Positions 1 to 32,000 of a stretch of DNA of 32,000 nt are shown here, piece by piece (positions within the stretch are counted from its first letter, which is position 1; each line of letters starts with the position of its first letter). Source of the DNA: Beijerinckiaceae bacterium (GTDB lineage Bacteria; Pseudomonadota; Alphaproteobacteria; Rhizobiales; Beijerinckiaceae); contig CANBNG010000003.1 in the NCBI GenBank assembly GCA_947370975.1, positions 1 to 32,000 on the forward strand. Reading direction: 5' to 3'. The notes beneath the pieces are model-generated. The model was not told the DNA's origin and did not search any database. It saw only the letters and a list, made by a program, of their open reading frames with translations. A program made the translations under genes and the position numbers.

Positions 1-2917
1 CCGGCCGGCCTTGCGCCGTCAGAACGTCAACTTGCCGGAGCTTCGTGACGATCTCTTCCGCCTTGTGTCTCTTCCTCGGCATTCCGCAGTCCTCCATCAG
101 GCTCAAAAGCCATACTTCAGGGAGGATCACTTTTCAGGGGGCAGACCACGGGCAGTATTGAGCAAACTTGAAGGCCGCCGCTCTGATACAGACTTCTGGA
201 CAAAGCAGACGCACCGCAGCAAGGCACTGTGGGCTGCTAGGAAGCTGCTACACAGGGAGCCTATCAAGGTGATTACGCTCGCTAGCCTCGGGCAGCGGGC
301 AGTCACTGATTGCGGATATGCCAAGAGCAAGGGCGACAAGGTGCTGCGGGCGGCTTGGGATAGAGCCTGCCCCAACCTGGACCTCTATAAAGGCAAGCTG
401 CTTGGTGACAATGGCTGTCTCCATCCGGCGGAAGACAGGATGTTCACCACGCTGGAGATAAGTGCCTTGATTGGCATTTCTCCTGATTTCAAGCTCAGAG
501 CAAATGAGACTGAGAAGGCACGGCTATTAGCGCAGGCAATACCACCGCAGATTGCTGAGATGGTAGCTGACGCAGCCATAACCGTGTTGGAAGGTAAGCT
601 AAAGAAACCCAAAGCAAGCACACCCAAACAGCTGAGCATAAGCCGCGCCACCACGCTTCTGTCATCCGATGGGGAGGTTAGGTTTTACATCTCAGAGCAG
701 GACTTAGGGGACCGTGCTGCTAGCAGCTTGATTGGTAAGCCACCCACCTCGAAGGATTATGATTATCTCTTTGATGCTGACGTCATCGACAAGGATTTTA
801 TCGTGGAGGGCCCATTTGACCCCACTATAGGACGTCGTCCCGTCATTGGTGCTGTGAAACGAAAGATATTCCGTGATGCTGCTCACACTGACGCAGTGAG
901 CTCCATCCGTGCTATTCAAGAAACGAGCGGCGCACGGCTTGCTGAATCACCATATCCTATAAGCGCCAAGACTATAGCCAATTTTGAGAAGCGTGGGGTG
1001 AAGTATCGCCTTATCAATGATGGCCGTAGCTATGAGAAATGGATTGAGCCACGCGAAGGCAAGAAGGGGCATTGGGACAGGCCACGCAGCGAGCCTATCC
1101 CATCCTCAACATATGGCTGGATACCTGACAAAAACACGAAGGTGCCGCAGTTTGCGCTAGCTGGTGTGGCAAGTGAGGAAGTCAAAGCTGGTTTCTTCGC
1201 GTTGGCTAAGCGGTGTGACACCGTCTATTACCACACGGCAACCGCTGACTATCAGAAACAAGCCAAGTTCCTCAGCTCGCGCATATTGAGAGAACATAGG
1301 CTGGGTGGCAGCGTCTTCACGACTTTGGCTGTGAATCGCTACGGGGATGATATGCCCGCTATGAACTATCATATTGATAGCGGGGACCATAACAGCGGCC
1401 TTACCACCATCGCCGTCTTCAACGAAGGCTCATATGAAGGTGGTTATTTTGTTATCCCCCAATATCGCTGCGCATTCAGGGTAGGTGATGGGGATGTGTT
1501 TGTAGCAAATTCTCGCAAGGTTCACGGCGTTCAGCAGTTGGATGGCGCTGGCCGTCGCTTGTCGGTGGTGTGCTACACCAAGACAACGCTTGCCTACAAA
1601 GAGAATACCGAGCAGGCCTATCCGCCAAAATCAGAACGTCCAAACTTCCGCTGGAACCAATACAAGCTTGCGGTGGTAGTTTCCCCTGATGGCGAGCATC
1701 CGCGCCCCATCAAGATATTCAGGTATCTGAAGCAGCAGAAGATTGCCCCCCGCCGTGTCACACTTTTCGTTCCTAATGAGCAGCTGGTGGCTGTCTATGC
1801 TGCTGCGCTAGCCGCAGACAAGCAGCCGAAGCGTGCGTTGGGTTATGGCGCTGAAATAAGCTGTGAGAATCCAGCTGACTATTTTGCGCCAAACACACCT
1901 ATCGTTTATATGCGCGATGACATCGAGGGGATATATGGACTGACCGGTTCAAGCAAAGATGCGGTTTTGTCCGTAGATGGTTTTGAGCAGCGGGTTATTC
2001 GGCGTGGGTTTGATGCTTGCCGTGAGCACAGCTCTTATCTCTGGGGTATATCCATAAAGGGAGATACGGACAATCTAGGGGACCATTTGGACAAGTCGCT
2101 GTCAGTCCGCAGCTTCCACCCCATCAGCAGTTGCGTTGGCATTATCAACCGTCCCAATCTTACGGCTAGATATCTGCCAAATGACGCGGCTACCTATGAC
2201 TTGGGGCTTGCTCACTTCCAAAAAGATGGGCGCACGGTGAGGTTTGATTATATAACGGACGCACTACCATATGTAGCTATCGCAGGTGGTAAGCCAATCA
2301 AGGGTGTGAAGGCTGCGGACATTCCACCTTATTATGTAGCGCAACCGCAAACCAAACGTACTGTGAAATCCCAGCGTAAGGTCCTTGCAATAAATGGACT
2401 TCCCGCCACTGGTAAATCAACACTTTTGAAGGCTTTCTTGAAGGCAAGTGGGAAGTGGGACAACGTCAAGCTGGGTAAGGGCTTTAAGGCACTCTATAAC
2501 AAGCAATTGGATTGCTATGTCCTTGGTGAGTATGTAGATGGCGAGGATTTTCCGGGCACCGACCGGCTGGATATGGCAGTGCAGCCTGTGGCATTGAGTT
2601 TCCTCAGCAAGGGCAACAGCAATATCATCTTTGAGGGGGACAGGCTGTTTAACTTTAGCTTCCTTGAAGCTGTTGATGAGATGGGCGTGTCGCTCCAAAT
2701 CATTGAGATGGTGGCGTCAGAGGCTGTCCTGAAGGCGCGACATAAGAAGCGTAAAGACAATCAACAGGAGCAGTTCATAAAAGCCAAGCGTACAAAGATA
2801 CGCAACATATGTGGCTCACCCACCTTCTTCAGCAGAGTTAAGACGATGGGGAACAACACGGATGAGGAGCAGGCGCAGATATTAGCGGCAATGAGGACGT
2901 ATTTGGGAATCAGCTAA
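1..2917 (+). CDS. Large multidomain DNA-modification protein with its 5' end outside the window: C5-MTase-like C-terminal motifs, TET/JBP-like 2OG-Fe(II) dioxygenase, an unassigned region of about 230 aa, and a P-loop kinase-like domain
   Basis: The ORF track gives 11..2917 (968 aa), and the frame stays open back to base 2, so the true start is upstream. Motifs read directly: LHPAEDRMFTTLEISALIGISPDF...AQAIPPQIAEMVA (aa 137-186); YHIDSGDHN...KVHGV...RRLSVVCY (aa 453-522, HxD/H/RxS); GLPATGKST Walker A (aa 796-804); IIFEGD Walker-B-like (aa 872-877). Confidence 0.8.
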   Translation, partial: RPALRRQNVNLPELRDDLFRLVSLPRHSAVLHQAQKPYFREDHFSGGRPRAVLSKLEGRRSDTDFWTKQTHRSKALWAARKLLHREPIKVITLASLGQRAVTDCGYAKSKGDKVLRAAWDRACPNLDLYKGKLLGDNGCLHPAEDRMFTTLEISALIGISPDFKLRANETEKARLLAQAIPPQIAEMVADAAITVLEGKLKKPKASTPKQLSISRATTLLSSDGEVRFYISEQDLGDRAASSLIGKPPTSKDYDYLFDADVIDKDFIVEGPFDPTIGRRPVIGAVKRKIFRDAAHTDAVSSIRAIQETSGARLAESPYPISAKTIANFEKRGVKYRLINDGRSYEKWIEPREGKKGHWDRPRSEPIPSSTYGWIPDKNTKVPQFALAGVASEEVKAGFFALAKRCDTVYYHTATADYQKQAKFLSSRILREHRLGGSVFTTLAVNRYGDDMPAMNYHIDSGDHNSGLTTIAVFNEGSYEGGYFVIPQYRCAFRVGDGDVFVANSRKVHGVQQLDGAGRRLSVVCYTKTTLAYKENTEQAYPPKSERPNFRWNQYKLAVVVSPDGEHPRPIKIFRYLKQQKIAPRRVTLFVPNEQLVAVYAAALAADKQPKRALGYGAEISCENPADYFAPNTPIVYMRDDIEGIYGLTGSSKDAVLSVDGFEQRVIRRGFDACREHSSYLWGISIKGDTDNLGDHLDKSLSVRSFHPISSCVGIINRPNLTARYLPNDAATYDLGLAHFQKDGRTVRFDYITDALPYVAIAGGKPIKGVKAADIPPYYVAQPQTKRTVKSQRKVLAINGLPATGKSTLLKAFLKASGKWDNVKLGKGFKALYNKQLDCYVLGEYVDGEDFPGTDRLDMAVQPVALSFLSKGNSNIIFEGDRLFNFSFLEAVDEMGVSLQIIEMVASEAVLKARHKKRKDNQQEQFIKAKRTKIRNICGSPTFFSRVKTMGNNTDEEQAQILAAMRTYLGIS

Positions 2918-2985
2918 ACAAGCAGAGTGTGCATATTGGCGCCCGTGTTATTTGTGGCTCCCGTTGGGTGGGCGTCGTCAGGTAC

Positions 2986-3552
2986 TCAGGCTAACTCCAC
3001 TGCCGCACGTAGCTGCTCATCGTTGACGTCGATGTAGCGTTGAGTTGTTGAGATGGATGAGTGGCCAGCCAGTGTCTGCAACACACGAACGCCAATGCCC
3101 TTTGCAGCCAATGCGGTAATCATTGAACGCCTCCCGCTGTGGCTTGTCGCGTCAGCAAAGCCCGCTCCATCATATATGCGCAGCAGGAGCTGACACATCG
3201 TATTGGGTGAGAATCCCGCACCCTTTTGTGATTGGAAGAGTGCCGGGCATATGGCTCGTAGCTTTGCCTGTTTTAGATAGATGGCTAATTCCTTCTGGAG
3301 CCGCTCGTTTAGGAACACCCGCCTCGCCTTACGTCCCTTCGTTTGCAGAGGTGACAAGGTGAACTCCTCACGCACTCTACCATCTTCGCCAAGCACATTG
3401 GCTTGCGTGAGGGCAGCTATCTCTTTTGCACGTAGCCCGGCGAGGAAGCTGAACAGGACAATCGCCCTGTCCCTTGCTGCGTGTTTTCGTGTTGAGCAGT
3501 GCGCTAGCACTTGTTTAAGCTGTTTGTCTGTTAGCGTCCTTGCTTGCTTCAT
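2986..3552 (-). CDS. Short tyrosine recombinase with the catalytic domain only (188 aa, the size of FimB/FimE)
   Basis: Catalytic signature: LAGLRAKEI (Arg), HSGRRS (HxxR), LAGHSSISTTQRYI (His and the nucleophile Tyr). There is no N-terminal arm- or core-binding domain. I prefer the ATG at 3552 (MKQARTLT, AGGTG 6 nt upstream) over the ORF-track start at 3570, which has no RBS. Confidence 0.85.
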   Translation of the reverse strand: MKQARTLTDKQLKQVLAHCSTRKHAARDRAIVLFSFLAGLRAKEIAALTQANVLGEDGRVREEFTLSPLQTKGRKARRVFLNERLQKELAIYLKQAKLRAICPALFQSQKGAGFSPNTMCQLLLRIYDGAGFADATSHSGRRSMITALAAKGIGVRVLQTLAGHSSISTTQRYIDVNDEQLRAAVELA

Positions 3553-3909
3553 TGGGCACCTGAATGTCATTTTTTACGCTATAAAAAATATTGCCTGATA
3601 TTAGTTTTTCCTACCCCTGTTTTTGCAATGCTGATTTTTCCGTTTTTCAGTGAGTTAGCTCAGAAAGCCATAGAATTGTTATTTCGTGACATCCGACCTA
3701 GTACGCTATCAAATGAACCGTTTGACGCAGTTTTTTGCAGGTACGGAAAGTTTATCATCGGCCTGGTGATTTTACACAGCAGGCATAGTGGCAATGGTAT
3801 TTTGGCAATAGTGAAGCTACAGCGGCATAAAGCCAACTGTGGAAGTTCCAAACACACGCAACGACGCTATGCTTTTATAACGGTATCTCCCCGCTTCGTT
3901 GCGTTCTAA

Positions 3910-4428
3910 TCAGTCTGGAAAATAGCAATTCCGCAAATCCAATATCCCTTGTGCCTGTTCATTTTGCCTGTACGTCTGCTTGAGAGAGTAGGTGAGATAA
4001 AATCCGTTATCATAACCAAAGTGCGACAGATGTTTTTCAAACTTCTCCGTAGCAAAGCGTTCTGTCTGCATATCCCAACAGCGCTTTAATACGCTGATGG
4101 TTTCGTCCTCGTTCATTCCTTTCGCGCAATCAAGTAAGCCGTGTGCGTGCCAGCCTACAGCCTCCGCATATTCAAGCGTTATGATACGAGGAAGCCGTGC
4201 ACCTTTGTTCTTATGTGCTGCCTTGAAGATGCACCTATCAACTTTGTTGAGATATCTTGTTAGCTCTTTTGAAAGCCAATGCTCATCATAGCCGTTGTAA
4301 TGTCTGCGCATAGCATTGGGTGTATGCCAACAGGCTACCACATTCCAGTGCTTGCTATGCTCTCTTAGCCATCGCTGCTGCGCAATCCTAAGCATCTGAT
4401 TGTTCGATAAACTCCCTTCTTCATTCAT
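3910..4428 (-). CDS. Hypothetical protein with HUH-like motifs, possibly a rolling-circle Rep or relaxase-type nuclease
   Basis: GGAGG lies 8 nt upstream of the internal ATG at 4428 (MNEEGS...); the ORF-track start at 4554 has no RBS. Motif-like strings: VVACWHTP, RIITLEYAEAVGWHAHGLLD (HUH = HAH followed by hydrophobic residues), FYLTYSLKQ (Y..K). Confidence 0.6.
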   Translation of the reverse strand: MNEEGSLSNNQMLRIAQQRWLREHSKHWNVVACWHTPNAMRRHYNGYDEHWLSKELTRYLNKVDRCIFKAAHKNKGARLPRIITLEYAEAVGWHAHGLLDCAKGMNEDETISVLKRCWDMQTERFATEKFEKHLSHFGYDNGFYLTYSLKQTYRQNEQAQGILDLRNCYFPD

Positions 4429-4490
4429 TATATCGCCTCCTATGCCGATACACTTATTTAGCGCTTCCTGAGTTTTTGCTAAATAAATGT

Positions 4491-4799
4491 ATGAGAAACA
4501 CACAATATCTAGAGAACATATATAGGGACGTGAAGGCGCTGGGTTTGGTTGCAAATCAATACGATTTTAGCGTGTTATGCGGTAGAACACCTGCTTGGTT
4601 TAGCGCAATCAAAGCACGCGGCTTGCCGATAACGCCGGATGCGATGCTGACGTTGAGCTACAATCTGCGTTGCCGTGCTAGTGAGGTTTTGAATTTGGAA
4701 GCGAGTGATAGCGCGGTGATGTTAAGTGAGAGGCTTGTTGGGGAAGCACAGGAATTGATAGGGCAGAAAGTGACAAAGCTATCGCTATCAAAAAATTGA
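4491..4799 (+). CDS. Hypothetical protein (102 aa), divergent from the HUH-like gene
   Basis: ORF 4476..4799; the first ATG is at 4491 and the RBS is weak. I recognise no motif. The coding call rests on the open frame and island-like composition only. Confidence 0.5.
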   Translation: MRNTQYLENIYRDVKALGLVANQYDFSVLCGRTPAWFSAIKARGLPITPDAMLTLSYNLRCRASEVLNLEASDSAVMLSERLVGEAQELIGQKVTKLSLSKN

Positions 4800-4812
4800 A
4801 AGGACTTAGATT

Positions 4813-5184
4813 ATGAGATTGATGCACATTGACCCTGAACTTAGGCGAGTTGCAAATGCAGCAAGACAAGAGCTTGAAATCAAACGTCTCCGTGTACAGC
4901 TGAAACGCTGTAAGAATGGAATTCCACATAATCCAAAATGGGAAGCGCACTGGGAGGACTATATTAGCAGCGCAGTCACGCAAGTTGTTGCAGATTATCT
5001 GGCTAGGAAAAATGCAGCGCCGCAAACACAAAACAAGCGCCCTGTAGCACCTGTCTGGCAGCAGCCTGCTACCCAAGTAGCGCAGTTCCAAAACCCTGCT
5101 GCACAGCCCTATAATCGCGTTGCGCAGCAGGCCCCACAAACAGTCCAGAATCGTGCTGTTTCTAAACCTGCACCGGGCGTCTGA
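4813..5184 (+). CDS. Hypothetical protein (123 aa) with a Gln/Pro/Ala-rich C-terminal tail
   Basis: The ATG is preceded by AAGGA. It lies 13 nt after the previous stop, so it is probably co-transcribed. No motif recognised. Confidence 0.55.
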   Translation: MRLMHIDPELRRVANAARQELEIKRLRVQLKRCKNGIPHNPKWEAHWEDYISSAVTQVVADYLARKNAAPQTQNKRPVAPVWQQPATQVAQFQNPAAQPYNRVAQQAPQTVQNRAVSKPAPGV

Positions 5185-5257
5185 TATCAGCCACGATTGC
5201 GCATAGTAGCACGTGACTACACGGCGCATTGTTGTTCTATTTTCTGCTTGGGCAACC

Positions 5258-5291
5258 GAAAAGATTGGTTGATTTGTGAAAAGATTGGTTG
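5258..5291. repeat. Two 14-bp direct repeats GAAAAGATTGGTTG at a 20-bp period (iteron- or operator-like)
   Basis: Exact copies at 5258-5271 and 5278-5291. The first copy is embedded in the dyad CAACC-N9-GGTTG (5253-5271). Both lie in a 287-bp ORF-free region. Confidence 0.8.
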
Positions 5292-5471
5292 TCCAGCAGC
5301 GTGTGTGGCGCAACTATGTGTGTCTAGTCCAGTGCTAGTATGTGAAATCGTGGCAGGTTGAGCACACCGATATCAACGGTAGATTTCGTGAGCACGTGAC
5401 AGGATTTCGGTAGGAATGTGCGCACAGCGACAACAAGCTTGCTCTTGTAACGCAACACACAGGAGGCAAGC

Positions 5472-5936
5472 GTGGCACATTTGGAAACACTGAAAGTCGT
5501 AGCAAAGCCCAACTTCAATCCTACAACTGCTGAGGAGCGCCGCAGGCACAAACTGATTGTAAAGCTACAGGAGCAGCTTTGCTTGGCAGAGGCGCAGTTG
5601 GGTGGTTCGCCGTATATGCGTATGCGGTGGATTACGACAGCAGACGGACAGGGAGAGCCACACCGTGTCCAACGTGCTGTGCGTGTGAAGCAGTGGTGGT
5701 TTAAGAACGTGGCTGGCGCTGTGCTGCTCACTGTGCGCTACGGCGCCAAGCTGCTGCCCATAGCTAACGGTATGACTGCTATTGAGGTTGGAGCACTTGC
5801 TGAGCTGCCGAACACAATCACCACAGTCATACAAGCAGTGGATGCGGGTGAGTTGGATAGGGAGTTGGCTGCGGCGTCCAAAGATAGGCAGTTTGTGAAA
5901 ACGAAAGTGGACAAGCGAGCAGGGGGCAAGAAATAG
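5472..5936 (+). CDS. Hypothetical protein (154 aa)
   Basis: GTG start with AGGAGG 5 nt upstream (5461-5466). A 12-bp-stem hairpin follows the gene. I cannot name a motif with confidence. Confidence 0.65.
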   Translation: MAHLETLKVVAKPNFNPTTAEERRRHKLIVKLQEQLCLAEAQLGGSPYMRMRWITTADGQGEPHRVQRAVRVKQWWFKNVAGAVLLTVRYGAKLLPIANGMTAIEVGALAELPNTITTVIQAVDAGELDRELAAASKDRQFVKTKVDKRAGGKK

Positions 5937-5957
5937 CTCCCCACTGCCGTTATAACC

Positions 5958-5998
5958 ACAGCCACCAAGTGCTCATTGTGGGCGTGCTTGGTGGCTGT
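5958..5998 (+). terminator. Stem-loop after the 5472..5936 gene (12-bp perfect stem)
   Basis: ACAGCCACCAAG (5958-5969) pairs with CTTGGTGGCTGT (5987-5998). The following U-tract is short (TTTAA). Confidence 0.5.
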
Positions 5999-6080
5999 TT
6001 AACACACAGTTTTGTGCGGTGCGTAGAAGCGAAAAAACTGAATAAAAACAGGTAGTTGGAAGGCTTAAAAACAGCTTGGC

Positions 6081-6103
6081 GGTATGCTACAATGGTATGC
6101 TAC
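6081..6103. repeat. Two 10-bp direct repeats GGTATGCTAC at a 13-bp period, about 50 bp inside the island end
   Basis: Exact copies at 6081-6090 and 6094-6103, read directly from the sequence. Confidence 0.8.
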
Positions 6104-6150
6104 TCGCTAAAAAGCCCAGTAAATCAGGCTTTTTTATCGAAAACGCTTTT

Positions 6151-6195
6151 TTGGTAATGGAGAGGTCGACAGTTCAATCCTGTCTCGCAGCACCA
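6151..6195 (+). tRNA. Partial tRNA-Thr(GGU): anticodon loop to CCA only (3' half, att-type remnant, not a functional gene)
   Basis: TTGGTAA (loop, anticodon GGT), TGGAG, AGGTC, GACAG-TTCAATC-CTGTC (T arm), TCGCAGC-A-CCA. This parallels the 3' half of E. coli tRNA-Thr(GGU) as I remember it. The upstream bases (CTTTT) cannot pair with TGGAG, and no 5' acceptor strand GCTGCGA is present. Confidence 0.75.
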
Positions 6196-6317
6196 TTAAA
6201 TTCCTGACCGGCCTGATCCACCAAGCCATTGCCCCTGTGCGGCTTTTCATTTGATCCGCGCCGCTGCATAGTCTCACGCAACGCAGTCTGTCCGGGCGTA
6301 GGTGGGAGAAGCTGCAG

Positions 6318-6491
6318 ATGATTTCCGTGATCTTGAACAATGTTCTGGCAAAGCAGCGCGCCGACATGGATGCGCGTGCGAAAAAGGCCCACAGCCATCG
6401 CGTCCATTGCCGTTTCCCGATCAAGCTGGCGCTTGAGAAGAGCGGGGCCGAAAAAGTGACTGCCACGCCGAAAGACGATCGGAAGGACTAG
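6318..6491 (+). CDS. Possible small ORF (57 aa), below the ORF-track cutoff
   Basis: ATG at 6318 preceded by GGGAGAAG. Translation: MISVILNNVLAKQRADMDARAKKAHSHRVHCRFPIKLALEKSGAEKVTATPKDDRKD. No motif recognised. Confidence 0.3.
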   Translation: MISVILNNVLAKQRADMDARAKKAHSHRVHCRFPIKLALEKSGAEKVTATPKDDRKD

Positions 6492-6558
6492 CTCAGCCCG
6501 AACCCGCAGCCTGCCCGTGCGTTGTGGGGGCGCTTTCCTTCAACTCAAGGAGGCTGCC

Positions 6559-6639
6559 ATGAGACGCGTTCTTGCGGCTTGCGCCATCGGTTCTTCAGCC
6601 CTGATTTTTGCAGCCGGCGTGCTTCTGGGCGGGCTTTGA
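6559..6639 (+). CDS. Possible 26-aa hydrophobic peptide upstream of the DoxX gene
   Basis: AAGGAGG lies 6 nt upstream of the ATG. Translation: MRRVLAACAIGSSALIFAAGVLLGGL. Confidence 0.35.
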   Translation: MRRVLAACAIGSSALIFAAGVLLGGL

Positions 6640-6717
6640 AACCGTAGCGCCCCAGTTTCTCCCTTTTGCGATTCGGGGTAAAACATCCCGAACATAAAAA
6701 CAGACGGGAGAAACGAC

Positions 6718-7212
6718 ATGACAGAGATTCAGGCAGAGGTCGCAGAGGCGGAAATCCCGTCCCGGGAGCCGGCGCTTTTCTTTCCGGGGCTGCGCGGCTT
6801 TTACGACAAGATGGAGCCACTCTCCTGGGTGGTCGTGCGCGTGGGCGTTGGCTGGAACCTCGCCTATCACGGCTGGGGCAAGATCATTCGCGGGATGGAT
6901 GCGCAGACCAAGGCGCTCAACATCACCATCCCCTATCTGGCCGATTACAATTACCCGCTGTCCTATTTCCTGACCTTCGTGGAAGGCCTGGGCGGCCTGT
7001 GCATCATGCTTGGTCTGTTCACGCGCTTCTTTGCGGCGGCCAATGCCATTGAAATGGCCTTCCTTACCTTCGTCGTCTATTGGGGCAACGGCTTTGGATG
7101 GCTGCAGAAGGGCTATGAATACACCCTGCTGTGGGGCGTGATGTGCCTCGCCATTGCGCTGCGCGGCGGCGGGCCGTGGTCGCTCGACCGCCGCATCGGC
7201 AAGGAACTCTGA
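6718..7212 (+). CDS. DoxX family membrane protein
   Basis: A 164-aa polytopic protein with the DoxX-like pattern VGVGWNLAYHGWGKI ... FVEGLGGLCIMLGLFTRF. GGGAG RBS. Confidence 0.8.
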   Translation: MTEIQAEVAEAEIPSREPALFFPGLRGFYDKMEPLSWVVVRVGVGWNLAYHGWGKIIRGMDAQTKALNITIPYLADYNYPLSYFLTFVEGLGGLCIMLGLFTRFFAAANAIEMAFLTFVVYWGNGFGWLQKGYEYTLLWGVMCLAIALRGGGPWSLDRRIGKEL

Positions 7213-7239
7213 CGTCTGCCGGGGCCGGCGCAGCTGGCC

Positions 7240-7374
7240 CTAGTCAGCCTTCTCGACCAGCCAGGCCATTTGCGTGGACTCTGGACGAGCGAGATAGGAA
7301 TCGATGGTGATCAATGTGCCCAACAGCACGGCGACAGCGGCCACGACACTGGCCAGTTCTGAAAATCGGATCAT
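7240..7374 (-). CDS. Possible 44-aa single-pass membrane protein, absent from the ORF track
   Basis: GGGAGG lies 7 nt upstream of the ATG at 7374. Translation: MIRFSELASVVAAVAVLLGTLITIDSYLARPESTQMAWLVEKAD. Confidence 0.5.
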   Translation of the reverse strand: MIRFSELASVVAAVAVLLGTLITIDSYLARPESTQMAWLVEKAD

Positions 7375-7442
7375 GAAAAACCTCCCTCTGGAAGGTGGTC
7401 AGATTACCGGTCCGATCTCACCAAACGATGACTCGCATCGTG

Positions 7443-7483
7443 AAAAAGCCGGCTAACGGATGTTAATCCGGGCCGGCTTTTTT
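7443..7483. terminator. Bidirectional intrinsic terminator
   Basis: AAAAAGCCGGC...(inner CGGA/TCCG)...GCCGGCTTTTTT, with an A-run on the left and a T-run on the right. It lies downstream of the DUF1330 gene on the minus strand. Confidence 0.7.
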
Positions 7484-7523
7484 GCAGTGCGGAAAGATTC
7501 AGCGCGACTGCGCGTTTTTTAGC

Positions 7524-7817
7524 TCAACTGTCGAAACCTTCGACAACCACGAACTCGCCTTCGGCCGCACCAAGGCGATGCTCGCGCGCCGCCTGATATT
7601 CGTCCGAATGATAATAGGCCTTGGCCTGCTCGTAGCTTTCAAATTCCATGATGACGTTGCGCGAGCGCGACGGACCTTCCAGCGCCTCGTAGCGGCCACC
7701 GCGTGCCAGCGGCTTGGCGCCAAACTTTTCCACAGCGACGGCTGTTGCCTTGGCATAGCGCCCATAGGCTTCCGGATCCGACACATCCACGCGCACGATA
7801 ATATAGCCCTTGGCCAT
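7524..7817 (-). CDS. DUF1330 domain-containing protein
   Basis: 97 aa: MAKGYIIVRVDVSDPEAYGRYAKA...VIMEFESYEQAKAYYHSDEYQ matches the DUF1330 pattern. GGAGAA RBS. Confidence 0.85.
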   Translation of the reverse strand: MAKGYIIVRVDVSDPEAYGRYAKATAVAVEKFGAKPLARGGRYEALEGPSRSRNVIMEFESYEQAKAYYHSDEYQAAREHRLGAAEGEFVVVEGFDS

Positions 7818-7971
7818 CCAGTTTCTCCATCATCAGGCTGCCCGAAGCCGGACCGCCGCCGAGCCAGACCATGACAAGTGTCGGCCTGCTCTGCAACCCG
7901 CACCCATCTTGGTGGCGCGCGCGCACGGGTGTATGCAACGCACATACAAGGGCGCGAATGAGGATTGAGAT

Positions 7972-8256
7972 ATGGCCGAAACCAAGACCGTCTTTCGCGT
8001 CAAACTGCGTATCGCCACTTATGCGGACGGCGCTCTGGCATGGCAGCATCTCATCGTCGATCGGCCGAGCGCGGAAGAAGCCAGCGAATTGATCAAATGG
8101 GCGCACCGTCTCGATCGCGACAATGATCTGCTGCGTCCGCATGATGAAAATTGCGCGGTCGAAAAGCGGAAGGTTCCTAACGATGGCCGCCCTGTCGTTC
8201 CGCTTGCGCAGATTTTTGCCTCCCTTGAAGACAGCTTTACGCTGCGCAAGAGCTGA
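7972..8256 (+). CDS. Hypothetical protein (94 aa)
   Basis: ATG preceded by GAGGA at 8 nt. No motif recognised. Confidence 0.55.
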   Translation: MAETKTVFRVKLRIATYADGALAWQHLIVDRPSAEEASELIKWAHRLDRDNDLLRPHDENCAVEKRKVPNDGRPVVPLAQIFASLEDSFTLRKS

Positions 8257-8414
8257 ACGACACCGCACCTGCGCCAACACGCCGCGGACGAAAGTCGATG
8301 GCAGAATTGCAACAACACGCTGCAATATAAGCGCAAACAACGTTTCGTACTTGTGCGCGTACAAAACGAGTCTAGCGTAGGAATTGCGCTTTTGGCGCAT
8401 TCCTCCCCGACTTG

Positions 8415-8447
8415 AGCCGCCTGGCGTATCGCCGGCGGCTTTTTTTT
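8415..8447 (+). terminator. Strong intrinsic terminator
   Basis: AGCCGCC-t-GGCG-tat-CGCC-GGCGGCT (11 bp paired) followed by a run of 7-8 T. Confidence 0.8.
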
Positions 8448-8532
8448 ATGGCGCCCCGCCCGGCATGGGCTGCGGAACCCTTTTTCAGCCCGGCCATTTG
8501 CGAGCGCACAGGTCGCGAGAAGGATCGGGCAC

Positions 8533-8832
8533 ATGAGAAAAGGGATTCTCTTCACATTCCTCGCCGCAACAGCCCTGTTCTCCACCGGGGCCATGGCGCA
8601 GCGTTACAATACCGACATCAATCTGGAGCCGACGTGCCGGACGCCGGGCTCGGGCATGGATCCGCGCTGCATCGGCGACACGACGCCTGGCACAGACCGC
8701 GCCTTGCGGCGCACGCGCAGCGGTGGCCAACGCTATGATTCCCGCGTGAAGACCTATCACCGCGCCGCGACCCGTCCCCACATCAATTGCGCGGCACGCG
8801 CCAACCGCCGCAATCCGCGCTGCATGCGCTGA
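8533..8832 (+). CDS. Small secreted Cys-containing protein (99 aa)
   Basis: Signal-peptide-like N-terminus MRKGILFTFLAATALFSTGAMAQ, AAGGA RBS, four Cys including repeated (D/N)PRC. Confidence 0.65.
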   Translation: MRKGILFTFLAATALFSTGAMAQRYNTDINLEPTCRTPGSGMDPRCIGDTTPGTDRALRRTRSGGQRYDSRVKTYHRAATRPHINCAARANRRNPRCMR

Positions 8833-8843
8833 ATAATAGAAAA

Positions 8844-8866
8844 ACGCCCGCACATTGTGCGGGCGT
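8844..8866. terminator. Hairpin shared by convergent genes; the better terminator is for the minus-strand bicupin gene
   Basis: ACGCCCGCAC-att-GTGCGGGCGT is a 10-bp perfect stem. It is flanked by AGAAAAA on the left, which gives a U-tract on the minus strand. Confidence 0.7.
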
Positions 8867-8896
8867 AGGATGTTTGATCGGCGTTTGAAAAAAACG

Positions 8897-10093
8897 TCAG
8901 ATCGCCGGGCCGATGGACTGGGGCGTGTAGATCGCGCCCGTGAGCTCTTCGGGCTTGAGCGCGCGGATCGCGGGCTCGTCGAAAATATCGGCCATGTCGG
9001 ATGTCACGCCTGTCGCATCGATGGCGTCGAGCCACTTGCGATGCACGCGCGGATCCTGATCTTCATATTCAACCTGGCGTCCGCCCTGCTGGATCGACAG
9101 CGAGCCATAACCTTCCGCACTGCGCTTGCGCAGCGAGATGAAGGGATAGCGACGGCTGCCCATGGAGCAGGCCACGTAACGGGCAGGCTCGGCGCAAGTG
9201 TTGAAATGCTGATGGAACATCCAGAACGGGGGCACATACATGATGCCGTGACGCCACGGGATTTCCTTGAACTCGCTGTCGCCTTCATGCCAGAGCAGCG
9301 AATAGCCTTCGCCGCTTACCGCATGAACATGCGTTCCAGCCGCATGGCGATGGGCTTTCTTGTAGCGACCGACCGGCACCTCGGACGTATGCGAATGCAT
9401 CGTGCTGTCGGCCAGCACGAAGGACACGTTCTTCGAACCCTTGCCGCGCTCGCCGAGATCGTAAAGCTTGAAGCCCGTCAGATCGGGGACAAAATTCGTC
9501 TCCCAAAGATTGAGCTTGGCCTTGCCGTCGGCGCGCACGACTTCGAGATGTTCGCCTTCGCCCTGGAACTGGTTGGGCGAGCCGGCACGCTCGGGGAACT
9601 TGCCGGGATTGTTAAAGACGAAATCCTGATTGTGGTAGAGGTTGAGCGTGAGGGGCGCATCATTGGTGCACGACAGGCGCGCGGTCTCGCGGCCCGAAGA
9701 ATTGAAGATCTGATATTCGCAATTGAGCGGAATGGCGAAGAGCGCCTTCGGGCCCCATTCGAACGTGTGCTTCTCGCCACTCGGCAGCCAGACAGTTGTC
9801 GAGCCAAAGCCCGAAAGGACGAGGAAGAAAGCCTCGTAGAGATGCTTGACCGGACGGGTCTTCTTGCCGGGCAGAACTTCAACCACATAATTGGCCATGA
9901 AGTCGCCACGGCCATGGGCGTGGTTGAAACAGCCGCGTGCGTCATACCAATCCCAGTCCTTGGTCTCGACTGCGAGCAGATCGAAGCCGAAATCCTCGTG
10001 CACGGGAATGTTCTGACCCTTCACCCAGTCGAGATAGGGTTCAACAAGGTAGCGGCCGTCAAGCTCTTCCTGCGGCGTTGCTTTATCAGACAT
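8897..10093 (-). CDS. Bicupin protein (two cupin barrels, metal motif only in the C-terminal one), putative dioxygenase or isomerase-type enzyme
   Basis: 398 aa with AAGGAGAA RBS. The C-terminal cupin has KKAHRHAAGTHVHAVSGEGY (HxH...E) and VPPFWMFHQHFN (the second His motif). The N-terminal barrel (KHLYEAFFLVLSGFG) lacks HxH. Confidence 0.75.
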   Translation of the reverse strand: MSDKATPQEELDGRYLVEPYLDWVKGQNIPVHEDFGFDLLAVETKDWDWYDARGCFNHAHGRGDFMANYVVEVLPGKKTRPVKHLYEAFFLVLSGFGSTTVWLPSGEKHTFEWGPKALFAIPLNCEYQIFNSSGRETARLSCTNDAPLTLNLYHNQDFVFNNPGKFPERAGSPNQFQGEGEHLEVVRADGKAKLNLWETNFVPDLTGFKLYDLGERGKGSKNVSFVLADSTMHSHTSEVPVGRYKKAHRHAAGTHVHAVSGEGYSLLWHEGDSEFKEIPWRHGIMYVPPFWMFHQHFNTCAEPARYVACSMGSRRYPFISLRKRSAEGYGSLSIQQGGRQVEYEDQDPRVHRKWLDAIDATGVTSDMADIFDEPAIRALKPEELTGAIYTPQSIGPAI

Positions 10094-10168
10094 TCTTCTT
10101 CTCCTTATTGAGATCGATGGGGCATGGGCGCATCGCCACTCCCCGGGCGGCGATGCGCGGAGTCGGGA

Positions 10169-11176
10169 TTACTTATCCTTCTTGAGCGCCTCTGCGAGAA
10201 GCTTTTTCGTCTCGTCGGATTGATTGAGCGCGGCAGCAACCGCCTTGGCGACCTCTTCGCCATAGGCGGGCTCGACGGGACGTTCGAGCTTTTCAGCGCG
10301 CGCCTGCAGTTCCTTGTCTTCCATCGCGGCCTTGTAGGCGCCGATCAGCGTCTTCAGACGGTCGGCCGGAATGCCGGGCGGTCCGGCTGTGAGACGCGCG
10401 ATGTCGCCCTGCGACTGCACCAGCGCGATGAGCTCAAGCGCCCTGGCATCCTTCACGAGGGAAGAGAGCTGCGGCACGTCCTTTTCGGCGCCCCCGATCT
10501 GGGCAATGAAACGACCATACCCATTCTCGATAAAGGTCGCGTAGGAGGAGCGCGAGGCAATGGAGCCCACGACCTCGCCGCGCCGCATGGCGAGCTGATC
10601 GTCGGTACCATTATAGCCTGTGAGATTCTTCACCGGCAGTTTCAGCGAATTGGTGAGAATCACCGTCTCCACGAAGGAGGCGCTGCCTGGACCGGCAGAG
10701 GCGAAATTCACCGGCTGCTTTTGCGCGACAAGATCCTCGAACGACTTGATCGGGGATTGGGCGGCAATCACGACCACGCGGGGATCGGATGCGGCCTTGC
10801 CGATCCAGCTCATCTTGGTCAGGTCGAATTTCACGCCCTGCTGATTGACGATCTGGTTATAGATCAGGCCGGTGTTGAACGTGCCCAGCGTCAGGCCATC
10901 GCCCTTGGATGCATAGACCGCGTTCGCGCCGATGATATGGCCCGCACCCGGCATGTTCTTCACGACGAAGGTCGAGCCCGGCAGGTTGCGCTGCATATAT
11001 TCGGCAACGAGCCGACCATAGGAATCATAGCCGCCGCCCGGCGCCGTCGCGACAATATAGGTGACGGTCTTGCCCTTGAAGAATTCCACGCCTTCATCGG
11101 CGAGGGCGGCAGAAGCCTGCGCTGCAATGCAGGCGATGCCAAAAAGCTTCAATGCCTTGTTCATCGTTTCCTCCAA
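10169..11176 (-). CDS. tctC: Tripartite tricarboxylate transporter substrate-binding protein (Bug family)
   Basis: Signal peptide, then GGGYD and MPGAGH motifs typical of Bug/TctC. GGAGGA RBS. Adjacent to tctB and tctA. Confidence 0.9.
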   Translation of the reverse strand: MEETMNKALKLFGIACIAAQASAALADEGVEFFKGKTVTYIVATAPGGGYDSYGRLVAEYMQRNLPGSTFVVKNMPGAGHIIGANAVYASKGDGLTLGTFNTGLIYNQIVNQQGVKFDLTKMSWIGKAASDPRVVVIAAQSPIKSFEDLVAQKQPVNFASAGPGSASFVETVILTNSLKLPVKNLTGYNGTDDQLAMRRGEVVGSIASRSSYATFIENGYGRFIAQIGGAEKDVPQLSSLVKDARALELIALVQSQGDIARLTAGPPGIPADRLKTLIGAYKAAMEDKELQARAEKLERPVEPAYGEEVAKAVAAALNQSDETKKLLAEALKKDK

Positions 11177-11206
11177 ATCGCGCGTGTCGCGCTTTCGTCG
11201 CGGGTT

Positions 11207-11758
11207 TCAGCCCGCAAGACGATCCAGGATGAGTCCGGTGATGGCGCCCTGATAGAGCGACACGCCAAGCACCTTCGTGAAGATGAGATAGAAAGCAGCC
11301 GAAGCGCCGCCGCCCAGAAGCAGCGTGCGCGTCCAGCTTGCGCCCGCCCGCTCGCGCAGGAAGCTGATGAGGAAGATGGGGATCGAGACCCAGAAACCAA
11401 ACAGCAGGACGCCGCCGATCAGGCCGAGGAAATAGACCCAGGCCATGATTTCGCGGCGCAGGCTCTCGGCCGCATCGCGCGGAGCGTCGATCACTTCCGC
11501 CTGCCCGAAATGCACATCATGCCCAACGAGCTTCGCCGCCTTTTCCTCGGCTTCGCGCATCTCGTCCTTTTCATCCGCCGCGGCAGGCTTGCGGCGGAAG
11601 TCGAGACCGATCTGCAGGAGGCAGAGAAAGATGCCGGGAATGCCCACCGTCAGCGGCATGAAGCGCGCGCCTTCGGGATAGGTGAACGACACACCGACCA
11701 TGGTCGTGAACACGGCGAGCATGAAAAACGTCATCGACTGACGAGCGAGCATGGTCAT
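11207..11758 (-). CDS. tctB: Tripartite tricarboxylate transporter small membrane subunit
   Basis: A four-TM small protein between tctA and tctC. I prefer the start at 11758 (MTMLARQ) because it forms an ATGA overlap with the tctA stop; the ORF-track start at 11884 would lie inside tctA. Confidence 0.75.
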   Translation of the reverse strand: MTMLARQSMTFFMLAVFTTMVGVSFTYPEGARFMPLTVGIPGIFLCLLQIGLDFRRKPAAADEKDEMREAEEKAAKLVGHDVHFGQAEVIDAPRDAAESLRREIMAWVYFLGLIGGVLLFGFWVSIPIFLISFLRERAGASWTRTLLLGGGASAAFYLIFTKVLGVSLYQGAITGLILDRLAG

Positions 11759-13266
11759 GCGGACACCTGCATATTGGCGAGAGCGGAGGGCCGGCGGCTC
11801 TTGTAGATCGCAAAGACAATGGTCGTCACGATCATGGTGATGAGCACGAGCGACAGTGGCCGCGTGAAGAAGGACAGGCCCCACAGATCAAGCGCCTTGT
11901 GCAGCGATTCCTCCGCAATGCGGCCAAGCACGAGGCCGATGACAAAGGGAGCGCGTGGCCAATCGGCCCGCAGCATCGCATAACCGACCATGCTCATGGC
12001 GACGAGGATCAGCAGGTTTTCCCACTGCCCTTCGTTCACATAAGCGCCGATCACGACGAGCACGACGATGAAGGGCACGAGCATGGTGGCGTTGATGAAG
12101 GTGAGCACCGCCACCCAGCGCGTGATGAAGAGCAGGAAGGTCACGGCAATCAGATTGCCCACGACCAGCGCCCAGATCAAAGTCCAGACGAGATCGAGAT
12201 GTTTGGTGATCATCGCAGGGCCCGGCTGGATGCCGAGGATCAGGAACGCGCCCATCATCACTGCCATGCCGGATGAACCCGGAATGCCGAAGAAGAGGGT
12301 CGGCAGCAGCGAGCCGCCTTCCTTGGCGTTGCTCGCCGTCTCGGGCGCAATCACGCCCTCAACCGCGCCATGGCCGAAGCGCTCGGGCGTCTTTGAACTC
12401 TGCACAGCATGGCCATAGCAGAGCCAGGCCGCCGCCGAACCGCCAAGGCCCGGAACCATGCCGATCAACGCGCCGATGATCGACGTGCGCAAGGCCAGGA
12501 ACCAGTGACGGGGCACTTCCTTCACGCCCTCGAAAATCTGGCGGTAGGAGAAGTTCACGCCCTCCATCGAAATAGCGGCAATGGAGCCGCCCTTCACCGC
12601 CAGCGAGATCATCTCGGGCACCGCAAACAGGGCGAGCACGCAAGTGACGAGGCTCACGCCATCCCACAGGAACAGATAATCGCCGGCAAAACGCGCGGTG
12701 CCTGTCTGCGGGTCCATGCCGATGGTCGCCAGCATCATGCCAAACAGGCCAACGATCATGCCCTTGAAGATGTTCTCGCCACCCGCAAGGAAAGCGATGA
12801 AGGTGATGCCCAGAATGGCGAGCAGGAAGAATTCGGCGGGACTGAAGGCAAGGACGATCGGCTCGAGAACCGGGATCATGATTGCAAAGACAATCGCGCC
12901 GATAATGCCGCCAACGCCGGACGCCGTGATGCTGGCGCCGAGCGCGCGGCCCGCCTCGCCCTTCTTGGCCATGGGATAGCCATCGATGGTCGTCGCCGCA
13001 TCGTCGCCATCGCCCGGCACGCCGAACATGATGCTCGAAATCTGGCCGCTGGTTCCATTCACCGCATGCATGGTGAGCAGGAAAACCGCGCCTTGCGTCA
13101 TGTCCATGCCGAAGACGAAAGGAATGGCCAGGGCAATCGAAAGACGCCCGCCAATGCCGGGCGTCGCACCGACAATGAGGCCGATCATCACCGCGATCAG
13201 CATGAGCCCCATTGTCTGGGGGGAAGTCAGCAGGGCGCCGAGCGACCCGAACATGACGTCGATCAT
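11755..13266 (-). CDS. tctA: Tripartite tricarboxylate transporter large permease
   Basis: A 503-aa polytopic protein starting MIDVMFGSLGALL with GGGAGG 7-8 nt upstream. The longer ORF-track version (to 13758) would run into the divergent LysR gene. Confidence 0.9.
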   Translation of the reverse strand: MIDVMFGSLGALLTSPQTMGLMLIAVMIGLIVGATPGIGGRLSIALAIPFVFGMDMTQGAVFLLTMHAVNGTSGQISSIMFGVPGDGDDAATTIDGYPMAKKGEAGRALGASITASGVGGIIGAIVFAIMIPVLEPIVLAFSPAEFFLLAILGITFIAFLAGGENIFKGMIVGLFGMMLATIGMDPQTGTARFAGDYLFLWDGVSLVTCVLALFAVPEMISLAVKGGSIAAISMEGVNFSYRQIFEGVKEVPRHWFLALRTSIIGALIGMVPGLGGSAAAWLCYGHAVQSSKTPERFGHGAVEGVIAPETASNAKEGGSLLPTLFFGIPGSSGMAVMMGAFLILGIQPGPAMITKHLDLVWTLIWALVVGNLIAVTFLLFITRWVAVLTFINATMLVPFIVVLVVIGAYVNEGQWENLLILVAMSMVGYAMLRADWPRAPFVIGLVLGRIAEESLHKALDLWGLSFFTRPLSLVLITMIVTTIVFAIYKSRRPSALANMQVSA

Positions 13267-13365
13267 CAAAAAACCTCCCGGGGTACGGTCTCGCGCCATT
13301 CCCAATCCGCCTAGACTAAAGTCACAGCTTGCAGAGGTAAATTGAAACCTTTGGAAGCCAGATAC

Positions 13366-13375
13366 AAAATATTTT
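13366..13375. promoter_or_regulatory. AT-rich 10-bp palindrome AAAATATTTT in the lysR/tctA divergent intergenic region (candidate LTTR operator)
   Basis: A perfect palindrome read directly, 30 bp upstream of the LysR start, and the only AT-only block in this GC-rich spacer. Confidence 0.3.
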
Positions 13376-13404
13376 AAGCTGGCGACCGGCAGGAAAGAGA
13401 AAAC

Positions 13405-14283
13405 ATGCGGCTCGAAGATCTGGATTTTGCGAAATTGCGCGCTTTTCAGCTGGTGGCGACCCACGGGACGCTGGCGGCCGCAGCCACGCAATTGGGTCTG
13501 ACCATTCCCGCCGTCTCGGCCAAGCTCAAGCGGCTCGACGATGTGCTGGGCGTGCCCCTTTTCCGCCGCCTGCCCAACGGGCTCACCCTGACGCCAGCCG
13601 GCGAGCGGTTTCTGCGCGATCTCACCCCCCTGCTGCAGGAAGCCGAGCAGGTGATGGGCCGCGTGCAAACGCAGACTGATGCCCATTCGCAGGAGACCGG
13701 CAGCATTTCCATCGCCATCGGCGGCGATTACACCTCTTTCTTCGTGCCCCGCATGCATGGGTTTCTGGCTGAATTCCCGCGCGTGGAAATCAACATGCGC
13801 GTTGCGCGTACCTCCGATTCACTTGCCGCCTTGCAGGCGGGCAGGACAGATTTCTGCATGGGGGTCTATCCGCGCCTGCCCCAGGGCGTGGCGGCAAAGG
13901 TTGTCGCGCGCACGACCATGTCGCTGGTGACGCGTGCCGATAGCCCGAGCACGCCGGGTGACTGGGAAACCATGCCGCCGGGACGCCTCATCGTCGCGCC
14001 GCGCGGCACCGCTGTCCGCCAACTCTTGCGCAAATCGCCCTTCATGGCCGGCCGGACGAACAATCTCGAATGCCCGACCTGCCAGACGGCCATCGAGCTC
14101 GTCGCGCTGGGCACGGGGCCAGCGATTGTTCACACCTTATGCGTGACGGGCACTGGCATGCGTCATCTGCATGCAACAGATCTCGGTGAAAAACATGGGC
14201 TTTTGCAATTTGTCGTTGCCTACAGGCGCGGTGCGCGACGGTCCTCCGCCGCGCAGGCTTTTTTCGATCACGTCACCGCGTGA
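13405..14283 (+). CDS. LysR family transcriptional regulator
   Basis: N-terminal HTH LRAFQLVATHGTLAAAATQLGLTIPAVSAKLKRLDDVLGVPLFRR. 292 aa, divergent from the tct operon. Confidence 0.9.
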   Translation: MRLEDLDFAKLRAFQLVATHGTLAAAATQLGLTIPAVSAKLKRLDDVLGVPLFRRLPNGLTLTPAGERFLRDLTPLLQEAEQVMGRVQTQTDAHSQETGSISIAIGGDYTSFFVPRMHGFLAEFPRVEINMRVARTSDSLAALQAGRTDFCMGVYPRLPQGVAAKVVARTTMSLVTRADSPSTPGDWETMPPGRLIVAPRGTAVRQLLRKSPFMAGRTNNLECPTCQTAIELVALGTGPAIVHTLCVTGTGMRHLHATDLGEKHGLLQFVVAYRRGARRSSAAQAFFDHVTA

Positions 14284-14301
14284 TCAGCCATCTGCTTGAG
14301 C

Positions 14302-14781
14302 TCAGCAGCCGCGGCAGATGGAATTGACCGCGCGGCTGTTCTGACGCTGCAAGCGGCGGTCGAGGGCCGCAGCAGGATCATCGTTCACGCGCTCGCAGGC
14401 GGCGATCTCTTCCCCGCTATGGTCGGCGCGCCGCGCGAGCACCTGTTCACACTGCGCCGCACTGCGCGTGCGCGCGGCGGCATCGCGGCCCGAACCCGAT
14501 ATGGCGGGATTGCCGGTCGGCTGGGTTGTGGATTGCATGGGCGGGCCAGCATTGCGCGCGCCAGCACCCGTCTGCTGGTTTTGATTGCTCTGCTGCTGAT
14601 TGCTCAGGCCCCCGGGCGTGGTAGGCGCGCCAACTCCTGCGCCCGTGCCGCTCGCAGCCCCACCCGTGCCTCCGGAGCCTCCAGAGGCGCCCGACGACCC
14701 GCCACCCGTCTGCGCCAAGGCCGCGCCCGAGAGGCTGAGCACCATCAGGGCGACCCCATATTTCCCGCTGCTCCTTGCCAT
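14302..14781 (-). CDS. Secreted Gly/Ser/Gln-rich protein with a Cys-containing C-terminus (159 aa)
   Basis: Internal start at 14781 with GGAGGA 8 nt upstream. Signal peptide MARSSGKYGVALMVLSLSGAALAQ, a low-complexity GGGSSGASGGSGGTGG stretch, and four C-terminal Cys. Confidence 0.6.
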   Translation of the reverse strand: MARSSGKYGVALMVLSLSGAALAQTGGGSSGASGGSGGTGGAASGTGAGVGAPTTPGGLSNQQQSNQNQQTGAGARNAGPPMQSTTQPTGNPAISGSGRDAAARTRSAAQCEQVLARRADHSGEEIAACERVNDDPAAALDRRLQRQNSRAVNSICRGC

Positions 14782-15034
14782 GGCCAAGATCCTCCGCTGC
14801 GCGCGAGACGCCCTTGCAATTCCCTCTGTCCCGGTTCCGTTCCACGAAATCATGGAGACCCGTCGTGCGGGTGGGCGGGCCGGTTGACAGGGCTTTGCCT
14901 TTCCCGGAGCATGCGGCCAGCTCCAGTCGGGCGGTTCATCAATGAAACCGCCGAGAAAACAAGGCTGGGCAAGAGGAAATGCTGCTTGGCCAGAGCCAGA
15001 CTCGCAGGCGGCCAAAACGACCCGGGAGATCGAA

Positions 15035-16057
15035 ATGTCTTTCAATACCAGGCTTCTCGTCGCGGCTGGCGCGCTTTGCGCCGCAGCGCTGGCGCAGACG
15101 CCGGCGGCCGCGCAGACCAGTGACATCTACGCCAACAAGAATCTGACCATGATCATCGGCTTTGGCCCGGGCGGCGGCTATGATCTGTGGGGCCGCACGG
15201 TTGGCCGCCATATTGTGAAATATCTTCCGGGCAACCCGGCTGCCGTACCCCAGAACATGCCGGGCGCAGGCAGTTACAGCGCCGCCGCCTATATTTATAA
15301 TATCGCGCCCAAGGACGGCACGGTCATTGGCATTATCGCACGCGACGCCGCGCTCGGACCCATCACCGGGGCAGAAGGCGCGCGTTTCGATCCGCTGAAA
15401 ATCTCCTGGCTCGGCACGCCGACCACCGAAACCAATGTCTGTATTTCACGCGCGGGTGCGGATGTGCAGAGCGTGGACGATCTCTACAAGAAGACGCTGA
15501 TCGTCGGCGATACGGGCGCTGGCACCGGCACGCGCTCCTATCCCAAGGCGCTGATTGACTTGCTCGGCATGAAGTTCAAGCTGATCTCCGGCTTCCCCTC
15601 GTCTTCCGATGTGTTCCTCGCCATGGAGCGCGGCGAAGTCGATGGCATTTGCGAAAGCCTCGACAGCGTGAAGGGCAAGCGCCCCGATTGGCTGCCCAAT
15701 AATAAGGTCAAGGTGATCTTCCAGGGCGGCGCGGAGCCCAGCGCCGAATTGAAGGGCGTGCCTTTCGTTCTCGATTTCGCCCGCAACGAGGAAGAGAAGC
15801 AGTCGCTTACCTTCCTTTATGCAGGACAGGGGATCGGCCGCCCCTTCGTCGCACCGCCGAATATGGCGCCCGAGCGCCTCGCCATGCTGCGCAAGGCCTT
15901 CATGGAGACCATGAAGGATGCGGATTTTATCGCCGATGCAAAGAAGCAGAAGCTCGACGTGGAGCCTGAAGATGGCGAACATCTCGAAAAGCTGATCCGC
16001 CTCATCTATGCCACGCCCAAGCCGATCGTCGACAAGATCGGCGCGCTGATCAAGTAA
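15035..16057 (+). CDS. Bug family (TctC-like) periplasmic substrate-binding protein, orphan
   Basis: Start at 15035 (MSFNTRLLVAAGALCAAALAQ, GGGAG RBS). GPGGGYD and MPGAGS motifs. No adjacent tctA or tctB. Confidence 0.85.
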   Translation: MSFNTRLLVAAGALCAAALAQTPAAAQTSDIYANKNLTMIIGFGPGGGYDLWGRTVGRHIVKYLPGNPAAVPQNMPGAGSYSAAAYIYNIAPKDGTVIGIIARDAALGPITGAEGARFDPLKISWLGTPTTETNVCISRAGADVQSVDDLYKKTLIVGDTGAGTGTRSYPKALIDLLGMKFKLISGFPSSSDVFLAMERGEVDGICESLDSVKGKRPDWLPNNKVKVIFQGGAEPSAELKGVPFVLDFARNEEEKQSLTFLYAGQGIGRPFVAPPNMAPERLAMLRKAFMETMKDADFIADAKKQKLDVEPEDGEHLEKLIRLIYATPKPIVDKIGALIK

Positions 16058-16085
16058 GCATCAGCGATCTTCCAGAAAACTCCCG

Positions 16086-16120
16086 AAGCCCCGGCTTGAA
16101 TGCGCCGGGGCTTTTTGTTT
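16086..16120 (+). terminator. Intrinsic terminator after the Bug-family gene
   Basis: AAGCCCCGGC-ttgaatgc-GCCGGGGCTT followed by TTTTGTTTT. Confidence 0.8.
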
Positions 16121-16166
16121 TCGGAACCAGCCAAGATCACACGCATTATGTCTTGTTGCGTCCATC

Positions 16167-16736
16167 ATGGAGAAGCCGTTGCGCCTCGTTCTCATTGGCA
16201 GCCTTGCATTGGCGGCTTATGCCGTCTCGCCCCCGTTTGCCGCGCCATCCGTGGCGCAAACAGCAGCTGCACCGCGCAGTTCTGTAACCACAAGCGATTT
16301 CCGCCGCCTTGCGCTGATGGCCGAGGTCTTTGATTTTGAATCAAGCCGGCTTGCCATCCAGCGCTCCCGCCGACCCAGCGTGAAGCGCTACGCCTCCGCA
16401 CTGACCGGAAACTTCCGCGGCTATTATACAAGATTGACCTCTGGCGCAGGCGTCTTTGCAGATTTTCCCGCCCTGCCCGCAGATCCAAACGCCCCGATCA
16501 AGCCCTTTGTCGATGAGCGCCGGGTGGCCATGCTCAACCAGCTCGGCGCGGCCACGGGACGCGGCTTCGACAGACTTTACATGGATATGCAATTGGGCGT
16601 GCGGCAGGAAGTTCTCGGCCTGTACGAGACATATCTGCGATCAGGGGATGATCCGGCTTTGCGGGCCTTCGCCCGCGAGCGGCTTCCCGTTCTTGAGCAG
16701 CAGTATCAGGCGGCCCGGCGCCTCGCCGGGCGTTAG
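16167..16736 (+). CDS. DUF4142 domain-containing periplasmic protein
   Basis: Signal peptide, then two half-repeats with the DUF4142 pattern (FDFESSRLAIQRSRRPSVKRYA ... GRGFDRLYMDMQLGVRQEVL ... DPALRAFARERLPVLEQ). Confidence 0.8.
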   Translation: MEKPLRLVLIGSLALAAYAVSPPFAAPSVAQTAAAPRSSVTTSDFRRLALMAEVFDFESSRLAIQRSRRPSVKRYASALTGNFRGYYTRLTSGAGVFADFPALPADPNAPIKPFVDERRVAMLNQLGAATGRGFDRLYMDMQLGVRQEVLGLYETYLRSGDDPALRAFARERLPVLEQQYQAARRLAGR

Positions 16737-17572
16737 TCCCAATCGGGCGCGAAAGAGGGAATGACAAGCCGCCCATCGGGGCTTGCCAGCGCAGAAATCG
16801 CCGCCATGTCGGCATCGCTCAATGCAAAGTCGGCAATATCGAAATTCTCCGCAATATGCGCGGGCGTCGAAGAGCGCGGAATGGCAGCGACATTCTGCTG
16901 CGCGTGCCAGCGCAGAATCACTTGCGAAGGCTTGCGTGCAATCTTCTGCGCAATGGCGCGAATGGTTTCATGCTGCACCAGATCGCCACGCCCAAGCGGC
17001 GAATAGGAGGTGAAGACCATGCCATGGGCGCGGCAGGCGGCGATCACTTTCGACTGGTCGAGACGTGGATGAAATTCGCATTGGTTGGCGCTGAGCTTTT
17101 CACCCTGCTCACCTGCCAGCGCCACGGCTTGATTGAGCAAGGCGACGGGGAAGTTGGAGACGCCGATATAGGTCGCCAGTCCCTCCTTGCGTGCGCGGCA
17201 GAGCCCGCGCATCGAACTTGCCAGCGGGATGTCGCGGTTGGGCCAATGGATCAGCAACAGATCGACATGGGACATGCCGAGCCGACCGAGGCTGTCGGCA
17301 GCCGAGCGCAGCAAATTGTCTTCGGCAATATCCTGCGTCCAGACTTTCGTCGTGACGAAAATATCCCTGCGCGGCAGGCCGCTTGCAGCGATGGCCTCGC
17401 CGACTTCGACTTCATTGCCATACATGGCGGCGGTGTCGATATGGCGATAGCCCGTTTCAAGCGCGGCGCGCACTGCCCTGCGGCAGATATCCTCGCGCAG
17501 CTGGAACGTGCCAAAGCCACGCGCTGGAATCTGCGCGCCATTGCCGTCGAGTAAAAATGCGTCGCTCATCAT
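16733..17572 (-). CDS. Aldo/keto reductase (2,5-diketo-D-gluconate reductase-like)
   Basis: 279 aa with the AKR pattern GFGTFQL ... YRHIDTAAMYGNE ... LLIHWP ... IGVSNF ... IPRSSTPAHIAENF. Confidence 0.9.
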   Translation of the reverse strand: MMSDAFLLDGNGAQIPARGFGTFQLREDICRRAVRAALETGYRHIDTAAMYGNEVEVGEAIAASGLPRRDIFVTTKVWTQDIAEDNLLRSAADSLGRLGMSHVDLLLIHWPNRDIPLASSMRGLCRARKEGLATYIGVSNFPVALLNQAVALAGEQGEKLSANQCEFHPRLDQSKVIAACRAHGMVFTSYSPLGRGDLVQHETIRAIAQKIARKPSQVILRWHAQQNVAAIPRSSTPAHIAENFDIADFALSDADMAAISALASPDGRLVIPSFAPDWD

Positions 17573-17601
17573 CTGTCCTTCGTTGCGGCTGGCCGACGCA
17601 T

Positions 17602-18294
17602 TCAGGCAGCCTTCGACGTGTCGGCCGCAGGCGCCATCAAGAGCGCCAATTCCTCAAGGGAGACAACGGACGCATATTTTGCATCCATGTCGAAGAGATT
17701 GGCGGCATGGGCAAATTGCGACCGGTCAAAACAGCATTCATCGACAACGAAGGTCGAAAATCCGTTCGAGAAACCATCGACCACCGAGGCGCGCACGCAG
17801 CCCGACGTCGAGACGCCACAAAAGACCAGCGTATCAGCGCCTTTTTGCACCAGATAGGACATGAGCGGCGTCTGGAAAAAGGCGCTCGCACGCGTCTTGC
17901 CCAGCACCCATTCTCCCGCGCGCGGCATGACGGCATCGGGAAAATCATTGGCTTGGGGCGCAGGAGCCTTGGTACGCCTGGATTTCGTCGCCTTGCCGGT
18001 AAAGGGCACGTCATTGGCATTGCTGTTGGTGAAGACAATCGGCAGCTCGCGGGCGCGAAACATCTCGATCAGCCTGGCAATCTTCGGGATCGCCTCCCAC
18101 GAGACCGGCCCGCAGGCCGATCCGAAGGTTGCAATCGACTCGGCCAATGTCTGCCCCTCGTAGCCTGCAAAGCCATAAGTGACATCGACCACGATCAAGG
18201 CGGGGTTCTTGCCAAGTTTCATGTCCGAGAGAAAGCCCGCGCTCTTGTAGGTCGCGAGCTCGGAGTCCGGAATGAGTTTCATCCAGTCTTTCAT
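17602..18294 (-). CDS. Isochorismatase-family cysteine hydrolase (amidase-like)
   Basis: ALIVVDVTYGF (Asp) and LVFCGVSTSGCVRASVVDG (nucleophile Cys). The start at 18294 (MKDWMKL, GGGAG RBS) lies just after the upstream gene's stop at 18311. Confidence 0.85.
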   Translation of the reverse strand: MKDWMKLIPDSELATYKSAGFLSDMKLGKNPALIVVDVTYGFAGYEGQTLAESIATFGSACGPVSWEAIPKIARLIEMFRARELPIVFTNSNANDVPFTGKATKSRRTKAPAPQANDFPDAVMPRAGEWVLGKTRASAFFQTPLMSYLVQKGADTLVFCGVSTSGCVRASVVDGFSNGFSTFVVDECCFDRSQFAHAANLFDMDAKYASVVSLEELALLMAPAADTSKAA

Positions 18295-18310
18295 GATGAT
18301 CGGCTCCCGT

Positions 18311-19285
18311 TCACTTGACCTGTTTGGCAAGTTCGACGATTTCGGGATCGACGAAGCGGCTGACATCGGTCGATCCATCGAGATCGCCAAGGCTCTTCAT
18401 CGCTTCGGCGAGAATTTTCACCTGGCTGTTTTCAACAAGGCCGACGCGGTCGAAGATTTTGATCTTCAGGTAATAATCATAGCTCTTCTCGATATCGGCG
18501 CGCTCAGCCCCCGATTCCTTGACGAGAATGTCGATGGCCTCGGTGCGATTGGCGGGATTGTTGAACCAGTCGATGCCGCGCGCAACGCCCTGGAGGAAGC
18601 CGACCAAAGCCGGCTTGTGCGACTTCGCCCAGCCAATATTCACCGCATAGCCGGTGAAGGGCATGTCGGTGACATAATCGCTCAGCGCACCGAGATTGGG
18701 ATAGCCCGCACCCTCCGCCTTGAAGCTGAAGGGGGGCACGAGAATGGTCGCATCGACCGCGCCGGACGCCAGCGCAGAGAAGCGCGCCGCCGCCGTGCCG
18801 GCGAAGACAAGATCATATTGGGCAGGCGCAATGCCGTTGGGGCCCATCATGCGTTCAAGATAGATGCGGGTGATGTCCTTCACGCCGCCAATCGAGATCA
18901 GCTTGCCCTTGAGATCCTTGAGCGACTTCAGGCCGACCTTGCCAAAGACCGAATAGGGCGGAACTTGCGTCTCGACGCGCAGGAGGGTCACGGGCGCGCC
19001 CTTGTCGATGGCGCGCAGCGGATCGGCAAGGCCGCCAGAGCCGATATTGATCGAACCGGCCGCGAGCTGCTGGACGACCGCAGAGGACGAGGGTGCCGCA
19101 ACAAGGTCCAGTATGACGTTGTTTTCGGCGAAATAGCCTTTTTGCTGCGCAATGAAGATCGGCCATTGCTGCGCCGAACCACGGCCCGTCGTGCCCATGA
19201 TGAGCGTTTCAGCCGATTGAGCCGCCGCCGACCCGAGAAAGAGGGCTGCAAGAGCCATCACGCTTGTCTTGGCAATCAGGCGCAT
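18311..19285 (-). CDS. ABC-transporter periplasmic substrate-binding protein, NMT1/THI5-like (nitrate/sulfonate/bicarbonate family)
   Basis: Signal peptide MRLIAKTSVMALAALFLGSAAAQS and NMT1-like body (WPIFIAQQKGYFAENNV ... AAGSINIGSGG ...). GAAGGA RBS. Confidence 0.8.
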   Translation of the reverse strand: MRLIAKTSVMALAALFLGSAAAQSAETLIMGTTGRGSAQQWPIFIAQQKGYFAENNVILDLVAAPSSSAVVQQLAAGSINIGSGGLADPLRAIDKGAPVTLLRVETQVPPYSVFGKVGLKSLKDLKGKLISIGGVKDITRIYLERMMGPNGIAPAQYDLVFAGTAAARFSALASGAVDATILVPPFSFKAEGAGYPNLGALSDYVTDMPFTGYAVNIGWAKSHKPALVGFLQGVARGIDWFNNPANRTEAIDILVKESGAERADIEKSYDYYLKIKIFDRVGLVENSQVKILAEAMKSLGDLDGSTDVSRFVDPEIVELAKQVK

Positions 19286-19504
19286 CTTTGAGTGTCCTTC
19301 TGTCCCGGCCCCTCTGGCCGTCTCCTGCTGCCATCATTTCGGCACGGCGGGCGTCTGACAACAAGCAAGGTCGGGGCCGGATGAGCCTTTGGCGCGCGAG
19401 TCACCGGAAAAAGCCGCCGACCCGCCTTGCAATTGGCCATTCCAAGCTTTAGTTTCAAAAAAAGTAATTTAAATGTCTCTACTTGAAACAATAATGGATT
19501 GCCG

Positions 19505-19897
19505 ATGATCCCTGTTTGCGCCGACCCGCTGCGCGCGGAGCTCGCGGCCTGGTCTGAATCCCTGATCGCCGACATGATTGTCAGCGCCTACAGCCGCCTT
19601 GTCGCGGACCACCAGACGCGTGAGGGCCTCGTGCGCTGCCATGTGCTGCTCTGGCGTCATCTGCTCGGGGGCACCGACAAGGCCGAAACCTTCCGGCAGG
19701 AGCTCGGTCGCCAGGCGCCGCGCGCCGGCATCAAGGAAACGGCAATACACGCGCTCAACAAGCAGATTCTGGCCGAACTGGTCTATGTCACCGCCTCGCG
19801 GTTCCAGCGCTCACCCAAGCTGGCGGGCGATTACAGCCTCGAAATCATGCGCGCGGCCTGCTGGCTGACCGACGCGCGCCAGCTTGCGGCCGCCTGA
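19505..19897 (+). CDS. Hypothetical protein (130 aa)
   Basis: Open frame with GC-rich third positions, upstream of and on the same strand as the helicase gene. There is a vague helical, globin-sensor-like pattern, but no proximal-His motif that I can point to. Confidence 0.5.
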   Translation: MIPVCADPLRAELAAWSESLIADMIVSAYSRLVADHQTREGLVRCHVLLWRHLLGGTDKAETFRQELGRQAPRAGIKETAIHALNKQILAELVYVTASRFQRSPKLAGDYSLEIMRAACWLTDARQLAAA

Positions 19898-19993
19898 GCG
19901 CGGGCTTTCGCCAGATCGCGCTTGCAAAGCGGCCCCCAAACGCTCATCTCCCGAGGGGCATGGCAGGCGCGTGGGCGCAGGAGGACGGGCATC

Positions 19994-21088
19994 TTGGGTC
20001 ACATCTGGTCGCCGCAGCAGGAACGGGCCCTGAAGGAGATCGCGGCCTGGCTGAAGACCGGGCGGCCGCAGATCTTCCGCCTCTTTGGCTTTGCCGGCAC
20101 CGGCAAGACGACGCTCGCCCGCCATATTGCCGAAGGAATCGATGGAGACGTGCTGTTTGGCGCCTATACGGGCAAGGCCGCGCTCGTGCTGCGCTCGAAG
20201 GGCTGTGACGACGCGCGCACCATCCACAGCCTGATTTACCGCCCACAGGATATCGAGTCCGAAGTCCCCTCCTTCGTCATCAACGAGCAGAGCCCGGCAA
20301 ATACCGCGAGCCTCATCATCATCGACGAATGCTCGATGGTGGACGAGGATCTGGGCCGCGATCTGCTGTCGTTCGGGCGGCCGGTGCTGGTGCTGGGCGA
20401 TCCGGCGCAATTGCCACCCGTGAAGGGCGGCGGCTTCTTCACCGAGGCCGAGCCCGACCTCATGCTGACCGAAGTCCACCGCCAGGCGGCCGACAATCCG
20501 ATCATCCGCATGTCCATGATCGTGCGCGAGGGTGGCAAGCTGGAGCGTGGATCCTATGGCGAAAGCCGCGTCATCGCGCGCGATTCCATCGATGCCATGG
20601 CGGTGACGCGCGCCGATCAGGTGCTGGTTGGCATGAACCGCACGCGCCGGCTCTATAACAAGAGGCTGCGCGAACTCTTCGGTTTCACCGGCACTTTGCC
20701 GGAGGCCGGCGACCGGCTGGTCTGCCTGAAGAACGATCGCAAGAAAGGCCTGCTGAACGGCGGCATCTGGACCGTGAAGGCTCTCTCCCCGGCACGCGCG
20801 GGCAAATTGCGCATGACCATCGTGCCCGAGGAAGACGCCGCCAAGAAACCCCTGCGCGTGCGCGTGCTGCCGGCCTTCTTCGAGAGCGAGGAAGAAATTC
20901 CCTATGCCCTGCGCCGCGATTCCGACGAATTCGATTTCGGCTATGCGCTGACCGTGCACAAGGCGCAGGGGTCGCAGTGGAACGACCTTGTGCTCTTCGA
21001 TGAATCCTATGCGTTTCGCGAACACCGCGCCCGCTGGCTCTATACCGGGATCACGCGCGCGGCCGAGCGGATCACCATCGTCACCTGA
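19994..21088 (+). CDS. RecD/Pif1-like SF1B DNA helicase (compact, about 364 aa)
   Basis: GFAGTGKTT (Walker A), IIIDECSMVD (Walker B), VLVLGDPAQLPPV, TVHKAQGSQW. I prefer the TTG at 19994 (AGGAGGA 8 nt upstream). The ORF-track alternative start is 19922. Confidence 0.85.
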   Translation: MGHIWSPQQERALKEIAAWLKTGRPQIFRLFGFAGTGKTTLARHIAEGIDGDVLFGAYTGKAALVLRSKGCDDARTIHSLIYRPQDIESEVPSFVINEQSPANTASLIIIDECSMVDEDLGRDLLSFGRPVLVLGDPAQLPPVKGGGFFTEAEPDLMLTEVHRQAADNPIIRMSMIVREGGKLERGSYGESRVIARDSIDAMAVTRADQVLVGMNRTRRLYNKRLRELFGFTGTLPEAGDRLVCLKNDRKKGLLNGGIWTVKALSPARAGKLRMTIVPEEDAAKKPLRVRVLPAFFESEEEIPYALRRDSDEFDFGYALTVHKAQGSQWNDLVLFDESYAFREHRARWLYTGITRAAERITIVT

Positions 21089-21108
21089 AACATGTTGCGA
21101 GGATGCGC

Positions 21109-21633
21109 ATGCAGGACCAGATCCAGGCAATTCTCGACTTCGTGCGCCTGCATCAGGACTTTGCAGCCCCGCTCGTCTTCGTGCTGGCCTTTGGTGAATC
21201 GCTGGCGGTGATTTCGCTGCTGCTGCCCGCCACCGTCATTCTCTGGGGCATTGGCGCGCTGATCGGGGCCTCGGGCATGGACTTCTGGCCGATCTATTTC
21301 GCAGCAGCTCTCGGCGCGGCGTTCGGCGACTGGCTCTCCTATTGGCTGGGCCTTCATTATCACGCGAAAATCAGCACGCTCTGGCCGCTCTCGCGCCATC
21401 CCGACCTGCTGCCTGCCGGCCATCGCTTCTTTGAAAAATGGGGCTGGCCGGGCGTCTTCCTTGGCCGGTTCTTCGGGCCGCTGCGCGCCATCGTGCCCCT
21501 GACAGCCGGGGCCTGCGAAATGCCGCGCATCCCCTTCCAGATCGCCAATTGGACGTCCGCCTTCGTATGGGCGGGCGTGACGCTTGCGCCCGGCGCTCTC
21601 GGCCTCTCCTGGCTCAAGGCGCTTGCGGGCTGA
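21109..21633 (+). CDS. DedA family (VTT/SNARE-associated domain) membrane protein
   Basis: FGESLAVISLLLPATVIL ... FGDWLSYWLG ... FLGRFFGPLRAIVPLTAG. The second ATG (21109) has GAGGA 5 nt upstream. Confidence 0.85.
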   Translation: MQDQIQAILDFVRLHQDFAAPLVFVLAFGESLAVISLLLPATVILWGIGALIGASGMDFWPIYFAAALGAAFGDWLSYWLGLHYHAKISTLWPLSRHPDLLPAGHRFFEKWGWPGVFLGRFFGPLRAIVPLTAGACEMPRIPFQIANWTSAFVWAGVTLAPGALGLSWLKALAG

Positions 21634-22861
21634 GCACCGTCTGCTCGCGCAGGCGCAAGGCGTCTTCGTTGCGCGCGATATAATCGCGGGTGATCGGCAC
21701 GGCATCGACGCGCCGCGCCATCTGGATCTGGAAGACCACGCCCTGCCCCAGCCGGAAGGTTGCTTCAGAGCCTGCAAGATAGAATTCCCACATGCGGCAG
21801 AAGCGCTCGTCATAGAGCCTGGAGATCTCGGCGCGATGCGCCTTGAAGCGCGTGTGCCAGTCTTTCAGCGTCTCGGCATAATGAAGCCGCAGCACTTCGA
21901 TGTCGGTCACGATCAACCCCGCGCGCTCGATGGCCGGCATGATCTCCGACAAGGTCGGCAGATGGCCGCCGGGGAAAATATATTTGGCGATGAATGGATT
22001 GGTCGGGCAGGGAATATCGGGACGCCCGATCGTGTGCAGCAGCGCAACGCCATCATCCTCCAGCAGGCCCGCCAGCTTGCGGAAGAAGACATCGTAATAG
22101 CCAATGCCGACATGCTCGAACATGCCGACGGACACGATGCGATCAAAGCGCGTGGAGACGTCACGATAATCCTGCAGCCGGAACTCGGGTGGTTGTGCGA
22201 GGCCGCTGGCTGAGGCCCGCTGACGCGCAAGCGCCAATTGCTCGTCCGAGAGTGTGATGCCGGTCACGCGCGCGCCGCAGACGCTCGCAAGATAGAGCGC
22301 CATACCACCCCAACCGCAGCCGATATCAAGCACGCTCTGACCGGGCTCGATCAAAATCTTGGCTGCTATATGGCGTTTCTTTGCGCGTTGCGCCTCTTCG
22401 AGGCTGCCTGCATCCGTTTCGTAATAAGCACAGGAATATTGCCGGTCGGCATCGAGAAAAAAATCGTAGAGCCGCGCGTCGAGATCGTAATGATGCTCCA
22501 CATTGCGCCGCGCATGATGGAGATCGTTGTTCTGCTGCCATGTGCGCAGATGCGCACGGATATGGCGCAATAATGTGTGCCAGCGCGCCTCGCCCTCCTG
22601 CGCCATATTGCGCAAGCACAATTGCATGACATCAAAGAGCGTGCCCTGCGTCACCTCCACAGCGCCGTTCATATAGAGCTCGCCGAAAGCCAGTTCCGGA
22701 TCGCGCAACAATCTGGCCTCCGCTTGTCCATCGCGCAGGCGGATGCCGAGCCGCGGCCCCGTTCCATCGCCCGCCTCGATGCGTCGCCCGCTCTGCGTCT
22801 CGATTTCGAGCGAGCCGCGCCGGACGAAATTCCGAATGAAACTTTCGAACAGACTATCCAT
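21614..22861 (-). CDS. cfa: Cyclopropane-fatty-acyl-phospholipid synthase (CMAS family SAM-dependent methyltransferase)
   Basis: VLDIGCGWGGMALYLA SAM motif and CMAS-like body (HYDLDARLYDFFLD, SVGMFEHVG, WEFYLAGSEATF). Start at 22861 (MDSLFES) with GGAGG 7 nt upstream. Confidence 0.9.
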   Translation of the reverse strand: MDSLFESFIRNFVRRGSLEIETQSGRRIEAGDGTGPRLGIRLRDGQAEARLLRDPELAFGELYMNGAVEVTQGTLFDVMQLCLRNMAQEGEARWHTLLRHIRAHLRTWQQNNDLHHARRNVEHHYDLDARLYDFFLDADRQYSCAYYETDAGSLEEAQRAKKRHIAAKILIEPGQSVLDIGCGWGGMALYLASVCGARVTGITLSDEQLALARQRASASGLAQPPEFRLQDYRDVSTRFDRIVSVGMFEHVGIGYYDVFFRKLAGLLEDDGVALLHTIGRPDIPCPTNPFIAKYIFPGGHLPTLSEIMPAIERAGLIVTDIEVLRLHYAETLKDWHTRFKAHRAEISRLYDERFCRMWEFYLAGSEATFRLGQGVVFQIQMARRVDAVPITRDYIARNEDALRLREQTVLSPQAP

Positions 22862-23078
22862 CTGGACGCCTCCAAGTCGGCCTGCGGGAACCACCTTTGC
22901 AGTCGCGAGTTTGCCGCGTGCCCCTGTTACGCCTTCGGGCAATCACAGGATTGAAACGGCCAAGGCGTGCATTGGTTCGGGGGCGTGGTCTTGAGTTGAG
23001 AGACAGGTGCTTGCGCGTGGTTTTCACAGCGGCCCGGCCCGCATCTGCGGGGCCCCGGCACAATCGAGGGAGGCTTGC

Positions 23079-23732
23079 ATGAGGCAGCATTCAACTTGGG
23101 CCGGTATTATTGCCATTGGCCTGGCAAGCGGGCTTGCGCTGAGCGCGCCGGCCAATGCGCAGCGCGGCGACAGCGGCATGTCCGGCGGCGGTGCCCCCGC
23201 AGCAGGACCAGTCGGCGGCGGGGGTGGTGGCGGCGGCATTGGACCGGGCGGCGGCGGGGGTGGACGTGGCGGCGGGGGTGGCATTGCGCCAGGTGGTGGT
23301 GGCAGCCCCGGCATTCAGCCTGGCATGAGGCCAGGAGGGGCGCCCGGCATGCGCGGCGGCATCGAGCCGCGAATCCGCAGTGGCGCGATCGACCGGCGCG
23401 GGATGGGTGGCGCCCCGGCCCTGACAGTGCGCCCCGGCGTGCGCTATGGCGCGTATGACCGCTACAACCGGAATTATTATTATAATGACGGTGGGCGCTG
23501 GAGCGATTCCGGTTGGTTCCCGGGCATGCTGCTCGCCGCTCCCTTCCTGCTGCCGTGGTATTTGTTTGGAGGCGGCGCCTCTGCCGCTAGCCAGCCCGCA
23601 GTCTATGCCGGCAATTATTGCGCGACGCCCCAGCGCGTGTGCCTGCTCGTCGAGCCCGGCGTGGTCGACACCGGCTGCTCCTGCCGTGCGCCCTCTGGCC
23701 GGGGCCGCTTCCGGGGCATTGTCGTCCCCTGA
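23079..23732 (+). CDS. Secreted Gly-rich protein with a Cys-containing C-terminal module (217 aa)
   Basis: GGGAGG RBS and a signal peptide (AGIIAIGLASGLALSAPANAQ). Runs such as GGGGGGGIGPGGGGGGRGGGGGIAPGGGG. C-terminus YCATPQRVCLL...GCSCR. Confidence 0.65.
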   Translation: MRQHSTWAGIIAIGLASGLALSAPANAQRGDSGMSGGGAPAAGPVGGGGGGGGIGPGGGGGGRGGGGGIAPGGGGSPGIQPGMRPGGAPGMRGGIEPRIRSGAIDRRGMGGAPALTVRPGVRYGAYDRYNRNYYYNDGGRWSDSGWFPGMLLAAPFLLPWYLFGGGASAASQPAVYAGNYCATPQRVCLLVEPGVVDTGCSCRAPSGRGRFRGIVVP

Positions 23733-23760
23733 TCGGCCTCATGATGCCCGGACAACCACG

Positions 23761-23786
23761 AAGAGCGGCCCCGGCGGGCCGCTCTT
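23761..23786 (+). terminator. Stem-loop terminator after the Gly-rich protein gene
   Basis: AAGAGCGGCCC-cggc-GGGCCGCTCTT (11-bp stem) followed by a short T-run. Confidence 0.65.
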
Positions 23787-23970
23787 TTCATGATGCAACC
23801 TGATCTCGCGCAAGGCAGAGGACAGCACCGAGGCATAAGGTTGAGCGCATCAGCCCCCTCGCGCATCGACGTCCGACCATTTATATGCTGGAATAAATCC
23901 AGACTGCGCGAGGCCGAGGGGCCCGGCGCACCCCGGCAGATCCGGGGCAGGCATTTGAGGAAGATCCGTG

Positions 23971-25251
23971 ATGGAGTACCGGCGTTTCTTCGGCCAGGCG
24001 ATCGATCGCCTGAAGGCAGAACAGCGCTACCGGGTGTTCGCGGATCTGGAACGCGATGCCTCGCGCTTCCCGCTGGCCACCTGGCATTCCGACAACGGCG
24101 GCCCCTCACGCGAGGTCGTCATCTGGTGTTCCAACGATTATCTGGGCATGGGTCGCCACCCACGCGTGATCGAGGCCATGACCACGGCTGCCGAGCGCCA
24201 TGGCGTGGGCGCGGGCGGCACGCGCAATATTTCGGGCACGAATCACCCGCTCGTCCAGCTTGAGGCTGAACTTGCCGACCTGCACGGCAAGGAGAGCGCG
24301 CTCGCCTTTACCTCCGGCTGGATTTCAAATCTCGCCGCAATCTCGACCATCGCGGAATTGCTGCCCAATTGCCTCATCATTTCGGATGCACTCAACCATA
24401 ATTCGATGATCGAGGGCGTGCGCCGCTCGGGCTGCGAGAAGACGATCTTCCGCCATAACGACACAGCCCATCTCGAAGAAATTCTCATCGCCGCCGGCCC
24501 CGAGCGCGCCAAGCTCGTCGTCTTCGAAAGCCTCTATTCGATGGACGGCGACATTGCGCCCGTCGGCGAAATCGCCGCGCTCTGCAAGAAGCACGGGGCC
24601 CTGTCCTATGTCGATGAAGTCCACGCCGTTGGCCTCTATGGCCCGCGCGGGGGCGGCATTTGCGAGCGCGACAATGTCATGTCGCAGATCGATGTGATCG
24701 AGGGCACGCTCGCCAAGGGTTTTGGCACGCTCGGCGGCTATATTGCGGCCGATCACGTCATCATCGACGCCGTGCGCAGCTATGCGCCCTCTTTCATCTT
24801 CACCACCGCCCTGCCGCCTGCGGTTGCGGCTGCTGCAGGCGCGGCCGTTCGTCAGCTCAAATCCTCGCAGGACGAACGCGATCTGCATCAAAAGCAGGTT
24901 GCCCGCACCAAGGCGGCGCTGGCGGAAGCCGGCATCCCCGTCATGCCAAACCCGTCGCATATCGTGCCGGTGTTCGTGGGCGATGCTGAATTGTGCAAGA
25001 CAGCCAGCGACATTCTGCTGGAGAAGCACGGCATCTATATTCAGCCGATCAATTATCCGACGGTTGCGCGCGGGGCCGAACGCCTGCGCGTTACGCCGAC
25101 GCCCTATCATACGGAAGCCCATATCGTGGCGCTGGTCGAGGCGCTGCGCGATGTCTGGCGGCGGCTCGGCCTGCCCTTCGGGGCCATGCCCCAGGTCGGC
25201 AAGATCGCCGATGACAAGGGCCGGCGACTGAAGATCGTCGCCGCCGAATAG
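23971..25251 (+). CDS. hemA: 5-aminolevulinate synthase
   Basis: [28 protein letters not shown]...[15 protein letters not shown]...[11 protein letters not shown]...ESLYSMDGD...TLAKGFG is the alphaproteobacterial ALAS / alpha-oxoamine synthase pattern. GAGGAAG lies 7 nt upstream of the ATG at 23971. Confidence 0.95.
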
Positions 25252-25259
25252 AGCGACGG

Positions 25260-26330
25260 CTAGAGGCTCTTGCCCTCGCGCTTCATCAGATATTGGATGA
25301 TGAAGGGCAGCGTGAGATTGATCAGGAAATAGCGCGAGAAATGATGCGCGCTGACAAAGAGCGGATCGATGCCAAGGCCGAGCGCCAGCACGATCATCGC
25401 CTCGAGCCCGCCCGGCGCATAGGCAATCAGCGTCGCACCGAATGGCATGCCGAGAAATTGCGAGGCGAAGGTCGCAAAGGCGAAGGTCACAACGAGTGAC
25501 GTGCCGATGGCCAGTGTCGAGGCGAGCAGCGTGCGCCCGAAAAGCGCCCAGTCAAACCCCGCAAAGCGCGACCCGGCCCACGCTCCGATCATGATCTGGC
25601 CCACCAGCATGATCTCGAAGGGCACGCGCCCGGTGGCCACACCCGTCGCATGGATGACGCCCGAGGCGATCATCGCGCCAAAAATCATGCCCCCGCCCAT
25701 CTTCCAGCGCAGGAAGAGAAGACCGAGCGCGACTGACACCACAGCTGTGCCGAGCAGCACGAGCGGCGGATCGTTCACCATCGCAGCGATGGGGCCGAGA
25801 TGGGCGTCCGATTCCATCACGATGATGATGGGCAGCAGCACCACCAGAAAGATCACGCGGATCATCTGCACGATCACGACGCGCGGCGGATCTGCGCCAA
25901 GCGAGAGCGAGACAGAGAGAATATAGGCCATGGAGCCGGGCACAGCCGCCAGCAGGGCCGTCGGTCGTGGCCAGCGCGAGACGAGATTGGACATGGCCAT
26001 GGAGGAGCCCGTCACCGCGACCACGCAGAGCGCCATAATGGCGATACTGGCCGGATAAGAGGCAACATTGCGCAGCATCGCAGGCTCGATGGCCGAGCCG
26101 ATCGACATGCCCGTGATTGCCATGGCGGTGAGGCGCAGGAGATTGCCAAGCGGCGTCGCCCAGCCGAAATAGGACATGAACGCGACCGACAGGACCGCGC
26201 CCGACATGGCGCCGCCCGGAACGCCCAGATGCTGAAACAGCAGCCCGCCCGCAAAAGCGGTCGCCAAAGTCACCATTTGCCCGGTCGGACCCGAGGTCCA
26301 GCGGGAGGATGTATCGGAGCTCTGATCCAT
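25260..26330 (-). CDS. AbrB-family polytopic membrane protein (the family often annotated as putative ammonia monooxygenase or AbrB duplication)
   Basis: A 356-aa protein with about 10 TM segments and internal duplication. The family assignment comes from overall pattern only. Confidence 0.6.
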   Translation of the reverse strand: MDQSSDTSSRWTSGPTGQMVTLATAFAGGLLFQHLGVPGGAMSGAVLSVAFMSYFGWATPLGNLLRLTAMAITGMSIGSAIEPAMLRNVASYPASIAIMALCVVAVTGSSMAMSNLVSRWPRPTALLAAVPGSMAYILSVSLSLGADPPRVVIVQMIRVIFLVVLLPIIIVMESDAHLGPIAAMVNDPPLVLLGTAVVSVALGLLFLRWKMGGGMIFGAMIASGVIHATGVATGRVPFEIMLVGQIMIGAWAGSRFAGFDWALFGRTLLASTLAIGTSLVVTFAFATFASQFLGMPFGATLIAYAPGGLEAMIVLALGLGIDPLFVSAHHFSRYFLINLTLPFIIQYLMKREGKSL

Positions 26331-26444
26331 GGGCTCCCGGGCTCCGTTGGGACACGTCTTGAATGGGGTGACTGGTGGCCCTTAAACCACCTGCGCCCCG
26401 CGCTCGCAACAGCCAAGGCCAGCGTGCGAGTGCGGGGAGGAATT

Positions 26445-26875
26445 GGCGGGGAAGTTCGCATAACGCCCACCCCGCTCGGCTGCGCCGAGTCGGCCCTCGC
26501 CACAAGGGGGCGGGAATTTGCGCCGCACATGCCAGCTGATCCCCCGCCCCCTTTGCGGGGAGGGGCTGGAGGTGGGGGTCGCGCAATTCGATCCGGAGAA
26601 AGGCGCTCTGAACGCTCTGCTGGCGGGCAAGTTGGCATAACCCCCACCCCGCTCGGCTGCGCCGAGTCGGCCCTCGCCACAAGGGGGCGGGAATTTGCGC
26701 CGCACATGCCAGCTGATCCCCCGCCCCCTTGTGGGGAGGGGCTCGGGGTGGGGGTCGCGCAATTCGATCCGGAAAAAGGCGCACTGAACGCTTTGCTGGC
26801 GGGCAAGTTGGCATAACCCCCACCCCGCTCAGCCTGCGGCTGAGTCCACCCTCCCCGCAAGGGGGAGGGAGTGCA
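26445..26875. repeat. Tandem repeat, 2.4 copies of a 176/177-bp GC-rich hairpin-containing unit
   Basis: Copy 1 is 26445-26621 and copy 2 is 26622-26797, with about 10 differences including one 1-nt indel. Copy 3 starts at 26798, matches for 33 nt, then switches to a related variant. The unit contains CTCGGC-TGC-GCCGAG and CCCCCGCCCCC...GGGGAGGGG palindromes. Confidence 0.9.
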
Positions 26876-26945
26876 AGTCGGTGCGTGGATTTGGCGTGCG
26901 GAGCGGTGCTAGACTGGCCGCGACACTCCTATTGCCGGAACCGCC

Positions 26946-29900
26946 ATGATTGCAGGATGGGCCGCCTTACTGACCGCGCTGGTCTATCTCTGCGCGCTTT
27001 TTGCCATAGCCCATTATGGCGATACGCAGTCGCGCCGCTTTGCCGGCGCGCGGTGGCGACCCTTCGTCTATGCGATGACGCTTGGCGTCTATTGCACGTC
27101 GTGGACGTTCTTTGGCTCGGTCGGCATTGCCTCCGATAAGGGGCTCGAATTTCTGCCCATCTATATTGGCCCGATCCTCGTCATGGGGTTTGGCTATAAA
27201 TTCATCCAGCGCATCATCCGCCTCTCGAAATCGCAGAACATCACGTCAGTGGCTGATTTCGTCGCCTCCCGCTTTGGCAAGTCGCAGGCGGTGGCGGGCA
27301 TGGTGGCGCTGATTGCCGTCATGGGGGCTGTGCCCTATGTGGCGCTGCAATTGAAGGCCATTGCCTTTTCGCTGACGACCGTGCTCACCTCGCTCGACCT
27401 CAAACATATGGTCGTGCTCGCGCCGGGCACCGGCTCTGTGGCGCTGCTCGTGACGCTGCTGCTTGCGGGCTTCGCCATGGCCTTTGGCACACGCCATATC
27501 GATGCGACCGAGCATCAGGATGGGCTGATGCTCGCGGTGGCCGCCGAATCTCTGGTCAAGCTCGTCGCCTTCGTCTGCGTGGGCGCCTATGTCACCTGGG
27601 GCATGTTCAACGGCTTTGCGGATCTGGCCGAACGCGCCAGCGCCTTTCCCAAGCTCAGAGCCATTCTCGCAGACCCGCCCGATCTCGATATTTCCATAAC
27701 AACGACACTGCTCTCGGCCTGCTGCATCGTGCTGCTGCCGCGCCAGTTTCATGTGACGGTGGTGGAGAACCGCGACGAACGCGATGTCGCCAAGGCGGCA
27801 TGGATGTTCCCGCTCTATCTCGTGGCGATCAACATATTCGTCATTCCACTGGCCATTGCCGGCCGCCTGCTGCTGCCCGATGGCGCCATCAACCGCGACA
27901 TGACCGTGCTCGCGCTGCCCCTGCTCGATCAGTCCGGCCTTGTCACATTGATCGGCCTTGTGGGCGGGCTCTCGGCTGCAACCGCCATGGTGGTTGTCTC
28001 GAGCGTCGCGCTCTCGATCATGATCTCGAACGATCTCGTCGTGCCCACATTGCTGCGCAACCAGAGCATGCGCACCTGGATCGAGGCGCGCGATCTCGGC
28101 TCCCTGATCCTGATGATCCGTCGCCTTTCGATCGTCACCATTCTGATGATGGGCTTTGGTTACTTCAGCCTCGCGGGCGAGGCGCAGCTGGCGCAGATCG
28201 GCCTGCTTTCCTTTGCCGCCATATCGCAGATCGCGCCGGCCTTTGTCGGCGGCCTCATCTGGCGGGGCGCCAATGCACGCGGCGCGATAGCGGGATTGAC
28301 GGTGGGCATTGCGATCTGGGCCTATACGCTGCTGCTGCCATCGCTCGACACAGGCCAGCTTGGGCTTGAATCGCTTGTCGCCAATGGCCCGCTGGGACTG
28401 AGCTATCTTCGTCCCACTGCGCTCTTTGGCCTCGATATGCCGCGGCTTGTGCATGGGGTCATCTGGAGCCTGTCGTTCAACATTCTGGCCTTTGTCAGCT
28501 TCTCGCTCACCCGCCATCCCACCGCCATCGAGCGGTTGCAGGCGCAGATCTTTGTCGGCGCAAACAACAAGCCGACTGCGCCCATCTTCCGCATCTGGGG
28601 CGGCGGGGTGACGGCACGCGAGCTCGAGGCAACCGTCGGGCGCTATCTCGGCGTGGAACATACGCGCCAGGCATTTGAAAGCTTCATGACGTCGCGCGGG
28701 CTCAGCTTCTCGCAAACCATCGAAGCCGACATTCATCTGCTGCGCTTTTCAGAACATCTCCTCGCCTCCGCCATTGGCGCGGCCTCATCGCGGCTTGTGC
28801 TCTCGATCCTGCTGCGGCGGCGCAATCTTTCGCGCGGCGCGGCGCTGCGGCTCATCGACGATGCCGCATCGACGCTGCAACAGAACCGCGACATGCTTCA
28901 ATATGCGCTCGATTTCGCGCGCCAGGGCATTACCGTCTGCGACCGCGATCTGCGTCTCATCTGCTGGAACCGCGAGTTCGGCGACCTCTTCGCACTGCCG
29001 GCAGAAAAACTGCGCATCGGCATCGGCCTTGAAGACATTGTGCGCTTCAATGCATCGCGCGGCATTTATGGGCCGGGGCCTGTGGAGGATTATATCGAGG
29101 CGCGGCTCGAAACGCTCGTCAATGACAGCGAGCCCTTCCGCCTGCGGCTTTATCCGCCTGTCAGCTGCGTCATCGAAATCCGTTCCTCGCGCCTGCCCGA
29201 TGGCGGCATTGTGACGACCTATACGGATGTGTCGGAAGCGGTCGCCGCCGAAGAAGCGCTGGGGCGCACCAATGAAACGCTCGAACAGCGCGTGCGCGCG
29301 CGCACCGAGGAACTGGTGCTCCTCAACGGCGAACTCGCGCGCGCCAAGGGTGAGGCGGACGATGCCAATCTTTCAAAAACCCGCTTTCTTGCGGCCGCAA
29401 GCCACGACATTCTGCAACCGCTGAACGCCGCGCGACTCTATGCAACCTCGTTGCGCGAACGCATGGAAAGCGACAGCGCGCCGGCAGCGGCGAGCCCTGA
29501 ATCGCTGGTGCGCAATCTCGATGCCTCGCTTGAGGCGGTCGAGGAAATTCTGACCGCCCTGCTCGACATGTCGCGTCTGGATTCGGGTGCGATGAAGGCC
29601 GAGCTCAGCAATTTCCGCATCGAGGATATTCTCAAGCAATTGCGCATCGAATTTGCGCCCCAGGCGCGCGAGCGCGGTCTTGAACTCATCTTCGTGCCAA
29701 GCTCAGTGACCGTGCGTTCCGACCGCCGCCTGCTGCGCCGCCTTTTGCAGAACCTGATTTCAAACGCGATCAAATATACCCCGCGCGGTCGCGTCGTCGT
29801 GGGCTGTCGGCGCGCAGGCGAGCATGTTCGCGTCGAGGTCTGGGATACCGGGCTCGGCATCCCGCTCGCCAAGCAGAAGAGCGTGTTCCAGGAATTCGAG

Positions 29901-30491
29901 CGCCTTGCGCCAGCGGCCAAAACCGCGCCGGGGCTTGGCCTTGGCCTCTCCATAGTCGAGCGGTTGAGCAAGGTGCTCGACCATCGCATCATCCTGCGCT
30001 CGGTACCGGGTGCGGGCTCGGTCTTTGGCGTGGAACTGCCCGCTGTGGTGGCTGCGCCCTTCACCTCGGTGAGCGACGAGACGCCAGCCATGGCCCATCA
30101 GCCGCTGGCCGGATTGATTGTGCTGGCCATCGACAACGAGCCGCGCATTCTGGAAGGGATGCATGCGCTGCTGGGTGGCTGGGGATGCAGGATCATCACT
30201 GCCGCGAATGAGGCCGAAGCCGGTGCTGCGCTTGCCGCCCGCGAACTTCTGCCCGATGTCCTGATCGCCGATTATCATCTCGACGAAACCGATGGCCTGA
30301 GCCTGATCGCCTCGCTGCGCGACAAGATCGGTGCGCCGCTGCCAGCCATTCTCATCACGGCCGACCGCACGCCCGAGGTGCGCAATCTGGCTGCGAGCAA
30401 GGATATTCGCGTGCTCAACAAGCCGCTGAAACCTGCGGCGCTACGCTCGCTGCTGAGCCAATGGCGCGTCACCATCGGCGCAGCAGAATGA
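26946..30491 (+). CDS. Hybrid sensor histidine kinase with an N-terminal sodium/solute-symporter-like domain, PAS, HisKA/HATPase and receiver domains (CbrA/CrbS-like architecture)
   Basis: The first 500 aa or so are polytopic and SSF-like. There is a PAS-like region (GITVCDRDLRLICWNREF). The H-box is FLAAASHDILQPLNA (His820). N/G boxes are LISNAIKYT and DTGLGI...GLGLGLSIV. The receiver is VLAIDNEP...DVLIADYHLD (Asp1109)...LNKP. Confidence 0.9.
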   Translation: MIAGWAALLTALVYLCALFAIAHYGDTQSRRFAGARWRPFVYAMTLGVYCTSWTFFGSVGIASDKGLEFLPIYIGPILVMGFGYKFIQRIIRLSKSQNITSVADFVASRFGKSQAVAGMVALIAVMGAVPYVALQLKAIAFSLTTVLTSLDLKHMVVLAPGTGSVALLVTLLLAGFAMAFGTRHIDATEHQDGLMLAVAAESLVKLVAFVCVGAYVTWGMFNGFADLAERASAFPKLRAILADPPDLDISITTTLLSACCIVLLPRQFHVTVVENRDERDVAKAAWMFPLYLVAINIFVIPLAIAGRLLLPDGAINRDMTVLALPLLDQSGLVTLIGLVGGLSAATAMVVVSSVALSIMISNDLVVPTLLRNQSMRTWIEARDLGSLILMIRRLSIVTILMMGFGYFSLAGEAQLAQIGLLSFAAISQIAPAFVGGLIWRGANARGAIAGLTVGIAIWAYTLLLPSLDTGQLGLESLVANGPLGLSYLRPTALFGLDMPRLVHGVIWSLSFNILAFVSFSLTRHPTAIERLQAQIFVGANNKPTAPIFRIWGGGVTARELEATVGRYLGVEHTRQAFESFMTSRGLSFSQTIEADIHLLRFSEHLLASAIGAASSRLVLSILLRRRNLSRGAALRLIDDAASTLQQNRDMLQYALDFARQGITVCDRDLRLICWNREFGDLFALPAEKLRIGIGLEDIVRFNASRGIYGPGPVEDYIEARLETLVNDSEPFRLRLYPPVSCVIEIRSSRLPDGGIVTTYTDVSEAVAAEEALGRTNETLEQRVRARTEELVLLNGELARAKGEADDANLSKTRFLAAASHDILQPLNAARLYATSLRERMESDSAPAAASPESLVRNLDASLEAVEEILTALLDMSRLDSGAMKAELSNFRIEDILKQLRIEFAPQARERGLELIFVPSSVTVRSDRRLLRRLLQNLISNAIKYTPRGRVVVGCRRAGEHVRVEVWDTGLGIPLAKQKSVFQEFERLAPAAKTAPGLGLGLSIVERLSKVLDHRIILRSVPGAGSVFGVELPAVVAAPFTSVSDETPAMAHQPLAGLIVLAIDNEPRILEGMHALLGGWGCRIITAANEAEAGAALAARELLPDVLIADYHLDETDGLSLIASLRDKIGAPLPAILITADRTPEVRNLAASKDIRVLNKPLKPAALRSLLSQWRVTIGAAE

Positions 30492-32000
30492 TCAGGCGGC
30501 GGCTTTGCGCGCCCCAAACCGCCCGTAGAAGGTTTCGTGCTTCATGGCCATGTCAATCAGGAGTTCGGTTGGCGTGAAACGCGGCCCATAGGCCTTGGCC
30601 AGACGGTCACACAGCAGCACGAATTCGGGCACGCCCATGCCATCGATATAACTGAGCGTTCCGCCCGTGAACGGGGCAAAACCAAAGCCGAGGATCGAGC
30701 CGACATCGGCCTCGCGCGGATCGGTGATGACGCCCTCCTCCACCGTGCGTGCAGCCTCCAGCGCCTGCGTCACAAGAAAGCGCAATTTCATATCCTCGAT
30801 GTTCAGCGCATCGGGATCGGCTTTCACGCTTTGCAGATCCGCCAAGCCCGGCCACAGGCTTTTTCCGCCCTTGTCGGGATAATCGTAAAAGCCCTTGGCG
30901 TTCTTGCGGCCAAGCCGTCCGTGACGATTGACGAGATCGTCGAGCAAACGCTCCTGCTGCGCATCAATGGCCTGCGCGCCGAGATCGGCCTTGGTCGCCT
31001 GCAAGATCCTCCAAGCGAGATCGAGCGCAACTTCATCGTTGAGCGACAGAGGCCCGACCGGCATGCCGGCCATACGCGCGACATTTTCGATCATCGCGGG
31101 CGGCACGCCCTCAGCAAACATCAGATGGCCCTCGCGGACATAATTCAGCACGCAGCGATTGGCGTAAAAGCCGCGTGAATCATTGACCACAATCGGCGTC
31201 TTGCGCAGGAGGCGCACGAAATCGAGCGCAGTCGCCAGCGCACGGTCGCCGGTTTTCTCGCCCAATATCACTTCGACCAGCATCATCCGTTCGACAGGCG
31301 AAAAGAAATGCAGGCCGATGACATTTTCAGGCGTCGCCGCATTTTGCGCGAGCGAGGTAATCGGTAGTGTCGAGGTGTTGGAGGCGAAAATAGTGCCCGG
31401 GCGCATGGCGGCCTGCGCCTTGTGAATAGCTTCGGCCTTCACATTGCGATCTTCAAACACCGCTTCGATCACGAGATCGCAGTCGCCAAGCCCCGCATAA
31501 TCATCGCTGGGTGCGATGCGCGCGAGCAGGCTGTCGCGCTCGGCGGTTTTTGCGCGGCCCTTGGCGATCTGCTCCGACATGAGCTTGTGGGAATGCGCCT
31601 TGCCCTTGTCGGCGGCTTCCAGCGTGCGGTCGATCAGCACGACATCGACACCATTGAGCGCAGCCACATAGGCAATGCTCGCGCCCATGAACCCCGCGCC
31701 GATAATGCCGACCTTGCCAATCCTTGCCTGCGGCTCGCCCTTGGGCCTGCGCGCGCCCTTGTTGAGTTCGCCCATGGAGACGAAGAGCGAGCGGATCATC
31801 GCGCGCGCCTCCTGCGAGCGCAGGATATGGGCAAACCAGCGGCTCTCGACCTTGAGCGCGAGATCCATCGGCAATTGCAGGCCTTCATAGACGGCATGCA
31901 GAATGGCCTTGGCTGCTGGATAATTATCCTGCGTCTCGCGGCGATAAATCGCATTGGCCGCAGGCCAGACCATCATGCCGGCCGGCGAGAACACGCGGCC
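30492..32000 (-). CDS. FadB-type 3-hydroxyacyl-CoA dehydrogenase (multifunctional fatty-acid oxidation alpha subunit), N-terminal part outside the window
   Basis: VGIIGAGFMGASIAYV Rossmann motif, HFFSPVERMMLVE, and 3HCDH C-terminal repeats. The frame is open to base 32000, so the enoyl-CoA hydratase part is probably beyond the window. Confidence 0.9.
   Translation of the reverse strand, partial: GRVFSPAGMMVWPAANAIYRRETQDNYPAAKAILHAVYEGLQLPMDLALKVESRWFAHILRSQEARAMIRSLFVSMGELNKGARRPKGEPQARIGKVGIIGAGFMGASIAYVAALNGVDVVLIDRTLEAADKGKAHSHKLMSEQIAKGRAKTAERDSLLARIAPSDDYAGLGDCDLVIEAVFEDRNVKAEAIHKAQAAMRPGTIFASNTSTLPITSLAQNAATPENVIGLHFFSPVERMMLVEVILGEKTGDRALATALDFVRLLRKTPIVVNDSRGFYANRCVLNYVREGHLMFAEGVPPAMIENVARMAGMPVGPLSLNDEVALDLAWRILQATKADLGAQAIDAQQERLLDDLVNRHGRLGRKNAKGFYDYPDKGGKSLWPGLADLQSVKADPDALNIEDMKLRFLVTQALEAARTVEEGVITDPREADVGSILGFGFAPFTGGTLSYIDGMGVPEFVLLCDRLAKAYGPRFTPTELLIDMAMKHETFYGRFGARKAAA

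Follow-up and report, generated by a model that had tools for sequence, protein, structure and literature searches.

The great majority of TET/JBP enzymes belong to viruses or eukaryotes, and about 1.5% of them are bacterial (PMC13229309). Phage T-dioxygenases show linkage to P-loop kinases and AADTs, and just 6% of such pathways co-occur with a C5-MT (PMC13229309). Within the thymidine pathway, 5-HMUDK produces 5-PmdU and AADT displaces its phosphate (PMC8989533); the 5hmU for this 5-HMUDK and AADT (aGPT-Pplase) pathway comes, on some metavirome contigs, from a TET_JBP dioxygenase (Lee et al., PMC8989533; PMC13229309). Hypermodification multi-domain fusions, as well as TET_JBP beside kinase and transferase genes, have already been reported in viral metagenomes (PMC8989533), and Burke et al. 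2021 (PMC8256090) described phage clusters of C5-MT, TET (5mYOX), and glycosyltransferase/kinase genes.

Here, we present an analysis of a rare, bacterial fusion protein of 1137 residues and of the ~12-kb genomic island that carries its gene as main cargo, inserted in tRNA-Thr of an alphaproteobacterial genome. The protein is a new fused, island-borne variant of the known phage toolkit. Like the phage thymidine pathway, it comprises Tet_JBP, a P-loop nucleotide kinase, and, at sister loci, an amino-acid:DNA transferase (ADDT), and the predicted order is likewise to oxidize, phosphorylate, and substitute. However, the dioxygenase and kinase are here fused to each other, to a pseudo-C5-methylase, and to a relic TAGT (TET-associated glycosyltransferase); they are carried not by a phage but by a small bacterial island integrated in a tRNA gene; and the transferase gene is missing in the source lineage. 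An earlier note on this DNA did not recognize the architecture as one already described; because fusions and TET_JBP-kinase-transferase neighbors are known from viral metagenomes (PMC8989533), it is a variant and not a new kind. No relative turned up when 2.9 million viral contigs were scanned.

The operon of Methylophilales phage Melnitz, which contains the closest phage TET, encodes a methylase, a TET, a 427-aa gene product, and a kinase, and these genes are arranged collinearly with the domains of the fusion protein. The TET cores are 43% identical and the kinases about 30%; however, Melnitz encodes its enzymes as individual genes, and its methylase has SPPC, ENV, and QxRxR, all three of which are lost in the fused methylase-like domain. 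In base J synthesis, the kinetoplastid thymine hydroxylases JBP1/2 act with JGT, a TAGT-family glucosyltransferase, and the ~970-aa members of the family described here, in which an intact TAGT is fused to TET, combine the same two chemistries. Unlike the base J enzymes, the window protein is bacterial, combines a degenerate TAGT with a kinase, has a pseudo-methylase N-terminus, and has no SNF2 or J-binding domain. DNMT3L and METTL14 are catalytically inert methyltransferase paralogues serving as partners or targeting subunits. Similarly, the methylase fold of the fusion family is conserved while its catalytic residues are lost; in contrast to DNMT3L and METTL14, the fusion family has conserved cofactor-pocket motifs I-III and carries the domain as a fusion with an oxidase rather than as a partner of an active methylase. 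We infer that the pseudo-methylase domain would have a targeting role.

The fusion gene and its disruption in the source genome

In the window, i.e., the whole 32,000-nt stretch of DNA that was analyzed, a single + strand frame runs uninterrupted from nt 2 up to its stop codon (nt 2915-2917). The sequence strings quoted in the earlier note were all found where it had placed them, with residues counted from nt 11. A homologue search with the ORF protein retrieved 37 homologues (top E = 0), and the ORF is, therefore, not a chance reading frame. The note had proposed a single longer polypeptide of more than 968 aa; instead, the window contains the 3' fragment of a gene that is split by an IS and of which intact alleles coding for 1137 aa are present elsewhere (Table 1). 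In a comparison with three intact alleles (L001, L002, and L085), the match starts at nt 149, and there is none upstream of it. The missing 5' end, which the note had suggested recovering, was located on a second contig (L008), where codons 1-215 abut the other end of the IS.

The inserted element has TG-starting terminal inverted repeats, a target duplication in the 3-4 bp range, and an rve-type DDE transposase, as is characteristic of the IS3 family. Read on the minus strand from nt 148, its terminal inverted repeat contains TGGTCTGCCCCC, and nt 82-2 of that strand translate to the transposase orfA start MPRKRHKAEEIVTKLRQVDVLTAQGRP (start codon nt 82-80); a Pfam search with this 27-aa orfA start alone gave no match. 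The opposite IS end, on L008, contains the rve/rve_3 integrase core, and both ends share the terminal repeats TGGTC(G/T)GCCCCC...GTGATCC. The match between L008rc and L001 extends as far as L001 position 4875, while that between the window and L001 sets in at 4872. QNV (aa 4-6) and GRPR (aa 44-47), previously read as methylase motifs VI and VIII, both lie within IS-derived read-through and, therefore, are not these motifs. Because the insertion at codon 216 splits the fusion gene, the gene is most likely inactive in the source genome.

The order methylase-like, TET/JBP, GT-A-like (TAGT), and P-loop kinase in one polypeptide, as deduced earlier from the window, is real and conserved across a small family. 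Among 33 family members, Pfam matches were obtained to Tet_JBP (33 members), DNA_methylase (31), TAGT (20), Ploopntkinase3 (9), and ADDT (3). Every module is under purifying selection, with dN/dS between 0.02 and 0.14 and 0.14 for the TAGT-like module; dS is near saturation, making these values rough.

Table 1. Features of the left part of the window
Feature	Position (nt)	Strand	Evidence or remark
IS3-family element end: terminal inverted repeat, RBS, orfA start codon	1..148	-	Divergence from intact alleles upstream of nt 149
Target-site duplication CGGG, 4 bp, codon 216 of gene	149..152	.	L001 4872-4875 present on both sides of IS
3' fragment of 1137-aa fusion gene (codons 216-1137 + stop)	149..2917	+	100% identity to P0001 across 922 residues
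C5-methylase-like domain, C-terminal part: target-recognition region and motifs IX, X	149..598	+	Pfam DNA_methylase, profile match to 8yf3, Foldseek, motif inspection
TET/JBP 2OG-Fe(II) dioxygenase: conserved N-terminal extension (599-1198) and Pfam core (1199-1582)	599..1582	+	Tet_JBP profile
Degenerate TAGT (GT-A-like)	1646..2263	+	Aligns with TAGT-matching stretch of 20/33 members
P-loop kinase, putatively of Ploopntkinase3/5-hydroxymethylpyrimidine DNA kinase type	2375..2914	+	AAA_33 score, Ploopntkinase3 in homologues
Short tyrosine recombinase consisting of the catalytic domain alone (188 aa)	2986..3552	-	Phage_integrase 92.9 bits
Site B, TTTTTT-ACGCTAT-AAAAAA	3570..3588	+	18 nt upstream of recombinase start codon
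Three island ORFs (214, 211, 135 aa), conserved in sister islands	3910..5731	-	tblastn synteny
attR, repeat of tRNA-Thr(GGT) 3' end, right island edge	6151..6197	+	45-47 bp repeat

The predicted pathway

With moderate confidence, we suggest that the intact protein functions as a DNA pyrimidine hypermodification assembly line composed of a pseudo-methylase, a TET/JBP dioxygenase, and a kinase, together with a TAGT relic. According to this model, the C5-methylase-like domain would read the sequence and clamp the DNA with no methylation. The TET/JBP domain would then hydroxylate a 5-methylpyrimidine in DNA. Most probably, this substrate is thymine, since its oxidation calls for no methylase activity; 5mC provided by another enzyme is less likely. 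Subsequently, the P-loop kinase would phosphorylate the new hydroxymethyl group, as in the case of the phage 5-hmdU DNA kinases, and, in sister islands, an adjacent or fused ADDT would swap the phosphate for an amine or amino acid. The source lineage has lost the ADDT gene, and the end product of its protein would, therefore, be a phosphomethyl base; because ADDT is absent from the lineage and the gene is disrupted by the IS, the source organism may make no product. The TAGT module would be a relic of an older glycosylating version, represented by the ~970-aa members, and is now probably structural only.

Modules of the fusion protein and alternative routes

The part of the N-terminal domain that is present in the window is the genuine C-terminal region of a C5-methylase, with motif IX (LHPAEDR, nt 419-439) and motif X (AQAIPP, nt 530-547) as called previously. 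DNA_methylase (PF00145) scores 16.1 bits in the window fragment and 33.3 bits in the intact protein P0001 (cut-off 22). The best match in sequence and structure is SpCmoX (PDB 8YF3), a phage DNA cytosine C5-carboxymethyltransferase (PMC12783734): the profile match to 8yf3 has an E-value of 1.9e-24, AF2 predicts a full methylase fold with good confidence (pLDDT 82.5), and in Foldseek, a search that the note had proposed, the predicted structure has a target TM-score of 0.82 to 8yf3. While SpCmoX has the catalytic Cys of SPPC and ENV, the fusion family has neither. The catalytic half of the domain lies beyond the IS, outside the window, and is without PCQ and ENV in the intact alleles. At motif IV, the sequence is LDLLDFTAHL, with the SPPC Cys of 8yf3 aligning with Leu92 of P0001; the ENV position reads VPPEL, GPADL, or APQEV; and the QxRxR position reads SKSYG. 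Based on motif inspection, the motif IV Cys, ENV Glu, and QxRxR are missing in essentially all 33 members, there is no invariant Cys anywhere in the domain among the 33 sequences, and the Cys of P0010 and P0014 aligns elsewhere than the position of the motif IV nucleophile. From these residues, we conclude that the domain is, by prediction, catalytically dead as a methylase. Because the cofactor-pocket residues of motifs I-III (FSAGIG, E34, and D56) are retained, it might conceivably have a cofactor-dependent activity of an unfamiliar kind. Given that the intact alleles have no catalytic Cys, ENV, or QxRxR, a self-contained pathway of methylation followed by oxidation is unsupported. The C5-MTase to TET to transferase route that had been envisaged within one polypeptide is, accordingly, unsupported as well; the window protein also has no final transferase (ADDT), and none is encoded elsewhere in the window.

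The TET/JBP assignment was confirmed. Tet_JBP (PF12851) scores 43.6 bits in a Pfam search with the window ORF (cut-off 34.9); the window codes for HxD within nt 1367-1387, for the distal His within nt 1517-1531, and for RxS within nt 1550-1570; and H623, D625, H674, R685, and S687 are invariant across 33 homologues. These data on the first two domains bear on a cytosine route, in which 5mC, made by the N-terminal domain in a non-canonical manner or by another methylase, would be converted by TET to 5hmC, and the kinase would phosphorylate 5hmC. The descent of the N-terminal domain from C5-cytosine methylases, with SpCmoX as best PDB match, and the conserved cofactor pocket are in line with this route, as is the proposal by Burke et al. 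that a kinase acts on TET-made 5hmC on some phage contigs (PMC8256090). Moreover, the Melnitz TET directly follows the motif-intact methylase and is itself followed by the kinase; being beside an apparently active SPPC-type C5-methylase, it points to a cytosine-pathway ancestry. However, there is no further methylase gene in any of the islands examined, and the methylase residues are lost in every member while the TET ligands are still invariant, arguing that the pathway needs no methylation. Altogether, we consider the cytosine route possible but doubtful and favor the thymine-based assembly line.

The region between the TET/JBP domain and the kinase had been described as GT-A-like at best. 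By alignment, it corresponds to the stretch that matches TAGT (PF20691) in 20 of 33 family members (best E = 3.6e-14), but it is degenerate, and a Pfam search of the window protein gave no TAGT match. In the window, RDD replaces DDD (nt 1907-1930), IPSYxR, VRNF, DKEDxERS, and GGLQ are gone, and HFxKDGR is retained (nt 2213-2233); in an AF2 model, the region has alternating beta/alpha elements with an acidic pair after a strand, a pattern compatible with a GT-A fold. If this module were active, the product would be a glycosylated hydroxymethylpyrimidine, as in base J, and the kinase would act on a sugar or nucleotide rather than on the base. The ~970-aa members contain the enzyme pair that makes base J, all family members have HFxKDGR and one Asp of DxD, and the module is under purifying selection; however, every kinase-bearing member has lost the four other motifs and has DDD changed to RDD, TPD, or KGD, these members are no longer detected by Pfam TAGT, and the kinase is found together with ADDT, an enzyme known to act on a phosphorylated base (PMC8989533). 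Thus, we regard a base J-like route as quite improbable.

A small P-loop kinase is present at the C terminus, as the note had stated, and in relatives it belongs to the Ploopntkinase3 family. The window domain has Walker A (GLPATGKST, nt 2396-2422), GTDRL (2555-2575), and IIFEGD (2624-2641) and scores 25.4 bits with AAA_33, which is just under the Pfam cut-off of 27; Ploopntkinase3 (PF18751) matches nine homologues with up to 60.7 bits, and aligned homologues reach 60.7 and 31.3 bits. The domain is 39% identical to gp114 of Caulobacter phage Cr30, which has ADDT- and TAGT-like genes within about 5 kb and a TET-like gene about 7 kb off, all of them together with the kinase inside about 9 kb. 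The suggested link of the family to DNA hypermodification is supported by its sister loci: ADDT directly neighbors the fusion gene in L003 and L004, and P0007-9 carry it as a C-terminal fusion. Judging from this context, the kinase target would be the hydroxymethyl group of the base. That the enzyme acts instead on RNA, nucleotides, or another substrate, with the island context being incidental, is hardly to be expected: P-loop kinases of the AAA_33/AAA_18 type, to which there are weak generic Pfam matches here, also use small molecules and RNA, but four of five family modules (C5-DNA methylase fold, Tet_JBP, TAGT, and ADDT) are so far tied to DNA base modification, and the phage relatives are located in DNA-modification clusters.

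The island and the significance of the family

As the note had described, the gene sits on an integrative island without phage structural genes. The island edges are formed by a repeat of the tRNA-Thr 3' end (45-47 bp), and the GC content changes from 45-55% inside the island to 60-66% past attR. In every subgroup, the short tyrosine recombinase lies next to the fusion gene, as judged from synteny in L001-L007 and L086. FimB/FimE-type tyrosine DNA invertases are catalytic-domain-only recombinases of ~190-200 aa with inverted sites flanking a switch; the 188-aa protein fits them in size, and the NCBIfam model "tyrosine-type DNA invertase" aligns with it over its full length (E = 4.9e-13), with a score far below the cut-off. 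Site B recurs in identical form at codons 142-148 of the fusion gene, on the far side of the IS, and next to the large integrase; by chance alone, no copy would be expected. In L003 and L004, sites A and B are in inverted orientation, but they are direct in the source lineage; a search for a contig in the inverted state found none. The three island ORFs had no matches in Pfam, PHROG, PADLOC, or NCBIfam.

A conserved partner of 347 aa has a C-terminal half with weak similarity to inert MT-A70 subunits.

We speculate that this is a bacterial, island-borne system in which the pseudo-C5-methylase, possibly together with the 347-aa partner, steers the TET/JBP-kinase(-transferase) activities to chosen sites in the host chromosome, generating a new epigenetic or self-marking/defense mark, and that the small tyrosine recombinase may switch expression via the T6-N7-A6 sites, one of which is inside the gene; at present, we consider this extended scenario rather unlikely.

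Because the gene is broken in the source genome, the value of the finding lies in the family and not in this locus. The family would represent an entire oxidize-phosphorylate(-substitute) pathway in one protein on small tRNA-integrated islands in Alphaproteobacteria, and it has kept an evolutionary series from a TAGT version to a kinase version and on to a kinase-plus-transferase version. With its conserved, predicted dead methylase fold fused to an oxidase, the family provides a model, open to testing, of the way in which DNA oxidases gain sequence targeting. Moreover, this fusion could serve as a compact tool for the site-directed installation of 5hm or 5-phosphomethyl pyrimidines.

An insertion sequence in the fusion gene

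The frame at the left end of the window, described by the earlier note as a single long ORF, is indeed open, running from nt 2 until the stop codon at 2915-2917, and the residue strings quoted from it were all found, in a numbering that starts at a TTG at nt 11. Among 5.8 billion protein clusters searched, the translated ORF had 37 relatives, the best of which is identical over 95% of the query; because of these relatives, we conclude that it is a fragment of a real gene rather than a chance frame. The identical relative, P0001, is the intact fusion protein of 1137 aa.

The intact alleles on L001 and L002 (metagenome contigs) and L085 (an NCBI genome contig) align with the window only from nt 149 onward (94-100% identity). 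Read on the minus strand, nt 1-148 begin with TGGTCTGCCCCC, and after this terminal sequence come a ribosome-binding site, GGAGGA, and the beginning of an ORF, MPRKRHKAEEIVTKLRQVDVLTAQGRP. L008, a second NCBI contig (GCA_947374425.1), holds codons 1-215 of the fusion gene together with the conserved partner gene upstream of it; after codon 215 lie the mirror-image terminal repeat, TGGTCGGCCCCC...GTGATCC, and, beyond it, the 3' part of a transposase gene, the product of which matches rve/rve_3 (98.9 and 56.1 bits). CGGG (L001 4872-4875) is present at both flanks of the element. Based on the terminal repeats, the transposase parts, and CGGG on both flanks, we conclude that codon 216 is the insertion point of an IS3-family element, which duplicated 4 bp of its target, and that the fusion gene is split in the window's genome. 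We assume that the window and L008 derive from the same or a near-identical genome, with which the matching IS ends are consistent. The GCA_947374425.1 assembly breaks at the IS, suggesting that the IS is multi-copy in this genome. QNV and GRPR, previously placed at the positions of methylase motifs VI and VIII, lie inside the IS-derived read-through and are spurious as such motifs.

Modules of the fusion protein

Based on Pfam searches with the translated ORF, Tet_JBP scored 43.6 bits (cut-off 34.9), AAA_33 25.4 bits (below its cut-off of 27), AAA_18 22.6 bits, and a C-terminal DNA_methylase match 16.1 bits. In PHROGs, the TET region matched an uncharacterised phage family (E = 5e-18), and two further families matched the ORF, one of DNA methyltransferases and one of kinase type that is wrongly labelled as small terminase. 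The TET/JBP-like module proposed from the sequence is supported not only by the score above the cut-off but also by H623, D625, H674, R685, and S687, all of which are invariant; its core has a dN/dS of 0.02 (L001 versus L004; dS near saturation), and it is the module with the best support as a predicted active enzyme.

The methylase-like module stood in its C-terminal part, with motifs IX and X, and the methyltransferase fold sought in the N-terminal part is predicted there. In an AlphaFold model built on the family alignment (mean pLDDT 82.5), the N-terminal 365 residues superpose on SpCmoX, a C5-carboxymethyltransferase of phage origin (PDB 8yf3; target TM-score 0.82, E = 3.7e-20 in Foldseek) and also on DNMT1 and M.HhaI; methylases were the only matches returned by Foldseek for the whole model, and the sequence profile matches 8yf3 with E = 1.9e-24. 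The domain keeps the cofactor-pocket motifs (I, FSAGIG; II, with its acid E34; III, D56) as well as motifs IX and X and the target-recognition region. By alignment to 8yf3, the position of the SPPC cysteine is Leu92, the ENV position holds an unconserved VPPEL or GPADL, and the QxRxR position reads SKSYG; the family alignment has no invariant cysteine anywhere in this domain. A new invariant motif, RWFxNRKxKG, lies between motifs III and IV, and a dN/dS of about 0.10 (L001 versus L004; dS near saturation) indicates purifying selection on the domain. A C5-methyltransferase step, as in the candidate pathway of the earlier note, is therefore probably not retained in the intact protein: the domain is a predicted pseudo-enzyme for C5 methylation, apparently functional, though not as a canonical methylase. 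We suggest DNA binding or site selection as its role; the retained cofactor pocket leaves room for another.

The middle region, previously considered at best GT-A-like, is a TET-associated glycosyltransferase (TAGT) module, albeit a degenerate one. Short family members keep IPSYxR, VRNF, DDD, DKEDxERS, HFxKDGR, and GGLQ; of these motifs, every kinase-bearing member has only HFxKDGR and one Asp left, with RDD as the counterpart of DDD in the window protein, and Pfam TAGT matches none of the kinase-bearing members, including the window protein. Because the region is still constrained (dN/dS 0.14; dS near saturation), we read the module in these members as a probable structural relic. As for the P-loop kinase, the ten members that carry it share a conserved Walker A (GLPATGKST), GTDRL, and EGDRL; in the window protein, AAA_33 stays under its cut-off. 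The closest kinase homologue in a cultured phage is gp114 of Caulobacter phage Cr30 (39% identity, E = 5e-34).

The island, its partner genes, and its repeats

Consistent with the integrative island proposed earlier, the edges of the locus are marked by a tRNA-Thr(GGT) 3'-end repeat of 45-47 bp, and its GC content is low (45-55% versus 60-66% outside). Sister islands of about 10-12 kb lie in or beside tRNA-Gly and tRNA-Ala. A trio of genes is constant: a divergent gene for a protein of about 347 aa, the fusion gene, and a gene for a tyrosine recombinase of about 190 aa that consists of the catalytic domain alone. The 347-aa partner has no matches in Pfam, PHROG, PADLOC, NCBIfam, or PDB sequences. 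Its model (pLDDT 71) gave weak MT-A70-like Foldseek matches (E = 3e-3 to 2e-2, TM about 0.3), those of the C-terminal half being to the catalytically inert MT-A70 subunits METTL14, MTA1c, and IME4, and 'LLTPS' occupies the expected DPPW position; we take this likeness only as a hint. Over its full length, the small recombinase can be aligned to DNA invertase models of the FimB/FimE type, with scores below their cut-offs, and a separate full-length integrase is encoded at the opposite island end. In sister islands L003 and L004, the fusion gene and the recombinase gene are separated by a gene for an amino-acid:DNA transferase (ADDT; 350 aa, 68 bits). The window, L001, L002, and L085 have no such gene. 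The fusion protein of the window's lineage is 42-47 aa shorter than those of L003 and L004, an insert in the TAGT-like region being absent.

In the close lineage, each island has three copies of a 19-nt site, TTTTTT-ACGCTAT-AAAAAA, with palindromic arms and an asymmetric core. At the copy beside the small recombinase (site B), lineages differ in the orientation of the 7-bp core alone, and both flanks are unchanged. The site may be a recombination or an operator site, and we speculate that it might act as a switch for the fusion gene. Its conservation does not extend to more distant islands. A metagenome scan with the 19-mer for inverted or excised states returned 70 loci; only three of them were related, all three were ordinary copies of site B, and no contig with a rearrangement turned up.

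Other repeats were observed in the window. Two identical copies of a 14-nt motif, GAAAAGATTGGTTG, lie 20 nt apart (5258-5291) within the start of a 211-aa ORF (4678-5313, minus strand), and the motif recurs as an inverted pair in L003 (8114-8134 / 9266-9286); a 33-nt imperfect inverted repeat (5190-5222 / 5322-5354) surrounds the repeat region. A pair of 23-nt near-repeats in tandem, TAAAAACAG...GCT, occupies 6043-6088, on the island side of attR and close to it.

Coordinates of features of the fusion-gene islands and of the phage clusters
Feature	Location	Description
IS3-family element in fusion gene	window 1-148 and L008 1-529	terminal repeats, CGGG duplication, rve/rve_3
Small tyrosine recombinase	window 2986-3552 (-)	188 aa, catalytic domain only
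19-nt site, site B	window 3570-3588	18 nt upstream of small recombinase
19-nt site, fusion-gene copy		encodes DFLRYKK
19-nt site, third copy		beside large integrase
19-nt site, all copies	L001 1035-1053, 4652-4670, 8293-8311; L004 7186-7204, 10426-10444, 15325-15343
attR	window 6151-6197	tRNA-Thr(GGT) 3'-end repeat
About 347-aa partner	L001 3110-4153 (-), L004 8882-9928 (-), L005 8886-9944 (-), L007 1074-2111 (-)	outside window
Separate ADDT gene	L004 13537-14589 (-), L003 4440-5489 (-)
Cr30 cluster (L082/L083)	NC_025422.1, about 51.8-60.7 kb	unfused toolkit
Melnitz cluster (L084)	MZ577097.1, 4.0-8.1 kb	unfused toolkit

Family, phage relatives, and predicted chemistry

Scanning 33 family members singly against Pfam, we found Tet_JBP in all 33, DNA_methylase in 31, TAGT in 20, Ploopntkinase3 in nine, and ADDT in three. 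The architectures form three grades: methylase-like, TET, and intact TAGT modules (about 960-990 aa); methylase-like, TET, and TAGT modules with a C-terminal P-loop kinase (about 1080-1185 aa, including the window's gene); and the latter set with a fused ADDT (about 1450 aa). P0036 (1174 aa), a member from outside the window, apparently has two tandem TAGTs, of which one is degenerate and the other intact, and lacks a kinase. The sole member with a source name is annotated 'DNA cytosine methyltransferase'. When 1.84 billion representative proteins were searched exhaustively with a profile, the full-length fusion occurred in only about ten 50%-identity clusters, and the other matches were mostly stand-alone TAGTs of about 250 aa; 185,579 species (one genome each) yielded only two loci, both in MAGs of Rhizobiales or Beijerinckiaceae. 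We rejected a known defence system, as the PADLOC matches of the fusion protein were all to generic methylase models and its neighbours had none. A phage or prophage origin of the locus was also rejected, since scanning 2.9 million viral contigs with family patterns turned up no relative and the island ORFs, except for the recombinase and ADDT, had no PHROG matches.

Unfused toolkits are present in two cultured phages. Within about 9 kb, Cr30 encodes gp114 (annotated as small terminase), ADDT-like gp123, TAGT-like gp122, and TET-like gp129. In Methylophilales phage Melnitz, the gene order (methylase, TET with 43% identity, a 427-aa gene, kinase) is collinear with the domain order of the fusion; however, the genes are separate, and the Melnitz methylase retains the SPPC, ENV, and QxRxR that the fusion's methylase-like domain lost. 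Labels in both toolkits are misleading, with the kinase called 'terminase small subunit' and TET 'SNF2 DNA repair protein'.

Iyer et al. 2013 (NAR 41:7635) reportedly describe such phage chemistries and gene associations. In full-text literature searches, which did not reach Iyer et al. 2013, we found no earlier description of the fusion, with four or five modules, of its pseudo-methylase head, of the TAGT-to-kinase replacement series, or of tRNA islands in bacteria that carry it alongside a constant partner and a small recombinase. All of the chemistries and most of the gene associations are known from phages (PMC8256090; PMC8989533; PMC13229309), and fusions of the 5-hmdU DNA kinase (5-HMUDK) with other pathway enzymes have been reported (PMC8989533).

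In the pathway that we propose, the TET domain would generate a 5-hydroxymethylpyrimidine in DNA, the kinase would phosphorylate it, as phage 5-HMUDK does 5-hmdU (PMC8989533), and the phosphate would be replaced by ADDT where ADDT is present. The Melnitz operon implies a cytosine-pathway ancestry, which argues against thymine as the TET substrate. Nevertheless, we favour thymine, because methylase catalysis appears lost in all members with the oxidase kept, because no other methylase is encoded on the islands examined, and because kinase and AADT are known as a pair from thymidine modification. Lee et al. (PMC8989533) and a 2026 PNAS study argued that TET_JBP genes without a nearby C5-methyltransferase act on T. 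The DNA of Cr30 and Melnitz may contain undescribed hypermodified pyrimidines.
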